Positions 1 through 64,000 of a stretch of 64,000 bases of DNA are shown here, in pieces. The stretch lies in contig JADHWK010000008.1 in the NCBI GenBank assembly GCA_016783505.1, positions 627 through 64,626 of the forward strand, written 5' to 3'. The translations under genes were made by a program, and so were the position numbers. The notes beneath the pieces were generated by a model. The model was given only the letters and a program-made list of their open reading frames with translations. It made no database searches and was not told the origin of the DNA. The stretch comes from Candidatus Zhuqueibacterota bacterium (GTDB lineage: Bacteria > BS750m-G25). Within the stretch, counting starts at the first letter, position 1. Every line of letters starts with the position of its first letter.

Positions 1-1
1 G

Positions 2-1090
2 GTCATCGGTTATTTCAAGCAAGGGGGGACCGGTCGCGGTAACACCGCCTTTGAGCTGTGGAATACGGTAGTTATTCCTTATACTTTTAATGCCGACAAT
101 CATTATGCACGGGAACTCAAAGACCAGCGGGTAGAGCCCCTTATGGTAAAACGCTATTTCATCGAGGTTCCCGCCGGGGCCAGCCTGATGGCGCTGAAGG
201 GGTCAGTCCCTAAGGGGAAGTTCGCTTGGATGCACGTTGAGGTCTGCGATCCGCAGGGGCATACCTATCGTACCCTTCCAACCCTCAACTCACGGGAAAA
301 TTGGCTTGAGGGGATTTTGGATATTCCCAAGAGAGATCTAACCCCCGGGGTATGGGAGGTGGCGACCTGGGGCAATCTGTCCGGGGAGAAAACCTCCCGT
401 TATAAACTATCTGTTCAATTTTATGGTTTTGACCTAAAACCCTCCGAGATTACCGAGATTGATTTTGGCCCAGGTGAGTCCCCAACGGGAGAGATCACGG
501 TGACCAACCTTTTCGACCGCCCCTTCAGGGGCCGGGCGGAGGGTGGGCTAGACGGGTTCCGAAAAGTTAGCTCCCAGGAGCTTAAACCCACCGAGGAATT
601 CACCTATCCCTTTCACTTAGACCAAACACTGACCGGGGTAAAATTTACCCTCTCTATGTCTCCGGAAGACCATTCCCGATTTACGGACATTGCCGTCAAC
701 ATCGAGGATAAAAACGGGGAAGTGCTAACCCAGACCGGGTTTACTTACCGGGAATGTAGGGTGTCCCTGAAAAATCCTCATCCCCAGGATGAATCTACGG
801 AGTATATCCTGAAGGTCGTTCCCGGCTGCACCCACGAGGACAGCGATCCCGTTAGTTTTGATCTGGAGGAGATTTATTTGACCGCTGACCCAATCAAGAT
901 TACCGCTACCTATGCTGACGAGAGGGATTTTATTCTGGTCCCCGGGGTGCCCGCCGGGTTGACCTATGAATTGGAAAAAAGTCCCCCAACCCCTCCGAAC
1001 GGCTTTCATAACTCCGGGGAACTGGTCTTTCGGGAGAAAGGTACCGATCAGAAAGCGCTGGTGGTCCCGGTAAGATTGAATGGAGAGTAA
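2..1090 (+). CDS. 5'-truncated gene; C-terminal beta-sandwich region of a large protein, possibly an S8 (subtilisin/tripeptidyl-peptidase II-like) peptidase
   Basis: The frame of ORF 143..1090 is open from base 2 (VIGYFKQGG...NTVVIPY...RYFIEVPAGAS), so the gene starts upstream of the window. No catalytic motif is visible; the family call is by resemblance only. Confidence 0.5.
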   Translation, partial: VIGYFKQGGTGRGNTAFELWNTVVIPYTFNADNHYARELKDQRVEPLMVKRYFIEVPAGASLMALKGSVPKGKFAWMHVEVCDPQGHTYRTLPTLNSRENWLEGILDIPKRDLTPGVWEVATWGNLSGEKTSRYKLSVQFYGFDLKPSEITEIDFGPGESPTGEITVTNLFDRPFRGRAEGGLDGFRKVSSQELKPTEEFTYPFHLDQTLTGVKFTLSMSPEDHSRFTDIAVNIEDKNGEVLTQTGFTYRECRVSLKNPHPQDESTEYILKVVPGCTHEDSDPVSFDLEEIYLTADPIKITATYADERDFILVPGVPAGLTYELEKSPPTPPNGFHNSGELVFREKGTDQKALVVPVRLNGE

Positions 1091-1333
1091 TGTATTCTCT
1101 TTATTATAATTTTCCCTTTGCAAACTTATAGATACGGGGTGCAAAGGCTCTGCCTTTGCTTCGGAATTCAGTAATTTTAAAGGCAAAAAAATCTCTTGAC
1201 TTTTTAATCTATATTAATTATTTTTCTATAAAAGCTTGAAAAATAGGTTACAGACATGTTGATAAAATTTTTTATTGCGGCCTGACTTACCTTTTCTAGC
1301 CATTTGTAATTAAAGAACCCAAAACAGGAGGGT

Positions 1334-2632
1334 ATTAAAACGAGAAAGATTATTTTTTACTTGGCATTGCTTTCAGTCTCTGGTTTGCTTTTTCAGGGGG
1401 CTGTGGAGGCACAGGAAATACTAGACAAACTATTTCCTGGTAAAATCACGATTGCTGAAAAGAGTTTCAATATGAGAATTCATCGGATTGATGCCAACAA
1501 TAAATATGTAGCTGTCGTTGGTTACCCCAAATCTGAGTCAAGTATTGCTGATGTCTATCTTTATGATATTAATGGAAACAAGCTATGGCAAAAGGAAATC
1601 GATAGAGTTTACAGGGTTTCGATGGCTGAAGAGTATAATAAGGTTATTGTTGTTTCCGATTGGAATCTCAAAGACGAACAAAAAAATGCCTGTTATGATG
1701 CAAAAGGGAACAAACTCTGGGAGATTTGGGTAACTGCTCCTGGTTTGACCCTATCTTCGGATGGTAAATATGGTATTACAACCAAGGTGAGCGGTGAAGA
1801 ATGGTTGGGGCACTTTCAGGTATTTGATATAGCGGCAGGGCAAGAGCTAAAGCATCCAATCAAACGTAATTATCGGCACTTCTTTGCTCAATTTCTTAAT
1901 AACAGAAAAGTAGTTATTCTCCTTCAGAGAATTATTGAAAGGCGGGATGAAGAGATATTAAAAGAATCTCGTCGACTAAGGAAAGAAGGTAAAGATAAAG
2001 CAGCAAGGGAGCTTATAGAAAAAAATAAAAGCGCTTTTGAGCCAATACGGGATCCACTTAGATTTATAATTTATGATATTCCTACCGGAACGGTGGAAAT
2101 TGAAAAGGGTCTCCATTTGCAGGATGGTCGGGCGTTATGGGTAGGGCCTGATTGGTTTGGAAATTTAGCTGTCTCTGAAAATGGTCAATTTATTGCTGTT
2201 GCGGCTGTTGTGGGCACAAGAGGAGCAACCTCAAGTTGCCTTCAATTAATTGACAAACAGGGTAGTATAATCTGGGAAAAAGACAAAGCTGGTGGAATTT
2301 ACGATACAGAATTTATCGGAGATGATAGGTTAGTAGTTATTGATTGGAAAAACATCCGTCTGTTTGATGTATCAAATGGCAACAAACTATGGGAATATCG
2401 AGCGGAACAGGTGGGATATGCGATCAAAGAAGCATTTGTTCAAGAAGGTCATTTGTTTCTACAAAATTTAACTATAAGCCCCCAAATGTCACGTCTTTTT
2501 TTATTGGATTTAAAAACGGGCGAAGAAATTATAGATAAACAGAACCTAAAAGACGTAATGATTGTTAAGATGGACCCACATAGGCGAATCATTTTGAATA
2601 AATCAAACAATAAACTTGAATTTCTAAAATAA
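1334..2632 (+). CDS. Secreted beta-propeller (PQQ/WD40-like repeat) protein
   Basis: Repeated 'YDxxGNKLW', 'GSIIWEK' and 'GNKLWEY' blades. The frame extends upstream of TTG1361 to ATT1334 (IKTRKIIFYLALLSVSGLLFQGAVEA, signal-peptide-like), after an AGGAGG RBS. Confidence 0.6.
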   Translation: MKTRKIIFYLALLSVSGLLFQGAVEAQEILDKLFPGKITIAEKSFNMRIHRIDANNKYVAVVGYPKSESSIADVYLYDINGNKLWQKEIDRVYRVSMAEEYNKVIVVSDWNLKDEQKNACYDAKGNKLWEIWVTAPGLTLSSDGKYGITTKVSGEEWLGHFQVFDIAAGQELKHPIKRNYRHFFAQFLNNRKVVILLQRIIERRDEEILKESRRLRKEGKDKAARELIEKNKSAFEPIRDPLRFIIYDIPTGTVEIEKGLHLQDGRALWVGPDWFGNLAVSENGQFIAVAAVVGTRGATSSCLQLIDKQGSIIWEKDKAGGIYDTEFIGDDRLVVIDWKNIRLFDVSNGNKLWEYRAEQVGYAIKEAFVQEGHLFLQNLTISPQMSRLFLLDLKTGEEIIDKQNLKDVMIVKMDPHRRIILNKSNNKLEFLK

Positions 2633-2783
2633 GCGATTCTGTTCAATGAAAAAATAAAAGTTAAAGTAATTGGAGGTGATGAAAAACGAAATCTGTGAAA
2701 TTTATTATGTTGCCGTTAATTTTTATTTCTGTTATCACTAGCTTAACTTAAAAGTTAGGTTAAATTCAGAAAAGGATTAATAC

Positions 2784-3350
2784 ATGTCAACAAACAATAA
2801 AAAAGTTGATTCTACTATTAAACAATTCCTAGAATTTACGGAATATTTTAAAGACGAAAGTGATCGTGCAACAGTAATATTAAGTGCGGCAAAGTAAGAT
2901 ATACTACTTTATCAAATCCTAAAAGCAAAATTGTCACCCAATCCAACGGGAACCGATGAACTTCTTGATGGTGATGCTCCTTTGAGTACCTTCAGCGCAA
3001 GAATTAATCTTGTCTACAGACTAGGATTAATTCAACCCGATTTGGTGCGAGAATTACACCTTGTTAGAAAAATTAGAAACGTTTTCGCACATGAATTAAC
3101 GGGTGCGACACTGAATGAAGGAAGTCACAAAGATAGAATTAAGGAATTACTAATCCCATTTCAAAACAATGAAGCTTTTAAAAAGTTAAGGAAAGTTTAT
3201 TTTAAAGATGTTGACGATCCTTCGACCAATTTCAAGGCGATAGTGGCACTGCTTATTTTAAGACTTGAAAATGTTCTAGAATCAACCACGACACTTAGCA
3301 ATAAGGATGCTTGTAAATTGTTGCCGGAGATAATGAGAGCAAAAGAGTAA
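2784..3350 (+). pseudogene. MltR/HEPN-fold family gene interrupted by one in-frame TAA (2895-2897)
   Basis: ATG2784 reads MSTNN...ESDRATVILSAAK*DILLY... in frame with ORF 2931..3350. ESDR and 'LSTFSARI...RLGLI...IRNVFAH' (Rx4H) motifs are typical of the MltR/HEPN family. Confidence 0.7.
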
Positions 3351-3521
3351 AATTCAGAATCTAACAATGGTTTAAAAGACCAAAATAAATCAAGTATACA
3401 AAGTAAGTTATTTTTTAAATTTAGCCACCCTTCTTGGAATACTGAGGCGGAAAAACTTCCTCCACTGGCAGCAGCATCCTTTATGGGTGCGGAGTTACCA
3501 TTCATTCGGGCACTTGCCGAC

Positions 3522-3545
3522 CGCAGGCGTAAAGCCTGCGGCTAC
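3522..3545. repeat. REP-like palindrome CGCAGGCGTAAAGCCTGCGGCTAC
   Basis: Perfect CGCAGGC/GCCTGCG stem ending in GCTAC (GTAG-type REP read on the minus strand). A degenerate relative lies near 51008. Confidence 0.55.
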
Positions 3546-3555
3546 ATTCAGAAAG

Positions 3556-3587
3556 AAAGCCCCATTTAACGATGGGGCTTTTATTTT
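3556..3587 (+). terminator. Intrinsic terminator
   Basis: AAAGCCCCAT-ttaacg-ATGGGGCTTT followed by a T-rich tract. Confidence 0.7.
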
Positions 3588-3652
3588 CCTTGACAATATG
3601 CTTTTTAATCTTTAATTTTAACAAGCCATGAAGTTTGAATAATAAAGCGGTA

Positions 3653-4576
3653 ATGGGCTGGCAGGTCACTGTTATCGGCACAATAAACAGGGACACTATT
3701 ATTTTCCCTGACGGTAGAAAGTTCGAGGGTTACGGGGGGATCCTTTATAACATCGTAACCCTGGCTGCCCTTATGGGTGAACAGGACAAGGTCATTCCTG
3801 TCTGCTTGCTGGGTGATGACATCTACGATGGGGTAACCGATTATCTTTCCCAACACAAAAATGTTTGTCTGGATGGCATCCGGAAATTTGATGGCCCCAA
3901 CAATAATGTTACCCTCTATTATCAATCAGACGAGGAAAAACCTGAGATTCTAAAGAAGCATCTACCCCCCATACCCTTCGATCAGATCGAGCCCTGGCTT
4001 GAGAGTGATTTTGTGCTGGTAAACTTCACTTCGGGATTTGACATTACCGTAGAAACGATGGGGAGAATTAGGCAGGCTTCCCCGGCTTTAATGCTTATGG
4101 ATGTTCACAGCCTTTCTCTGGATGTGGATTCCGAGGGGAAGAGATTCCTGCGGAGGATAACCGACTGGGGGAAATGGACCCGGGGGGTGGACTTCGTCCA
4201 GTGCAATTGGGATGAACTTAGGGCCGTCATTGGGAAGAGGAATATTAGTGATGACGACATTGTCAAAATGGCCCAAGAACTCTTTTCAGGGGGAACGAAG
4301 GCCCTGCTCGTTACCCAGGGGGAGCGGGGGGTGCGGGTGCTCTGGTCCGAGGGGGAGAAACCAAAGGTTCAGGATGTGCTGTCCCCCAAGACCGAAGGGG
4401 TGGTGAATACGGTGGGCTGCGGTGACGTTTTTACCTCTTCCTTCATCATTAAATATATGGAGTCTAAAGATCTTTTAGCCTCGGCCCAGTTTGCCGTTCA
4501 ACTGGCAGCGGTGAAGAGCCGGTTCAATGGATTTGAATATCTGGGGGAAATTCAACCCCTAAAAGCTGTTAACTGA
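3653..4576 (+). CDS. PfkB/ribokinase-family carbohydrate kinase
   Basis: N-terminal VIGTINRD, 'GG..YN', 'LLVTQGERG' and C-terminal NTVGCGDVF (DTxGxGD-type) signature. Confidence 0.85.
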   Translation: MGWQVTVIGTINRDTIIFPDGRKFEGYGGILYNIVTLAALMGEQDKVIPVCLLGDDIYDGVTDYLSQHKNVCLDGIRKFDGPNNNVTLYYQSDEEKPEILKKHLPPIPFDQIEPWLESDFVLVNFTSGFDITVETMGRIRQASPALMLMDVHSLSLDVDSEGKRFLRRITDWGKWTRGVDFVQCNWDELRAVIGKRNISDDDIVKMAQELFSGGTKALLVTQGERGVRVLWSEGEKPKVQDVLSPKTEGVVNTVGCGDVFTSSFIIKYMESKDLLASAQFAVQLAAVKSRFNGFEYLGEIQPLKAVN

Positions 4577-4914
4577 ACATTTAACAGCATACCACTGAAT
4601 ATCATCAGTCGGGCGGGCCTGTTGCAGAACTATCGGATAGGAATCAATTCCTATCCTAAATAAGACCATAATTCCAATGAATTGGAATAAATCATCCAAT
4701 CCAATTTATTGGATTTACAAATAACTTAGGATATCAATTTATTGCTTAAATTGGCAACGTTTGCTAGTTGTGCCACAGACCCGGGCGCCTGACCGACGGA
4801 ACTACACAGAAGTCCTTTTCACATTCCAATTTTTTTTCGTGTTATTCCGTGATTATCTGTGGTGAATTATTACCTAAACATTAAGATGAAACCCATAGTT
4901 AAGAAAGGATTGGT

Positions 4915-5262
4915 ATGAAGATTATAAATTCTCAGAGGGTGAGGGCTGAGGACATTACCGAAGCCGGGGCTCAAAACGCTCGCATCCGCTGGCTGATTTC
5001 CCGGAAGGACGGGGCTCCCAATTTTGCCATGCGTCTCATCGAAGTCGGCCCCGGGGGCCAGACACCCATTCATAAGCATGAATGGGAGCATGAGGTTTTT
5101 GTGCTGAGAGGGAATGGAGAACTGATAAATGAAAAGGGGATGTCCCATCCCTTCTCTGAAGGTAAGGCCGTTTTGATCCGGCCCAACGAGCTACACCAGT
5201 TCAGGAATACTGGACCCGAAACCTTACGGCTGATCTGTGTTGTTCCCATAAGACACCCCTGA
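4915..5262 (+). CDS. Cupin domain protein
   Basis: TPIHKHEWEHEVFVLRG and NELHQFRN cupin motifs. Confidence 0.85.
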   Translation: MKIINSQRVRAEDITEAGAQNARIRWLISRKDGAPNFAMRLIEVGPGGQTPIHKHEWEHEVFVLRGNGELINEKGMSHPFSEGKAVLIRPNELHQFRNTGPETLRLICVVPIRHP

Positions 5263-5302
5263 AAAAAAGTATCGTTTTCTAGGCTCTAGTATATCAATAA
5301 TA

Positions 5303-5495
5303 AATCCGAAATTCGAATACCCCGCATGTGCGAGGAACAAACTCAAAATTCAAATATCAAATTCTCAAAACGTCATTCATTTAAAACAAATTGTTTTGGA
5401 TTTTTAATTTTGATAATTTGTCATGACTGAGGCAGATCCGCCTTAGGCGGAAATTTGTTTCGTCCCGAGTATTCGGGATCGTGCTTCGGATTTTT
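5303..5495. repeat. Non-coding MITE-like element with AAATCCGAA...TTCGGATTT ends
   Basis: Terminal inverted repeats, internal AAATTCAAATATCAAAT/TTTTGATAATTTG heptamer-like repeats and nested GC-rich palindromes. Related copies lie at 49713-49925 and 59540-59907. Confidence 0.6.
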
Positions 5496-5598
5496 TACTG
5501 TACTCTATTCTGTAACAAAGTGTTGCATCCTTAACTAACTATTGAAATTTGGAAAGAGCAGTAGTTAAAATTAATTCAAAAATTAAAAGGAGATACTG

Positions 5599-6774
5599 AT
5601 GATTCAAGAGAAGATCCACCAGACCATTGCCATTCTTAAGGAGAAAGGGGTTGACTTATGGCTGACTTTCGTCCGGGAGAGTGACACCGTGCACGACCCC
5701 AGCCTGGACTTTATCCTGGGGACGAGCGTCACCTGGCAGTCGGCGTTTATGATCTCGGCAAAGGGGGAGACCGTCGCCTTAGTGGGCAGCTTAGATGAGA
5801 CCAACATCAGATCAAGGGGACTTTATGCTGAGGTCATCGGTTATGTTGAATCCATCAAGGATCCCCTTCTGGGGGTTTTAAAACGCTTAAATCCCCAAAA
5901 AATCGCCATCAATTATTCCTTAGATTCGCCCTTAGGCGATGGGTTGACCCACGGGATGTATGAACTCCTGATGGGCTATCTATCGGGCACCCCGTTTGCG
6001 GAAAAAATCATTTCAGCCGACGGGATAATCGGCGCTCTCAGGGGAAGGAAGTCCCCGGCGGAACTGGATCGGATCAAGGCGGCTATTAAGCTGACCCTGG
6101 ATATGTTCAGCAGGGTTTCCGGGTTCATTCAGCCCGGAAGGACGGAAAAGGAGATCGCCGGGTTTTTGAAGGAAGAACTAAAGAAGGCGGGGGTGACCGA
6201 GGCCTGGGATCCGGATTACTGCCCCTCGGTGTTCACCGGTCCTGAATCGGCCGGGGCCCACGCCGGCCCCACCGATCGGAAGGTGGAAGGGGGACACATT
6301 TTAAACATTGACTTCGGGATCAAATTGAACGACTATTGCTCTGACCTCCAGCGGACCTGGTATATCCTGAGGGACGGAGAGTCAGAGCCACCTGCGGAGG
6401 TAATGAAAGCCTTCAACGGCATCCGGGATGCCATTGAGCGAGCCGCCGAGGCTTTAAAACCAGGTGTAGAGGGGTGGATGGTAGACAAGCTGGCCCGGGA
6501 TTACTTGGTCTCGCTGGGCTACGAGGAGTATCCCCACGCCCTGGGCCATCAGATCGGCCGCTTCGCCCACGATGGGAAGGGGCTTTTGTGTCCTAAATGG
6601 GACCGATACGGAAAGTTGCCTTTTGACAAGGTAGAGGAAGGACAGGTTTATACGATAGAGCCCCGGTGCACGGTGAAGGGCTACGGGGTGGCTACCATCG
6701 AGGAGATTGTGGTGGTGACCGGAGAGCGGTGCGAATTTCTATCGCCGCCGCAGACGGAGATTTATGTGGTTTAA
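5599..6774 (+). CDS. Xaa-Pro aminopeptidase family (M24B) peptidase
   Basis: IDFG, YCSDLQRT, HALGHQIG and TIEP...IEE metal-ligand motifs. Confidence 0.9.
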   Translation: MIQEKIHQTIAILKEKGVDLWLTFVRESDTVHDPSLDFILGTSVTWQSAFMISAKGETVALVGSLDETNIRSRGLYAEVIGYVESIKDPLLGVLKRLNPQKIAINYSLDSPLGDGLTHGMYELLMGYLSGTPFAEKIISADGIIGALRGRKSPAELDRIKAAIKLTLDMFSRVSGFIQPGRTEKEIAGFLKEELKKAGVTEAWDPDYCPSVFTGPESAGAHAGPTDRKVEGGHILNIDFGIKLNDYCSDLQRTWYILRDGESEPPAEVMKAFNGIRDAIERAAEALKPGVEGWMVDKLARDYLVSLGYEEYPHALGHQIGRFAHDGKGLLCPKWDRYGKLPFDKVEEGQVYTIEPRCTVKGYGVATIEEIVVVTGERCEFLSPPQTEIYVV

Positions 6775-6849
6775 GGAGTTTGATGAAAAAGCTCTGCTTT
6801 TTCGATACAACCCCGAAGTTTCGGTGTTGCACTCCCCATTCATAAATGA

Positions 6850-6875
6850 GAACGGTCGCCTCAGGCGACCGTTTC
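6850..6875. terminator. Hairpin between the convergent M24 and M29 genes
   Basis: GAACGGTCGCC-tca-GGCGACCGTTTC. Confidence 0.55.
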
Positions 6876-6904
6876 TGTTTATAACCCGGTTGGTCTTTTT
6901 CGTT

Positions 6905-7900
6905 TCAAATAACTAAATCCCCATCCATCATAAGGGTTTTTCTTCCCCCATTTTTATAGGTTATGGTTAAAGTCGGTTCATTGAAAAGATAATCACGATG
7001 TGTCTTGGAGGTGTTTTTCCCCCCCGGCATGTCCTCGTTGTTGCCGAAGGCGATGTGGGCGGTGCGAAAGGCCTTCTCGTCCTCCAATAAATTACCCGTC
7101 AGCCGGGCACCGGGGTTTAAGCCGATTCCCAGTTCCCCCACCACTCTGGCCATTTCATCTACGGCGGAAAGTTCCTCCAACTTTTCTACCAGATTTTTGT
7201 CTTCACTTTCAAAACCCTCGATTCTCCCTTTTTGGACCATAATCTTCAGGGGTTTTTTCACCTGCCCCAGATCGCCAATGGAGCCATCGCAGACTATGGC
7301 TCCGTCGGCCCCATTTTCTACCGGTCCGCACCAGATCTCACCGGCGGGGAGGTTGCCCCAGTGCTCTTCGGTGATCTCCACGTCGGTCATAAAATCCCGG
7401 CCCTCAATGTCCAGGATGATGTCCGTCCCCCCGGGGGCGGTGAGATGGGCTTCCTTCGCCCCTTTTAATTGATCCATCATCCGGTGCACATTGGCCATCA
7501 TAACCCCGTAGTCCACGTTCATGGGGCCTTCGGTCATCATCTCCTCGGTTATGCCCGGGGCATGGCCCAGCCTTCTGGTTTTGGTCTCCATGATTTTTTT
7601 GATCCACTGAATGCGGAAAGGGGTCTCCTCCCCCAGCCCGTAAAAAGCGTTGATGATCACGTTCCTGCCTTCAAGCAGCGGGGGCATCTCTTGGGGGAGG
7701 TTCTTCAGGGGGCGTTGGCCTTCGGGAAGGTAAAAGAGTTCGGCGCTGGCCCCCATCTCCTTGGCCGCCTGGCAGAAAGCCTGGCCGATGGATTTCCTTC
7801 TTTCATCCGTTACCACCAGGACCTTTTCCCCTGCCTTCAATTTGAGAACGTGTTGGTAAGCCCCCTTGGCGGCTTCGATCATCTTTTCGGTTTTGTTCAT
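6905..7900 (-). CDS. M29 (AmpS-like, thermophilic metalloprotease) aminopeptidase
   Basis: NLPAGE, VGELGIGLN, LEDEK...TAHIAFG and HRD motifs. Confidence 0.85.
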   Translation of the reverse strand: MNKTEKMIEAAKGAYQHVLKLKAGEKVLVVTDERRKSIGQAFCQAAKEMGASAELFYLPEGQRPLKNLPQEMPPLLEGRNVIINAFYGLGEETPFRIQWIKKIMETKTRRLGHAPGITEEMMTEGPMNVDYGVMMANVHRMMDQLKGAKEAHLTAPGGTDIILDIEGRDFMTDVEITEEHWGNLPAGEIWCGPVENGADGAIVCDGSIGDLGQVKKPLKIMVQKGRIEGFESEDKNLVEKLEELSAVDEMARVVGELGIGLNPGARLTGNLLEDEKAFRTAHIAFGNNEDMPGGKNTSKTHRDYLFNEPTLTITYKNGGRKTLMMDGDLVI

Positions 7901-7973
7901 GTTAAATCCCTCCTATGTTAGTACATTTTTGGGGGAACCTTTCCTCCCCACTCTTGATAGAGATTTTTACCTT

Positions 7974-8522
7974 TTATCCGCTATCTTTTCTCAATCCCTT
8001 AAAGGCATTCCACATAGGAACTTTTTTCATATGTTCCCTGTATTCATCACCGAATTTCTGGATGTTGAATGCATCCTCCTTTTTAGATGCCATCCAGAAA
8101 CAGAACATATTTACTATTCCCAGTATGGTTGATGGAACCGATTGAAAGACCAACATCAATCCAATTGTCCAGATGGCGGTTCCTAAATAGAGGGGATGTC
8201 GCACAATTCGAAACACGCTGCTGTTAATCATTATGGTGGTATGTTCCCAACCGGTCTCGGGTTTCCCCATACGCTTAAGTGTAGCAAATGCGGATAGGAC
8301 AAAAAAAGCGGCGGGAAGATAGAGAATGAAGCCAATGATACGGAGTGGTAAAACATTAAACTGTGTCCATACTCCACCCAAGCCAAGGATTAGTAAGGTA
8401 AAGAAACCACCCAGTCCAAAGGCTTCGAAAATTTCATAAACAATACGTTTTCGTATCACTGGGATCAGCCATCCAAGGATGATACCACCCCAAATAACCG
8501 CTAAGATTATATACTTCCACAT
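7974..8522 (-). CDS. Isoprenylcysteine carboxyl methyltransferase/PEMT-family membrane protein
   Basis: Multiple TM segments; 'FRIVRHPLYLG' and 'KFGDEYREHMKKVP' signature. Confidence 0.85.
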   Translation of the reverse strand: MWKYIILAVIWGGIILGWLIPVIRKRIVYEIFEAFGLGGFFTLLILGLGGVWTQFNVLPLRIIGFILYLPAAFFVLSAFATLKRMGKPETGWEHTTIMINSSVFRIVRHPLYLGTAIWTIGLMLVFQSVPSTILGIVNMFCFWMASKKEDAFNIQKFGDEYREHMKKVPMWNAFKGLRKDSG

Positions 8523-8561
8523 TTGGTCCGCCCTCTTTACGAATCTTTGGGGAGCAATTTT

Positions 8562-8682
8562 ATTTAACTTCTTTCGTTTAAAAGAAGTCCTGGTTTTTCG
8601 GAAAGGTGGGATTTTTTACTTGCTGAAGCGCAGCGGAAGTCCCGAATCATCGGGGACTTTGGTCTTTTAAAAGGTGTTAGAC
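8562..8682 (-). mobile_element. Degenerate integron attC-like site
   Basis: Minus strand reads GTCTAAC-ACCTT-TTAAAAGA...TCTTTTAA-ACGAAAGAA-GTTAAAT. It has RYYYAAC/GTTRRRY ends and complementary inner boxes, but the right spacer is longer than canonical. The methyltransferase ATG lies 40 bp after the core. Confidence 0.5.
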
Positions 8683-8861
8683 GAAGAAGTATGTTAGCTG
8701 ATATAATAAATGAACTTTTATTTTTTAATTCGATTTGCTAGCAATTCCCCTCTTCAAAACTCTTTCGCCTAACTAGCAATTAAACGTATCTTTTCTCACT
8801 TAGTCATGAAAGAGTGCATCTATCTTTCAGTCTCATCGAAGTGAATGTGATGTGCTTATTT

Positions 8862-8945
8862 TAATATAACCATTAATTTTTAAAAAGCAAGTAAAAATTC
8901 AAAAAACAAAAGGCCTATTCAATATAAATGAATAGGCCCTTTTTA
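8862..8945 (-). terminator. Repeated terminator+promoter module, copy 1
   Basis: AGGCCTATTCA...TGAATAGGCC hairpin, then TTTTGTTTTT, then TTGCTT-N16-TATATT on the minus strand. Confidence 0.7.
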
Positions 8946-9076
8946 TAAAGCTAAACTACCCCTCACCAGGCTTTAAGACTTAGCCTTTTAATAAAAGCGT
9001 TTTTCCTCTGACTTTGTACTTTTAAGGATTGTCTGAAAACCCCGATCCTGAATTCTCGGGACGGGGAATTTTGGAC

Positions 9077-11197
9077 CTACTCTTTTTTTATGGCTCTCCC
9101 TTTGGCATAGTAGTAGCAGAAGAGGCAGAGTCCCACGAACCCGGCAAGGCTTAGGAGCTGTCCGGTCAGGCTCTCAAAATAACGGGAATAGCTGTCAATT
9201 TCCCAGATCACCTTACCCGTCTCTTCGACCACCCTGCGGACATACTGGGCCCCGATGGAAATGAAGCGGACGGGTTTGCCGATGTCGGGAAGGTTCAATA
9301 AGGCACCCATTACTCCCATTAACGCCCCTCCGGCGATGAAACCCGAAGCGATCAGGGTCCCCCGCTCCTTTGGTGAGCTTCCTCCCGGTTCCTTTTCCCG
9401 CTTCTTGGAAAGCCGGATTACCAGCCAGGAAACGATACCCCCGGCGAAGACCGGCATGTTGATCTGAATGGGGAGGTACATACCGAGGGCAAAGGCTAAG
9501 GGTGGCACCCCGGCCATTTCTAACAGAATGGCGCAGAGGGCCCCGAGGGCGAAGAGCAGGTAGGGGATTTCAGCTTCGATCATAAGCGATCTAATGATAA
9601 CCGCCATAAGGTTTCCCTGGGGGGCGGGGATGGCCGGGTTGGGGACACCGCCCTCAAGAATACTGCCCCCGATGGTGAAACCGTAGGATTTCTGGATCAA
9701 AAGGATGGCCAGGGAAACGGAAATAGCCGAGACTATCACGCCTAAGAATTTCCACCGCTGCTGATTCCGGGGCGTGTTTCCCAGCCAGTAGCCGATCTTC
9801 AGGTCGGTGATGAAACCGCCGGACATGGAAAGCGAGGTACAGACGACACAGCCCATAATGAGAGCCACCGTCATACCAACAACCCCGTCAAGTCCCACGG
9901 CAAGCAATACGAGGGCGGAGATGATCAGGGTAATCAAGGTCATTCCCGACACCGGATTTACCCCTACGATAGCGATGGCCCGGGCGGCCACGGGGGTGAA
10001 AAGAAAGGCCAGGACGGCCACGATAACCAGTCCTACTACAGCAACCTTCAGGGCAAAGCCCATCGTACCGGCCGGCGATGCAAAGAACCAGAAAGCGATA
10101 AGGATCAGAAGCAGGGTGCCCACGATGAAAAGAATCGTGTTTTTAATGTGCATGTCGGTGTCGGTCCTGGGCACCGATTCCCCCTCGGCGTGGGTTCCCC
10201 GGAAGATCTCCCGCAGCCCCACCGAGAAGGAAGTGACGATGATCTTTCCCATCTTGGCGATCCCGATGAACCCGGCCATGGCGATGGCCCCAATGCCGAT
10301 CTTCTGGACGTAGATGGAAAAGACCTCAAGCTCGGTCATCTGAGCGATGGGAATTTTACCCTCCCCGATGATGTCGGGAAAGTGCTGACCGAAATGATAG
10401 ACCAGGGGGAGAAAAACAAGGAAGGAGAGCACCGATCCTGCTGCGATGATGGAGGCATATTTGATCCCCACGATATAACCCAGACCGAATAGGGCGGCGG
10501 TGGCGTCGAGCTTGAAGATCCACCGGGTCTTATCGGCCAGGGTGGCCCCCAGCTTTCCCAGAATGGCGTCGGTGCGGATCTGCTTGGGCCAGACGTGCAT
10601 CGCTTCCACCAGAAAATCATAGATTCCACCCACGACCATTGAGATGGCCAGCACCTTGGCGGCTTTGCCGCCCGTCTCCCCGGTGGCCAGGATCTCGGTG
10701 GTGGCAACGGCCTCGGGAAAAGGTAGCTTTCCGTGTTCCTCGACACAGAAATACCTTCTTAAGGGAATGAGGAACAAAATCCCCGCAAACCCGCCCAGAC
10801 TACAGGCGATAAATGAGTGGAGGAGACTCACCTTCAGCCCCAGGATATAGAGCGCCGGGAGGGTGAAGATGGCCCCCGCCACCACCACCCCCGATGCGGC
10901 GCCGATGGACTGAATGATAACGTTCTCCGAAATCGTGCTCCTCCGGGTGTAGAGTCCGGCAATCCCCACCGCCAAGATGGCGATGGGGATAGCGGCCTCA
11001 AACACCTGACCTGCTACCAGCCCCAGATAGCAAGCGGCAAACGAGAAGAGCACAGCCATGAGGACCCCAATCAATACCGATCGTCTGGTGACCTCGGGGA
11101 TTCGCTCCTCCGCAGGGATGTAGGGGATGTACTTCTCCCCCTCCTTTAAGGGTGTGTAGGCGTTGGGGGGAAGACCCTTAACTTTTCTTTCTTCCAT
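9077..11197 (-). CDS. OPT-family oligopeptide transporter
   Basis: 706 aa, many TM helices; 'ENVIIQSIGAA', 'LPFPEA', 'QDLK-like TDLKIG' and 'PAPQGNLM' motifs. Confidence 0.92.
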   Translation of the reverse strand: MEERKVKGLPPNAYTPLKEGEKYIPYIPAEERIPEVTRRSVLIGVLMAVLFSFAACYLGLVAGQVFEAAIPIAILAVGIAGLYTRRSTISENVIIQSIGAASGVVVAGAIFTLPALYILGLKVSLLHSFIACSLGGFAGILFLIPLRRYFCVEEHGKLPFPEAVATTEILATGETGGKAAKVLAISMVVGGIYDFLVEAMHVWPKQIRTDAILGKLGATLADKTRWIFKLDATAALFGLGYIVGIKYASIIAAGSVLSFLVFLPLVYHFGQHFPDIIGEGKIPIAQMTELEVFSIYVQKIGIGAIAMAGFIGIAKMGKIIVTSFSVGLREIFRGTHAEGESVPRTDTDMHIKNTILFIVGTLLLILIAFWFFASPAGTMGFALKVAVVGLVIVAVLAFLFTPVAARAIAIVGVNPVSGMTLITLIISALVLLAVGLDGVVGMTVALIMGCVVCTSLSMSGGFITDLKIGYWLGNTPRNQQRWKFLGVIVSAISVSLAILLIQKSYGFTIGGSILEGGVPNPAIPAPQGNLMAVIIRSLMIEAEIPYLLFALGALCAILLEMAGVPPLAFALGMYLPIQINMPVFAGGIVSWLVIRLSKKREKEPGGSSPKERGTLIASGFIAGGALMGVMGALLNLPDIGKPVRFISIGAQYVRRVVEETGKVIWEIDSYSRYFESLTGQLLSLAGFVGLCLFCYYYAKGRAIKKE

Positions 11198-11497
11198 AGG
11201 CGGTCTCCTTTCTGATTAATTTAGGAACAGGAAAATCATTTCAGGGGAGAAGAAACTATAGGATGTCTCGGTGAGGGGGACAGCATGATGCCCGGCACTT
11301 GGATTTTATTGTTTCCAATATAATAAACAAAAGGGAATTTGTCAAACAAAAAGTTTATCGGAAATGGGTATTTAAATATTTTTTATAATAACTGTAAAAT
11401 ACCACTTGTATTTCTGGTTGGATTTTGTTAAATTTTACTGTTTTGAGCGAGGAGCCGTTTTGGATCATGATCGTTGGCCTTTTAAGGGTTTGGTTAA

Positions 11498-12400
11498 ATG
11501 TCCCTTTTGAGAAAAAAATACCGCCGCATCTCCCGGCGGCTCACAAACTTTGAGCTTCAACGGTTGAAGAAACCCAACATCTCCTTATCCATGGAAGACC
11601 TTACGGAGGAGCTGGAGAAAAAGGAGGGATCAGAATTTTTTCTGGGCTTTTATTCTGATGAGGGCATTCGCACCGCCCTGGACCGGTTTGGCATCCTGGG
11701 GGAACTGGAAGAAAGGGGTTTTGCTAACCTGAAGATCGTTATCAACACCAGGGATCCTTATCGTCAAAAACTGCGGCTCTATTTTGAGCGAAAAGTCCCC
11801 TCCCATCTGCTGGCTGAGTTCTACGTACGCAAATATATCTTTAAGGCCAAACCCATCTTCCAGTCTGGTTTGGAGGGTCAGATTTTTGAGATGGTCGCCG
11901 TGGAATGGCTGCTTTTGCAAAACCCCCGGGCCTCTTTCACCCCTCAGCATCCCCAACTTCCGGGCCAGCAGTATCCGGGGTTGGGGATGGGCGAAAAGGT
12001 GCTGGAGATCCTCCGCAATATGTGCCTTCGGCTAAGGGCTGACGGACTACTGAACATTCCCGAACACTACCACAACGCCATCCTTTACGCCGGTGAGTTT
12101 AAATATTTCAATCCAGAGACCGAAGGCAAACTCTGGGCTATCCACCGGGACTTACGAGACTGGTCTTTGGCGGACTTAAGCTGGGCCATTGAATGGGGCT
12201 GTCTTCAGGACAAGGGGAACGGAGCCCGAGCCCCCTGGTTTACTGAAGAGCAGATTCTGGCCACCTCCCAGCGCCTAAAAAATTACTTTGATTCCTCAGA
12301 ATACAAAAAGAGGGTCAAGGAATCATTAAAATCCCATAACTATCAGATAGATGTTCCCCGATTTGAGAGAGAAAAGAGACTCCACCCTTTTAAGGAGTAA
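11498..12400 (+). CDS. Conserved hypothetical protein
   Basis: Long ORF in backbone codon style with conserved-looking 'WLLLQNPR', 'LPGQQYPGLG' and 'HYHNA' segments; function not assignable. Confidence 0.6.
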   Translation: MSLLRKKYRRISRRLTNFELQRLKKPNISLSMEDLTEELEKKEGSEFFLGFYSDEGIRTALDRFGILGELEERGFANLKIVINTRDPYRQKLRLYFERKVPSHLLAEFYVRKYIFKAKPIFQSGLEGQIFEMVAVEWLLLQNPRASFTPQHPQLPGQQYPGLGMGEKVLEILRNMCLRLRADGLLNIPEHYHNAILYAGEFKYFNPETEGKLWAIHRDLRDWSLADLSWAIEWGCLQDKGNGARAPWFTEEQILATSQRLKNYFDSSEYKKRVKESLKSHNYQIDVPRFEREKRLHPFKE

Positions 12401-12403
12401 GGA

Positions 12404-13159
12404 CTGAAGGTCCGGGAAATCACCGTCCGGTCCGTTTTGACTCGATCCCGCATCCCCGGGGTGACCTACTGTATCAATCCCTACAGGGGATGCGAGCACG
12501 GCTGTCGCTACTGTTACGCCGACTTTATGTGCCGATTCAGGGAACCCCAAGAACCGTGGGGATCCTTCCTCGATGCCAAGGTGAACGCCCCTGAACTGCT
12601 GAAAAGAGAATTAAAAACGGCGAAGCCGGGATCAATCCTGCTAAGTTCGGTGACCGACCCCTACCAGCCGGTAGAGGGGAAATATGAATTAACAAAAAGA
12701 TGTCTTCAGGTTCTTAGATTTCATAAGTTTCCGGTTGAAATCTTAACCAAGTCAGTGATGGTAACCCGGGATGTTGATCTTTTGACCCAATTTGACGACC
12801 TCCGGGTGGGCATGACGGTGACCACCGATGATGAGGCCGTTCAGAAGCTTTTTGAACCCAACTCTCCCCCCACCACGAGGAGGGTTGAAACGCTGCGAAA
12901 ACTGAAGGCGATGGGGATAAAGACCTACGCCTTTGTGGGGCCGGCCCTGCCCATGGACCCGGAGAGGCTGGGTCGGATGCTGGTTGGGACGGTGGATTTC
13001 GTCTATTTTGACCGGATGAATTACCGGTGGAAGGTGGAAGGGATCTACCGTAAGTACGGTCTCCAGGATTTCCTGAATCCGAATTATTTTCACAGGGTTC
13101 AGTCCACAATAGTAACAATAATAAAAAATCAAGGGGTTGAGTATCAAGTAAGAGGGTAG
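12404..13159 (+). CDS. SPL-like radical SAM protein
   Basis: NPYRGCEHGCRYCYA (CxxxCxxC) and SSVTDPYQP. The frame is open from CTG12404, 6 nt after AAGGAG; the track start is TTG12437. Confidence 0.85.
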   Translation: MKVREITVRSVLTRSRIPGVTYCINPYRGCEHGCRYCYADFMCRFREPQEPWGSFLDAKVNAPELLKRELKTAKPGSILLSSVTDPYQPVEGKYELTKRCLQVLRFHKFPVEILTKSVMVTRDVDLLTQFDDLRVGMTVTTDDEAVQKLFEPNSPPTTRRVETLRKLKAMGIKTYAFVGPALPMDPERLGRMLVGTVDFVYFDRMNYRWKVEGIYRKYGLQDFLNPNYFHRVQSTIVTIIKNQGVEYQVRG

Positions 13160-13164
13160 TCATT

Positions 13165-13392
13165 ATGCCCATTTTTGAATATAAATGCCGGCAGTGCGGC
13201 GAGAAATTTGAAGAGTTAATTTTTTCTAGTCAAGGAGAAGGCGGGGTGGGATGTCCACACTGTGGATCCGGGGAGGTGGAAAAATGTCCATCCCTATTCG
13301 GATTTTCATCGGGGTCGAAAACGGTCAGTTCCGTCCATAGTTCCTCCTGCAGTAGCTGTTCAGTCCCGAGCTGTAACACATGCCGTCCTTAG
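13165..13392 (+). CDS. FmdB-family zinc-ribbon protein
   Basis: MPIFEYKCRQCG...CPHCGS and a Cys-rich tail. Confidence 0.88.
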   Translation: MPIFEYKCRQCGEKFEELIFSSQGEGGVGCPHCGSGEVEKCPSLFGFSSGSKTVSSVHSSSCSSCSVPSCNTCRP

Positions 13393-13766
13393 CCGTGGGC
13401 CGCAAGACCACCCCAGGGGAGACCCCCTTTGGTCTCACGGCCGGATAATCGCTCGTGAGCCCTTAACTTGCCGTCTCGGAATTTCTAAGAAAGAGCTTTA
13501 AAGTAAATCAAAATATCAGTCCCGAAGGTTCGGGATAGGAAGGGGATCAGATTACCAGAATATCATATTTTATCCTGTCCCAAGATCGTTCCGAATGTTC
13601 TGATCCACCCTGGTGAAACGGGTCTACGACTGATATTCTTCCCATTGATACCCTGATATACTTACTGCCCATTATTCCGGTTGCCTCAAAGGGGCTAAGT
13701 TCTTTTTTCCTTGCCTCTTTCTAAATTATTTCCTAAATTAAGACTGATTATGTTTAAGGAGGGGAA

Positions 13767-14108
13767 ATGAAACTGAAGACACGAAAAGAAGATGGGAATG
13801 TGGCTGTCCTGGAGATAAAGGGAAAGGTGATGGGGGGACCGGATTTTACCCTGTTCAACGATGAACTCCATCAGCTGGTAGACGAGGGCATCAAAAAATT
13901 TGTCTTTGACCTCTCCGGGGTCACCTGGATGAACTCATCGGGGCTGGGCATCCTGATCAGCGGATTAACCACCATCAGCAACAACGGGGGGGAGCTGAGG
14001 TTGGCCAGCATCACCAAGAAGATCGAAAGCCTGTTCATGATCACCAAGCTGGTCACCATCTTCGATACCCGGGACTCGGTGGAAGAGGCCATTAAGAGCT
14101 TTAACTGA
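13767..14108 (+). CDS. STAS-domain anti-sigma-factor antagonist (RsbV/SpoIIAA-like)
   Basis: DLSGVTWMNSSGLG phospho-acceptor motif; GGAGG RBS. Confidence 0.9.
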   Translation: MKLKTRKEDGNVAVLEIKGKVMGGPDFTLFNDELHQLVDEGIKKFVFDLSGVTWMNSSGLGILISGLTTISNNGGELRLASITKKIESLFMITKLVTIFDTRDSVEEAIKSFN

Positions 14109-14109
14109 A

Positions 14110-15936
14110 ATGGCAGAAGAGATCGAGAAACTCACTGCAGCAATTACGAATCTGGGCCTTGCCGTCCAGGATTTAACCCAGAGGGTAAAGGAAGGGCAGG
14201 GTTATTCAAAAGGGGAAGTTGAGGTCCTGACCACCCTGGCCCGGCAGTTGGGGGAACTGGTTGAAAAGAATCAGATTTTTCAGGGGACTCTGCAGCTACA
14301 AAAGGAGAACGAGATGCTCAACCTCCTGGGTCAGAAACTGGGTTCTGCCCTCCATTTGGACGAAGTCCTTTCCCTGATCATCGAGTCCCTGAAGGAAGTG
14401 GTGCCATATGATGCTGTCGGGATCTATCTGGTGGATCCCCAGGGAGGCCGGATCGTCGCTGAGACCCTGAGAGGTTACGATCTGGAGATGGAGGAAAAAT
14501 GCAGGGTCAAGGTAGGGGAAGGGGTGATGGGTTGGGTGGTGAAGACAGCTCAGGGGGCTATCGTCCCCGATGTATCCCGGGATCCCCGTTACGTCAACGC
14601 CCGCCCCCAGACCCGTTCTGAAATGGCCTATCCCTTAAAGAGTGACGGCCGGGTAATCGGTTGTTTTAATCTGGAAAGCGACCGCCTCGACGCCTACACC
14701 CCAGAGCATCTGAAGCTTTTGGAGGTCTTTGCCAACCACACCGTGGTGGCCATTGAGAGGGCTCAACTCCATCAGGAGTTGGTTAAGAAACGGCGGCTGG
14801 AGGATGAGCTCTTGATCGCCCGCCGCATTCAGAAGAGCTTCCTGCCCCGGGAGAACCCCAGCTTCGGCAGCCTGGATATCTGCGGGCTGAACATCCCCTC
14901 TGAGGAGGTGGGGGGGGACTACTACGACTTCATTACGCTGACGGACACCGACCTGGGGGTGGCCATCGGGGATGTAGCCGGTAAGGGGATCGCCGGGGCT
15001 CTCATCATGGCCAGCTTCCAGGCCAGTCTCCGCAGTGAGAGCCACAACAACTTTGCCATCCGCACCATCCTGAAAAAAGTCAATCATTTCCTCTTCGAGA
15101 CCACCTCAAGCGAGCGGTTCGTCACCGCTTTCTACGGGGTTATTGACTGCAAACAGATGGTCCTCACCTACGCCAATGCGGGTCACGATCCCCCCTTGTT
15201 GTTCCGTTCGACGGGAGAAACGCTATATCTAGAAAAAGGGGGCAGCATGCTGGGGGCCTTTGACGGGGCGGAATTTAAGGAGGAAAGGGTGGGTCTTAAG
15301 CCCGGCGATGTGCTGATCCTGTATACCGATGGGGCCACCGAAGCCCGGGATAAAAAGGGGGAGGAGTTCGGAGTCCGCCGGCTGGAAGAAGCCGTCCGAG
15401 AGCATCGGGACCTTGAGGCCCGAAAGCTGGTGGACAGCCTGTACCGGGCTATCGCTGGGTTTACGGATATCTCCACCCAGGAGGACGACATTACCCTGGT
15501 GGCTATTAAGGTGGCGGAGGAGAATGAAACCCTGCTGATCGAAAGTCGCCCCGAGGAAGTGGAGAAGGCCGATGAGCTGGCTGAACAGGTGGCCCGAAAG
15601 ATGGGATTTTTCCAGGATGAAGTGGATAACCTGGCCATTGCTGTCACCGAGGTGGTGAACAACGCCATCATCCACGGGAATAAGCTGGATCCTGGCAAGC
15701 ACGTGTGCATCCGCTTCATCCATAAGGGGGACCGGCTGGAGGTTCGGGTAAAGGACGAGGGCGAGGGGTTTGATCCCTCTAAGTTGGCCGACCCCACCCG
15801 GCCCGAGAACCTGATGAAAAAGGAGGGTAGGGGCATCTTCGTGATCCGGCATCTGGTGGATGATGTCTCCTTTAAAAGAATGCAGGATGGGATGGAAGTC
15901 ATTCTGGTAAAATATCATAGAAAGGATAATTATTAG
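14110..15936 (+). CDS. GAF + PP2C (SpoIIE/RsbU) phosphatase + HATPase (RsbW-like) fusion
   Basis: GAF segment (GEGVMGWV...DPRY); PP2C motifs VGGDYYD, GDVAGKG, NAGH, YTDG, DDIT; C-terminal EVVNNAIIHGN, DEGEGFD, GRGIF. Confidence 0.88.
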   Translation: MAEEIEKLTAAITNLGLAVQDLTQRVKEGQGYSKGEVEVLTTLARQLGELVEKNQIFQGTLQLQKENEMLNLLGQKLGSALHLDEVLSLIIESLKEVVPYDAVGIYLVDPQGGRIVAETLRGYDLEMEEKCRVKVGEGVMGWVVKTAQGAIVPDVSRDPRYVNARPQTRSEMAYPLKSDGRVIGCFNLESDRLDAYTPEHLKLLEVFANHTVVAIERAQLHQELVKKRRLEDELLIARRIQKSFLPRENPSFGSLDICGLNIPSEEVGGDYYDFITLTDTDLGVAIGDVAGKGIAGALIMASFQASLRSESHNNFAIRTILKKVNHFLFETTSSERFVTAFYGVIDCKQMVLTYANAGHDPPLLFRSTGETLYLEKGGSMLGAFDGAEFKEERVGLKPGDVLILYTDGATEARDKKGEEFGVRRLEEAVREHRDLEARKLVDSLYRAIAGFTDISTQEDDITLVAIKVAEENETLLIESRPEEVEKADELAEQVARKMGFFQDEVDNLAIAVTEVVNNAIIHGNKLDPGKHVCIRFIHKGDRLEVRVKDEGEGFDPSKLADPTRPENLMKKEGRGIFVIRHLVDDVSFKRMQDGMEVILVKYHRKDNY

Positions 15937-16143
15937 TTTGGAGTGCGTCAACCCCGTTAGATAATCATCTTGCAAGGTTAGGTAAATTAGACAGTTGTCA
16001 GTATCTAAGGGGTCAACCGTGTTGAAGCATAAAGCGACATCCCGAATGATCGGGACAGGTTGGTCGCTTTACTCCAAAGCATTAAATTGACACGATCAAT
16101 TCAATCAACAGTTCGGGTTTAACTTAACAGCAGGGTTAAAATT

Positions 16144-16641
16144 ATGGGAACCAAAATTTCTATCTATCCGGGGACGTTTGACCCCATCACCAATGGGCAC
16201 ATTGACATCATCGAAAGGGCCAGGGTGCTGTTTGATCGGGTTATCGTGACCATTGCGTTAAATCAGGAAAAGCAGCCCCTGTTTACCGTTGAAGAGCGCA
16301 AGGAGATGATCAGGCAGTCTACCGAGCACATCGAAGGGGTCGAGGTGGACGATTTTGGCGGCCTATTGGTTCATTATGCCCAGGGAAAGGGGGCCATCGC
16401 CCTCATCAGGGGCCTGCGAGCCGTGTCCGACTTTGAATATGAATTTCAGATGGCCCTGATGAACAAAAAACTGGCCAAAAACCTGCTGACTGTCTTTTTG
16501 ATGCCCAACGAAAAATACACCTACCTGGATTCCACTATCGTAAAGGAGGTAGCCCAATTGGGGGGAAATATCTCCTGCTTTGTGCCCCCTTTTGTGGTGA
16601 AGAAACTCAAGGAAAAATTTCAAACAGGAAAAGGGGATTGA
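16144..16641 (+). CDS. coaD: Phosphopantetheine adenylyltransferase
   Basis: YPGTFDPITNGHIDI and RGLRAVSDFEYE motifs. Confidence 0.97.
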   Translation: MGTKISIYPGTFDPITNGHIDIIERARVLFDRVIVTIALNQEKQPLFTVEERKEMIRQSTEHIEGVEVDDFGGLLVHYAQGKGAIALIRGLRAVSDFEYEFQMALMNKKLAKNLLTVFLMPNEKYTYLDSTIVKEVAQLGGNISCFVPPFVVKKLKEKFQTGKGD

Positions 16642-16721
16642 CAAAAGCTTTTGCCGAAAGTTAAGCTTCGAAGTTTGGCTTCTGTGAAAAATCAACCACG
16701 GCTAAAATAGTACTTTTAGAG

Positions 16722-16747
16722 AAAAGCCGGAAAAAACCGGCTTTTTT
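16722..16747 (+). terminator. Intrinsic terminator after coaD
   Basis: AAAAGCCGG-aaaaaa-CCGGCTTTTTT. Confidence 0.7.
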
Positions 16748-16772
16748 GGTATTTGCTATAAACTAAAGGCGT

Positions 16773-17678
16773 TTGCGGATGCTTCTTGATTTACCCTATT
16801 TAGGGGAAATACTATCCCTCTCTTGTGCCATTATCTGGGCCACAGCCGTTATCCTCTTCAAAAAGAGCGGGGAAACGGTCCATCCCTTGGGCTTGAATCT
16901 CTTTAAAAACCTGCTGGGATTGGTTCTTTTTCTGCCCACCTTTATGGTTTTTGGGGAAAGACTGATTGTGGGAGCCCCATTAAAAGATTACCTGCTGCTT
17001 ATGGCCAGTGGAGTAATCGGAATTGGATTGGCAGATACCCTTTTCTTTAAGAGTCTTAACCTCTTAGGCGCAGGCCTATCAGCCATTGTCAATTGCCTCT
17101 ACAGTCCCTTCATAATCGGACTGGCCGTCCTCTTCCTCAGTGAAGGGATGAGTGGATTACAGCTATTTGGTGTATTTCTAATAATCACCGCAGTTTTCAC
17201 CGTCTCCCAACTGAAAGAGAAAACCCATATCTCCCGTCATGATTTGATATTGGGAATCCTGCTGGGGGTTTTAGCAATGGCTTTGATGGCCATCGGGATT
17301 GTAATGATCAAGCCGCTGCTGGACCGTTCTCCCCTGCTCTGGGTGATTGAGGTGCGACTTTTAGCTGGTTGTGGGATTTTAGGGATAATTCTCTGGTTTT
17401 ATCCGGGTCGTCAAAGGATAATGGCTTCCGTTTTATCAGTGCGAAATTGGCGGTATATGCTGCCGGGCTCTTTCGTCGGTGCCTACCTCGCATTAGTCGT
17501 CTGGATGGGGGGGATGAAATATACCGAGATGTCCATTGCTTCGGCCCTGAACCAGACCAGCAATATCTTCGTCTTTATTTTGGCCGCCATCTTTCTTAAA
17601 GAGCCCGTTAATTTTCAACGAACGGCGGGAATAATTTTAGCTATTGTAGGCGTTGTTATGGTCGCTTTTTTTCGGTAA
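16773..17678 (+). CDS. DMT/EamA-family transporter
   Basis: About 10 TM helices in two EamA-like halves. Confidence 0.85.
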   Translation: MRMLLDLPYLGEILSLSCAIIWATAVILFKKSGETVHPLGLNLFKNLLGLVLFLPTFMVFGERLIVGAPLKDYLLLMASGVIGIGLADTLFFKSLNLLGAGLSAIVNCLYSPFIIGLAVLFLSEGMSGLQLFGVFLIITAVFTVSQLKEKTHISRHDLILGILLGVLAMALMAIGIVMIKPLLDRSPLLWVIEVRLLAGCGILGIILWFYPGRQRIMASVLSVRNWRYMLPGSFVGAYLALVVWMGGMKYTEMSIASALNQTSNIFVFILAAIFLKEPVNFQRTAGIILAIVGVVMVAFFR

Positions 17679-17684
17679 TACCAA

Positions 17685-17710
17685 AAAATCCGTCCTAAGG
17701 GACGGATTTT
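17685..17710. terminator. Bidirectional terminator between the DMT gene and tRNA-Ser
   Basis: AAAATCCGTCC-taa-GGGACGGATTTT. Confidence 0.7.
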
Positions 17711-17718
17711 TAGTTAAG

Positions 17719-17807
17719 CGGAGAGGGAGGGATTCGAACCCCCGGCCCCGATTACTCAGGACAACGGTTTTCGAGACCGCCCCGTTCGACCGCTCCGGCA
17801 CCTCTCC
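17719..17807 (-). tRNA. tRNA-Ser(CGA)
   Basis: GGAGAGG/CTCTCC acceptor stem, anticodon loop CTCGAAA, long variable arm, GTTCGAATC; CCA not encoded. Confidence 0.95.
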
Positions 17808-17889
17808 ACGGGATATCATCTGTCAGTAGTTTAGCTAAGGTTATTCTGTAATATTTTTTTCGGTTGTCACGATGTTTCCGAATCTGGGA

Positions 17890-18348
17890 TTATGTTTTCT
17901 CCCTGACCTTCTGGAAAAACGACTTTAGCAACTCCTCGCATTCGCCTCTTAGCACCCCTGAAATGACGTTGGACCGATGGTTGAGGCGTCCATCCTGCAC
18001 AATATTATACTGGGAGGAACAGGCCCCGGCCTTGGGGTCTGGGGCGCCAAAAAAGACGTTTTCTATCCGGGCTAAGACCACAGCCCCGGCGCACATGGGG
18101 CAGGGTTCCAGGGTTACATAAAGGGAAGCCCCTTCCAATCGCCACGTTCCCAAAGTGTTCGCAGCAGCGGAAAGGGCGATCATCTCGGCATGGGCGGTGG
18201 GGTCCTGAAGGCGTTCGGTCATGTTGTGCCCCCGCCCGATGATTTTCTCCTGATGGACGACCACCGCCCCCACGGGGACTTCATCCTCCCGAAGGGCTTC
18301 TTTAGCCTCCTGAAGGGCTTTTGTCATCCACTTTTCGTGCTCATCCAT
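17890..18348 (-). CDS. tadA: tRNA adenosine(34) deaminase
   Basis: EVPVGAV, HAEM and [11 protein letters not shown] motifs. True start ATG18348; the track's upstream extension runs through tRNA genes. Confidence 0.95.
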
Positions 18349-18356
18349 AAAGGTAG

Positions 18357-18430
18357 TACGCCCGGAGGGACTCGAACCCCCAACCTTGTGGTCCGTAGCC
18401 ACACGCTCTATCCAATTGAGCCACGGGCGC
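18357..18430 (-). tRNA. tRNA-Arg(ACG)
   Basis: Cloverleaf with anticodon arm TGTGG-CTACGGA-CCACA and GTTCGAGTC. Confidence 0.95.
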
Positions 18431-18435
18431 ATAAG

Positions 18436-18506
18436 TAGCGCGTACGGGAATCGAACCCGTGTTATCCCGAAGTATCGGGATGTCATAGACCCCTGACGAA
18501 CGCGCC
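18436..18506 (-). pseudogene. Degenerate tRNA-Glu copy with the anticodon arm replaced by a palindrome
   Basis: Near-identical to 18536-18608 except that CCGGCGTGAGAGGCCGGC is replaced by TCCCGAAGTATCGGGAT and the D arm has small changes. Confidence 0.8.
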
Positions 18507-18532
18507 AAGAATTAATGAAAGGGTGGTGACTC

Positions 18533-18608
18533 TGGTAGCGCGTACGGGAATCGAACCCGTGTTACCGGCGTGAGAGGCCGGCGTCCTAGACCCCTAGACG
18601 AACGCGCC
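18533..18608 (-). tRNA. tRNA-Glu(CTC)
   Basis: Anticodon arm CCGGC-CTCTCAC-GCCGG, GTTCGATTC, CCA encoded. Confidence 0.95.
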
Positions 18609-18720
18609 ATTAATCATATAACTAAATGACAATTATTTATCAATTGTCTGGTTAAGTCACATAATGGCTTGAATTGAACAATATTGAGGAATAGAAAACC
18701 TCCCTAACTTTTGATTAGAG

Positions 18721-18771
18721 CCCGTGTTATCCCGAAGTATCGGGATGTCCTAGACCCCTAGATGAACGTGC
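18721..18771 (-). pseudogene. Truncated second tRNA-Glu copy with the same palindromic arm
   Basis: CCCGTGTTA-TCCCGAAGTATCGGGAT-GTCCTAGACCCCTAGATGAACGTGC; most of the T arm and the 3' acceptor strand are missing. Confidence 0.7.
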
Positions 18772-18906
18772 AGAAAACAACTAACTAAATTTAACCAATT
18801 AAAACCCGTAAGTCAACATTAAAACTTTTCCTAAACAAAAAAAACCCACTGATGAAGATGAAAACCAGTGGGAAGAGGGGGATAGAAACAATCGCTGAAG
18901 ATAGTT

Positions 18907-18981
18907 TGGCTGCGGGACTAGGACTCGAACCTAGACTGGCGGATCCAGAGTCCGCTGTCCTGCCAATTAGACGATCCCGCA
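18907..18981 (-). tRNA. tRNA-Gln(CTG)
   Basis: Anticodon arm GCGGA-CTCTGGA-TCCGC, GTTCGAGTC, CCA encoded. Confidence 0.95.
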
Positions 18982-19064
18982 TAAAACTATCTAAATATCT
19001 GAAAAATATTTCGGAAAATCAAGAGAAAAATGAAAGCCCAACCTTTCGCCTTTTTGGGGACGAC

Positions 19065-20132
19065 TCAGGGATTCCACCTCTCCACCCTCCGGTCTATCAA
19101 CTCCCCCTTCCGGTTGAATTTCTGGGTGATCTTCATACTGGTTCGGTCGTCATAGGTGTAGGTTTCAAACCCGGTCAAAAGCCCTGAGTCGCCAGCAAAG
19201 GTTTCCTTGCGGATTAAGTTTCCCTCTTTATCGTAGCGGTAGCTTTCCCAGAAGAGACACTTCCCGTCGGAACCATAGGTCCCCTGCCTGATCAGGCGCC
19301 GTAGTTGGTCGTAATGGTTCCGCTTCGTCCCTATAAACTGGTTATCTGGGTTGAATATTTCCTCTTTGATGTTCTTTCCATTCTCATCATATATATAACG
19401 GTGAGAAAAAAGAATTTCGCCATCGGCGCCAAATTCCTCCAGTCGGACTTTCCTTCCCCTTTCGTCATAGGTAAACTTCCACCACTTTTCTATGGCACCA
19501 TCAGGATTGAAAAACTCTATTTTTTCAATAATATTATTTTTAATATAATGAACCTTTATATGTCTAACGCCATGGATTTCTTCTTTTGTTATAGCATAAA
19601 GGGGCTGTTCTTTAAAAAAATTCCAGCGTTTAAAATATTTAGTGCCTCCGAGGTGTTCTAAAAACTCTCTTTTTCTTCTCGTTTCGCTGTAGGCCAGAGC
19701 ATCTTCGATGGTCCAATCCCTGGTCTTCATGATGGTGGTTTCGTCGACCTTTTTCCCGGGGGTATCCTCAAGGCCGGGTACCGTTGGTTCTTCTTTTCCC
19801 CCTGGGCCGGGTCCTGGTTCTGCGGTCACCGGGGTTCCCTGGACGGCAAATACCAGTGCCATAAACTCGTTTCTGGTTATTTCCCAGGATATGATCTTAT
19901 CCCTACCCTCATGCTGGTAGACCAGCCTCACCCGGTAGTTGCCGTCGTCCAGTCTCAAAATGGCGGCGGACTGGAAGCCCTCCATCCCCGGGAACAGCCC
20001 GTACCTTTCCCTCTCTGCCGCATCAATCTCCGGTCCTATTTCGGGGCTTAAGGGAATCACCGATCCCGTCTGCTGGGCGGGGGCGATCCTGAAAATCAGA
20101 AATATAGATATGACAATACTGAACTTCTTCAT
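19065..20132 (-). CDS. Exported protein with C-terminal YD/RHS-like repeats
   Basis: Signal-peptide-like N-terminus, Pro/Gly linker and about 24-aa repeats ending in YDERG/YDENG/YDKEG. Confidence 0.6.
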   Translation of the reverse strand: MKKFSIVISIFLIFRIAPAQQTGSVIPLSPEIGPEIDAAERERYGLFPGMEGFQSAAILRLDDGNYRVRLVYQHEGRDKIISWEITRNEFMALVFAVQGTPVTAEPGPGPGGKEEPTVPGLEDTPGKKVDETTIMKTRDWTIEDALAYSETRRKREFLEHLGGTKYFKRWNFFKEQPLYAITKEEIHGVRHIKVHYIKNNIIEKIEFFNPDGAIEKWWKFTYDERGRKVRLEEFGADGEILFSHRYIYDENGKNIKEEIFNPDNQFIGTKRNHYDQLRRLIRQGTYGSDGKCLFWESYRYDKEGNLIRKETFAGDSGLLTGFETYTYDDRTSMKITQKFNRKGELIDRRVERWNP

Positions 20133-20253
20133 AACATCATAAAATTACTATGAAAAAACCAGTTTGTCAAGGATAAACTTTATTTTGGGGTTGCATATCT
20201 GATTTTTTTCTTGTATATTTTTATGATTCTCTTTTATTTTGGTAATTTCGTTC

Positions 20254-21177
20254 ATGACTGATGACATCGTTCTGAGAACAATCAACCTCAGCAAGCGATT
20301 CGGCAACCGTTGGGCGGTTGATGATCTCAATCTAGAGGTTCATCGGGGGGAGGTGTTCGGATTCCTGGGACCTAATGGGGCGGGGAAGTCCACCACCATT
20401 CGAATGTTGCTGTCGCTGATTAAACCCTCCCGGGGAGACGTTGAGCTCTTTGGTCGCTCGGTCAAGCGAGAGTCCCATCGGTCGCTTGAGCGCATCGGGG
20501 CTATGGTGGAGAGCCCCGATTTTTACAACTACCTCTCGGCCCGCCGCAATTTAGACATCTTGGGGAAATTATCGGGAGGGGTGGACGGGAGCCGGATTGA
20601 TGAGGTGCTGAAGATCGCCGGCCTTTCTGACCGGGGCGGGGATAAGGTCAAGGCTTATTCCCACGGTATGAGGCAGAGGCTGGGGATTGTCCAGGCTTTG
20701 CTATCCCGGCCCGAACTGATCATTTTAGACGAGCCTACCACCGGGCTGGACCCCCAGGGGATGAAGGATGTGCGGGAGCTGATCGCCAGGATGGCCCGTG
20801 AAGAGGGAATTACCATTTTTCTCTCCTCCCATCTATTACACGAGGTGGAACAGGTCTGCACCTCTATGGCCATCATTGACTACGGGAAGCTGGTGATACA
20901 GGGGAGGGTTCGGGAGTTGTTGGAGGATAAGGGACTTTATATTACCGAAGTCAAGGTGGACCGGCCGGATGAAGCCCGAAAGCTTCTCTCCGCCCAAAGA
21001 TGGGTGGATTCTGTCCATCAGGATACCGATCAATTAAAGGTAAAATTAAAGACCGAATATATCCCCAGATTAAACATCTTGCTGGTCAGGCAGGGGTTTG
21101 AAGTACAGGCCCTTATCCCCCGGACTTCGCTGGAGGATTATTTCCTCTCCATCACCGGTTCGTCTAATGGAGGATAA
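20254..21177 (+). CDS. ABC transporter ATP-binding protein
   Basis: GPNGAGKST Walker A, YSHGMRQRL signature, ILDEP Walker B. Confidence 0.93.
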   Translation: MTDDIVLRTINLSKRFGNRWAVDDLNLEVHRGEVFGFLGPNGAGKSTTIRMLLSLIKPSRGDVELFGRSVKRESHRSLERIGAMVESPDFYNYLSARRNLDILGKLSGGVDGSRIDEVLKIAGLSDRGGDKVKAYSHGMRQRLGIVQALLSRPELIILDEPTTGLDPQGMKDVRELIARMAREEGITIFLSSHLLHEVEQVCTSMAIIDYGKLVIQGRVRELLEDKGLYITEVKVDRPDEARKLLSAQRWVDSVHQDTDQLKVKLKTEYIPRLNILLVRQGFEVQALIPRTSLEDYFLSITGSSNGG

Positions 21178-21223
21178 TTTTAGTCATTCTTTACCGGTAT
21201 GAAATTTATGTTGGGCTGCTTTT

Positions 21224-22081
21224 ATGTTTAGGGATATTATAAAATATTTTATTGTTTTAGTATACGGTTTACCTATGGTATCTACTGGAACCTTAATAGT
21301 AATAATTCCAACACAAGATGGGATTGTTATTGCGGGAGACAGCCGTTCAACAGTAGGTGGTAGTTATATTGACGGACAAGAAAAGATTTGTTTTGTGGAA
21401 AATATTGTAGATTTATCATTTACAATGACAGGGTTTACGCGAGCGAATCCGCCACCTCCTCAAAATGTTGGTCTATTATCTTGGTATGAAGAAGCCCCTC
21501 TTCTTTATGACGGAAAGAAAATTATGCATTCTTATCTGAAAGAGCACAAAACTGATCAAATTAATGAAAATTTCTTAATGAACTTAAGTAGAATATTAAT
21601 TGATACATTAACTAAATATTTTAATCAATCCCCCGCTGGTAAGGAAACTTTTAAAGGTAATGACATTTGTAAACCAGTAATAGTCAAATATGACTATGTT
21701 AATAATTGGTCTACAGTTGCAACTTTTGAAATTGCTTTCAATTCTATTGGTGCTCTTACCTTAAAAAATATCTCAATTGAAACATTGTCAGCTTCTGATA
21801 AACGATGTTTGTACCTTTTTGGTGAGGTCGACTATGTTATTAATAATGTTTTTAACGGCGAAGGTAGAGAATTTTTAGTATCAAATTTTAATGAATTGTA
21901 CGACAAACCTATTTTCATAGGGGATATGAAATCAGAAAATGCTTCAATAATTGCAAAGAGTATAATTGATGCGACTTCAAAAATAAGTGGTATTATTCCA
22001 ATACCAAGTGGTATTGGCATTGGTGGAACTCCTAGTATTTATCTTATTGATGGTAAAAATAATCCAAAACGAATATTTTAG
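21224..22081 (+). CDS. AT-rich hypothetical protein, possible Ntn-hydrolase (proteasome-beta-like) fold
   Basis: 'G-TLIVIIPTQDGIVIAGDSRST' resembles the N-terminus of proteasome-type beta subunits; the rest is unrecognised. Confidence 0.45.
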   Translation: MFRDIIKYFIVLVYGLPMVSTGTLIVIIPTQDGIVIAGDSRSTVGGSYIDGQEKICFVENIVDLSFTMTGFTRANPPPPQNVGLLSWYEEAPLLYDGKKIMHSYLKEHKTDQINENFLMNLSRILIDTLTKYFNQSPAGKETFKGNDICKPVIVKYDYVNNWSTVATFEIAFNSIGALTLKNISIETLSASDKRCLYLFGEVDYVINNVFNGEGREFLVSNFNELYDKPIFIGDMKSENASIIAKSIIDATSKISGIIPIPSGIGIGGTPSIYLIDGKNNPKRIF

Positions 22082-22277
22082 AGAAATAAGTAATCTAACC
22101 CTCATTGCACATGGCGTGATACTTGTATTGCGTCATTTTAGGGTTGGTGAGAAAAAACGATTGTAATTTCAGTTGCTAAATTTTCTAAACCACAAAGTCT
22201 CAAGTCTGTGATCTCTCTCTTTATTGTTTAACTAACTTGAAGTTGGCTCTTTTTGGTATTTAGAAGAGGAGGGTATT

Positions 22278-23636
22278 ATGAAAAGCAAAATTCTTGTTGC
22301 CATCATCTTTCTCCTGGCTCCGTTGCTGGCTTTATCGGCGGGGGAATACGGTATCTTGGCCACCGAGCTGGACAATGGTCTTGCTGTCATCGTGGTTGAA
22401 AATCATACCGTGCCCCTGGTTACCGTGGAGATCTGTGTAAAAAACGGGGCCTTCACCGAACCCCCGGAGTTTGATGGTCTCTCCCACCTCTACGAACACA
22501 TGTTCTTCAAGGCCAATCGGGCCATTCCCAACCAGGAGCGCTTCTTGGAGAGGGGACGGGAGCTGGGGACGGTTTGGAACGGAACCACCAGTACGGAACG
22601 AGTTAACTACTTTTTTACCCTACCCAAGGACAGCCTGTCTCCGGGGATGATCTTCATGAGGGATGCCATTTGTTCCCCCCTGTTCGATCAGGTTGAACTG
22701 GAGCGGGAGCGCTCTGTGGTTCTGGCGGAATACGACCGCGCGGAATCCAGTCCCTTCTATTATTTAGGTCGGGAAGTAAACAGATTGTTGTGGTATCAGT
22801 ATCCTTCCCGCAAGAACGTCCTCGGGGATCGGGATGTAATCAACACCGCTACCCGGGAGAAGATGTTTACCATTCAACAGCGGTTTTATATCCCCAATAA
22901 TTCAGCCCTGTTTTTGGCCGGGGACCTGACCCCCGAGGAGGGATTCTCCTTAGCCCGGGGAGTTTTCGGCGATTGGTCAAGGGGTGAGGGGCCATTCGAG
23001 AGCTTTCCTGTTCCTGAACATCCACCCCTGACTGAGAACAGAGCCGTTATTATCAATGATTTCCCGGTGCAGGCGGTGACCCTCCAAATGCAACTGATGG
23101 GACCCAGCGTCACGGCAGATCCCGGGGCCACCTTCGCCGCGGATGTCTTTTCCTACATTCTATCCCAGCCCAATTCCAGATTTCAGCGAAACCTGATTGA
23201 TACCGGGCTGGCGGTTAGGGCCTCCATCGGCTATTACACCCAGGCCCATACCGGGCCCATTAATATAAGCATGCAGTCAACTGCCAATAAGTTCCAAGAC
23301 GCCCGGGAGGCCCTCCTGGCAGAGATGGCCCACTTTGCCGATCCGGATTATTACACCGACGAGCAATTGGAGTCGGCAAAGAACCGGCTGGAGATCCAGG
23401 AGGTCTACAGCCAGGAGAGGACCAGCTCTTTCGTCCATACCCTGTCCTTCTGGTGGGCGGTGGTCGGGTTGGATTATTACCTGGATTACATTGACAACCT
23501 GAGGAAGGTGGATCGGCAGGCCATCACCGATTACTTGAGTCAATACATTCTGGATAAGCCCTATGTGGTTGGTGTTCTTATCTCAACGGAGGATCAGGAA
23601 AAAATTGACCTAAAAGAGGAGGATCTGTTGCCATGA
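22278..23636 (+). CDS. M16 (pitrilysin/insulinase) peptidase, catalytic subunit
   Basis: Signal peptide; HLYEH (HxxEH) zinc motif; NGTTS; ERSVVLAE. Confidence 0.9.
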   Translation: MKSKILVAIIFLLAPLLALSAGEYGILATELDNGLAVIVVENHTVPLVTVEICVKNGAFTEPPEFDGLSHLYEHMFFKANRAIPNQERFLERGRELGTVWNGTTSTERVNYFFTLPKDSLSPGMIFMRDAICSPLFDQVELERERSVVLAEYDRAESSPFYYLGREVNRLLWYQYPSRKNVLGDRDVINTATREKMFTIQQRFYIPNNSALFLAGDLTPEEGFSLARGVFGDWSRGEGPFESFPVPEHPPLTENRAVIINDFPVQAVTLQMQLMGPSVTADPGATFAADVFSYILSQPNSRFQRNLIDTGLAVRASIGYYTQAHTGPINISMQSTANKFQDAREALLAEMAHFADPDYYTDEQLESAKNRLEIQEVYSQERTSSFVHTLSFWWAVVGLDYYLDYIDNLRKVDRQAITDYLSQYILDKPYVVGVLISTEDQEKIDLKEEDLLP

Positions 23637-24970
23637 AAAAATTAGGAAAATATACAGTTGGCCTATTGGTACTGGTATCGGTTTTCTGCGCCCCACCCCC
23701 CAAAGTAGAGATACCCCCACCACCCAAGGTCAAGCCGGGGGTGGAGGAGTTTTACGTAAACGGCCTTCAGGTTCTTCTTAAGAAGGTCACCCTAAACGAG
23801 GTCATCTCCGTCGGGCTTTACCTCAAGGGGGGCACTACCGTCATTACTCCAGAGCAATCAGGCATAGAGTTGTTCCTGTTTGAGGCCGCTCAGAAGGGTT
23901 CCCAGAAATATCCCAAGGAAGAGCTGAACGCCGCCCTGGCCCGGATGGGGACGGTGATCGGGGTGAACGCCCGGTATGATTACACCGGGGTCAGCCTCCG
24001 CTGCATCCGGCCCCACTTTGACGAGTCCTGGGATATCTTAGCCGATGTAATTCTACATCCCACCCTGGATTCAGCCGAGGTGGAGATTGTGCGGCAGCGG
24101 CTGGTCACCAACGTGAAGCAAGAGAAGGACAACCCCGACGCCCATCTCCGTAATATGGTCAACACCCTGTTTTACAAAGATCATCCCTATGCCATGAAGA
24201 ACAATGGGACGGAGCAGTCCCTTTCCGCTTTAACCAGGGACGATTTGGCCGACTATCATAAGGATAATCTTTATATCTCCCGGCTGTTGCTGGTGGTGGT
24301 GGGGAATGTTGAGCGATCTGAGCTGGAGGCCAAGATTAGCGGAACCTTTGCGGCACTGCCTCAGGGGGAATACGACCCCCCCCAGGTTCCCTCCCTAATG
24401 GAAAAGGCGGCCCCGGACATGGTGACAGAGGAACGGGACCTTCCTACCAGCTACATTATTGCATATCATCCGGCCCCCAACCCGGGTGCGGACGATTTCC
24501 CAGCCTTCATGTTGGCTACCCGGATCCTGAGGCGGAGGCTTTTCGAGGAGGTGAGGACGAAGCGGAACCTGACCTATGCAGTGGCATCGGGACATAGTAA
24601 CCGGGTCACCAACTTCGGCTATCTGTACGTCACTACTATAAAGCCGGATACTACTATCAAAGTGATGTTCGGGGATGTTCAAAAGCTGCAATCCGAGCCC
24701 ATACCCCAGAAGGAATTGAACGACAACCGGAACGTCTTCCTCACCCGCTATTTTATGACCAAGGAGACCAATGCTGAGCAGAGGGAGACCTATGCCATAT
24801 GTGAGCTGGTGGGAAAGGGTTGGGAGGATTTTGATATCTTTGTGGGTCAGGTGAAGGCCATCACCCCAGCGGACATCCAGCGGGTGGCGCAGACCTATAT
24901 GCACAACTATCACTTCGCAATCCTAGGACACCCAGATAAGGTGGATAGGGAATTGTTCACCTCGCGTTAA
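23633..24970 (+). CDS. M16 peptidase, non-catalytic partner subunit
   Basis: ATGA overlap with the upstream gene; lipobox-like 'VFC'; M16 fold motifs (RLFEEVRTKRNLTY) but no HxxEH. Confidence 0.85.
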   Translation: MKKLGKYTVGLLVLVSVFCAPPPKVEIPPPPKVKPGVEEFYVNGLQVLLKKVTLNEVISVGLYLKGGTTVITPEQSGIELFLFEAAQKGSQKYPKEELNAALARMGTVIGVNARYDYTGVSLRCIRPHFDESWDILADVILHPTLDSAEVEIVRQRLVTNVKQEKDNPDAHLRNMVNTLFYKDHPYAMKNNGTEQSLSALTRDDLADYHKDNLYISRLLLVVVGNVERSELEAKISGTFAALPQGEYDPPQVPSLMEKAAPDMVTEERDLPTSYIIAYHPAPNPGADDFPAFMLATRILRRRLFEEVRTKRNLTYAVASGHSNRVTNFGYLYVTTIKPDTTIKVMFGDVQKLQSEPIPQKELNDNRNVFLTRYFMTKETNAEQRETYAICELVGKGWEDFDIFVGQVKAITPADIQRVAQTYMHNYHFAILGHPDKVDRELFTSR

Positions 24971-25010
24971 AATACTTCTGTTTATCAAACTTGACCCCTT
25001 GGGAACAACT

Positions 25011-25260
25011 GGCCAATCCCGAGGTTTCGGGGGAATTCTGTGACATTCGGTTACGTCAATCCGTCAGGCGACGGACTGAAGGGTTGCGGTTGTCCCGATC
25101 CCGAAACTCCGGGACGGGATTTCGTTATTTGTGGGACGGTTACCGTCATTGTTTCACCCACCCATTTACACGACTGAACTACTAATCTTTAAAACGACAA
25201 CCGAAAACCGCAAGACGATACGAGTCCCGAAGCTTCGGGACAACCGAAAGCCGATATACG
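25011..25260. repeat. Cluster of nested palindromes and ACAACCG/CGGTTGT heptamer-like repeats
   Basis: Three RTCCCGA-N4-TCGGGAY-type palindromes (25016, 25092, 25224) plus CCGTCAGG...CTGA. Confidence 0.55.
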
Positions 25261-25323
25261 TAACATACTAATTAAATTGAAGTCAATTCTTAGAAATTCC
25301 AAGATGTCAAAGTTAAAATTGTA

Positions 25324-26163
25324 ATGCTTAAGCTAATCCGAATTGAGTGCCTGAAGACGTTTTCCAAGTGGCGCACCTACATCGGGTTTATCGCCTTAGG
25401 GGTGCTTCTGCCCCTGATCATGCTGGGGCTGAAGTGGTCTGGAATAGAAAACTTTTATGAATGGGCGGTACGTTACCTGAAGATAAATTTTATTTTTGTG
25501 GGCACCCTTTTCAACGGTTACTCAGTATCCAACTTTATCATGAACTCCCTGTGGGTACACGTTCCCTTTTTGATCAGCCTGGTGGCCGGGGACGTGGTGG
25601 CTGGTGAAGGGGCGGCGGGGACCTTCCGCATCTATCTGACCCGACCGGTGACCCGGGCCCAGGTCATGGGGGCCAAGTTTGCGGGAACCGCCATTTACAC
25701 TTTCTCGCTGATTGTTTTTATGGGGGTGGTCAGCGTTGGGTTGGGGCTGATCCTGTTCGGAGGAGGGGATCTGTTGGTGGTGGAAAAGGGCATCCTGATC
25801 ATCCCCGCCCGGGAGGTGTTATGGCGATTTATCTTGGCCTATGGGTTGGCCTTCTGGGTCATGGGGGTGGTGGCCTCAGTGGCCTTTCTTCTCTCCACCT
25901 TAGTTAACAACTCCATCGGTCCCATTATCGGCACCATGGCCATCCTTAGCGTCTTTCTTATGATCAGTAACATTCCTATCGAACTTTTTCGGACCATCAG
26001 GCCCTACCTGTTCACCACCTATTTTGATGTCTGGCAGCGGGCCTTCTCCGACCCCATCCCCTGGGGGGAGATGGGCCGTTCCGTACTCTATTTGGGGATC
26101 TACATCCTGGGCTGCTTCGGGGTTTCCATGGTTATTTTCCACAGGAAAGACATATTAACGTGA
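25324..26163 (+). CDS. ABC-2-type transporter permease
   Basis: Six TM helices; 'AGEGAAGTFRIYLTRPVTRAQV..AK' ABC-2 motif. Confidence 0.88.
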   Translation: MLKLIRIECLKTFSKWRTYIGFIALGVLLPLIMLGLKWSGIENFYEWAVRYLKINFIFVGTLFNGYSVSNFIMNSLWVHVPFLISLVAGDVVAGEGAAGTFRIYLTRPVTRAQVMGAKFAGTAIYTFSLIVFMGVVSVGLGLILFGGGDLLVVEKGILIIPAREVLWRFILAYGLAFWVMGVVASVAFLLSTLVNNSIGPIIGTMAILSVFLMISNIPIELFRTIRPYLFTTYFDVWQRAFSDPIPWGEMGRSVLYLGIYILGCFGVSMVIFHRKDILT

Positions 26164-26176
26164 TTGCCTATAAAAA

Positions 26177-26207
26177 AAGGCGGAAGGGAATTTCCTTTCC
26201 GCCTTTT
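26177..26207 (+). terminator. Intrinsic terminator
   Basis: AAGGCGGAAGGGAA-ttt-CCTTTCCGCCTTTT; a similar hairpin lies at about 46950. Confidence 0.65.
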
Positions 26208-26226
26208 CCTTTTTTAAGGGGGGTCG

Positions 26227-26360
26227 TCATTTCAACAAAATCATCTTCCTCATCTTCTGAAACTTCCCCGCTTGGATTTGATAAAAATAGATTCCGGATG
26301 AATGACCGGATGCATCCCAGCTTATCTGGTAGTAACCGGCTGGTTGAGGATCATTAACTA
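26227..26360 (-). pseudogene. Orphan 3' fragment of a T9SS/FlgD-type CTD gene
   Basis: Minus strand reads LVNDPQPAGYYQISWDASGHSSGIYFYQIQAGKFQKM, then a frameshift; no upstream gene body. Confidence 0.75.
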
Positions 26361-26620
26361 ATATGGATATTTCTTGGCTAAAGGTATTAAAAATTTATAA
26401 GTAATATAGAGATCTTAAGGGCAACTTATCATAAAATTGAAGCAAAACCCATGTGTAAAAAACCTTAACCCGTAATTCCATCAACAGAAATCAAAAAAAG
26501 AGCTATCAAAAAGATGACTATAAGTAATAACATTATAGTTTATCCTTGTTATTTATTATGAAATTTAACGAATAAATTGGTAACTTAGAATAAATGGTAA
26601 ATAAGATTAATGTGAAATTG

Positions 26621-28468
26621 TCATCTAGTTCTTAGGCAATCAAATAATTCTTTCTTAAAAGCCAATAATGATCCCAAAACATTTAATTGAAACTTCTGAT
26701 ATTTCCATATTTCATTTTCCCCTAGCACTCTTTCACCACAGTACTTCTTATAAATATCCCCTATCTTTAAATCCTTAGACCTCTTGCCATTGTGTTCAAT
26801 ATCATGTCTAAACCATGTCCTTAAATGTTTAATATCGAATCCAATGAAATTACTGTCGATTTTGAATTCATCTGGAATACGTTTAAAGTTCCCACTTGAT
26901 TCATAAAACCAAAAATAAAGCTGGTCAATAAATTTTGCAAAATCATCCTCATTACTCACTAGATTTCCTAACAGAATGGAAGCTTCTTCGGTTTTAGAAC
27001 TTGATCTAAATATATTTTCTTCTCCATTTCTTCTCACTATTTCATTACATTTTGTCCTTAGACTTCTAACTTCACGAGCATAATCAGTCAACAATTGGTC
27101 ATTATTATTAATATGCTTATTTTCAAAAACTACAATTTTTTTCTTTTCCTGTTCGACTTCTGCTAAATCGCTTCTTAGCCATGATCGAATCTCATCGTCA
27201 TCAGGGTAATATTTAAGATATTCTTCTTCTACTTCAATAATCTTTTTTTTATCTTCTCCAATATTCGACATGGAAATTACAATTGGATATATTATTCCTT
27301 CGTGTGATAGGCTAACGTTATAATCTTTAAAAATTTCCACAATAAGTCTTGATAAGTACTTCTCTAAATGATCATACAATAGAGTAGGTGGAGGGTCAAT
27401 CGTATAATTCATAAAATAATTAAATAGATAGTCTATTGTAGAATATATATCTAGTTCGCATGAATTGATATATTCTTTCAATTGATCTAATTTTTTAGAT
27501 ATCACTAGAAAATAAATTTTAGCTCTTAAAAAACGCTCATTTAGTCCCTCCAGTATCTCATCATTCTCTACCATTTGTTCCAAGTTATTGAAAGTTTTTT
27601 CTATTATTATATAAGTGGTTTTTGCTTCATTGAATTTCAAATATTTAGAACTAGCAACATTATGAAAATATATCAAAAGCTTTTGTAATAAACACTTAAA
27701 AAATTCAAGAAACAATAAATCAAGTTTTGCTATGTTGTTTTTATTCTCAGAAATTTTTTCTTCCGAGTATTTAAGGTAAATTTCTTTTTCACGAAATAAC
27801 TTCATAGATTTATTTATATAAAACAATGCCCGTTTTTCATCATTCTTCATTCCGTAACTCAAACTAATTAATCTATAAAAACTGAGCTTCTCAATGAGTT
27901 GCTCTATTTCATCTTTATAGTAGATATTGGATTTCAAACCTCTCTTTGCCCAATAAATAGCTTTATCATATTTGTTTAATGAGTAATAACATTTCCCTAT
28001 TTCCAAATGACGATAACTTCTTTCATAAAAATCCCTTAATCCTCGTTGCATCTCCAAACGACTTTTAACTATATCATCATCTCTCTTTTTTAATAAATCA
28101 TCGATTCCCTTTTTGATTTCAACATTTCCTTTTTTGACTATCCCCGGCGCCAATGTATAATATTTAATTGCTTTCTCATATTCTTGCAATTCCTTGTAAA
28201 TAATTGCAAGCATATTAACACAAAGATATTTATCAGTCCAATCTAATCTCTTAATTTTTAATAACGATTTAATGCCTTCTATTGCCTTCTGGGGATTCTG
28301 GTGAGAAATGCCCATCATTTTTTTCAATTGATCTGAAGGATTTACATGCCCACATAAGACACAAATACCCCCACGTTTTTGAATTGTCCCATCTTCCTTA
28401 ACTTCTATTTTAACTCCCCAAAAGGTATTTTTCCCGCAATTAGGACAAGGTATAGGAATTTTGTTCAT
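26621..28468 (-). CDS. AT-rich Zn-ribbon + TPR protein with a C-terminal HEPN-like RxxxxH motif
   Basis: CPNC...CVLC; TPR-like 'LAIIYKELQEYEKAIKYY' and 'IGKCYYSLNKYDKAIYW'; C-terminal LRTWFRHD. Confidence 0.55.
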   Translation of the reverse strand: MNKIPIPCPNCGKNTFWGVKIEVKEDGTIQKRGGICVLCGHVNPSDQLKKMMGISHQNPQKAIEGIKSLLKIKRLDWTDKYLCVNMLAIIYKELQEYEKAIKYYTLAPGIVKKGNVEIKKGIDDLLKKRDDDIVKSRLEMQRGLRDFYERSYRHLEIGKCYYSLNKYDKAIYWAKRGLKSNIYYKDEIEQLIEKLSFYRLISLSYGMKNDEKRALFYINKSMKLFREKEIYLKYSEEKISENKNNIAKLDLLFLEFFKCLLQKLLIYFHNVASSKYLKFNEAKTTYIIIEKTFNNLEQMVENDEILEGLNERFLRAKIYFLVISKKLDQLKEYINSCELDIYSTIDYLFNYFMNYTIDPPPTLLYDHLEKYLSRLIVEIFKDYNVSLSHEGIIYPIVISMSNIGEDKKKIIEVEEEYLKYYPDDDEIRSWLRSDLAEVEQEKKKIVVFENKHINNNDQLLTDYAREVRSLRTKCNEIVRRNGEENIFRSSSKTEEASILLGNLVSNEDDFAKFIDQLYFWFYESSGNFKRIPDEFKIDSNFIGFDIKHLRTWFRHDIEHNGKRSKDLKIGDIYKKYCGERVLGENEIWKYQKFQLNVLGSLLAFKKELFDCLRTR

Positions 28469-28740
28469 AATTTAATTTCCTTTTGTATATTTACTCTGTG
28501 GTTTATAGTAAAAGCTTATGTCTTAATTTAAAAAACATTTTCACATAGACCTAGCTAACAATTGACGATTATTGGAAACATTTGTTACTTTAGTTGAATT
28601 TTTCAACTGGCACCGCTGGCGCCACGAAAATGATTACACTGCTGTATCAGTAATACATGAAAAAAGATATTTTTTAAGTTAATATCAATAATTATGGCAC
28701 ACTTCACTTTTGTAAGAGAAAATTTAAGTTTGTGATAATT

Positions 28741-28832
28741 TGATTATAGCAATAAATATAAACAATTTATTAAAAAAATCAAGTAAAATTTCAAAAAACA
28801 AAAGGCCCACTCAAGATGAATGAATAGGCCTT
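28741..28832 (-). terminator. Repeated terminator+promoter module, copy 2
   Basis: AAACAAAAGGCCCACTCAAGATGAATGAATAGGCC followed (minus strand) by AT-rich promoter-like sequence. Confidence 0.7.
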
Positions 28833-28952
28833 ACATATAAAAGCTTTCTGACCGATAAAGAAAGGGTTGATGAGTAGTTTTATCAACTTAATGCAAATCA
28901 TTCCCATTTACTAAAATCAACAAGGCATAGCATAAAAATAGTCCATTATCCC

Positions 28953-29996
28953 TTAACCTTTTGAGTTCTTGTGAAGTACTGTTCGAATCGGAAATGGAAT
29001 TTCGATGCCCTCTTCCTTGTATTGCCTATGTAACCTTTCAATAAACTCATGGACAACTATATGATGATCCCCATATTTTTTTACTCGTAGATATACTTTC
29101 AGATTAATACTGGAATCCCCAAACTCAAAGAAGCGAACTAGTGGCTCATATCCTTTAACCCCACCCTCCACTTCATCCATGACGCTTTTTGCCACTTCTC
29201 TGGTTATGCGCTCTACGTGCCGGAGGTCACTATCATAGGCGACACCAACAGGCACCCTAATGGAAAACTGGGTATCTTTTGAATCATAATTCTTTACGAT
29301 GGCAGTTGAAAGACGTGAATTTGGGATTAAGATCGCATTATTAGTACGTTCCATCAAGGTAGTATTTCTCCAGGTAATATTGGTGATATATCCCCTTTCG
29401 CCAGAATCCAGTTCTACAAAATCACCCGGTTTTACTTTCTGGCTCAAAAGGATATGCAATCCGGCAAAGAAATCCGACAGAGTATCTTTCAATGCCAGGG
29501 ATACTGCCAGACCGCCAACCCCGAGTGCTGTCAGTAGTGGTGTGATAGAAATCTTCAGCGATTGCAAAACAATAAGAACACCAATAACGATGATAATGAT
29601 TCGAGCTAAATTGGTAAAAATTGTGGTGGACGGGAAGCCGGCCCCCTGACTATCAGCCCACAACTGTAATAGACCTACCACGATCTTTGCAATAACTACG
29701 GTAATAGATAAAATAAGAATCGTTAGTGCCGCTTTAGCAAGATAACCGTTCCAAGGTGCTGCTATTGAAGCGCCACTACTAGCAATAAAAAATGCCGCTA
29801 AGAAAGACCATAAAAACACATAGGATCCGGTCGCATCAAGAATAACATTATCCAACTTCCAGGTAGTCTTATCGGCAAGTTTAATCAAACGGGAATGGAT
29901 ATAGCGCTTGAATACCCAGCCAATAACAAGACCCAGAACAATTACAAATACCGGTACACCCCAGACTTGGATGATTTGTAAAATCTTCTCATTCAT
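28953..29996 (-). CDS. Small-conductance mechanosensitive channel (MscS family)
   Basis: 'LGVGGLAVSLALKDTLSDFFAG', 'IPNSRL' and 'GIEIPFP' motifs. Confidence 0.93.
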   Translation of the reverse strand: MNEKILQIIQVWGVPVFVIVLGLVIGWVFKRYIHSRLIKLADKTTWKLDNVILDATGSYVFLWSFLAAFFIASSGASIAAPWNGYLAKAALTILILSITVVIAKIVVGLLQLWADSQGAGFPSTTIFTNLARIIIIVIGVLIVLQSLKISITPLLTALGVGGLAVSLALKDTLSDFFAGLHILLSQKVKPGDFVELDSGERGYITNITWRNTTLMERTNNAILIPNSRLSTAIVKNYDSKDTQFSIRVPVGVAYDSDLRHVERITREVAKSVMDEVEGGVKGYEPLVRFFEFGDSSINLKVYLRVKKYGDHHIVVHEFIERLHRQYKEEGIEIPFPIRTVLHKNSKG

Positions 29997-30124
29997 AATG
30001 GCCTCAGTAATTATTTGAATATGTTCTGATAAGATCCTTTATAACTTTAATATTTTGTCAATCCAGATTCATGCCCCTACACCTATCTTAGATATACACG
30101 GTTTAATTTACAAAGTTAATTGTT

Positions 30125-30184
30125 TAAAATCAAGAAAAAACTCAAAAACAAAAGGCCTACCCAGATGGATGAATAGGCCTTTTC
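30125..30184 (-). terminator. Repeated terminator module, copy 3
   Basis: AAACAAAAGGCCTACCCAGATGGATGAATAGGCCTTT. Confidence 0.7.
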
Positions 30185-30547
30185 AACAACAAAAAAAGTA
30201 GCTCTATGTAACAGTTCAATATTCAGCCATTTAACATACAGGTCCTTATTGTTCTGGTTAAACCAATTCCACTAATCAAGGTGGTATTCTACTAGATTTG
30301 GCTCACCACTTCCTCGGCAGCTGTCCAAGCACCAGTCATCATGAGATTACATTTTATAGTAGCCATCGCTCCATGCGTCCAGTAAGTGGCTCCGTACCCC
30401 CTTCTGACTCCGGTTACATAATTTTCTCTATCAACATCGCACAAATCGAAGGTAACTGTTTGATGGGCCCAGCATAAAGATCCAATTTTAAGGTCAAAAA
30501 AGTTAGTTTAGCCTAAAAATATCTTGCAATTCGTCATTCAAAAAATT

Positions 30548-32467
30548 TTAATAATAGTACCATATTGTTTTGTAATCATCAATATTTTCGCCGCGCCTTT
30601 TCAATTCCTTTAAATAATCATAAATCGGGACATCGTAATGATTGTAAGGTGGAATTGGGGCTAAATTTTTCTCCCAGGGATGAAATTCATATACCCGGCG
30701 TCCATCCGGCATAACCATCACCACCCGATGATCCTGCCAGGCGCGGAGGTGGTTTTTGCCAAGCCTTGGAACATTGAAAATCGGTTCATCAGTCCTTGAA
30801 ATTCCCGGAAATAGCCGCGCCTCTTCCTTCCGCTCTTGCAAGATCCGGGCAATGGGAACACGGTAGTTCTTGGTCTCCGTTTTCCCCTTAGCGTTGAAAT
30901 TGTAGTAGGGATCCACACCAATAAGCCGCAAGTACTCCCGAAGCGCCGCCGATTCAAACCGCCGACTGTTCTCTACAGTGAACACCGCCTGATTATAAAC
31001 TGCAATTCCCAGTTTTTTCACCTTCACCACTGCCTCCATAGCTTCCGGTGTCACCTCGTATGGGTGTTCAAAATGAGTCACAATGCAAACCTCCCGTTTG
31101 CCAGGAGCGTGATATTTCCCGAGAATTTCAATGAAGTCGTCCGTAAATCGAAAGGGCAAAACCACGGGGGTCCGCGTACCAATACGAATTCTTTTGATGT
31201 GGTCCATGGCACTGATTTTCCCCAGAAGTCGATCAAGCAGCACATCGCTCAAGATACCTGGATCACCACCTGTGATAAGCAAATCACTTATTCGTACATT
31301 CTCTTTGAACCACTCAATTGCTTCTTCAATTTGCTCCTCAGAAGCAAGAGCGCTTGGCGATAATACTTCCTCAATTTCCCAGTTTCGTTGACAATAAACG
31401 CAAATTTGAGCGCAAGTGTCATAGGGTTTAAAAATGGCTATTTTTGGATATCTACGGGTAATAAGATCAGCCGGTGATGTGTCGTGTTCTCCCATGAAAT
31501 CCATTGCTTCCGCTCTGTCATCACGATGTTTCTTCATTATTCGTACATAGTTCATGGGCGGGATTACCTGGGCACGAACCGCATGGTCAAATTTCCGTGA
31601 GGACTCATAATCCATCAGGGAAAGATAGTAAGGTGTTATGCCAAATGGAATCTTGTTTTGAATTGCAATTTTTACCGCTTCTTTCTCATCCGGAGTAAGC
31701 TCTATCAATTGTGAAAGGGTCTCCTCATCGCGAATTACATTACGAATGTGCCATTGATAGTTCTGCCATTGCTCTTCATCAGCCCTGAAATACCTTAAAA
31801 TACGGTTCTTGTTTTCTCGGCGCCTCTCTATAACCCCTTCTTCCAGCCCGGTCGGATATCTTCCAATGGCATCATCGACCATTTTGGCAAATTCATCAAG
31901 GATTTTGGAGCGCTCCATTGCTGCCTCTCTTCCCTCTTTCCGTAGGAAGCCAGGAACCCATTTTTTAATCTTACCATCGGTAGTATAAATTCCAGACTCT
32001 CCAATCACACCACGAAAAAGATGAACAAATTCCAGGATAAATCCTGTGGAAATTTCAAAATTGATTTTATCCTTTTCCCCCCTTGCCAATCTCCAGAGGA
32101 CATCAAGGGCGGAAAACTGCGTCCGTTTCTCGTTAATGGGTCCAATAATACTTCTGAAAATTCGCACGCACTCCCGAATGTTGGATTTCTCAAGTGGATG
32201 TAACTCACTTTCCGAAGCAAACACCTCCTTCTCGCAAATATTTAAATATTCATAGAGACTTTCTCGAGCATCATCAAGAAACTCGCTCTCCTGTAAAATT
32301 TTCAATATTTCGGGATTGGCATCCCATAATTTTTGTGTCTCCTGATCCAATGCGACATCAATTTCATCAGCCCTTAAAGGAATCTTATCCAGGAACACAT
32401 CATCGGTAATCTCATATACTTCGGTGCTTGAATATTTTGGTGTGACTTCTACCTTCTTGTGATTCAT
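30548..32467 (-). CDS. KamA-family (lysine 2,3-aminomutase-like) radical SAM protein, long form
   Basis: CAQICVYCQR, DLLITGGDP, RIGTRTPV and THFEHPYE motifs; about 220-aa N-terminal extension. Confidence 0.88.
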   Translation of the reverse strand: MNHKKVEVTPKYSSTEVYEITDDVFLDKIPLRADEIDVALDQETQKLWDANPEILKILQESEFLDDARESLYEYLNICEKEVFASESELHPLEKSNIRECVRIFRSIIGPINEKRTQFSALDVLWRLARGEKDKINFEISTGFILEFVHLFRGVIGESGIYTTDGKIKKWVPGFLRKEGREAAMERSKILDEFAKMVDDAIGRYPTGLEEGVIERRRENKNRILRYFRADEEQWQNYQWHIRNVIRDEETLSQLIELTPDEKEAVKIAIQNKIPFGITPYYLSLMDYESSRKFDHAVRAQVIPPMNYVRIMKKHRDDRAEAMDFMGEHDTSPADLITRRYPKIAIFKPYDTCAQICVYCQRNWEIEEVLSPSALASEEQIEEAIEWFKENVRISDLLITGGDPGILSDVLLDRLLGKISAMDHIKRIRIGTRTPVVLPFRFTDDFIEILGKYHAPGKREVCIVTHFEHPYEVTPEAMEAVVKVKKLGIAVYNQAVFTVENSRRFESAALREYLRLIGVDPYYNFNAKGKTETKNYRVPIARILQERKEEARLFPGISRTDEPIFNVPRLGKNHLRAWQDHRVVMVMPDGRRVYEFHPWEKNLAPIPPYNHYDVPIYDYLKELKRRGENIDDYKTIWYYY

Positions 32468-32654
32468 TTTTCCTCCTAATTTATATTTCAGATGACCACA
32501 ATATCGTACCTTTCAATATGTGGTATTTTGGTGTACACCCAAAACTTTTTATATAATCACCTTTCAATATAAACTTTTAATTGGAAAAAATCAATATTTT
32601 TATATCTATTTTACGAAACACTAAATAACCCCATATTGTGGGGGACAGTTAATA

Positions 32655-32690
32655 AGAAAAAGCCCTATCATTGGATAGGGCTTTCTTTTT
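32655..32690. terminator. Bidirectional terminator
   Basis: AAAGCCCTATC-attg-GATAGGGCTTT flanked by A/T tracts. Confidence 0.7.
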
Positions 32691-32756
32691 TCAATTTAGA
32701 GACTAACTTTTTTGTCGAATATCGGACCCTGTCAGATTTTAGCAGAGCTTTATCCC

Positions 32757-34949
32757 TCATTTCACCAAAACCATCTTGCTCGCCTTCTGAAACTCCCCCG
32801 CTTGAATTTGATAAAAATAGATACCAGATGAATGATCGGTTGCATTCCAGCTTATCTGGTGGTAACCGGCCTCTTGATGCTCATTAGCTAAGGTGGATAC
32901 TTCTCGTCCAAGTATGTCATATATCTTTAGGGTTACCTTTGAACCCTCAGGAAGCCCGTATTTGATGGTGGTTATCGGGTTGAAGGGGTTGGGGTAGTTT
33001 TGATCAAGAACGTATACGTTGGGCAAAATGCGTCCTTCATCTGCTATCCCAACGGGCTCAAATACGTGAATGGTGAAACTATCACACCAGAAGAAGTAGC
33101 CTTCACTGGCGATTGACATCTGAATAGGAATGTCATGATCTGGTGGGCAAGTATCCAAGATCTGCAGCATATAGAAACCGGATGTCATGTGTGCAGTCTC
33201 CCCTGCTACGATATCACCCCAAGATGGACCCATCGCTACCAGGTTAAAAACAGAAGTATCATTCGAACTGAGCTCAGCAGTGACATCCGTTGCGGTGGCC
33301 ATAGAACCATCGTTCTTAAGAACCGGTCTGAAGATCAGCTGCTCGCCAGGGTTCGGTATGGTATCACTTCCTATAAAGTCCAGGTCCTCATATACCACTG
33401 GACCGATGGTGGTGAAGCGGGCTAAATCATTAAGGGAAAAATAAACTCCAGAGTCCAAATCAACAGTACTGACCCCGACTATAAATTCTGTTTCAGAAGA
33501 CACTGGAGGAATAAAACAACCCCACAGGTCGTCATCCGCTTGGCCGTCACCGTGATTTCCATCATCAAACAGAGAAATTGAATCAACTATGGTACTATCA
33601 ATACTGGTAATTAGTGCATTGGCTGAAAAACTATGATTATCAGGGTTATTGAATTGAGTAGTAATTATAAGTGTGTCTATATCAGGTTGCATAAAATGAG
33701 AACTTAATTCAATGTTTTGGGCATAGATTCTTTGACTTAAAAAGCCGAATATGGCTAATTGATCCCCAATAGCTCTTTTACCTCCCTCGGACTCTCCATT
33801 TGTTAATAAAGTAATCCCAAATTGGTTTTCTGAGTCAAGTAGATAAAACATTTCCGTTCTACATCCGTAATCTGAACCGGCGTGTCCAATGTACGTTCTG
33901 GTGCCTAAAAATGGGAGGTTGTGATCGAAAACAAACCATACTAAGCCTCGAGTGGAAGATAGTGCTGGATATTGTACAGTCGTCATCAAATCAACCGTCG
34001 CACTATCTAAAATTCTAATACCATCGATTTCACCCATTTGCATATATGTGGTTAAAAACCGAGCCAGTTGTGTTGCGCTCGTTCTTAGCTGCCCATCAGG
34101 ATAGTCGGGATAACCGTAATGTTGGTAAGGGATGTAGTTATTATTAGTATAGCTGTATGGAATGGCAATATTACTTGTATCAAGACCATCTAAAAACCAG
34201 GAGGTTTCATTCATACCTAAAGGAGTAAATATATTCTCCTGGCAATAGTCTGCGAAAGGAGTATCAGCTATCGCTTCAACCAGATATCCCACAAGCGCAA
34301 GCGCATAATTACTATATTCCCATTGTGCACCTGGTGCCCAGTTATTAAATGGCCCCCATGAATAATAATTGCCGCCAGGCATGAAATAATTAACAAGAAG
34401 GCTATCTAAGGGTATCGGAGAATCACTGCCCCAGGAATATAGTGATACAATAAGATCCCAATCATTATCTATGCTCGACGTATGGGTGAGAAGTTGGCGG
34501 AAAGTGATGGAGTCATTTGGAAACGACGGATTGATTATTTGTAATTCTGGTGGCAGGTAGTTATTAATGTTGTCATCCAGTCCGAATAATCCCTCCTCCC
34601 AAAGTTGCATGAGTGCTGTAGCAGTAAACGGTTTAGAAAGTGAGGCGATTATAAATGTGGTAGTATCTGTCACCGGCTGGTTTTGTTCAATATTCGAATA
34701 TCCGTAAACACCGGACCAATAGATGTCTCCTTCCCTGATTATACAAGCGGAGACACCTGGGATATGATATTGGTCCATCGTAGCAATAATAAATGAATCC
34801 AAGGCGGCAGAATCAAGAACAGTTAAAGCTCTATCATGCTCTCGTGGTAAGTCTCTAAAAGGAATATTATTCTGAGAATATTCAAGCTGGGCGTTTGCGA
34901 ATTGTGATAGGAATGCCACTGTAGTAAAAATATTGATTAGCTTTTTCAT
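32757..34949 (-). CDS. Secreted serine hydrolase (beta-lactamase class C/PBP fold) + Ig-like domains + T9SS/FlgD-type CTD
   Basis: Signal peptide; SLSK (SxxK), YSN and HAG motifs; LFDDGNHGDG motif; QNYPNPFNP CTD. Confidence 0.88.
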   Translation of the reverse strand: MKKLINIFTTVAFLSQFANAQLEYSQNNIPFRDLPREHDRALTVLDSAALDSFIIATMDQYHIPGVSACIIREGDIYWSGVYGYSNIEQNQPVTDTTTFIIASLSKPFTATALMQLWEEGLFGLDDNINNYLPPELQIINPSFPNDSITFRQLLTHTSSIDNDWDLIVSLYSWGSDSPIPLDSLLVNYFMPGGNYYSWGPFNNWAPGAQWEYSNYALALVGYLVEAIADTPFADYCQENIFTPLGMNETSWFLDGLDTSNIAIPYSYTNNNYIPYQHYGYPDYPDGQLRTSATQLARFLTTYMQMGEIDGIRILDSATVDLMTTVQYPALSSTRGLVWFVFDHNLPFLGTRTYIGHAGSDYGCRTEMFYLLDSENQFGITLLTNGESEGGKRAIGDQLAIFGFLSQRIYAQNIELSSHFMQPDIDTLIITTQFNNPDNHSFSANALITSIDSTIVDSISLFDDGNHGDGQADDDLWGCFIPPVSSETEFIVGVSTVDLDSGVYFSLNDLARFTTIGPVVYEDLDFIGSDTIPNPGEQLIFRPVLKNDGSMATATDVTAELSSNDTSVFNLVAMGPSWGDIVAGETAHMTSGFYMLQILDTCPPDHDIPIQMSIASEGYFFWCDSFTIHVFEPVGIADEGRILPNVYVLDQNYPNPFNPITTIKYGLPEGSKVTLKIYDILGREVSTLANEHQEAGYHQISWNATDHSSGIYFYQIQAGEFQKASKMVLVK

Positions 34950-34977
34950 TTTGAGCTCCTTTTTTCAATTGAACAAA

Positions 34978-36783
34978 TTATTTGAGCAACAAAAGCTTTT
35001 TTGTATCTATAAACTCCCCCGCTTGAATTTGATAAAAATAGATTCCAGATGAATAACCGGATGCATCCCAGTATATCTGGTGATAACCGGCATCTTGATG
35101 CTCATTAACTAAGGTGGATACTTCTCGTCCCAAGATGTCAAATACCTTAAGGGTTACATTCGATTCTTGGGGAAGCCCGTATTTGATGGTGGTTATCGGG
35201 TTGAAGGGGTTGGGATAATTCTGATCCAGCCGGAAGGCTGTAGGTATCCCTACATCCACCCCGTCATCCAGGGCCAGAGGGGCATCGAACCAGGCTAAAA
35301 TCCTGGCCAGAGCGGAATCCCGTGGGGTGGACTGGCCGTAAGAGGTAATCCTCCCACCAACCGATTCAAAGGGGAAGGCGAAAAAGACCACCCGGTAGGT
35401 TTGGTCGGCGTACCGAATTCCCCCTACGGTAGACGCGTCGTGATAGATGTAAACAGCGACCGCATCCCCTTGGGGGATAACAGAGCTATTGGAAGAGGGG
35501 GGCCCGGCTCCGTTTCCTCCAAAGAGAACCAGCAACTCCCCGGTGCTGTTGGGGTCCCCGATAGGGTCGCCCGGGGTGGCGTCTAAATATCGGTTGGAAA
35601 CATAATTCAACTCATGTTGGGCGTGGAGGTATTCAGCGAAGAAGGAAGAATCCCCGATTTCGTCCCCGGCATTCTGACTGCTCAAGAATAGATTCCCCCC
35701 GCCGTCAAGATAGGCCGCCAACTGGGTCTGTTCATCAGGGGAAATGGTGCTGGAAGTCGCTTCACCCGTAAACCAGACCACCTTGGAATAATGCTGAAGC
35801 TCAGCAGACGGGGGATGCCCCTGGGTAACGTTTTCCCACCGGTCTATTACCAGCCCCAATGTATCTATGGTATTTAGATAATATTGCTCAATATCATCAC
35901 CCCCGTCGTCATCCACCAGAATAATCTCAGGACGCCCCACCATAAAGGAAAATGCCAATGTATCCCGATAATTGTCGGGTTGTGCCGTAACAATGAGGGA
36001 AAAATCCACCACGTGGGGCTGCAAGCCCCCGGCCACCGAAAAGATGAAAGGGTCAGCAGAGTTGTCGGCCACCGAAGCCGGGGGGATGAGGGGATAAGAG
36101 ACGGTATCTACTATAAAACTGATCTCAGGGTCCGGGGTGGAGAGGGTGGCTACCACCGAATCCGCCTGCTGGGTAAAGGACGCATTTCTCAGGGTCACCA
36201 CCATCTGGGCCGTCTCCCCCGGGTCGGGACGTCCGTCCCCATTGCCATCGTCGGTAATGGAATGACTGGTAAAAATAATAGCTAGGGGCAAATAGGTTTC
36301 AATAACCGCAATGATGGCGGCTTCGTAATAACCGGAATCCCCATAGCGGAGGATCTGGTCGCTGTCAATGACGGCATTAAAGGGGATGTACCCGTCCCCA
36401 TATTGCCCATAAACATCGCTCCCCTGATACAACAGAGGAAACGTAATCGGCACCGTCATATTATTAACCCAGGCCAATATTGTTTCCAGGGTTTCGCTAT
36501 TATCCACGTCTATCCCCAAAACCTGCATCCCCAGATCCTGATAAACCTGCCAGATGTTCTGTTCTAACTGTGGCAACTCCACAGTACAACCCCCTCACCA
36601 GGTGGCGAAAAAATTCAGTAGAACTAACTGATCGCTGTAATCGTAAAGGGAAACCGTGCCCCCATTCACGTCAGGCAGCGTAAAATCATCCACGTGGTCG
36701 CCGACCTGATATTGGGCGAAAACATTACCCACAGAGGCAATGACTAACGCCAAAACCAGGACTAAAAAATAATTCTTTCTCAT
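34978..36783 (-). CDS. Secreted UxxC redoxin selenoprotein with Ig-like domains and T9SS/FlgD-type CTD (601 aa, Sec at codon 63)
   Basis: Track ORFs 36595..36795 and 34978..36582 are in frame across TGA 36595-36597, giving LLNFFATW-U-GGC-TVELPQL. GGAGG RBS precedes ATG36783, and a hairpin follows the TGA. Confidence 0.88.
36567..36585 (-). promoter_or_regulatory. Putative bacterial SECIS hairpin
   Basis: mRNA ACUGUGG-AGUUG-CCACAGU; the stem starts 10 nt after the UGA. Confidence 0.7.
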
Positions 36784-36925
36784 TTCCACCTCCATCTAAT
36801 TGTTAAATCTTATTACTATTTAAATATTTTTATATGTTTGTGTAAATTAACATTTTGTATAATATTTACTTAGTTCACTTTAATCTATCCAAAAAAGTTT
36901 GACTTCTGAAATTAGGATTACACGA

Positions 36926-37010
36926 TTTAATATAGCAATAAATTTTAAAAAAGCAAGAGAAAATTTCAAAAGAACAAAAGGCCTACTCAAGATGAATGAA
37001 TAGGCCTTTA
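36926..37010 (-). terminator. Repeated terminator+promoter module, copy 4
   Basis: AGGCCTATTCATTCATCTTGAGTAGGCCTTTTGTT followed by TTGCTT...TATATT, upstream of the selenoprotein gene. Confidence 0.72.
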
Positions 37011-37357
37011 AAAAGAAAGTGGCTTAATTTCTGCAGATTAATGGATTAATTTAAAAGGGAGCAATTAGACTTACCATAATTGCTAATGATAGTTCTTATT
37101 ATCTAATCGGCGACTTTTCTCTTCATTTTTTTCTCAGGAGTATTGGAATTTGATTGAATAAGCATAACGCCTTTATTGAATAGACTCCAAGACCATGATT
37201 ATAAAGGAACGCCCAGCTCATTACCGAACCTGTTCTTCTAAAAAATGGGCGGGCTTCACAGAGTCCGCCACTACCAAAATTTTACACCTTGAATTTGAGA
37301 ATAGGTGTTCATGACTGAATCCAAGATTTATCACAAAAATTAGTCTTTGCATTTAAG

Positions 37358-39718
37358 TTATAGGTTCTTAAGGGCGCCCTCTCCTAAAATTTTATCAAGT
37401 GTACTGACCAATAAATCTGCGTTGGTATCCGAGAAAACCAATGGTGGCTTTATCTTCAATATATTGTCAAGAGGGCCTTCTGTACCAATAAGAATTCCTT
37501 CTTCTTTCATTCTTTCGATTATATAGGCTGCTTGCTCGGTTGCCGGAGCTAAAGTCTCCCGGTCAAGTACAAGTTCGACACCAATAAAAAGTCCCAGCCC
37601 TCTTACGTCCCCTATTAATGGATGTTTTGCCATTAATTGTTCAAGACCCCTTTTCATTCGATCGCCTACGCTCAAAGCGTTCTCTTGCAGCTTTTCCTCC
37701 TCAATGACATCAAGCACAGCTAAACCTACTGCACAAGAAACCGGATTGCCGCCATAGGTATTAAAATACTCCATGCCGCTGTCAAAAGATTCTGCAAGTT
37801 CCGGTGTGGTGACAACCGCCGCAAGTGGGTGTCCATTACCGATAGGTTTACCAAGTGTCACAATATCCGGGACCACTCCCTGAGTCTCAAAGCCCCAAAA
37901 ATGCGACCCGACCCGGCCAAATCCGACCTGAACTTCATCGACAATACAAACTCCGCCGGCATTCCTGACATGTTGAAATGCTTCTTTAAGATAATTTTCC
38001 GGTAATATAATCTGGCCGCCGCAACCCAACAATGATTCACAAATGAATGCCGCTACATTCTTTTGTACTTTTTGCATTCGCTCAATCGCAGTAAAAATAT
38101 GTTCCGCATACTTTTTACCGGCTTCGGAGTCGTTAGCTTTATAAATTCCTCTGTATATATCCGGCGTGATAACCTTATGAATAAAGGGTTCGGCGCCTGT
38201 TCCCCCGGGGCCATCAAACTTATAGGGACTCATCTCGATATCAGCTGTGGTTGTGCCGTGGTAGGCCCCATCAACGACAATAACATCTTTACGTTTCGAA
38301 TGAGTACGTGCAAGGCGAAGCGCAAGGTCGTTTGCTTCACTTCCCGTACAAACAAAAAAACAGACGCTTAGCGGTTCGGGCATCTTCGAGGTAAGACGCT
38401 GCGCGTATTTTACAAGGTTATCATGGAGGTATCTTGTGTTTGTGTTCAAAACCGCTATCTGTCTTTGTGCTGCTTTGACGACCTTTGGGTGACAATGTCC
38501 CACATGGGGAACATTATTGACGGCATCCAGGTAGGTATGGCCAGTGTCATCATACAAATATTGCATGGCCCCCCGAATGATCTTAAGCGGTTTTTGATAT
38601 AAAATGCTTAAGGATTTTCCAATATGCTGCTGCCTAAGATTGATGATTTGCCCATGACTCCTACCTTGCCGTTTAGGGGAAGAAGATATTTCACAAGCCT
38701 GACTGAATTCTTCATACGCGTGTTCTGGATTTAATTCTATCAATTTCCCCAGTAATTCCCACGCTGGCTTTTCGGAAACGGTTATATACTCATTATCCGG
38801 CTCGAGCTTTTTTTGATAGGCCGACATGGTTACGCTGATACAAAGCCGCGCACATATCAAGTAATAAAGCACTTCCAATTCCAAATCTGTTAATGGAAGG
38901 ACTTCATGATAACCCCTTATTATATGTTTTGCGACCGCTACTGGATCTTCCCTATCTAACATTGCATAAGTAATAGCTACGGCAAGTTCACACACGGTAT
39001 GCGTATAAACCATATCGCTAAAGTCAATTATCCCGATGAATCTTTTGCTGCCTGAATCAGATTCATCCAAAAGCACATTGTAGTCATTGGCATCATTATG
39101 AATGACACTGCTGCGGAGGCGGGGTAAAACGGGTGTAACAAACGTTTCGAATTGTAACTGAAAGTGTTCTACAAGACTCCTTCGCCGCGGATCTGTAATA
39201 TAGCAGATTTTTTGTTTGGCATGGAGGGCGTTTTTCAAATCCCACGACAAATACCTATACGCAGCTGAATGATAAAATCCTTCGAGTGTTTTATCCATCG
39301 TGCCTAAAAATTTACCGAAATTATGAAGTATTTCGGGTGTGTGTGGATCGATATCTTTTAGGAAAGTACCTTTGAGAAAAGTCAACATCCGCGCTAAGTG
39401 AGATGTACCGTTATCACTCTTTATAATAGCAATCTGTTCTCCTGATATTGTGTTACGTACACGGGGACACTCGACAGCCTTACTATACTTTGTCAGGTGT
39501 CCCATGGCCTGGTTTTGGGCATCAAGAACCTCTCTTTTCTCTGCTGGATTGGCTATCTTAAGGATAAACTCCCTACCCATGTCATCTGTGAGGTGAAAGT
39601 TTTGGTCCATATAGCTTTCTAATTGTCGGACAGATGCGTTGATACCGTACAACTCCCTGGCAAATCTCATAATCTCTTTATCAGAAAAGCGGGGGCGTGG
39701 TGATTCAACTCTGGACAT
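37358..39718 (-). CDS. APH-type kinase + class-III aminotransferase-fold fusion (hydroxylysine kinase / phosphohydroxylysine phospho-lyase-like)
   Basis: HNDANDYN and IIDFSD kinase motifs; [20 protein letters not shown] and [12 protein letters not shown] motifs. Confidence 0.85.
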
Positions 39719-39844
39719 CTCTACCCTCCATAATTTGGATAATTTTCAACGGACTCATGAATATTCTCAAATTAAATACAGATCAATCGGTTTATTACAA
39801 ACCTGACCTATAATTATACGGATTCAATCCCTTTGTAATGTAAA

Positions 39845-39969
39845 TCTTTCATGGAAAAAAGTCAAGTCTTTAATATGGTGATTTCTGGATTTATCTAATC
39901 CCAGTTTAGGGGACAGCCAAATATTAATTGAAAAACAAAAGGCCTACTCAAGATGGATGAATAGGCCTT
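39845..39969 (-). terminator. Repeated terminator+promoter module, copy 5
   Basis: Hairpin at 39940-39968, then TTGACT-N17-TACATT on the minus strand. Confidence 0.7.
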
Positions 39970-39991
39970 GTTAATGAAAAGGGATAAAATC

Positions 39992-41530
39992 TCACTTCAG
40001 CAAAACCATCTTCCTCACCTTCACAAACTCCCCCGCTTGAATTTGATAAAAATAGATTCCAGATGAATGACCGGTTGCATCCCAGCTTATTTGGTGGTAA
40101 CCGGCTTCTTGATGCTGGGCCACCAATGTGGCCACTTCCCGCCCCAGGATGTTAAATATCCTCAAGGTTACCTTTGACTCTTTGGGAAACCCGTATTTAA
40201 TGGTAGTAACGGGGTTGAAGGGGTTGGGATAGTTTTGGAACAGGGCAAATTTCACTGGCAACATCGGGTCTTCATCAATAGCCGCAATGTATGGTGATTC
40301 GAACGCTCCCATATCCGGGTTATTTCCGTTGTAAGCTGTATCAGGTAGATTTACCAAAGTATCATCCTCCCAGATGAAGAACGCTGTGCCGGCATCAATA
40401 CAGGGAGAACCTTCTTGAAGATGAAAATCTCCACCAGTAGGATCAACAAACAGCGGGTCGCCATCAATATTCCCCTCCAACCAGTTAACGATACTACTGT
40501 CTTCATTCACGATTCCATCCAATCCTCCATGCACATCCGAATAGGCAATGGTGATAGAGCTAGGCCAAGGTTCATCAAGAACAGAACATACTAGTGGTGG
40601 ATCATCCCAGATTATAGTATTTATCAGACTCAAATTAGAGCCGGCACAGCCAATTCCAGCTAGATCATTATTAGTCAACGTCACATTCGCTAAACTCAGA
40701 CTGACACCCATAGCGACAATTCCAGCTGTGTATCCGCTTATAGTGACATCCACCAACCTCATACTGGACAAACCACAGTAAATCCCAAAGCTTCCCTCAA
40801 TAGTATTTCCGCTGATAGTGACATTCACTAAACTCATACTGGAATTCCAACTACAGAGAATTTCGGTGTTAATATCACCAGCCCAGATTGTATTCCCGCT
40901 TAACATCACATTGAACAGGCTTGGACTGGATTCATTGCAGGCAATCCCACCACCCTCATTGGCCGAATTTCCGATGATGGTAACATCCACCAAACTTGGG
41001 CTAGCCATATAAAAATATATTCCCCCCCCACCTTCAGTGGCTGTATTCCCGCTTACTATTACCTTGGACAGGGTCGACCTCGAGCTTTCAAAGTAAATCC
41101 CGCCAGCTGCCGATGCTACATTATCGCTCACTATCAGGTTAGATAAACTCGGGCTCGAACCTTCACAATGAATCCCACCACCAAACCAAAATAAACCATT
41201 TGTGATGGTAAACCCATTCAATACAGCCGTGGAATCCTCTCCATTCTCAAATATCACCACACTCCCACTACTATCGCCGTCAATCACCGTCTGGGAGATG
41301 TAGGATGTGTCGCCACTAACAATAATTAACGACCCTACAACAATATCTTTAGCATTAAAGTTGATGTTCTCCACATACCGACCCGTATCCACTAAAACAG
41401 TATCACCCACCGAGGCGAAATCAATCCCCGCTTGTATTGTTGGTTGGTCTGCTGGAACATTGATGATGGTGGCGTTTGCTATGACAACCATAAACAGCCC
41501 GAAGATAAAGCTTTTAAATAATATTTTCAT
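39992..41530 (-). CDS. Secreted right-handed parallel beta-helix protein with T9SS/FlgD-type CTD
   Basis: 'IINVPADQPTIQAGID', repeated 'N.A..GGGI', 'DPLFVD...FHLQEGSPCIDAG' and NYPNPFNP. Confidence 0.85.
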   Translation of the reverse strand: MKILFKSFIFGLFMVVIANATIINVPADQPTIQAGIDFASVGDTVLVDTGRYVENINFNAKDIVVGSLIIVSGDTSYISQTVIDGDSSGSVVIFENGEDSTAVLNGFTITNGLFWFGGGIHCEGSSPSLSNLIVSDNVASAAGGIYFESSRSTLSKVIVSGNTATEGGGGIYFYMASPSLVDVTIIGNSANEGGGIACNESSPSLFNVMLSGNTIWAGDINTEILCSWNSSMSLVNVTISGNTIEGSFGIYCGLSSMRLVDVTISGYTAGIVAMGVSLSLANVTLTNNDLAGIGCAGSNLSLINTIIWDDPPLVCSVLDEPWPSSITIAYSDVHGGLDGIVNEDSSIVNWLEGNIDGDPLFVDPTGGDFHLQEGSPCIDAGTAFFIWEDDTLVNLPDTAYNGNNPDMGAFESPYIAAIDEDPMLPVKFALFQNYPNPFNPVTTIKYGFPKESKVTLRIFNILGREVATLVAQHQEAGYHQISWDATGHSSGIYFYQIQAGEFVKVRKMVLLK

Positions 41531-41571
41531 TTTAATATCCTTTCCTTTCAAATAATGGAAAGATTAAGCTC

Positions 41572-41874
41572 TCACTTCACCAAAACCATCTTCCTCACCT
41601 TCTGAAACTTCCCCGCTTGAATTTGGTAGAAATAGATTCCAGATGAGTATCCAGTGGCATCCCAATTTATCTGGTGGTAACCAGCAGTTTGATGTTCATC
41701 AACTAATGTGGCCACTTCCCGCCCCAGGATGTTAAATACCTTAAGGGTTACATTCGATTCTTGGGGAAGCCCGTATTTGATGGTGGTTATCGGGTTGAAA
41801 GGGTTATAGTGGTTTTGATACAACTTAAAACTTTCAAGGAAATTGAATAAATATGTTTCTTTAATCCCTACCAT
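41572..41874 (-). pseudogene. Orphan T9SS/FlgD-type CTD lacking signal peptide and passenger domain
   Basis: Degenerate QNHYNPFNP followed by an intact CTD; no upstream gene body. Confidence 0.7.
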
Positions 41875-41920
41875 TATGATGTCATTTCCCAGCCATACCC
41901 TTATTAACCCTCTGTTATCG

Positions 41921-42763
41921 CTATCTGCAAAATTCTCCTGTTTTCATTCCCTTAGGCCAGCTTCTGTTCGAAAAGTCATGCTTCGATAAGTTTTCTTCTA
42001 TTTTCGCTCTTATTTGTTCGTATGAAGGAGGGTGTCCGGTAAATAAATTCTCACCATTTATATAAAGTCTCCAATCGAAACCATACTTTATCCTGTTCTC
42101 AGCCTTACACATGTCAATTTCTTCGAATATGACGTTGTCTCCGAACTCACTTGCTGCTTTTTTTGCACTGAAGTACACTGAGTTCTCTGAACAGCACTGT
42201 CCACTGAAAAAGGAAGTAACTTTCACCTTTCCTGGAACAGACTCCTGCTTAAACTCCCCCGTTCTCCATTTGGGCGGTACATCATTGTCAGTGAAGGCTT
42301 TCCATAATAGGACAAACCACCCCGTTTGATCAACCTTCTTATATCCGTGCTTTTGGAACCAGGGTGCGTTTATCCAAATCTCTTCAGATAAACCCCAGAC
42401 GGCCAACCCATTCATACCAAGAGCTCTGACATCCTCTTCTGCGGCCTTCAGGAGCGCCTGTCCAATTCCTTTCCCTTGCAGGTTTCCTCGTCCTTTCCCT
42501 TTATAGCCATGGACCCAGATACAGTTCACAATATAAAGATGAGAGCCCTCGGCACAAGAGTATTCTATAGGCATGTACTCAATCATACCGCCAACAACAT
42601 TCTCATCGGTCAAAGCAATTTTGACACGTAAACCCTTTTCCTTCATCTCCCTGTACCATTTCTTTTTGATGGATTTCACTTTATCCAATTCTTCATTCCA
42701 TTCTGCCAGGCAAACAAAGTAAAGAGGTTCGATTTCTTTTGTAAGGTTAATTATTTTCATCAT
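41921..42763 (-). CDS. GNAT acetyltransferase with a C-terminal thioredoxin-like (YoaP-like) domain
   Basis: 'NCIWVHG...QGKGIGQALL', 'FQKHGY' and 'SGQCCS'. Confidence 0.75.
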   Translation of the reverse strand: MMKIINLTKEIEPLYFVCLAEWNEELDKVKSIKKKWYREMKEKGLRVKIALTDENVVGGMIEYMPIEYSCAEGSHLYIVNCIWVHGYKGKGRGNLQGKGIGQALLKAAEEDVRALGMNGLAVWGLSEEIWINAPWFQKHGYKKVDQTGWFVLLWKAFTDNDVPPKWRTGEFKQESVPGKVKVTSFFSGQCCSENSVYFSAKKAASEFGDNVIFEEIDMCKAENRIKYGFDWRLYINGENLFTGHPPSYEQIRAKIEENLSKHDFSNRSWPKGMKTGEFCR

Positions 42764-42869
42764 TATTTCTTATAATAAAATTGGACGTCTGCATTGATTT
42801 TAATGATCAGTGCTTGTCCACTTCTCCTACCCATACTCCAACCTCCACTGTATTTGCTTCACTGGTGGG

Positions 42870-43003
42870 GCCTAACGACTCACGCATAAGTGGCGGCGAT
42901 ATTTGATATTCAAGATTATGTAATTAGAACTGAAAATTGTGATTAATCCAAACGTGAAAATTACGCACCAAGTTTAGCCGTTCGCTTGATGCGCTTGTTA
43001 GGC
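42870..43003 (-). mobile_element. Integron attC site
   Basis: Minus strand: R'' GCCTAAC, 5-nt spacer, L'' CATCAAGC ... L' ACTTATG, R' GTTAGGC (exact complement of R''); lies 48 bp after the stop of the upstream gene. Confidence 0.8.
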
Positions 43004-43050
43004 GTAATTTTCTTACACAATTTGTCTGATGTATCGAAAAATCAATTGCC

Positions 43051-43992
43051 CTATATTAATATGGCCTGCGTTGTATTTACATTTCCGGTTAATTTTAATT
43101 CAATATTAAATTCTAATAGTGGGAAACCTTTTGAAAATATCTGGTAATGTAGAATGTAATTTCCTGTGGAATTAATAATTGATTGCCGAGGTGGTCTGTC
43201 TTCTTCGCTATGGAGATAGACCTGCGAATTATTTGTTTGATCTAAGGCAAAAAGATCGAATATACCTCCATCTCGTGGGAGAATAGTGGCTGAGTACGCT
43301 CTAATTTTACCCGCCCACTTTAGAAAATTACGATCTCGTGAAACAACCTTGTTACCATTAGGCAGAGTTATTTTGTCGAGACGTACAACAGTATCAAAAG
43401 CGGCAACGTCATAACGTAGATTTTCTACCGTCAAATGCCAGATATAATGTTGATAAGTACCTGTGTGATCAGTGTATTGCCATGCTCCTGTATTATTTGG
43501 ATTAGAAACTACTAGATGCCGAGAATAGGTTGAAGACCAACCTCTTTGAGTTATCTCGTTTTCTATAATATCAGGCACATCTGTTTTTGATCTGAATCTA
43601 ATAGCATTGGATAAAAGGTATTTTCCAATACCCTCCAGTTTAACATATTCCTGTTGGATATACAATACCTCTTCAAATTGTAAGTTATAAGCTATGGCAA
43701 GTTCTTGATTAGTGAAAAGAGATCCTCTATATATTGGGTTTCTTTTGGAAAAGAATGCTAAAATCCTTTCAGTCAAAGTACTAATTTGCTCGCGAGCAAA
43801 GTCTATAAATATTTAATAATCAGAAGTTTTAAGATTGCCTATTATAGAAGAGTTAACGTCTTGAATGCTTTGGGCTTCAATTGCTACGTATGGCTCGAAG
43901 CCTTGGTTGCTCAACCAATTACTAACATCTGAAGCAATTTGACGTTCTTCATCATTTACTTGACCACAGCTAATAAATACTTTGCCTGGCAT
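43051..43992 (-). pseudogene. TIR/nucleoside-deoxyribosyltransferase-like cassette gene with one in-frame TAA (43813-43815)
   Basis: ATG43992 reads MPGKVFISCGQ...GFEPYVA...LKTSDY*IFIDF...SLFTNQELAIAY in frame with track ORF 43051..43776. Confidence 0.7.
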
Positions 43993-44084
43993 TTTTTCTC
44001 CCTTAATTGTGGCTTTTTCCGCATAACCATATGATTATACTGCAGGTGGCAGTATAACAATTAGGGATACATCCCCTTTTTTCG

Positions 44085-44215
44085 ACAACAATTTAAGCCT
44101 TTCGTCGGAAAAAGTCAAGCCTTTAATACGGCAATTATAGAACTTATCTAAACCCAGTCTTGATGACATTCATATATTTCAAGAAAACAAAAGGCCTACT
44201 TAAAATGAATAGGTT
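44085..44215 (-). terminator. Repeated module, copy 6 (hairpin degenerate), homologous to copy 5
   Basis: AAACAAAAGGCCTACTTAAAATGAATAGG plus shared TTATCTAA.CCCAGT and GAAAAAGTCAAG.CTTTAATA blocks. Confidence 0.6.
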
Positions 44216-44458
44216 TTGTTAATATCATTTCAAAGATGCAAGAGTTTTTTCACTTTTTTACTACGGGATGAAAATAGTTAGGCACAAAACCCTTTGTTGT
44301 CCCCATTGAGTACTACAAATCAACCGTTACTCTTTAAGCCAATCAAAATTTCTCATATTTGGGGTTGCATATCTCATTTATTTCTCTTAAATTTAGTTTA
44401 GCTATCCCAAATTGAAAAGCTTTGCCTTTACACCCGGCCATAGGTTTAAACGGGGTTA

Positions 44459-45181
44459 ATGATGATCCGCAAACGTATTTTAATTTTAGCCCTTGCTTTA
44501 ATCTCGGCTTCATTATTGAGCAAAACAATTCATGGGCAAGGGGATATTTCCGCTGAGGAGATTCTTAAAAAAGTCCAGGAGCCGTTTGATTCCATTCAGG
44601 ACTACGTGGTTGACATCCAGGCCAGGGTGGATATGGAGGGAGTGCGGGTTCCTGAGATGGTCGTTAAAGTCTCCTTCAAGCAACCGGACAAGGTGCATTT
44701 TGAATCGGAGGGTTTCGCCATGCTGCCCCGTGAGGGGATCATCATCAACCCGGCAAAATTCTTAGAAGAGGGTTCTCAAGCAGCCCTGTTGGGAAAGGAT
44801 AGTCTGGAGGGGGAGGAAATGTATCTGCTTGAGTTGGTTCCCACTACCGAAAGCCTTTTGAACCCCAAGGTCCATCTCTGGGTGGACGGGGAAAGATGGG
44901 TCATCCGACAGATAAAGATGATCCCGGCCCAGGGGGGTGGAGTCACGGTGCGGATAGAACCGGTCCTGGTCCAGGGTGAATTCTGGCTGCCCCAAAAGAC
45001 CACTGTGGAGGTAGACTTCCCCCAGAGGAGAGGGATGGAAACCCGCGGTCCCCATCAGGACCCCGACCGACGGCGACCATTTGAGAAGCCCCCCCGATCA
45101 GGAAAGATCACCATTACTTTCAGCAACTATCAGATCAACACCGGCCTTTCCGATGAGATATTTGAGGAGGAAACTCAATGA
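44459..45181 (+). CDS. LolA-like outer-membrane lipoprotein-sorting protein
   Basis: Signal peptide; 'FKQPDKVHF', 'HLWVD...W' and 'INTGLSDEIF'. Confidence 0.65.
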   Translation: MMIRKRILILALALISASLLSKTIHGQGDISAEEILKKVQEPFDSIQDYVVDIQARVDMEGVRVPEMVVKVSFKQPDKVHFESEGFAMLPREGIIINPAKFLEEGSQAALLGKDSLEGEEMYLLELVPTTESLLNPKVHLWVDGERWVIRQIKMIPAQGGGVTVRIEPVLVQGEFWLPQKTTVEVDFPQRRGMETRGPHQDPDRRRPFEKPPRSGKITITFSNYQINTGLSDEIFEEETQ

Positions 45182-45618
45182 TCCCCTACGAGGACTTCTG
45201 GTCAATGGATAAAAAATATGCCGTGGTGGGAGCTTCCCGGGATCGAAAAAAGTTTGGCAACTTGGTCTACCGGATGGCTAAAGAGAGGGGGTTTACCGTC
45301 TGGCCCGTCAATCCCAACGCCGGGGAAGTGGAAGGCGACCCCTGTTATTCCAGCTTAAAGGATCTCCCCCAGCCGGTGGATGGTGTGGTGCTGGTCGTCC
45401 CCCCCGAGGTTAGCCGGAAGGTGGCAGAGGAATGCCTCAATCTGGGGGTCAAGAACCTGTGGTTTCAGCCCGGGTCGGCGTCTGAAGAAGTACTGGTATG
45501 GTGTCGGGAGAAAGGGTTGAACACCTATAGCAGACGCTGTGCCCTCCTTTACCTGAAACCGATAAAGTTTCCCCATTCGCTGCATGCGTGGATTTTAAAG
45601 CTGTTCGGTAAATATTAA
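45178..45618 (+). CDS. CoA-binding domain protein
   Basis: AVVGASRDRKKFG, PVNP and LWFQPG motifs. Confidence 0.9.
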   Translation: MIPYEDFWSMDKKYAVVGASRDRKKFGNLVYRMAKERGFTVWPVNPNAGEVEGDPCYSSLKDLPQPVDGVVLVVPPEVSRKVAEECLNLGVKNLWFQPGSASEEVLVWCREKGLNTYSRRCALLYLKPIKFPHSLHAWILKLFGKY

Positions 45619-45631
45619 GGGAGGGATAATC

Positions 45632-46912
45632 GTGAACCGACTGATAGGGATAGTGGGTATTTTCGCCCTGCTGGGGCTGGCGTGGCTGCTATCTAACAAC
45701 AAAAGAAAAATAAACTATCGCTTGATCTTATGGGGGATCGCCCTTCAGGTTCTTTTCGCCTTGATCATCCTGAAGACCCCGCCGGGGAAAGCGGTCTTCT
45801 TCTTTGCCCGGGCGGCCATCGCCAAGGTCTTAAGCTTCACCGACGCCGGGGCCAGCTTTCTGTTCGGTAATATCTATTATGGGGATGAAGGAGTCGTCCA
45901 GGGCTTAAAGCAGATGGACCCCAACATACCCGGTCCTGTGCAGTTGTTTGACGCCGGGGGAAAGCGGTTCGTGAACCTGGGGGTCATCTTTGCCTTTCAT
46001 ATCCTGCCCACTATTATCTTTTTCGCCTCGCTGACGTCGGTGCTCTACCATCTGGGGGTGATGCAGAGGGTGGTTCAGTTCATGGCCTGGGTGATGACGA
46101 AAACCATGGGCACCAGCGGGGCTGAGTCCCTGTCGGCCGCCTCCAACATCTTCGTCGGTCAGACCGAGGCCCCGTTGGTCATTCGTCCTTATGTTTCCGA
46201 GATGACCATGTCCGAACTGATGGCCATCATGACGGGGGGATTTGCCACCGTGGCCGGGGGGGTGATGGCGGCCTACGTCCGCTTCGGCATAGACGCCGGT
46301 CATCTAATGGCGGCCTCGGTGATGTCGGCCCCAGCGGCCCTGGTGGTGGCCAAGATCATGTTTCCAGAGACAGAGGCCCCCAAAACGATGGGAACGGTGA
46401 AGTTGGCGGTGGAAAAGAGGACTGTAAACATCATTGACGCCGCCGCCCAGGGGGCCGCCGACGGGCTGAGGTTAGCCGCCAACGTAGGGGCCATGTTGCT
46501 GGCCTTCATCGCCCTGATCGCTATGATTAACTACGGACTGGGTTTTATAGGCCTCAGCCTGAGGGAAATCTTTGGCTACCTTTTCTCACCGATAGCCTTT
46601 TTTATGGGGGTGGAATTTAAGGATATTCTCAGCTTTGGGAATCTTTTGGGCACGAAGATCTCCATAAACGAATTTATCGCCTATATTGAACTGGGCAATC
46701 TTAAGGAGACCCTATCCCCCCGTACGTATACCATCGCCACCTACGCCTTGTGCGGGTTCGCCAATTTCTCCTCCATCGCCATTCAGATTGGCGGGATCGG
46801 CGGGATTGCCCCAGGGCGGAAGCACGACCTGGCCAAGTTGGGTCTTAAGGCCATGATCGCCGGCGCCCTAGCCTCCTGGTTGACGGCCACCATTGCGGGG
46901 ATACTTATTTAA
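45632..46912 (+). CDS. nupC: NupC/CNT-family nucleoside:cation symporter
   Basis: 'ASNIFVGQTEAPL', 'GFATVAG', 'NEFIAY' and 'CGFANFSSIAIQIG'. Confidence 0.92.
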   Translation: MNRLIGIVGIFALLGLAWLLSNNKRKINYRLILWGIALQVLFALIILKTPPGKAVFFFARAAIAKVLSFTDAGASFLFGNIYYGDEGVVQGLKQMDPNIPGPVQLFDAGGKRFVNLGVIFAFHILPTIIFFASLTSVLYHLGVMQRVVQFMAWVMTKTMGTSGAESLSAASNIFVGQTEAPLVIRPYVSEMTMSELMAIMTGGFATVAGGVMAAYVRFGIDAGHLMAASVMSAPAALVVAKIMFPETEAPKTMGTVKLAVEKRTVNIIDAAAQGAADGLRLAANVGAMLLAFIALIAMINYGLGFIGLSLREIFGYLFSPIAFFMGVEFKDILSFGNLLGTKISINEFIAYIELGNLKETLSPRTYTIATYALCGFANFSSIAIQIGGIGGIAPGRKHDLAKLGLKAMIAGALASWLTATIAGILI

Positions 46913-47097
46913 CAAATTACGGAGTTACCCGATTGGGTATAATATAAAAGGCGGAAGGACTATCCTTTTCGCCTTTTTTCTTTTTCGCTAAAAAAATTAC
47001 TATCCAAGTGAAAATTTAGGTTGATTTTAAGATAAAAATGATTTATTTTATAAGATTGAATAATTTAAACCAAAATTGGTTTGGGTTTTTGAACTTT

Positions 47098-48375
47098 ATG
47101 GGTAGGCCATCCGAAAAGTTAATCCCTATTTTATCCCTGTTGTTCCTCATCTATACCTTCACCGCTTTGCCCCTGAACGGCCAGGAAGGCATTGACCAGG
47201 AGATCAAGGCCGAAGAGGACAAGCTGGTCCAAATCAAGGCTGACATTAAGGATTTCGAAAGTAAACTCAAAGAGACCGGAAAGAAAGAGAAATCCCTTCT
47301 GAAGTCCTTAGACGATCTGGATCGGGAGATTTACCTCAGGCAGAAACTTTTGAAGCAGCTCCGGGTGGGAAAAAGAAGGATAGAGACGAAAATTGCCCAG
47401 AAAGAGAAAGAAATTCAGAATACCCAGGAAAGATTGAACTTGCTGGCTATTAATCTGAATATGACGGGAAAGGAGCTTGAACGGCTGATGGCCATCGTGC
47501 ACAAGCGGGCAATTTATGCCTACAAGCACGGGTTTATGGGGGACCTGGAGCTTTTGCTGACCGCTGAGTCGGTTAATCAGGCTATAGTGCGGGCTAAATA
47601 CCTGCGGTTGATCGCCCAGCGCGACAAAAGAAATATTTTAAAAATAAAAGAGAAAAAAACAGAGATTGCCGGGCTTCAGGGGGGGACGGAACGCCAGCAG
47701 GCCAGGTTGGGATCGCAGAAGAGGGATCTGGAGAATGGGGTGAAGAAGAAGAACGCTAACATTCGGGAAACCCGACAAGAGGAAGCGAAGCTTAAACGCA
47801 AAAAGACCTCCCGGAAAAAACTCCTGGCCAGGGTTCGAAAGGATAAAGACCTGTTGCGGAAGGAACTTGAGGAGAGAAAAGCCGCCGCAAAGGAATTGGA
47901 GGCTTTGATCGTTGCGTTGGAGAAGAAACGGCTTGAGAAGGCGAAAGTGGTTGAGGCGGGCCCCCTACTGGCTGATTTTCGGGGGAGGCTGGATTGGCCG
48001 GCCAAGGGCCGGGTGGTCTCCCATTTCGGCAAGAGTCGCAACTGGAAGTTAAACACCATTACCGAAAATACCGGGATTGACATCAAGGCCAAACTGGGTT
48101 CCCCGGTGCGGGCAGTGGGGCCGGGGGAGGTGACCATAATCACCTGGCTGCGGGGGTTCGGTAACACGGTTATCATCAGCCACCCCGGGGGATTTTATAC
48201 GGTCTACTCCCACCTGGGGGAAATCCTGTGTGATGAAAAGGAGCGGGTAGGCCCTGGTCAGGTGATCGGTAGGGTGGGGGACACGGGCTCGGTGGACGGG
48301 GCCAAGCTTCACTTTGAAATCTGGGAACGGCGGCAGAAACATAACCCGGAAAAGTGGCTGAAAAGACGGGGTTGA
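47098..48375 (+). CDS. EnvC-like murein hydrolase activator (coiled coil + M23 domain)
   Basis: Long coiled coil; degenerate M23 'NTGIDI', 'YTVYSHL' and 'LHFEI'. Confidence 0.85.
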   Translation: MGRPSEKLIPILSLLFLIYTFTALPLNGQEGIDQEIKAEEDKLVQIKADIKDFESKLKETGKKEKSLLKSLDDLDREIYLRQKLLKQLRVGKRRIETKIAQKEKEIQNTQERLNLLAINLNMTGKELERLMAIVHKRAIYAYKHGFMGDLELLLTAESVNQAIVRAKYLRLIAQRDKRNILKIKEKKTEIAGLQGGTERQQARLGSQKRDLENGVKKKNANIRETRQEEAKLKRKKTSRKKLLARVRKDKDLLRKELEERKAAAKELEALIVALEKKRLEKAKVVEAGPLLADFRGRLDWPAKGRVVSHFGKSRNWKLNTITENTGIDIKAKLGSPVRAVGPGEVTIITWLRGFGNTVIISHPGGFYTVYSHLGEILCDEKERVGPGQVIGRVGDTGSVDGAKLHFEIWERRQKHNPEKWLKRRG

Positions 48376-48509
48376 TAGAGGGGAAACAGACGGATAACAA
48401 TCAATTGCTATCTTAAGAATTATCTGTAAATCCAATTAATTGGATTGAATATTCGGAGGAATGATTCACCCCGGATATTCGGAATTCCCATTAGAAAAGG
48501 AAGTTATCG

Positions 48510-49646
48510 GTGGCTTTTAGTAGGGTTTTGGGTCAGACTCGCATTAAGAGTGTCATGGGGAAGACGTTGAAGGGGGGACGGCTGGCCCATGCTTACCTCT
48601 TAACCGGCCCGGATGGGGTGGGCAAGGAGGCCATGGCCCTGGAGATATGCAGGGTTCTTCATTGCCGTGCCCAAGGATCTAAAAAAGGGCAGGGATTGGA
48701 ACCTTGCGGGCGGTGTCCGGGCTGTCAGAAAATGAAGGGACTGGTCCACCCCGACCTTAAGCTCCTCTTCCCCATACCGAGCCGCTGGGCTAATAAACCC
48801 CCGGAGTCGGCCAATGGTGGGGATCTTCTGGGGGAAGAGATCGCCAAAAAAGCCGATGATTATTACCATACCATTCGCATCCCCGGGGGAAATAACATCT
48901 TGATCGAACAGATCCGGCCCCTGAACCGTTACTTGGCCTTCCGGCCGGTGGAGAGCGATTGGAAGGTTATCATCATCTTTCAGGCCGATCGGCTCACCCC
49001 TGAGGCGGCCAACGCCCTGTTGCACATCCTGGAGGAACCGCCCTCTCAGTCCCTTTTTCTGCTGGTATCCGGCCAGCCCGGCTCGATCCTGCCCACCATC
49101 CGCTCCCGGTGTCAGGGGGTGAGATTTGCCAATGTAGGGGAGGAAGAGATTTTGAGGGGGCTGAAGGAAAAGGGTATCCCTGAAGAAAGATTAAGCCGTT
49201 TGATTGCAAAGCTGGCAGGGGGAAGCTTCGGGGTGGCTCTCAGGCTGGCTGCAGAGGATGTGGACCGCAACAGGGAAGGAGCCTTGGGCCTGGTGCTGGG
49301 TTTTACCGGGGGGAGTCCCTCTCAGGTTTCTGATTTGATTGAGGAATGGCAGGGGAAGGATCGGTATCAACTGACAGAGGGGTTACGACTGGTTTCACTC
49401 TGGCTCCGGGATGCCCAGATTCTTAGGGAGCTAACAGCCCGAGACGGGGAATCCTGCCCCCATCTCGTGAACCAAGATCGAGCCGATCGGGTGGTGGAAG
49501 TGCTGGACCGATTTCCCCGTGGAGACTTTCTCGGGGCGGTGGCCCAGGTGGAAAAAGCAGTTGATTTAATTGACAAAAATGTGTATCTTAAATCGATCTT
49601 GATGAATTTAGCAATAAATCTACGGGCTCTATTGGGAGGGAAATAA
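48510..49646 (+). CDS. holB: DNA polymerase III subunit delta'
   Basis: AHAYLLTGPDGVGK, CGRCPGC, HPDL, ANALLHILEEP and PTIRSRC. Confidence 0.9.
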   Translation: MAFSRVLGQTRIKSVMGKTLKGGRLAHAYLLTGPDGVGKEAMALEICRVLHCRAQGSKKGQGLEPCGRCPGCQKMKGLVHPDLKLLFPIPSRWANKPPESANGGDLLGEEIAKKADDYYHTIRIPGGNNILIEQIRPLNRYLAFRPVESDWKVIIIFQADRLTPEAANALLHILEEPPSQSLFLLVSGQPGSILPTIRSRCQGVRFANVGEEEILRGLKEKGIPEERLSRLIAKLAGGSFGVALRLAAEDVDRNREGALGLVLGFTGGSPSQVSDLIEEWQGKDRYQLTEGLRLVSLWLRDAQILRELTARDGESCPHLVNQDRADRVVEVLDRFPRGDFLGAVAQVEKAVDLIDKNVYLKSILMNLAINLRALLGGK

Positions 49647-49712
49647 ATAGAGTTCCTCCCGAATTTTGGGGAGTTAGTTAGGGATACAACTTTGATGCAG
49701 GACAGAATATAT

Positions 49713-49925
49713 TGAAAAATCCGATCAGTCCGGCGCCTGACGGAAGCACGATCCCGAACCTTCGGGATGAAACAAACTCAAATCAGTCGGGAGCCTGACC
49801 GATGACCAAAGCACAAAAATTCAAAACAATATGATTTAAGTGAATAACGTTTTGGATCCGCCTGCGGCGGAATATTTGTATTTTGTAATTTGTTCCCCGC
49901 ACATGCGGGGTATTTGAATTTAGAA
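49713..49925. repeat. MITE-like non-coding element with nested palindromes
   Basis: The 5' about 60 bp is nearly identical to 59540-59600 and is the reverse-complement relative of 5455-5495. Confidence 0.6.
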
Positions 49926-49946
49926 TTTATTTGGTTGGGGGTTAAC

Positions 49947-50822
49947 ATGGCTAATGTATTAGAGGTCAAATTTAAGGGATCCCGGCGGGGATTTTATCTC
50001 AATCCCCAGGGATTTCCCTTCCGGATTGGGGATTACGCCATCGTTCAGGCGGAAAAAGGGGAGGATCTGGGAACGGTGGTCTACAAGGGGGATGCCGAGA
50101 GCTGCTGGCGTAAGTTGAACGGGGTTACTGCAGAGTTACTGCGCAAGCCCACCACTAAGGACCTTGAGGCGTTGCGGAAAAACCGGGATCGTGAACGGGG
50201 GGCGTTCCAAGTGTGCCGGGACTTAATCTCCCGACACGGAATGGAGATGAAGCTGGTGGACGTGGAGTTCCAATTCGACGGTAAGAAAGTGACCTTTTAC
50301 TTCACCGCCGAGGGCCGGGTGGACTTTCGGGAACTGGTTAAAGACCTGGCGGCTGTCTACCGCTCCCGGATTGAGATGCACCAGATCGGGGTGCGGGACG
50401 AGGCCAAACGGGTTGGGGGCCTGGGCCCCTGTGGCTGTCCGCTGTGCTGCGCCTCCTTCCTGACCGAATTCCGGCCGGTCACCATGCAGATGGTAAAGGA
50501 CCAAAACCTGCCTCCCAATCCCGGCAAAAACTCAGGGCTCTGCGGCCGGCTCTTCTGTTGCCTGCTATATGAAGAAGGCTTTTATCAGGAGGAAATGAAG
50601 AAATACCCACCGCTGGATGCAATTCTGGAGACCAAACATGGTTCGGGAAGGGTGGAAAAATTGGACATCTTCAAAGAGCTGGTTTATGTTCGGTACGGGG
50701 AGGAGGAATATGAAGTCCTGGGGCGGGAGGAAGCAAACCGATTGTATAGGAATAACCCCGAGAAAACAGAAGTCCCCATTGAACCCGAAAATGAAAACAA
50801 TAAAAACAAGGTAACTGTTTAG
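49947..50822 (+). CDS. ricT: PSP1/RicT (YaaT) family protein
   Basis: 'FYFTAEGRVDFRELVKDLA', 'GPCGCPLCC' and 'SGLCGRLFCCL'. Confidence 0.88.
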   Translation: MANVLEVKFKGSRRGFYLNPQGFPFRIGDYAIVQAEKGEDLGTVVYKGDAESCWRKLNGVTAELLRKPTTKDLEALRKNRDRERGAFQVCRDLISRHGMEMKLVDVEFQFDGKKVTFYFTAEGRVDFRELVKDLAAVYRSRIEMHQIGVRDEAKRVGGLGPCGCPLCCASFLTEFRPVTMQMVKDQNLPPNPGKNSGLCGRLFCCLLYEEGFYQEEMKKYPPLDAILETKHGSGRVEKLDIFKELVYVRYGEEEYEVLGREEANRLYRNNPEKTEVPIEPENENNKNKVTV

Positions 50823-51131
50823 ATATCCGTTAAGCTTCGGACTGATCCGTCAGGAGCCCGACTCATTGGATTTACTGATATAAATTTATTAATACAGTAA
50901 TTTGTTGTTCTAGGGGAAAAGCGATAGAGTTACCCCTTGAGGTTTAAATATCCGGCTTAGTTCATCTAAAAGAGTACCCGTACCCCGAATTCTTGGGGTG
51001 CGAACAAGCCGCAAACCTGAAGCCTGCTACACAAAAACTTGGGGGTGGTATTTATTCGAAAAGGGGGTTGAGTTTGTTTGTATCCATAGAAGAACTAAGT
51101 TTCAAAATTCTAAAAAAGGTCAAAGAAATAT

Positions 51132-53027
51132 ATGAAATCCGATAAATTTTACATCACCACCCCCATCTATTATGTCAATGATGAACCCCACATCGGCCAT
51201 GCCTATACCACCGTCCTGGCCGATGTGCTGGCCCGCTACCATCGCCTGTTCGGCCAGAGGGTTTTCTTCCTGACCGGGGTGGACGAGCACGGCCAGAAGC
51301 TAAAGGAGGCGGCCCAGGCAGCCGGCCAGGACCCCCAGGCCTTCTGCGACCGGATGGTGGGGCGGTTTCTGGCCACCTGGAAGAAGCTCAACATAACTAA
51401 CGACGACTTTATCCGCACCACTTCAGATCGCCATAAAAAAGTCGTCCGCCATATCCTGTCAGAAATCTACCGGAAGGGGGAAATCTATACCGGTCAATAC
51501 GAAGGGTGGTACTGTGTTCCCGAAGAGCGTTTCTGGACCGAGAAGGACCTGATGGATGGAAATTGCCCCTCATGCGGTCGCGGGGTCAAACGGATCGCTG
51601 AGAGAAATTACTTCTTCCGAATGGGCAAATATCAGGACTGGCTCATTGGGTACATCCAGGATCACCCCTCTTTCATCCAACCTGCGACCCGGCGCAACGA
51701 GGTGCTGGGGTTTCTGAACCGGCCCCTAGGGGATCTGTGCATCTCCCGGCCCAGGAAGCGCTTGAGCTGGGGCATCCCCCTGCCCTTCGACCCCGACTAC
51801 GTGACCTATGTCTGGTTTGACGCCCTGATTAATTACGTCTCAGCAATCGGCTACGACACAGACGATTCGGCCTTTCAGCGCTGGTGGCCGGCCACATATC
51901 ACCTTATCGGTAAGGACATCCTCACCACCCATTGCGTGTACTGGCCCACCATGCTGAAGGCGGCGGGTATTCCCCTGCCCGAGACGGTCTTTGCCCACGG
52001 ATGGTGGCTCATTAAAGAAACCAAGATGTCCAAGTCCCTGGGGAACGTGGTGCGACCCCTTGAGCTGGCTGACAGATATGGTGTGGACCCGCTGAGGTAT
52101 TTTTTGATGCGAGAGATGGTGCTGGGGCAGGATGCCTCCTTCAGCGAGGAGGCCTTTAGGGGCCGCTACGACTCGGATCTGGCCAACGATCTGGGCAACC
52201 TGGTCAGCCGACTTAATAGGATGGTTGCCAGCTATTTTGACGGTAAAATTCCATCTAAGGGTGGCCGTCCTGCCGTAAACGAACTGGTGAACCAGACCCT
52301 CCGAACCCCTAAGGGGGTGAAGGAATTAGTGGAAGGTCTTAAGGTCAACCAGGCGGTGGAGACGGTTCTAAACCTTATTCGCCGGACCAATAAATATCTT
52401 GAGGATGAGGCCCCCTGGAAATTAATTCGGGTTGACCGGGAGAGGACCGCGGGGGTACTCTACAACGCACTGGAGGCTCTGCGGATTGCTGTCTATTTGC
52501 TCTATCCGATAATGCCCTCCAAGATGGGAGAACTGTTGGATTGGCTTGGCGTTAGCCCCTCAGCCGTCCGATTTGACCAGGATCTGGTATGGGGGAAGTT
52601 GACCCCGGGCCGGACCCTTTCGGACCGGGGAGCGCTCTTTCCCCGGATCGGCACTAAAGAAATCAGAGTACCTATTGGTAAGCAGATAAAGGAGGAACTC
52701 CAGGAAATGATTACCATTGAAGATTTCAAGATGGTGGACTTACGGGTAGCCCGGGTAGTCAGTGCTGAACGGGTTCCAGGAGCTGACAAATTGTTGAAAA
52801 TTAAGATAGACCTGGGAACCGAGCAACGGCAGATCGTGGCCGGAATTGCTGAACATTATACCCCCGAGGACCTGGTGGGAAAAGACATCGCCGTGGTGAT
52901 TAACCTGAAGCCGGCCCGCATCCGGGGAGTTGAGTCTAATGGAATGCTGCTGGCAGCCGAGGACAAGGATGGGGTAGTCCTGGTCACCCTCGACCAACCC
53001 ACCCAGAGCGGGACGAAAATAAGCTAA
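51132..53027 (+). CDS. metG: Methionine--tRNA ligase with C-terminal tRNA-binding domain
   Basis: PHIGH, KMSKS, YVWFDAL and C-terminal 'RQIVAGI...SNGMLL'. Confidence 0.97.
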   Translation: MKSDKFYITTPIYYVNDEPHIGHAYTTVLADVLARYHRLFGQRVFFLTGVDEHGQKLKEAAQAAGQDPQAFCDRMVGRFLATWKKLNITNDDFIRTTSDRHKKVVRHILSEIYRKGEIYTGQYEGWYCVPEERFWTEKDLMDGNCPSCGRGVKRIAERNYFFRMGKYQDWLIGYIQDHPSFIQPATRRNEVLGFLNRPLGDLCISRPRKRLSWGIPLPFDPDYVTYVWFDALINYVSAIGYDTDDSAFQRWWPATYHLIGKDILTTHCVYWPTMLKAAGIPLPETVFAHGWWLIKETKMSKSLGNVVRPLELADRYGVDPLRYFLMREMVLGQDASFSEEAFRGRYDSDLANDLGNLVSRLNRMVASYFDGKIPSKGGRPAVNELVNQTLRTPKGVKELVEGLKVNQAVETVLNLIRRTNKYLEDEAPWKLIRVDRERTAGVLYNALEALRIAVYLLYPIMPSKMGELLDWLGVSPSAVRFDQDLVWGKLTPGRTLSDRGALFPRIGTKEIRVPIGKQIKEELQEMITIEDFKMVDLRVARVVSAERVPGADKLLKIKIDLGTEQRQIVAGIAEHYTPEDLVGKDIAVVINLKPARIRGVESNGMLLAAEDKDGVVLVTLDQPTQSGTKIS

Positions 53028-53166
53028 TCGCTAAATTGGAATTATGGGAATGATTAGATGAATCGGACTTTATATAATTACTTGCACCAACCAAAAAAGT
53101 TGGTGATGTCCTACTATGGTGATAATTTCCGTTCCATCGTTCTTTAATTTATAAACGAATGGTTTG

Positions 53167-53937
53167 ATGTTCATTGACACCCACGCCCACTTGGATTTTC
53201 CCGAATTTGAGAATGACCGTGAAGAAGTCTCAAAGAGGGCGTTTGAAGGAGGGGTGGATGCGGTTCTCACCGTGGGGACCGACCTTCCTTCCAGCCGGAA
53301 GTCAGTGGAACTTGCCCACCGCTACGAAAGGGTTTTCGCTGCCGTGGGGGTTCATCCCCATGAGGCTGACCGGGTTACGGATGATGAGATCGTCGAGCTT
53401 GAGGAACTGAGCCATCATCCCTGGGTGGTGGCCATCGGTGAAGTGGGACTGGATTACTACCGGGGCTACGCCCAGCCCCGGAATCAAAAGGCCTTATTTC
53501 GGAAGATGATCGGGCTAGCTAACAGGAGAGGCCTTCCCTTGATTATCCACAATCGAAACGCCCACCGGGACGTGATCGCCATCTTAAATGAGGAGATGAC
53601 CGAGTCGTTAAGGGGGGTTTTCCACTGCTTTTCCGGTGACGAAGCCTTCCTGCAGAAGGTCCTGGACCTGAATTTTCTCGTTTCCTTCACGGGAAATATT
53701 ACCTATAAAAACACCCCATTAGTCCCGGTAGTGGGGATGGTTCCCCTGGAAAAAATATTGCTGGAGACCGATGCTCCCTTTCTGGCCCCGGAGGGGCGGC
53801 GGGGAAAGCGCAATGAACCCGCCTGGGTGGTGGAGGTCGCCCAGAAGATAGCCGGGATAAAAGGGATTTCACTTGAAGAGGTGGGCAGGGTTACTTCTGA
53901 GAATGCCCGCAGACTCTTCCGATTTTGGAATAAATAA
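53167..53937 (+). CDS. tatD: TatD-family nuclease
   Basis: DTHAHL, GEVGLD, IHNR, VFHCF and LETDAP. Confidence 0.93.
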   Translation: MFIDTHAHLDFPEFENDREEVSKRAFEGGVDAVLTVGTDLPSSRKSVELAHRYERVFAAVGVHPHEADRVTDDEIVELEELSHHPWVVAIGEVGLDYYRGYAQPRNQKALFRKMIGLANRRGLPLIIHNRNAHRDVIAILNEEMTESLRGVFHCFSGDEAFLQKVLDLNFLVSFTGNITYKNTPLVPVVGMVPLEKILLETDAPFLAPEGRRGKRNEPAWVVEVAQKIAGIKGISLEEVGRVTSENARRLFRFWNK

Positions 53938-54001
53938 GTGGCAATCGAAGATCTTATAAAGAGATTCTCTAGAATAGATTATAAAAAGAAAGGGTTTCAC
54001 C

Positions 54002-55237
54002 TTGGGGAGCAAAAAGAAGGCTTTCAGTAGACGCGAATTCATTTCTAGAACCCTTTCTGGTATGGCTTCCGTTGGATTGTTGGGCGTTTCAGGGAAGGCG
54101 ATATCATCTATTGGAAGGGAGCAATTAGGACAATACTCCGGCAAGGAGATTATTTACCGTACCCTTGGAAGGACAGGGATCAGGATGCCGGTGGTCAATA
54201 TGGGCGTGATGAATGCGGATAATCCTGCCCTCGTAAAAAGGTCGTATGAAATCGGGGTCCGCCATTTTGATACGGCTGCCTCGTATCAGCGTGGTCGAAA
54301 TGAGGAGATGTTAGGAAATGCTATTAAGGAGTTGAATGTCCGCGATAAGATTACTATCGGCACAAAAATTTACATTCCTCATCAACAGCGGGGAATGCCC
54401 CCTGAGCAGGCGAAGGAAACATACTTAAATGTAGCGGAGGAAAGTCTCAAACGGTTGCAAACCGATTATGTTGACATCCTGTATTCCCATAACGTGAGTA
54501 ACATTGAGTATCTAAACAACCCGGGTATCCAAGCGGCGTTGCAGCTTTTGAAAAAGCAGAAGAAGGCCCGTTTCATTGGGTTCACCACACATTCCAATAT
54601 GGCTGAATGTATTAATGAAGCAGCCCGAACAGGTTTTTACGATGTGGTTCTGACTACTTTCAACTACTCTATGAGTGATAATAAAGAGGTGAAAAATTCA
54701 ATAAAAAATGCGGCTTCAAAGGGAATAGGCATTATTGCCATGAAAACCCAATGCAGCCAGTACTGGTATCGAGAAAACGTGCCCAGCGCCAGCCAGAAGT
54801 TTTATGAAGGAAAGATCATGCATAAGGCAGTTCTCAAATGGGTGTTGCGACACGAATATATTACCACTGCTGTACCAGGATATACAACCTTTCAACAGAT
54901 GGATGAGGATTTTCCTGTGGCTTATGATCTCGAATATACTCCAGAAGAAAAAAAGTTTCTCAAAGACCGAAATGTAAAACTCTCGATGGGATATTGCCAG
55001 CAGTGCTATCGCTGCGTGCCTACTTGCCCAAATGAAGTAGACATACCGACACTCATGCGAACACACATGTATGCCGCCTGTTATTCTAATTTTTATCAGG
55101 CACGTGATACACTCGATGGCATTCCCAGCGGGAAAAGCCTGCAGGCTTGTGCCTCTTGTAGTACATGCACAGCAAGCTGTGTCAACCGAATTGATATTGC
55201 GAAAAGAATTGATGAGTTAAAGACAATCTATACTTGA
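54002..55237 (+). CDS. Tat-exported aldo/keto reductase with a C-terminal Fe-S domain
   Basis: SRREFI Tat motif; FDTAASY; LQTDYVD; CQQCYRCVPTCP and CASCSTCTASC. Confidence 0.85.
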   Translation: MGSKKKAFSRREFISRTLSGMASVGLLGVSGKAISSIGREQLGQYSGKEIIYRTLGRTGIRMPVVNMGVMNADNPALVKRSYEIGVRHFDTAASYQRGRNEEMLGNAIKELNVRDKITIGTKIYIPHQQRGMPPEQAKETYLNVAEESLKRLQTDYVDILYSHNVSNIEYLNNPGIQAALQLLKKQKKARFIGFTTHSNMAECINEAARTGFYDVVLTTFNYSMSDNKEVKNSIKNAASKGIGIIAMKTQCSQYWYRENVPSASQKFYEGKIMHKAVLKWVLRHEYITTAVPGYTTFQQMDEDFPVAYDLEYTPEEKKFLKDRNVKLSMGYCQQCYRCVPTCPNEVDIPTLMRTHMYAACYSNFYQARDTLDGIPSGKSLQACASCSTCTASCVNRIDIAKRIDELKTIYT

Positions 55238-55289
55238 GAATTACGTAAATGTGTCATCTGATTTTATTTTTGTAATTTATGGAAGAGAA

Positions 55290-56216
55290 ATGATGAGACG
55301 ACTACCTTTTTTACGAAAATACCCAAGTCTTATTTTTACTTTCTTTTTCTTAACACATTTATCCCTGGTATTAGGGCAGGTATCATGTTTTTCCAAAGCT
55401 GGAGAACCATCAGAACTTTTTCCTGAAATAAGGGGATGGAAAAAATCGGCAGACATTCAGGTTTACGGTCCTGAAATCCTCTATGAATATATCAATGGCG
55501 CAGCGGAGCTCTATCTTAGCTATGATTTTCAGGAACTGCAGGTAGCCGAATACCTTGACGAAAACGAAGCCTCAGTGCTTGTTGAAATTTATCGCCATAA
55601 AACACCCGTTCATGCCTTTGGCATCTACAGTAGGGAACGGCCAACCCAGGGGAATTTTTTAAATATCGGTGCTCATGGTTATATTGAAGTGCCGATTCTC
55701 AACTTCTTGACAGCGAACTATTATGTGAAGATAAGCAGCTACAATGTGGGGGCTAAATCTAAGGAAGTCTTGCAAACTTTTGCAAAGAAGGTGGCTGAAA
55801 ATTTGGGGGGTAAAGCATCATTACCAAAGGTTCTCACCTGTTTCCCCAATAATGGGAAAGTACAGAATTCTGAAAAATTCATTTCAAAAAACTTTTTGGG
55901 TTACGAATTTTTACATTCTGGTTTCACAGCCGATTATGACGATGTCAATGGGACATTTAAGCTTTTTATCATTGAAGGGGCTGATCGGCAAGATTGCGAG
56001 GAGATGCTACGACAGTATATGCAATTCACCCGAGATTCTCAAAGAAATTTGAAAGAAGGTCTGTATACACTTTCAGATCCTTATCATGAAGACATTGCCC
56101 TTTTTTGGAAAGGGAAATACATTTGGGGCGTCTTGAATCTTGCTGAAGCCAATCTTCGATCAAAATATCTGAAATCTATTGAAGAGCATTTGCGAAAGGA
56201 AATGTTGATCGAATAG
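55290..56216 (+). CDS. DUF6599-like exported protein
   Basis: 'LYEYINGAAELY' and 'AFGIYS.ERP' motifs. Confidence 0.7.
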   Translation: MMRRLPFLRKYPSLIFTFFFLTHLSLVLGQVSCFSKAGEPSELFPEIRGWKKSADIQVYGPEILYEYINGAAELYLSYDFQELQVAEYLDENEASVLVEIYRHKTPVHAFGIYSRERPTQGNFLNIGAHGYIEVPILNFLTANYYVKISSYNVGAKSKEVLQTFAKKVAENLGGKASLPKVLTCFPNNGKVQNSEKFISKNFLGYEFLHSGFTADYDDVNGTFKLFIIEGADRQDCEEMLRQYMQFTRDSQRNLKEGLYTLSDPYHEDIALFWKGKYIWGVLNLAEANLRSKYLKSIEEHLRKEMLIE

Positions 56217-56279
56217 AAAAGGAGAGATCCATTAAGGAAAATTTTTCAATCAATCAAAAATTAAAAGCGGGGAGGAATC

Positions 56280-56501
56280 ATGAAAAAGAAAAACAGGGGT
56301 TATATACCCCTGCTTATACTCACGATTTTATTCACGCTTGCATCCGTATTAACAATTATTCCTAATGCATCTATAAGTAAAGAATGTTTATTGGGATACA
56401 AGGCCCTCTGTTCTTTCACGCCAGTAAGCACCATAATATTAATTATAGCTGCTGGAATAACATGCTCACTAAGAAAAAGGAAGTTTATGGAAAACATTTA
56501 G
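56280..56501 (+). CDS. Small membrane protein
   Basis: GGAGG RBS, two TM segments, 'CLLGYKALCSFTP'. Confidence 0.6.
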   Translation: MKKKNRGYIPLLILTILFTLASVLTIIPNASISKECLLGYKALCSFTPVSTIILIIAAGITCSLRKRKFMENI

Positions 56502-56632
56502 TTTTGAAGGATGATATGCTATATCAATGCCATAAAAGAAGTGTGGATGTAATAACTGGCTCTACCACCAACAGCAAGTGTCTGATGAAGGCCGTCGAAA
56601 ACGCTCTCGCGAATCGGACGCAGTTAAAATAA
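56500..56632 (+). pseudogene. C-terminal remnant of an FMN-binding domain
   Basis: VDVITGSTTNSKCLMKAVENAL (DxxTGAT-type motif) without a plausible N-terminus. Confidence 0.6.
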
Positions 56633-56827
56633 GAAAGGAATTTTACAAAAAGAAGTGGGCAGGATTACCTCTGACAACGCCCGTAAACCCTTCAGATTGG
56701 GAATTAGGGGTAATCATACATGATTATAATGGCGTAGCAAAGCGGGATTGGAAATAGTTTATGTTGCAGACTTATTAATTATCTATCATATCCAGTAATA
56801 GTAAATAGAGTTTGAAGATAATAAAGG

Positions 56828-57091
56828 ATGGAAATCCAAATTGATCCCCACACTCTGGAACGTGCCGAGGAACGCGGCACGAACGAAGAGGAAATTAAAA
56901 ACGTGATCAATACAGGTTTCCCCATTCCAGCGAAGTATGGCCGCACAGGGAAAGCCAAAGTCTATGATTTCAAACAGAAGCGACACGGCAAGTATTACGA
57001 GCAAAAGAGAGTGGAGGCTATCTACACCATAGAAAGGGATGTTATAATAACCGTGACGATCTATGTCTTTTACGGAAAATGGGAGGGATAA
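56828..57091 (+). CDS. DUF4258-like putative toxin
   Basis: 'HTLERAEERG' N-terminus and 'VITVTIY' C-terminus; directly upstream of DUF2283. Confidence 0.7.
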   Translation: MEIQIDPHTLERAEERGTNEEEIKNVINTGFPIPAKYGRTGKAKVYDFKQKRHGKYYEQKRVEAIYTIERDVIITVTIYVFYGKWEG

Positions 57092-57092
57092 G

Positions 57093-57296
57093 ATGCAGAT
57101 CCTGTATAACGTTAAGACCGACTTACTTTACTTTCGCCTGGATGACCGGAAGCAGAAGGTGCTTAACAAGCGACTCTCCGAAGATATTGTGCTGGACTTG
57201 GGGGAAGATAACAGAATTGTGGGCATCGAAATTCTTGATGCTTCCAAGCATCTGAATCTGGAGAAGTTATTGCCTGTGAAATACGAGGCTGTGTAA
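57093..57296 (+). CDS. DUF2283 putative antitoxin
   Basis: 'Y...DLLYF' and 'IVGIEILDASK' signature; GGAGG RBS. Confidence 0.8.
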   Translation: MQILYNVKTDLLYFRLDDRKQKVLNKRLSEDIVLDLGEDNRIVGIEILDASKHLNLEKLLPVKYEAV

Positions 57297-57365
57297 GGCG
57301 GGCTGACTACGGCAGATAACAGGTGAGCCTGCCCAAAAACCCTCTGAAAGTGGTTAATTTTCATT

Positions 57366-58184
57366 ATGGCCTGGATTGAACCCAAGAAGAGCTTAGGTCA
57401 GCATTTTCTGGTGGACAAGAACATCGCCGGCAAGATCGTCGCTTCCCTGGATTTGTCAGCCACCGACCGGGTGTTGGAGATCGGTCCCGGAAAGGGAATT
57501 CTAACGACCTATCTTGTTAAGCAAGCAGGACAAGTATTTTCTGTGGAAATAGACGGGCGGTTGGTAACTTTTTTACATAACATTTTTGGTGACTGGCAAA
57601 ACTTATCGGTCATCCACGAGGATTTCGTACGATTTGATTTCGCCCCTCTACTGGGGGACGGGGACCTGAAGGTGATCGGAAATATCCCCTACCATCTCAC
57701 CTCGGCCATTCTGTTCAAGATTTTTAATGGGATTAAGAATTGGGGGAAAGTAAAGGGGAAAGTCCACAGCCTAACTATTATGGTACAGAGGGAGGTGGCC
57801 CAGCGGATCGTGGCCTCCCCAGGATGTAAAGATTACGGAATCTTATCGGTGTTCTCCCGGTATTACGGTGACCCTGAGGTTCTCTTCGTCGTTCTCCCGG
57901 GTGCTTTTCGTCCCCGACCTAAGGTTGAATCGGCGGTGGTGCGAGTGACTTTTGAGGGGAACAAAGTCCGTCCCCGGGATTTTGATCTGTTCAACCGCAT
58001 CGTCAGGACCGGCTTCGGCCAGCGGAGGAAGATGTTGAAGAATTCATTGCAGTCCATAATTGGGGATCTGGACCTAAAAAAGATTGATTTTGACTTTCAG
58101 CTACGGCCCGAGCGGTTATCAGTGGAAGACTTCGTCCTTCTCAGTGACCAGATCGGTGCCCAGTTAGGCAATTCGTCGGATTAA
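57366..58184 (+). CDS. rsmA: 16S rRNA m6,2A dimethyltransferase
   Basis: KSLGQHFL, LEIGPG, GNIPY and QREVA. Confidence 0.96.
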   Translation: MAWIEPKKSLGQHFLVDKNIAGKIVASLDLSATDRVLEIGPGKGILTTYLVKQAGQVFSVEIDGRLVTFLHNIFGDWQNLSVIHEDFVRFDFAPLLGDGDLKVIGNIPYHLTSAILFKIFNGIKNWGKVKGKVHSLTIMVQREVAQRIVASPGCKDYGILSVFSRYYGDPEVLFVVLPGAFRPRPKVESAVVRVTFEGNKVRPRDFDLFNRIVRTGFGQRRKMLKNSLQSIIGDLDLKKIDFDFQLRPERLSVEDFVLLSDQIGAQLGNSSD

Positions 58185-58187
58185 GCC

Positions 58188-59534
58188 ATGACCGAAGAAA
58201 TCAAAAAAGAACATATTAAAGTTATTCAGGGACTTATTGCAGAGGGAAAATCCCTTGAGGTAAGGACTAGACTAAAGGATATGCATCCCGCCGATGTGGC
58301 TGACCTGCTTGAGAACCTAAATGAGGCTGACCGGAACTACGTTTTCAGGCTGCTGGATAAGGAGCAGGCTTCGGAGGTGGTGCTGGAGCTAGAGGAGGTC
58401 CACCGGGATCGGTTGTTGGATCAGCTGGATCCCAAGCAGATCTCCCGACTGGTGGACGGGATGGAGTCCGACGATGCCGCTGACATCGTTGCCGAGCTGG
58501 AGGCGGGGGTGGCCGATCAGGTTCTCGCCGCCATCGGGAGAAGGGCCCGGGAGGAGGTGCAGGCCCTGCTGGGGTTCGCCGAGGAGACGGCCGGAGCCAT
58601 CATGGCCAAGGAGATGGTGGCCGTCAAACGGGACTCCACCCAGGCCCAGGCTATCCAGGAGATCCGCCGCCAGGCCCAGGAAATGGAGGAGGTCTACTAC
58701 GTCTTCGTGGTTGACGACGAGCAGAAATTGGTGGGCATCGTTTCGCTTAAGGATCTCATCATTGCCGAGCCGCAGCAACGGGTCGGCGACCTGATGAACC
58801 CCGATGTCATCTATGCCCAAGTTGATCAGGATCAGGAGGAGGTAGCCCATCTGGTCCGGAAATACGATTTGGCCTCCGTCCCCGTGGTGGACAATGGGGG
58901 ACGTCTGGTGGGTCGGATCACCGTTGACGACATTGTGGATGTGATTGATGAGGAGGCCGCCGAGGATATATCACTAATGGCGGGGACCGAGGAAGATCAC
59001 CGGGAAACCTCCGTCTTCCGTATTACCCGGCAGCGGCTCCCCTGGCTGGTGGTGGGCCTGCTGGGGGGAATCATCGCGGCTTTGGTAATGAGCCGGTTTG
59101 AGCTCTCTCTGGAAAAGGTGTTAGCCTTAGCCTTCTTCGTGCCGGTGGTCACCGCCATGGGGGGGAACATCGGGGTGCAGTCCTCATCCATCGTGGTGCG
59201 GGGACTGGCGGCCGGGGAGATTGGTCTCTCCGGGATGAAGGGGAGATTGTTCCGGGAAATCCGGGTGGCCTTGATTAACGGGCTGCTTCTGGGTACCCTC
59301 ATCTTCATCATTATTGACCTTTGGCTAGGTCGATACGACATCGGGTTGGCGGTGGGCACCGCTTTGGTCGTCAATATTTTAATCGCCTCGCTGTTGGGCA
59401 GCAATGTCCCCATTCTGCTAAAAAAGCTGAACATTGATCCGGCCTTAGCCATGGGTCCCTTCGTCACCACCGCCAATGACATCATCGGCCTTTTTATCTA
59501 TCTGGGTATTGCGACGCTGTTTTTAATCCACTGA
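58188..59534 (+). CDS. mgtE: Magnesium transporter MgtE
   Basis: HPADVA, tandem CBS domains, RLPWL, MGGNIGVQS, DPALAMGPFVTTAND. Confidence 0.95.
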   Translation: MTEEIKKEHIKVIQGLIAEGKSLEVRTRLKDMHPADVADLLENLNEADRNYVFRLLDKEQASEVVLELEEVHRDRLLDQLDPKQISRLVDGMESDDAADIVAELEAGVADQVLAAIGRRAREEVQALLGFAEETAGAIMAKEMVAVKRDSTQAQAIQEIRRQAQEMEEVYYVFVVDDEQKLVGIVSLKDLIIAEPQQRVGDLMNPDVIYAQVDQDQEEVAHLVRKYDLASVPVVDNGGRLVGRITVDDIVDVIDEEAAEDISLMAGTEEDHRETSVFRITRQRLPWLVVGLLGGIIAALVMSRFELSLEKVLALAFFVPVVTAMGGNIGVQSSSIVVRGLAAGEIGLSGMKGRLFREIRVALINGLLLGTLIFIIIDLWLGRYDIGLAVGTALVVNILIASLLGSNVPILLKKLNIDPALAMGPFVTTANDIIGLFIYLGIATLFLIH

Positions 59535-59539
59535 GGCAT

Positions 59540-59907
59540 TGAAAAATCCGATCAGTCCGGCGCCTGCCGGAAGCACGATCCCGAACATTCGGGACGAAAC
59601 AAATAAAAATGGCCAATCCCGATGCTTCGGGACAAAATCCGAAACAGGCAATAAAAATGACAACCGGAGTTACCCGTTTATCCAGACGGATCCGTATGGA
59701 CGGGTTTATAATATAATAAACCGCTGAAGCGGTAACTCCGATCCGAAATTCGAGCCCTAAACAAAATCCAAAACAATGTGATTTATGTGAATAACGTTTT
59801 GAATCTGCCTGCGGCGGAATATTTGAATTTTGAGCTTGTTTCGAATTTCGACCCGCCTGCCTCACCCTGTGGGTGGCGGGCAGGTATTCGAATTTCGGAT
59901 TTATTTA
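59540..59907. repeat. Tandem MITE-like non-coding elements
   Basis: Perfect ATCCGAAATTCGA/TCGAATTTCGGAT inverted repeat around 59740-59902, plus nested palindromes. Confidence 0.62.
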
Positions 59908-59966
59908 GATTTGATCATTACGCATTACTGAAAAACTGATGTCCTACCCTAATTTTACAGCGTTCG

Positions 59967-60746
59967 ATGTCCTTAGAAAAAACAGAGGGGGTGATCCTGC
60001 GCAGCATTCCCAAAGGGGAGACGAGCAAAATCCTAACGGTGTACACCCGGGACTTCGGCAAATTGGCGCTGATTGCCAAGGGGGCCAAGGGTCCTAAATC
60101 GAAGTTCGGGGGGATCCTGGAACCCTTAAGCCATCTGGCCATTGTTTTCTACATGAAAGATTCCCGGGAGGTGCAGCTTCTCTCCCAGGGGGACCTCCTT
60201 AATTTCTTTCCCGGTATTCGTCAGGATCTGGAGAAAACCTGGCCCGCCTTGGCAGTCTGTGATCTTCTTAATCGGCTGATGCCCCCCCGGTCTGGGGTGG
60301 GGAAAGAGAAAAGCAGGGCCTCATTCGGCCTTTTGCTAGACGTCTTAAGGGGAATTGATGGAGCAGACCGTAATCTGATAAACTTCTGGTGGTGGTTTCT
60401 GATAAAGCTGATAAAAATCCTGGGCTACCGATTGGAGTTAATCCGCTGCGTCCGTTGCAGGCAAGCGGTGGAAGGGACAATGGCAGTGCGGGTGGAAAAA
60501 GGGGGGGTCATCTGCCCCCGCTGCGATGATGAGCCGGGGCGGAGGACGGTGCTTACAGCCGGAAGCCTCCGGTTCTTAGTTAAACTTTCTGGCCTTTTGG
60601 GGCCCGCCGTCTCTACCCTGAACCCCTCCAAGGGGCAGGTCAAAGAAATAGACTTTTTTCTGGATCAATTTTTAAAATTCCATATTGAAAGCTTTCAAGG
60701 GCTTAAATCAATCAAGTTCTGGCGTGAAATGAGGGATAGGCCATGA
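59967..60746 (+). CDS. recO: DNA repair protein RecO
   Basis: 'GVILR...GETSKIL...G', 'AKGAK' and CVRC...CPRC zinc finger. Confidence 0.92.
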
Positions 60747-62089
60747 ACACCACCAAGGAGAGGGAAATTTCCAAGATCAAGCTGGCCGCCGGCCGCGAGC
60801 GAATGGACAAGATCGTTTCACTGTGTAAGCGCCGGGGGCTAATCTATCCATCGAGCGAAATTTATGGGGGGCTGGGATCTTGCTGGGATTACGGCCCGCT
60901 GGGGGTGGCACTGAAGAACAACATACAGGACTTGTGGTGGAAGGAGATGACCCAGCTCCATGATAATATCGTCGGGCTGGATGCGGCCATCCTAATGCAC
61001 CCCAAGGTGTGGGAGGCCTCGGGTCATGTGGAGGGGTTTGTTGACCCAATGGTAGATTGTAAAAAATGCAAGTTCCGCTTCCGGGCCGATGAAATCGAAG
61101 GAACCGTCTGTCCGAAGTGTGGTGGGGAGCTCACCGACCCCCGGCAGTTCAATCTTATGTTCAAGACCTCCATGGGGCCGGTGGAAGATCGGTCATCGAT
61201 GGTCTACCTTCGTCCCGAGACCGCCCAGGGCATCTACGTAAACTACCTGAACGTAATGCAGTCCACCCGGCTGAAGATCCCCTTCGGCATCGCCCAGGTG
61301 GGAAAGGCCTTCCGGAATGAAATCACCCCCGGGAATTTTATATTCCGGACCCGGGAGTTTGAGCAGATGGAAATGCAGTTCTTCGTCAAACCGGGAGAGG
61401 ACGAAAAATGGCTGGAATACTGGCTTGAGGAACGTATGAATTTCTATCTCAAATTGGGTTTGAAAAAGGAAAAACTTCGGCTCTCCAGACACGACAAAAA
61501 GGAGCTGGCTCATTATGCCAAGACGGCCTATGACATCGAATATGAATTTCCCTTCGGCTGGAAGGAGCTGGAGGGTATCCATAACCGGACCGACTATGAC
61601 CTCTCCCGCCACATGAAATATTCGGGCAAGGACCTAACCTATTTCGATGAGGAAACGGGAAAGCGATATATTCCTTACATCATCGAGACCTCAGCTGGGC
61701 TGAACCGAACCCTGCTGACTTTGCTTGTGGATGCTTACGATGAGGAGGAGGTGGAGGGTGAGCGGCGGGTGATCCTGCACCTTTCCCCGGTGGTTGCCCC
61801 CATCAAGGTTTCCGTCCTGCCCTTGGTGAAAAAGGACGGCCTGCCCGACATCGCCAAAGAAATAGTGGCCAAGTTAAGATCCTACTTCATCGTCTTTTAT
61901 GATCAGCAGGGTTCCATCGGCAGGCGCTACCGCCGCCAGGACGAAGTGGGCACACCGTTCGGGATTACGGTGGACTACCAGACGAAGGAAGATAATACAG
62001 TCACCCTGCGCTACCGGGATACCTTGGTGCAGGATCGAGTACTAATCGATGATCTGGTGAATATTCTGCGGGAAAGGGTTGAAGCCTAA
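60743..62089 (+). CDS. glyQS: Glycine--tRNA ligase (homodimeric, class II)
   Basis: [29 protein letters not shown] and [15 protein letters not shown]. Confidence 0.96.
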
Positions 62090-62124
62090 CCGAACCAATT
62101 TTGAAATATAGATTAGGAGGTAAA

Positions 62125-63504
62125 ATGAAAGAGAATTACACGCTCGACCAATGGATTGAAATCGGGCAAGAAATGATGGCAGATCGAGAAAGACGGATCA
62201 AGATTGCTAAGACCCGTAAATTTGACACAATCGCAGTGCACGGAATTTATGACTTAAAGCAAGCGCTCGAACAAAATAGTGGTTCGATAATGGAACCGAC
62301 TTATTTAAGCACTGCGGAGGTATATTACAACAGCGCTCAAATGGAAGCCGGACTTTCCTATCAAATGCCAACATGGTGTTATTCTCGGATTGCTAACCCT
62401 TCCAATTATTTTTTAGAAGAAACAACAGCATTGTTAGAAACCTACGGCTCAGATCTGGAGGCTTCCTGCGTTGCCACTTCAAGTGGAATGAGTGCAATTC
62501 GAACGGCCACCGATCCATTTTTGGTCAAAGACGACTCACTGCCACCTATGAATTTTGTGGCATCGGCAAAAGTATACGGCGGTTCGTTCCAGCAATTCTC
62601 GGTGCGCCGTTATCAGGAACAGGGTATCGAAGTTCGCTGGGTAAAAAATCCCACCAACCTCGATGAGTGGATATCCAAGATTGATGGGGGTACACGATTC
62701 ATCTACGGTGAATTTCCCTCAAACCCATCTGTAGATATTTTTGACATTTCGGAGGTAGCAGATTTAGCGCATAGTCATGATATTCCGTTAATTGTTGACT
62801 CTACCTGTGCATCGCCGGCACTGACACGACCACTGGTATTTGGCGCGGACATTGTCATTCAATCTGCCACAAAAGTGATTGCCAACAGCGGAACAACGAT
62901 TGTCGGTTTACTGACTGCGAAGAAAAATATCACCAGTAAAGTAGGCTCTGATGATATGCGTGAAGATTTTGCGACCTGGGCAAAACTCTGGCCCTACAGG
63001 GACAATGGCCCATGTCTGCATCCGATGGGAGCAATCTTGACTCTCAACGATATGCGCACGCTCCGAATGCGAATGGCGCAGATGAGCATAGCAGCGTTAA
63101 AAGTGTCCGAATGGCTGGAAAATCATCCAAAGATCAATCGTGTCTATTACCCAGGGTTGGAAAGTTATCACGCGCATGAAATGGCAAAAAAATACATGAA
63201 ACTCGCCGATAGCGATGAGAATATGTACGGCTTCATGCTTTCAACAGATATCAAGGAAGCTAATGAAGGTGATTCGATCAATGCGCGGAAATTCTACGAT
63301 GCTTTACAGATGATATTTCGGGCAACGGATTTAGGACGAGTAAAAACTATTGCCACGCTTACAGCAATCTCAACCCATCAACAACAGGGCGAAGAAGGAC
63401 GTAGGCTCGCTTCGATTAAACCTAATGCAATACGCATTGCTGTCGGTATTGAACACGTTGATGATATCATCGCAGATTTAGAACAAGCACTGGATCAGGT
63501 GTAA
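62125..63504 (+). CDS. Cys/Met metabolism PLP enzyme (O-acetylhomoserine sulfhydrylase-like)
   Basis: YSRIANP, SSGMSA, VDST and SATK (PLP Lys); adjacent to homoserine dehydrogenase; GGAGG RBS. Confidence 0.82.
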   Translation: MKENYTLDQWIEIGQEMMADRERRIKIAKTRKFDTIAVHGIYDLKQALEQNSGSIMEPTYLSTAEVYYNSAQMEAGLSYQMPTWCYSRIANPSNYFLEETTALLETYGSDLEASCVATSSGMSAIRTATDPFLVKDDSLPPMNFVASAKVYGGSFQQFSVRRYQEQGIEVRWVKNPTNLDEWISKIDGGTRFIYGEFPSNPSVDIFDISEVADLAHSHDIPLIVDSTCASPALTRPLVFGADIVIQSATKVIANSGTTIVGLLTAKKNITSKVGSDDMREDFATWAKLWPYRDNGPCLHPMGAILTLNDMRTLRMRMAQMSIAALKVSEWLENHPKINRVYYPGLESYHAHEMAKKYMKLADSDENMYGFMLSTDIKEANEGDSINARKFYDALQMIFRATDLGRVKTIATLTAISTHQQQGEEGRRLASIKPNAIRIAVGIEHVDDIIADLEQALDQV

Positions 63505-63522
63505 TAAATTCCGGAGGAAGAA

Positions 63523-64000
63523 ATGAAACAAAAAATTGCACTTGCAGGGTTCGGTACGGTCGGTCAGGGGTTATGCGAAATCCTAAGCGATAAACAGGGC
63601 GAGCTGATAGAAAAATATGGTTACGACTTTGATGTAGTTGCCGTTAGCGATATAAGGTTTGGCACAGTATACAATCCTGATGGGCTGGATATACAAACAG
63701 TTCTTGATGGGGTAATAAATGATGGAAAATTTATCGGAAATCTCGTCAATTGGGATGCTGAAACGATGATACGCCAATCAAACGCAATGGTAGTCTGCGA
63801 ATTGACATTCACCAACTTGAAAGATGGCGAACCGGCGATAACGCATTGTAAAGCAGCATTCCAAACCGGCAAGCATGTAGTTACCAGCAACAAAGGTCCG
63901 GCTGCACTTGCCTACCGCGATATGGCAGGGATGGCCGAAAAAAACGGTGTCAAATTTTTGATCGAGGGTACAGTGATGAGCGGCACGCCGGTACTCAATC
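63523..64000 (+). CDS. hom: Homoserine dehydrogenase (3'-truncated by the window end; absent from the ORF track)
   Basis: ATG63523 reads MKQKIALAGFGTVGQG...KHVVTSNKGP...EGTVMSGTPVLN. Confidence 0.92.
   Translation, partial: MKQKIALAGFGTVGQGLCEILSDKQGELIEKYGYDFDVVAVSDIRFGTVYNPDGLDIQTVLDGVINDGKFIGNLVNWDAETMIRQSNAMVVCELTFTNLKDGEPAITHCKAAFQTGKHVVTSNKGPAALAYRDMAGMAEKNGVKFLIEGTVMSGTPVLN

Follow-up and report, generated by a model that had tools for sequence, protein, structure and literature searches.

Organization of the tRNA-Glu locus

The locus described here occupies the minus strand of the window (the whole 64,000-nucleotide stretch of DNA that was analysed) and consists of an intact tRNA-Glu(CTC) gene between two degenerate copies of itself, set in a series of tRNA genes that is followed by tadA. 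Read 5' to 3' on that strand, the gene order is tRNA-Gln, copyB, tRNA-Glu(CTC), copyA, tRNA-Arg and tadA. The features, in window coordinates, are as follows.

18981-18907, minus strand: tRNA-Gln(CTG), the upstream neighbour (ARAGORN and Rfam)
~18872-18837, minus strand: terminator-like hairpin and T-run after tRNA-Gln(CTG), read from the sequence
18816-18788, minus strand: putative promoter-like site TTGACT-17 nt-TAAATT just upstream of copyB, a consensus-scan match only
18771-18718, minus strand: copyB, a truncated pseudo-tRNA-Glu covering positions ~2-53, with the anticodon arm replaced by the palindrome (alignment)
18730-18745, no strand assigned: TCCCGA-AGTA-TCGGGA within copyB (pattern search)
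18609-18717, minus strand: spacer of ~110 nt between copyB and the intact tRNA-Glu
18660-18632: second promoter-like site, inside the copyB/tRNA-Glu spacer (promoter scan)
18608-18533, minus strand: intact tRNA-Glu(CTC) with encoded CCA (ARAGORN; Rfam tRNA, 61.1 bits)
Next, 26 nt: spacer between tRNA-Glu(CTC) and copyA
18506-18435, minus strand: copyA, a full-length pseudo-tRNA-Glu with positions 27-43 replaced by the palindrome (ARAGORN, alignment and fold)
18465-18480, no strand assigned: TCCCGA-AGTA-TCGGGA within copyA (pattern search)
18430-18356, minus strand: tRNA-Arg(ACG), downstream in the same operon, 5 nt past copyA (ARAGORN and Rfam)
17890-18349, minus strand: tadA, tRNA adenosine-34 deaminase (PF00383/PF14437 domains; its matches are named TadA by their sources)

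The tadA gene directly follows tRNA-Arg(ACG) (window 17890-18430), and a single transcript of the two is probable; TadA deaminates A34 of tRNA-Arg(ACG). Besides TadA, the proteins encoded within ~4 kb of the locus are an EamA transporter, a cytidylyltransferase, a SpoIIE/GAF protein and an ABC ATPase, and no mobile-element gene was found within that distance. Searches of the copyB/tRNA-Glu spacer by blastx and blastn likewise returned no nuclease ORF or remnant. We considered and rejected an att duplication made by an integrase at a tRNA gene, given that there are no tyrosine integrase or island genes within ~4 kb and that the spacers measure just 26 and ~110 nt.

Replacement of the anticodon arm

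In the alignment, both degenerate copies carry A+TCCCGATACTTCGGGA in place of the G26+CCGGCCTCTCACGCCGG (positions 27-43) of the intact gene, and the retained flanks, GGAC and TAACACGGG, bound the swap identically in copyA and copyB. The anticodon arm that was replaced is 17 nt long. Because the original Glu arm occurs only once in the window, even with 3 mismatches allowed, the swap is a replacement and not an insertion with a displaced arm. Over 39 nt, copyB is 97% identical to copyA; it breaks off within the T stem, and 3 substitutions fall in its acceptor and on the 5' side of its D stem. The palindrome loop is identical in copyA and copyB, so a single swap event took place, with duplication afterwards.

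The remaining differences between copyA and the intact gene are few. Deletion of U13 together with G22U yields a 4-bp Watson-Crick D stem, G26 is A, and the CCA is missing. The fold is a complete cloverleaf (MFE -32.2 kcal/mol, z = -4.1) whose 'anticodon arm' is a 7-bp stem closed by a UACU tetraloop. ARAGORN reports 18435-18506 (minus strand) as 'tRNA-???' with a 2-nt anticodon, and copyA has no seven-nucleotide anticodon loop on a 5-bp stem of the kind that defines a tRNA. Among the three Glu copies, the intact gene alone passes the gathering threshold of the Rfam tRNA family (RF00005), which copyA fails, and the Rfam search over the window gave nothing but tRNAs at threshold.

These results largely agree with a first-pass annotation of the same DNA, made by a model from the letters alone. 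Its description of an intact tRNA-Glu(CTC) between two degenerate copies is borne out by ARAGORN, which places the gene at 18533-18608 (minus strand), and by the alignment, which shows both copies. Its claim of a hairpin-for-hairpin replacement at fixed boundaries holds as well, with the same flanks in both copies and the original arm found once in the window; the displaced arm that a simple insertion would have left nearby was found nowhere else in the window with up to 3 mismatches. The fuller copy does keep its acceptor and T arms, and its D arm too, and it sits in the tRNA operon behind a promoter-like site. The 5-bp stem with a 6-nt loop proposed for that copy, by contrast, is not what the thermodynamic fold gives.

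Independent assemblies and a closely related strain

The TadA protein cluster served as an anchor for retrieving the Glu locus from other assemblies, and a metagenome scan with the patched arm as query was a second route. Four further independent assemblies contain the three-copy arrangement at 99.8-100% identity, namely L121, L122 and L123, which come from three ENA samples, and L125 (contig JACKQG010074545), which comes from another metagenome and has one private SNP, in the spacer. In L121 and L123, N gaps mark scaffold joins at the repeated tRNA sequence of the cluster. These gaps show that the assembler had difficulty there, and they favour the idea that the arrangement is an artefact of collapsed or chimeric repeats, a risk that the first-pass annotation had raised. 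We consider such an artefact extremely improbable. Five assemblies from different samples agree in order and sequence, so the arrangement is not a mis-assembly; moreover, L125 has its private spacer SNP, and the Glu copies differ from one another at several diagnostic positions.

A close relative, L124 (JGI 3300009150), is 98.5% identical over 2 kb, and its homology with the window is lost ~8 nt upstream of tRNA-Arg, with no copyA there. The Glu arrangement is thus both genuine and variable between close strains. The metagenome scan for the patched arm returned the same population only. As a separate observation, the tRNA-Arg(ACG) gene of L124 differs from that of the window (18356-18430) in having the anticodon stem CTTGG/CCAAG instead of TGTGG/CCACA, and its variable loop differs too. 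The remainder of the gene is identical, which looks like an arm-sized exchange in a working tRNA.

A palindrome dispersed through the genome

The incoming hairpin is the dispersed palindrome of this genome, as had been proposed. The window has 9 copies of TCCCGA-N4-TCGGGA, where 0.01 would be expected, and the 2.5-Mb assembly (60% complete) has 226. The spacer of the palindrome is nearly always 4 nt, with 0-10 copies for each other length, and 57 different 4-nt loops are found among the copies. A compensated variant, CCCCGA-N4-TCGGGG, is present in 52 copies, and the flanks of the palindrome are symmetric, YYNR on each side. Long open frames contain 19% of the copies and cover 86% of the genome, so the palindrome is scarce within them. 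Thirty other genomes have at most 8 copies each, and in a set of 400 diverse genomes, 116 have at least one copy, the top counts being 77, 42 and 26. One copy in the window (16040-16055) and another in the genome (C14:6356-6440) are modules of a larger repeat framed by TTTGGAGTG...CACTCCAAA. This frame also occurs in a Clostridia genome (L019), so that the larger element is cross-phylum too.

To see what the palindrome displaces, its flanks were compared with paralogous sequences that are devoid of it, which gave 62 filled/empty pairs, about a dozen of them independent. In these pairs the palindrome replaces 0, 5, 7, 8, 11, 13, 14 or 36 nt, and none of them has a target duplication. Often it is the tip of a longer hairpin that has been replaced, as where AGAACCTTA-TCTTTAGA-TAGGTTCT corresponds to AGAACCTTA-[palindrome]-TAGGTTCT. 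An apical position on larger hairpins is favoured over random intergenic sites at p = 0.04, which is marginal. Plain insertion is seen in CAATCAG heptamer arrays. Such arrays occur at many sites, and the palindrome lies between units at C75:2086 and C13:5076, with empty matches on C3, C20, C23 and C36.

Two candidate identities for the palindrome or its surroundings were set aside. In Flavobacterium, palindromes are inserted at the hairpin tip of the Rfam Flavo-1 motif; they are inserts in the motif at that locus, and the palindrome is not the Flavo-1 motif itself. A hammerhead-like reading of ...ACGA[palindrome]CGAAAC contexts found no support in Rfam.

Patched tRNA copies and small GIY-YIG genes in the same genome

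Every tRNA was used as a BLAST query against the assembly, and the many partial copies found were then inspected. A Val pseudo-copy has exactly positions 27-43 replaced by TCCCGA-TTGCCA-TCGGGA, which has an N6 loop, and an Ala pseudo-copy has exactly the same positions replaced by a different hairpin, GTCCGAC-GTTGGCA-GTCGGAC. Other arms are affected in other families. Three Asp copies have positions 38-49 replaced, several Asn copies have replacements of the D arm and/or positions 38-48, and two Pro copies have a replaced T arm; the patched Asp, Asn and Pro copies do not preserve the cloverleaf. A loop inherited from the target would fit the Val, Ala, Asn and Asp cases, but not Glu, Pro or most of the filled/empty pairs.

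The assembly has only four small GIY-YIG ORFs, each of 84-93 aa with PF01541 and no other domain; their coordinates are C5 38558-38812, C81 27073-27324, C81 39314-39511 and C85 50833-50555. They adjoin tRNA-Asp, tRNA-Ala, tRNA-Pro and tRNA-Asn, and each lies 17-50 nt from a patched pseudo-tRNA. At three of the four, the palindrome itself is 17-50 nt away, and the Ala ORF has the different hairpin. The order at the tRNA-Asp locus is patched copy, GIY-YIG ORF, intact gene and patched copy, a layout that equals that of the Glu locus, with the ORF where Glu has its copyB-side spacer. The best solved relatives of these ORFs are the UPF0213 proteins 1ZG2 and 1YWL, and SLX1, and NCBIfam holds no specific family for them.

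The tRNA-Asn gene (C85, 48300-51800, outside the window) is an insertion hotspot. Four patched pseudo-copies are found there, two of them with a 33-nt T-loop insert. The hotspot also has a GIY-YIG ORF, a pair of small ORFs that resemble toxin-antitoxin genes, and an island in which an HTH gene and a UvrD-like helicase gene lie.

Recurrence in other genomes and phyla

Public genomes were scanned for doublets, defined as palindrome pairs separated by 5-35 nt. At least 120 loci were found, and those listed span Bacteroidota, Chlorobi, Ignavibacteria, Cloacimonadota, Verrucomicrobiota, Chloroflexi, Acidobacteriota, Saccharibacteria and other phyla. Among the matches listed, a small GIY-YIG ORF lies within 100 nt of the doublet at 15 of 120, and a Y1 transposase is found at 1 of 120. 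At 13 loci among the matches listed, the palindrome directly adjoins tRNA fragments, most of which match the intact tRNA next to them at 100% identity. In the case of tRNA-Asn, the first palindrome stops just before the anticodon-loop TTAA in Flavobacteriales, Saccharibacteria and Bacteroidetes genomes.

The tie between small GIY-YIG genes and tRNA genes was also evident from the side of the nuclease. A set of 23 diverse genomes supplied 40 small GIY-YIG ORFs, and 18 of these lie no more than 500 nt from a tRNA gene, where a rough estimate of chance gives fewer than one, and many of the 40 are near TCCCG...CGGGA-type hairpins. The link between gene and palindrome content is moderate: small GIY-YIG genes occur in 12 of 14 high-palindrome genomes and in 7 of 14 with zero palindromes, and two genomes with 42 and 20 palindrome copies have no such gene.

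The most telling parallel to the Glu locus is found in an unrelated genome, G078, in which tRNA-Glu(TTC) is accompanied by three pseudo-copies with positions 27-43 replaced by TCCCGA-CTTG-TCGGGA or TCCCGA-CCTG-TCGGGA. The swap boundaries are those of the Glu locus described here (GGACA|...|), and GIY-YIG ORFs are adjacent. The first-pass annotation had suggested looking for the same swap in other tRNA copies and in related genomes, and the comparisons gave overwritten Asp, Asn, Val and Pro pseudo-copies and an Ala pseudo-copy with its different hairpin in this genome, and the identical tRNA-Glu swap in the unrelated G078. That annotation had also called the locus a rare record of how the palindrome spreads. 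This part does not stand, as the same overwriting affects four other tRNA families here and at least 13 loci in other phyla, and about a dozen filled/empty pairs of other repeats add to the evidence. Its account of the replacement and of the identity of the palindrome was therefore right, while its judgement of rarity was not. It also overlooked the context that accounts for the copies, small GIY-YIG (Ssn-like) nuclease cassettes at tRNA genes, of which patched pseudo-tRNAs of this kind are the hallmark.

Two further arrangements deserve mention as observations. In G212:C173 (L126), positions 372-458, a seemingly intact tRNA-Leu(CAG) has the palindrome TCCCGATTACTCGGGA as its variable arm, and the order is tRNA-Leu(CAG), GIY-YIG ORF and patched pseudo-copy. 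The hairpin may thus be tolerated inside a working class II tRNA. In an uncultured Bacteroidales sequence (L074, 1618-2545), at least 10 tandem units with a period of ~89 nt each consist of the first 28 nt of tRNA-Asn with the palindrome directly after, and an intact tRNA-Asn and GIY-YIG ORFs lie downstream.

Interpretation and alternative explanations

We lean towards the view that the Glu copies are hairpin-patched pseudo-tRNAs of a tRNA-linked mini-GIY-YIG cassette whose nuclease gene is missing here, in which case the locus might be regarded as a relic. The unit would be a minimal single-domain GIY-YIG gene lodged at a tRNA gene, and would be selfish, widespread and largely undescribed. 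It would keep one working tRNA, framed by duplicated tRNA pieces in which an arm has been exchanged for TCCCGA-N4-TCGGGA. By analogy with the Ssn family (discussed below), the hairpin is most likely the recognition element of the nuclease, and we infer that the nuclease recognises it and drives the overwriting, and that the ORF was lost at the Glu locus. The patch might otherwise be the work, in trans, of a nuclease encoded at one of the four other loci. One swap event produced the patched arm, and duplication turned it into copyA and copyB. The hairpin has also spread alone to more than 200 sites in this genome, often over hairpin tips, with no target duplication and with a new 4-nt loop per site. 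Counting against the cassette are the empty spacer at the Glu locus, with neither ORF nor remnant, the failure of a published hairpin pattern (SRM, discussed below) to match the palindrome, the moderate strength of the link between palindrome load and small GIY-YIG genes, the marginal result for apical positions and a Y1 gene on contig C80 that is accompanied by palindrome-tipped hairpins.

This last gene is the main argument for another reading, in which the palindrome would be REP-like, mobilised by a Y1 (RAYT-type) transposase, and would overwrite any dispensable hairpin; the pseudo-tRNAs would be permissive targets from ordinary duplications, and the GIY-YIG genes would be bystanders that create pseudo-tRNAs. 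The genome has three Y1 transposase genes, and the one on C80 (1950-2780, outside the window) has a AGAACCGA-[palindrome]-TACGGTTCT hairpin on either side. Neighbouring copies of this hairpin have the short tips TCTAAAGA and TCACTTTTAGTG in place of the palindrome. A REP-like family of at least 10 copies has the palindrome at the tip. We nevertheless judge this reading unlikely, given that palindrome doublets are accompanied by GIY-YIG ORFs far more often than by Y1 genes (15/120 versus 1/120 among the matches listed), that the flanks of the palindrome are devoid of the GTAG/CGTC tag, and that the hairpin pair around the C80 gene is directly oriented, where a REP/RAYT system has inverted copies. 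Very unlikely, in our opinion, is the proposal of the first-pass annotation that copyA is an anticodon-less tRNA mimic transcribed with the tRNA operon. As a functional tRNA-like RNA it would be co-transcribed with tRNA-Glu and tRNA-Arg and released by RNase P and 3' trimming, and it might act as a decoy or regulatory RNA, or as a signal for processing. The appeal of this reading is that the cloverleaf is perfect and better defined than that of the real tRNA (ensemble frequency 0.50 versus 0.09; z = -4.1), that the two D-arm changes compensate each other, and that copyA is part of a tRNA operon, with promoter-like sites upstream of it and tRNA-Arg 5 nt downstream. However, L124 has no copyA within flanks that are 98.5% identical, which disfavours a conserved function. 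Furthermore, copyB is a truncated copy, no cloverleaf remains in the patched pseudo-tRNAs of the Asp, Asn and Pro families, and copyA has no CCA and scores below the Rfam tRNA threshold.

More ambitious than the cassette, and in our opinion possible but doubtful, is the proposal of a mobile system with two parts, the hairpin and the minimal GIY-YIG nuclease, in which movement is 'structure for structure'. Recognition of the hairpin by the nuclease would take place in single-stranded DNA, and repair of the resulting breaks would copy the hairpin stem over other DNA hairpins, among them tRNA arms, REP tips, terminator tips and the variable arm of the seemingly working tRNA-Leu. Neither a transposase nor a target duplication would be involved, and the target's own loop would sometimes be kept. 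On this proposal tRNA genes would be the preferred home because every such gene has three or four hairpins and is a landing site both safe and conserved.

Taken with its parallels in this genome and in other phyla, the Glu locus shows an Ssn-like hairpin systematically replacing arms in duplicated tRNA genes. This points to selfish elements that reside in tRNA genes, lack a recombinase and form a widespread class. Such a class would explain many of the 'odd' pseudo-tRNAs and of the spurious tRNA calls met in annotated genomes. Since the tRNA arm is clearly the ancestral state, the swaps are also polarised examples of how a 16-bp repeat spreads. In practical terms, the concrete hairpin/nuclease pairs named here are candidate tools for cutting single-stranded DNA.

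Comparison with known systems

The SDR repeats of Nostoc, attributed to Elhai et al. in 2008, are reportedly mobile repeats of ~20 nt that nest in other repeats and hairpins without target duplication, and are said to occur also within heptamer arrays. To our knowledge, no nuclease partner or tRNA link has been described for them, and they differ from the palindrome in both sequence and phylum.

REP/REPIN elements and their RAYT transposases resemble the present case in that short intergenic palindromes are dispersed in hundreds of copies and have a hairpin-specific enzyme (PMC3116915, PMC3733652). They differ in that the palindrome has no GTAG/CGTC tag and in that its partner across phyla is a GIY-YIG protein and not a Y1 protein. 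The element described here is also smaller, and it overwrites other hairpins at their tips.

SegB and other free-standing GIY-YIG homing endonucleases of the tRNA cluster in T4-like phages share the placement of a nuclease among tRNA genes as a selfish insert (PMC2330249). However, Seg proteins have a DNA-binding domain, cut double-stranded DNA and are encoded by phage genes, and hairpin-patched tRNA duplicates are not among their features (PMC2330249). We therefore rejected a Seg-type endonuclease, of ~200 aa or more with a DNA-binding domain, as the identity of the present ORFs, which have 84-93 aa and the catalytic domain only.

The literature searched contains no description of GIY-YIG genes with tRNA pseudo-copies or of the palindrome, and the same is true for UPF0213/YhbQ. 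The Ssn nucleases of Neisseria are the sole relatives described so far, and a link to tRNA genes is absent from the literature searched. Ssn proteins are single-domain GIY-YIG nucleases of ~94 aa assigned to CDD family cd10448 (Chenal et al. 2025, PMC11893778). Each binds its own hairpin repeat (NTS in Neisseria, SRM elsewhere) in single-stranded DNA, its only substrate, and cuts beside it, leaving double-stranded DNA and RNA intact; the repeats occur in hundreds of copies and in a hairpin-gene-hairpin layout, and in Neisseria the Ssn proteins, with their hairpin repeats, are regulators of transformation (PMC11893778). The word 'tRNA' does not appear in the main text of that paper (PMC11893778).

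In both cases the nuclease is tiny (~85-94 aa), with no domain but GIY-YIG, and its gene has a short GC-rich hairpin with a TCCCG...CGGGA core on one side or both. The hairpin is present in hundreds of copies, mostly outside genes, and in many phyla. This genome has nucleases of the single-domain GIY-YIG size, none of them at the Glu locus, and a multi-copy flanking hairpin, but the published SRM pattern does not match the palindrome. With its directional HGTCWY flank, that pattern gave 21 matches versus 18 in shuffled sequence, none of which overlaps the palindrome, and the GTCAT-type directional flank of the Neisseria repeat is absent at the palindromes here. As a side observation, the only convincing SRM-pattern matches in the genome are two copies of TGTCATTCCCGC-N-GCGGGAATCTAT (C24 ~17275 and C26 ~21871; minus-strand counts), which resemble the Neisseria NTS/dRS3 repeat. 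The hairpin of the present elements is instead a symmetric, perfect palindrome of 16-18 bp with a free 4-nt loop and no directional flank. The cassettes described here also differ in that they sit at tRNA genes and duplicate them, and their hairpin replaces tRNA arms.

Follow-up and report, generated by a model that had tools for sequence, protein, structure and literature searches.

To our knowledge, characterized bacterial selenoproteins are cytoplasmic or at most periplasmic. Characterized homologs of TlpA, ResA, and CcmG reside in the periplasm or at the outer leaflet and receive electrons from a membrane transporter. Prx-like/TlpA-like selenoproteins (cd02966), with selenocysteine (Sec, U) in a UxxC motif, are an established predicted family, described in the surveys of Kryukov and Gladyshev (2004) and Zhang and Gladyshev (2005, 2008) (PMC1088965; PMC2398784; PMC13188914, including its table 1). 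[quoted passage not shown]

The gene described here lies on the minus strand of a window of 64,000 nucleotides (the whole stretch of DNA analyzed) from a Candidatus Zhuqueibacterota MAG (Table 1). From the ATG at 36783–36781 to the TAA at 34980–34978, its sole internal stop is a TGA at 36597–36595, codon 63, and eight homologs align with the 601-codon product across its full length. The signal peptide is encoded wholly 5′ of this TGA; wholly 3′ of it lie the codons for most of the redoxin domain, for the stalk, and for the C-terminal sorting domain (CTD). An automated ORF list breaks the gene exactly at the TGA, into ORFs of 66 and 534 aa. The putative promoter is placed just past a terminator-like hairpin (37009–36977) of the upstream gene; an Rfam match to RefA9 on that hairpin (E 0.003) is probably spurious. 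The UGA at codon 63 is almost certainly read as Sec, and the full explanation, in which one gene encodes a 601-residue Sec thiol-disulfide enzyme with an export signal and a T9SS tail, is held with high confidence.

Table 1. Features of the Sec-redoxin locus (positions in the window).
Feature	Position	Strand	Evidence
Promoter-like site, TTGAAA-16-TAAAAT, 10/12	36942..36969	-	Consensus scan; putative function
Shine-Dalgarno sequence GGAGG, 5-nt spacer to ATG 36783	36789..36793	-	Sequence reading
Complete CDS, 601 codons + TAA	34978..36783	-	Translation with TGA as U gives one open frame
Signal peptide, residues 1-23 MRKNYFLVLVLALVIASVGNVFA, likely cleavage past VFA	36715..36783	-	Read by eye
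TlpA/ResA-like thioredoxin-fold redoxin domain, residues 27-147	36343..36705	-	Pfam, PDB sequence matches
In-frame UGA, Sec codon 63, context FFATW-U-GGC-TVELPQL	36595..36597	-	Sequence and homolog column
SECIS-like hairpin ACUGUGG-AGUUG-CCACAGU	36567..36585	-	Folding, covariation
β-sandwich (Ig/CARDB-like), residues ~169-283, conserved motif DGNGDGRPDPGET	35935..36279	-	AlphaFold2, all-β, pLDDT >90
α/β domain, class-I glutamine-amidotransferase-like fold, residues ~285-500	35284..35931	-	AlphaFold2 pLDDT >90, Foldseek
T9SS C-terminal sorting domain, residues 523-601	34981..35217	-	PF18962, TIGR04183, AlphaFold2 β-sandwich pLDDT >90
β-lactamase-fold serine hydrolase with its own CTD, 28 nt past the redoxin stop	32757..34949	-	Pfam

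Homologs of the same architecture were compared at the codon-63 column. At least nine, from independent assemblies, have TGA there (L012, two in L013, two in L014, and L098–L101), three have Cys, and none has any other residue. The Sec forms carry the motifs WUPGC, TUPGC, WUPSC, WUPPC, and WUGGC, and the Cys forms carry WCGPC (P0023, P0057, and L013:4431-6215). The family alignment is conserved on either side of the column, all the way from signal peptide to CTD. TGA also occupies column 63 in the unrelated genomes G021 and G034, and a search of metagenome contigs added at least four family members, with TGA in 4/4 among the matches listed. A profile search of genome contigs with the family alignment returned only generic Cys-type TlpA genes; of the patterns used in that search, one back-translates the Sec column as Cys and is blind to TGA, and the other corresponds to the post-redoxin domain. 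An assembly error is implausible because TGA is present at column 63 in at least 10 independent assemblies. In L013, a Sec and a Cys paralog adjoin each other.

A SECIS element was taken to require a stem-loop that follows the UGA immediately and has G in its small apical loop (PMC1088965). The hairpin has a 7-bp stem, a UGA-to-stem gap of 9 nt, a UGA-to-loop distance of 16 nt, and G as the second loop base. The folding energy from +10 to +48 is −11.9 kcal/mol against a mean of −5.0 (SD 2.8), in the 2nd percentile of 82 Cys-type TlpA-like genes, a control set made up of the matches from the profile search of genome contigs. Folding of a 61-nt stretch against shuffles gave a z of only −1.5, and an Rfam search of 34000–38000 at permissive thresholds matched no SECIS family. 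A hairpin is present directly 3′ of the Cys codon of the UxxC motif in all 10 Sec forms, with a UGA-to-loop distance of 16–17 nt and G as the second loop base, and is absent from the Cys paralog. Stem pairs were tabulated directly, as loop lengths differ and MAFFT set the 3′ arms out of register; four stem versions were found, and each of the seven stem positions has at least two Watson-Crick pair types. One stem type is common to 6 of the 10 Sec forms, so these amount to about four independent observations of the hairpin.

The MAG encodes the machinery for Sec insertion. Genes for selA (573 bits) and selB (378 bits) are located on one contig (C13) and selD (389 bits) on another (C74), all above cut-off, and tRNA-Sec(UCA) was identified on C37 by ARAGORN and Rfam (68 bits). 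TGA ends 302 of 993 long ORFs in the MAG, which rules out its global reassignment (code 4 or 25). At least four further candidate selenoproteins are encoded, including two HdrA-like proteins (DCSIUILGPK) and a DUF1573 protein (PGUGCT), both being known Sec families (PMC2398784, table 2); the genome-wide TGA scan gave 82 candidates, most of which look like noise, and those with recognizable family motifs were kept. An Omp28-related/thioredoxin-like head with a W-U-x-Y-C motif is found on the same type of stalk in this MAG (C85:74722-76746) and in P0006 and P0007. The MAG is ~60% complete and lacks rpoB, and searches for relatives among the genomes compared found none closer than the same domain and hence no phylum-level relative. 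The best named matches of its SelA, at ~50–55% identity, are from KSB1, Latescibacteria, Calditrichaeota, Gemmatimonadetes, and WOR-3, with a top match overall of 58%, suggesting no more than a deep lineage of the FCB group.

An initial annotation of this DNA had followed the frame through the TGA, assigned this codon to the first Cys of a CxxC motif, placed a 7-bp hairpin just 3′ of it, and predicted a 601-aa Sec product, naming as tests the occurrence of Cys or UGA at codon 63 in homologs and of Sec machinery in the genome. The coordinates and the single frame were reproduced, the same hairpin sequence was recovered at 36585–36567, and the predicted product is supported by the Sec/Cys column (at least nine TGA, three Cys, zero other), the covarying hairpin, and the selA, selB, selD, and tRNA-Sec genes, all found in the MAG.

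The N-terminus of the predicted protein combines a charged start with a hydrophobic core and has a VFA-Q site, a pattern consistent with a signal peptide for the Sec pathway that is likely cleaved after VFA; a matching N-terminus is found in every member of the family. The redoxin domain matches AhpC-TSA (PF00578; 74.6 bits, E 8e-21, cut-off 26) over residues 27–147 and Redoxin (PF08534; 48.1 bits, cut-off 26.6) in Pfam. Its active site is W62-U63-G-G-C66, with a cis-Pro motif Y-I-P134; column 63 (Sec/Cys), C66, I133, and P134 are invariant across the family alignment. The nearest PDB sequences are 2ls5 and ResA 4nmu (E 1e-13). Lys and Arg are absent between residues 4 and 145, so that tryptic digestion would give no usable Sec peptide. 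The AlphaFold2 model of this head has low confidence, the alignment being shallow there, and was not used for active-site geometry. The β-sandwich that follows is common to many CTD-bearing peptidases. In Foldseek, the α/β domain matched OST48 (E 1e-8) and PabA/GATase (TM 0.61–0.67 on target). It has LFLSSQ at the nucleophile-elbow position and FPFE at the HPE position and, because these replace the catalytic motifs, it is probably noncatalytic. The CTD matches Por_Secre_tail (PF18962) over residues 523–597 (44.1 bits, cut-off 27, E 2.6e-11) and TIGR04183 (43 bits, cut-off 23). Two Ig-like accessory domains had been proposed initially; one stands as the β-sandwich, and the AlphaFold2 model and Foldseek matches identify the second as the GATase1-like α/β domain.

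The location of the enzyme was assessed from its CTD, which indicates a potential for targeting, and from the secretion genes of the MAG. These include SprA (672 bits), PorU (776 bits), and a PorV-like gene that adjoins PorU and scores 208 bits, under the cut-off of 250, together with ~80 CTD-bearing ORFs. The outer-membrane sorting tail of the initial annotation thus stands, with scores above cut-offs and with T9SS genes in the same MAG. The β-sandwich and α/β stalk with its CTD is found behind dozens of secreted peptidase types, including subtilisins, M1, and C1A. The Sec redoxin is probably located at the cell surface. Alternatively, it could be a genuine selenoprotein that acts in the periplasm as a TlpA/ResA-type envelope reductase fed by CcdA/DsbD, its CTD being nonfunctional or serving only for association with the outer membrane. 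The location and electron supply of characterized TlpA/ResA/CcmG homologs and the PDB matches fit such an enzyme, no evident electron donor would serve a redoxin at the surface, and PorK/L/M/N have no convincing matches in the ~60%-complete MAG, with only weak matches to GldK/PorK. However, the CTD is intact and above cut-offs, SprA, PorU, the PorV-like gene, and the many other CTD-bearing ORFs are present, the same stalk and CTD recur on secreted peptidases, and the Cys-type HBP35 reaches the surface by the T9SS route (PMC2907840, PMC3120885). A periplasmic enzyme is therefore considered unlikely.

The chemistry of the head is a separate question. The UxxC domain might be a surface scavenger of the peroxidase type, or bind or reduce polysulfide, selenite, or Hg/As species. 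AhpC-TSA is the top Pfam match and weak GSHPx matches were found; several newer Sec families were proposed to handle metals or organometals (10.1101/2022.07.06.499078), and a multiheme selenoprotein is reported as essential for elemental sulfur respiration (10.1101/2025.11.18.688581). The motif argues against this function, as W-U-x-x-C with a cis-Pro is the arrangement of TlpA/ResA/thioredoxin and not the PxxxTxxC/U of peroxiredoxins (PMC13188914). In addition, the nearest solved structures by sequence are ResA/TlpA-like, and no metal- or sulfur-handling genes adjoin the redoxin gene. Scavenging or binding is accordingly given a low probability, much like that of the periplasmic location.

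That the TGA is a real stop, leaving a 62-residue secreted peptide and a 534-residue protein starting at GTG 36582, or else a nonsense-mutated pseudogene, is very improbable: gene calling with table 11 yields exactly two such ORFs, public protein sets contain only the 534-aa piece (P0002), and TGA is a normal stop in the MAG, but the split would sever the thioredoxin fold within its active-site motif, leave a downstream piece with a T9SS tail yet no signal peptide, and start that piece inside the hairpin with no Shine-Dalgarno sequence, and TGA recurs at the same column in at least nine other assemblies with both flanks conserved and Cys in three homologs. Gene callers split every Sec family member, leaving a peptide of ~60 residues together with a "hypothetical protein." Among stored sequences, P0002, P0018, P0041, and P0042 begin just past the TGA, and so do the Omp28-related P0003, P0006, and P0007. 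Because Sec members are split in this way, the family and the selenoproteome of several candidate phyla are systematically undercounted.

In the mechanism proposed for the T9SS-sorted Sec redoxin, which is drawn from sequence, SelB and Sec-tRNA(Sec) would bind the hairpin at 36585–36567, and Sec would be inserted at UGA-63 instead of termination. The product would consist, in order, of the signal peptide, the TlpA/ResA-like W-U-G-G-C domain, the β-sandwich, the GATase-like domain, and the T9SS CTD. It would cross the inner membrane via the Sec pathway and the outer membrane via the SprA translocon, and removal of the CTD by PorU would leave the protein released or anchored at the surface. There, the U63/C66 pair may alternate between selenol/thiol and selenenylsulfide states, allowing fast thiol-disulfide exchange on extracellular substrates, in the direction of either disulfide reduction or isomerization. 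The β-sandwich and α/β stalk would act as a generic carrier. Since the same lineages use this stalk on secreted peptidases, the redoxin may act on the disulfide-rich extracellular proteins that those peptidases digest.

No terminator-like site separates the redoxin gene from the downstream β-lactamase-fold gene, and the two are possibly cotranscribed. The initial annotation had suggested that the redoxin folds or protects this hydrolase; the neighbor is absent from 10 family loci, and the suggestion was abandoned.

A selenoenzyme that crosses the outer membrane would bring selenium biochemistry to the cell surface and raise the questions of its external redox partner and of why Sec is used over Cys outside the cell. 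The adjoining L013 paralogs offer a natural pair for gauging the catalytic contribution of selenium. A broader proposal, that deep-branching FCB bacteria operate a T9SS-delivered surface selenoproteome with at least two unrelated Sec heads (the TlpA-like W-U-x-x-C head and the Omp28-related W-U-x-Y-C head) on one stalk type, is evenly balanced between true and false. Under that proposal, Sec thiol-disulfide catalysis would occur outside the outer membrane, for example in opening disulfide-rich proteins for extracellular digestion in anoxic habitats, and these proteins would be the first bacterial selenoenzymes of a class that is secreted or placed on the outer surface. The novelty claimed initially holds in part: the Sec-redoxin head was predicted long ago (PMC1088965, PMC13188914), and the T9SS-sorted architecture is absent from the literature searched, in which no selenoprotein linked to type IX secretion was found.

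Compared with described systems, the protein shares with ResA, TlpA, and CcmG (DsbE; PDB 4nmu, 1st9, 1jfu) a W-C-x-x-C-type motif, a cis-Pro, and an N-terminal export signal, whereas those are Cys enzymes of ~140–190 residues that are anchored in the inner membrane or periplasmic and are reduced by CcdA/DsbD. It is ResA-like and not an ortholog of ResA proper (NCBIfam NF002854; 69.9 bits vs a cut-off of 170). The curated ResA-like selenoproteins of NF041054 also have Sec in the redox motif; their motif is WAxxUGC, with U-G-C in place of the U-x-x-C of FFATWUGGC, their length and architecture differ too, and membership was rejected (23.2 bits vs a cut-off of 300). HBP35, compared by description only, has Cys and not Sec, binds hemin, and lacks the β-sandwich/GATase1-like stalk. 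The Prx-like/TlpA-like selenoproteins have the same thioredoxin fold matching PF00578/PF08534, a UxxC motif with Sec at the N-terminal Cys position, abundant Cys homologs, and a SECIS hairpin that directly follows the UGA and carries G in its small apical loop. Those proteins are tabulated as single redox domains, whereas the head described here is followed by a stalk of ~330 residues and a T9SS domain, and its predicted destination lies past the outer membrane.

The gene on the minus strand is broken by mechanical ORF calling into 66-aa and 534-aa ORFs at a single in-frame TGA (see the table below). The surrounding sequence is LLNFFATW-U-GGC-TVELPQL (U, selenocysteine, Sec), so that the TGA takes the place of the leading Cys in a W-C-x-x-C motif. 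Sequence, Pfam and NCBIfam agree with the account of the frame, TGA, hairpin, redoxin domain and sorting tail in the initial annotation. TIGR04183 scored above its NCBIfam cut-off, and the ResA-like matches fell below the equivalog cut-off, ruling out membership in ResA proper. By sequence, the nearest solved relatives of the redoxin head are TlpA/ResA-like proteins (2ls5, 4nmu); the head was poorly modelled by AlphaFold2 because the alignment is shallow there.

Features of the probable selenoprotein locus and of other Sec candidates in the source genome
Feature	Position	Strand	Remarks
ORF, 100 aa	41572-41874	minus	hardly more than a CTD (T9SS C-terminal sorting domain)
CTD-bearing protein, 519 aa	39992-41551	minus	Chlamydia-PMP-type repeat
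APH (phosphotransferase)/class-III aminotransferase fusion, 786 residues	37358-39718	minus	directly upstream of gene under study
Strong terminator-like hairpin	37009-36977	minus	closes fusion gene; between it and gene under study
Promoter-like site	36969-36942	minus	before gene under study
Shine-Dalgarno-like GGAGG	36793-36789	minus	5 nt before ATG
Gene under study	ATG 36783 to TAA 34980-34978	minus	open apart from one TGA
TGA, codon 63	36597-36595	minus	sole in-frame TGA (translation)
Hairpin ACUGUGG-AGUUG-CCACAGU	36585-36567	minus	9 nt between UGA and stem
AhpC-TSA/Redoxin	residues 27-147		Pfam, above cut-off
Beta-sandwich	residues ~169-283		AlphaFold2
Alpha/beta domain	residues ~285-500		AlphaFold2
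CTD sandwich	after alpha/beta domain		AlphaFold2
Por_Secre_tail, T9SS sorting domain	residues 523-597		Pfam, above cut-off
Beta-lactamase-fold hydrolase with own CTD	32757-34949	minus	starts 28 nt after stop of gene under study
HdrA-like gene	C1:78575-81667		TGA in DCSIUILGPKMMD; hairpin with GGUC loop after
HdrA-like gene	C1:74302-76857		TGA in DCSIUILGPKMMD; hairpin with GGUC loop after
DUF1573-like exported protein	C1:103476-104918		TGA in KPG-U-GCT
Second T9SS-tailed candidate (locus L202)	C85:74722-76746		outside window; FTASW-U-VYCP

The source assembly (MAG; 2.5 Mb, 89 contigs, about 60% complete) was searched for selA, selB, selC and selD, as had been suggested, and all are present. 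selA and selB adjoin on contig C13 and selD lies on C74, all three above curated cut-offs; ARAGORN placed tRNA-Sec(UCA) on C37, with 68 bits in Rfam against a gathering score of 47. The SelD match (C74:520-1443) occupies the C-terminus of an open frame of 748 residues, so SelD is probably fused to an upstream domain of about 440 residues. Global recoding of TGA is ruled out, as TGA terminates 302 of the 993 long ORFs in the MAG.

A protein search returned full-length homologues with WCGPC (P0023, P0057) and three homologues truncated by gene callers just after the motif (P0018, P0041, P0042), on whose contigs an in-frame ORF of 59-62 codons ending in TGA lies directly upstream. A metagenome scan added at least four family members, with TGA in all four. 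The codon-63 column, where Cys or UGA was to be looked for in homologues, holds TGA in at least 10 members of the same architecture (this gene included) and Cys in three among the matches listed. Sequence on either side of it is conserved in the family alignment, the Sec forms read WUGGC, WUPGC, TUPGC, WUPSC or WUPPC, and at locus L013 a Cys paralogue adjoins two Sec paralogues.

In 10/10 Sec forms the hairpin begins immediately 3' of the codon for the motif's second Cys, with a UGA-to-loop spacing of 16-17 nt in all. Four stem versions occur (ACUGUGG/CCACAGU, GGUACGG/CCGCACC, GUUCGGA/UCCGAAC and AACACCG/CGGUGUU), giving at least two Watson-Crick pair types at all seven stem positions across the 10 forms, six of which share one version. 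The loops (AGUUG, AGGCU, UGGU, AGUUUC) have G as second base; the loop of the E. coli fdhF element is likewise of AGGUCU type and lies some 17 nt from its UGA. A comparable hairpin is absent from the Cys paralogue. The hairpin window folds at -11.9 kcal/mol versus -5.0 +/- 2.8 in 82 Cys-type TlpA-like genes (2nd percentile), but the isolated 61-nt fold gave only z = -1.5 versus shuffles; an Rfam search of the gene region returned no family covering such elements. The family hairpins fit bacterial SECIS elements as described in the literature, where a stem lies directly 3' of the UGA and ends in a small apical loop that contains G (PMC1088965).

Four lines thus converge on Sec (machinery, lack of global recoding, the Sec/Cys column and the hairpin), and the locus is very likely a real selenoprotein gene wrongly split by gene calling. 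Set against them, a true stop, the role TGA plays elsewhere in this genome, or a pseudogene is highly improbable.

Residues 170-601 are common to a large set of CTD-bearing proteins (protein homology search), behind heads that include subtilisins, M1, M36-like and C1A peptidases, a beta-lactamase-fold domain and Kelch or BNR propellers, which makes the region a generic carrier. Its AlphaFold2 model has pLDDT >90. Two Ig-like domains had been proposed here: one is indeed a beta-sandwich, and the other proved to be a glutamine amidotransferase-like alpha/beta domain, resembling the OST48 luminal domain and class-I glutamine amidotransferases (Foldseek; TM 0.61-0.67 on target). It has LFLSSQ at the expected Cys-nucleophile position and FPFE at the expected His of HPE, from which we infer a non-catalytic scaffold.

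No terminator-like site was found between the gene and the downstream hydrolase, and their co-transcription is plausible. The hydrolase is missing from the 10 family loci examined, so the suggestion that the redoxin folds or protects it lacks comparative support. Three further CTD-bearing ORFs, this hydrolase among them, lie near the gene on the same strand.

The MAG encodes the T9SS (type IX secretion) translocon SprA (672 bits), the sortase PorU (776 bits) with an adjoining PorV-like gene, and about 80 CTD-bearing ORFs; PorK-type matches are weak, and the MAG is incomplete. Export by T9SS is thus a prediction, though a well-grounded one. UGA-63 would be decoded by SelB and Sec-tRNA(Sec) via the hairpin, and the preprotein would leave through the Sec pathway and pass to the T9SS, which would strip the CTD and release the protein or anchor it at the surface, where thiol-disulfide exchange could be carried out by the U63/C66 pair via a selenenylsulfide intermediate. 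Many secreted peptidases have the same stalk, so our favoured guess is that the protein helps to open extracellular proteins held by disulfide bonds. A periplasmic TlpA-like role, in keeping with the relatives of the head and at odds with the sorting tail, is unlikely; a peroxidase or chalcogen/metal-handling role for this AhpC-TSA/Redoxin domain is equally doubtful.

A read-through scan of the MAG yielded further Sec candidates. The two HdrA-like genes share the known motif DCSIUILGPK and are probably classical HdrA selenoproteins; the DUF1573 gene (PGUGCT) corresponds to the "OS_HP2, pfam07610, UxC" family of the GOS study (PMC2398784). The candidate on C85 combines a signal peptide, an Omp28-related/thioredoxin-like head and a CTD with a stalk 72% identical to that of the gene under study, and its stored protein (P0003) begins well after the TGA. 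Its head is of the Omp28-related type that predominated in the homology search; among these proteins, P0006 and P0007 are cut at the TGA in NWG-U-PGC and NWG-U-PYC, respectively, and P0051 is a Cys form.

TGA occupies the same position in several TlpA-like genes of two unrelated genomes. In G034, FFATW-U-P[ST]C occurs in three or more short secreted TlpA-like genes of a tandem array (C1:108500-116000, locus L197), which also includes two LVIVD or Ig/redoxin(U)/Ig/CTD fusions with FFADW-U-PVC. G021 (loci L184, L193, L194) encodes five to six proteins of 705-842 residues in which a signal peptide and then a Sec-type redoxin head (FWQDT-U-G[GT]C, LWTST-U-GTC) precede varied extracellular domains; none has a recognised CTD.

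Among 199,900 species genomes, no relative of the MAG was closer than "same domain"; no stored protein exceeds 58% identity to its SelA, and rpoB is missing from the assembly. The MAG appears to come from an FCB-group lineage that branches very deeply and has been poorly sampled.

A full-text literature search returned nothing relevant joining selenoproteins or selenocysteine with type IX secretion. The main interest of the gene is that it enlarges an unpublished and apparently widespread class of T9SS-sorted selenoproteins. It brings to this class a deep-branching FCB-group MAG in which two distinct Sec heads sit on a shared stalk, and a hairpin with clean covariation. Its redoxin head is of the same kind as the UxxC "Prx-like thiol:disulfide oxidoreductase" and "thiol-disulfide isomerase-like" selenoproteins, predicted since 2004-2005 (PMC1088965, PMC2398784) and both included in a 2026 review (PMC13188914); membership in NF041054 (WAxxUGC) was ruled out by NCBIfam search. 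The gene is a new architecture and localisation variant of this known selenoprotein kind. P. gingivalis HBP35 is a CTD-bearing T9SS cargo with a thioredoxin motif and thioredoxin activity (PMC2907840, PMC3120885), but its motif uses Cys, unlike the predicted Sec of the gene under study.
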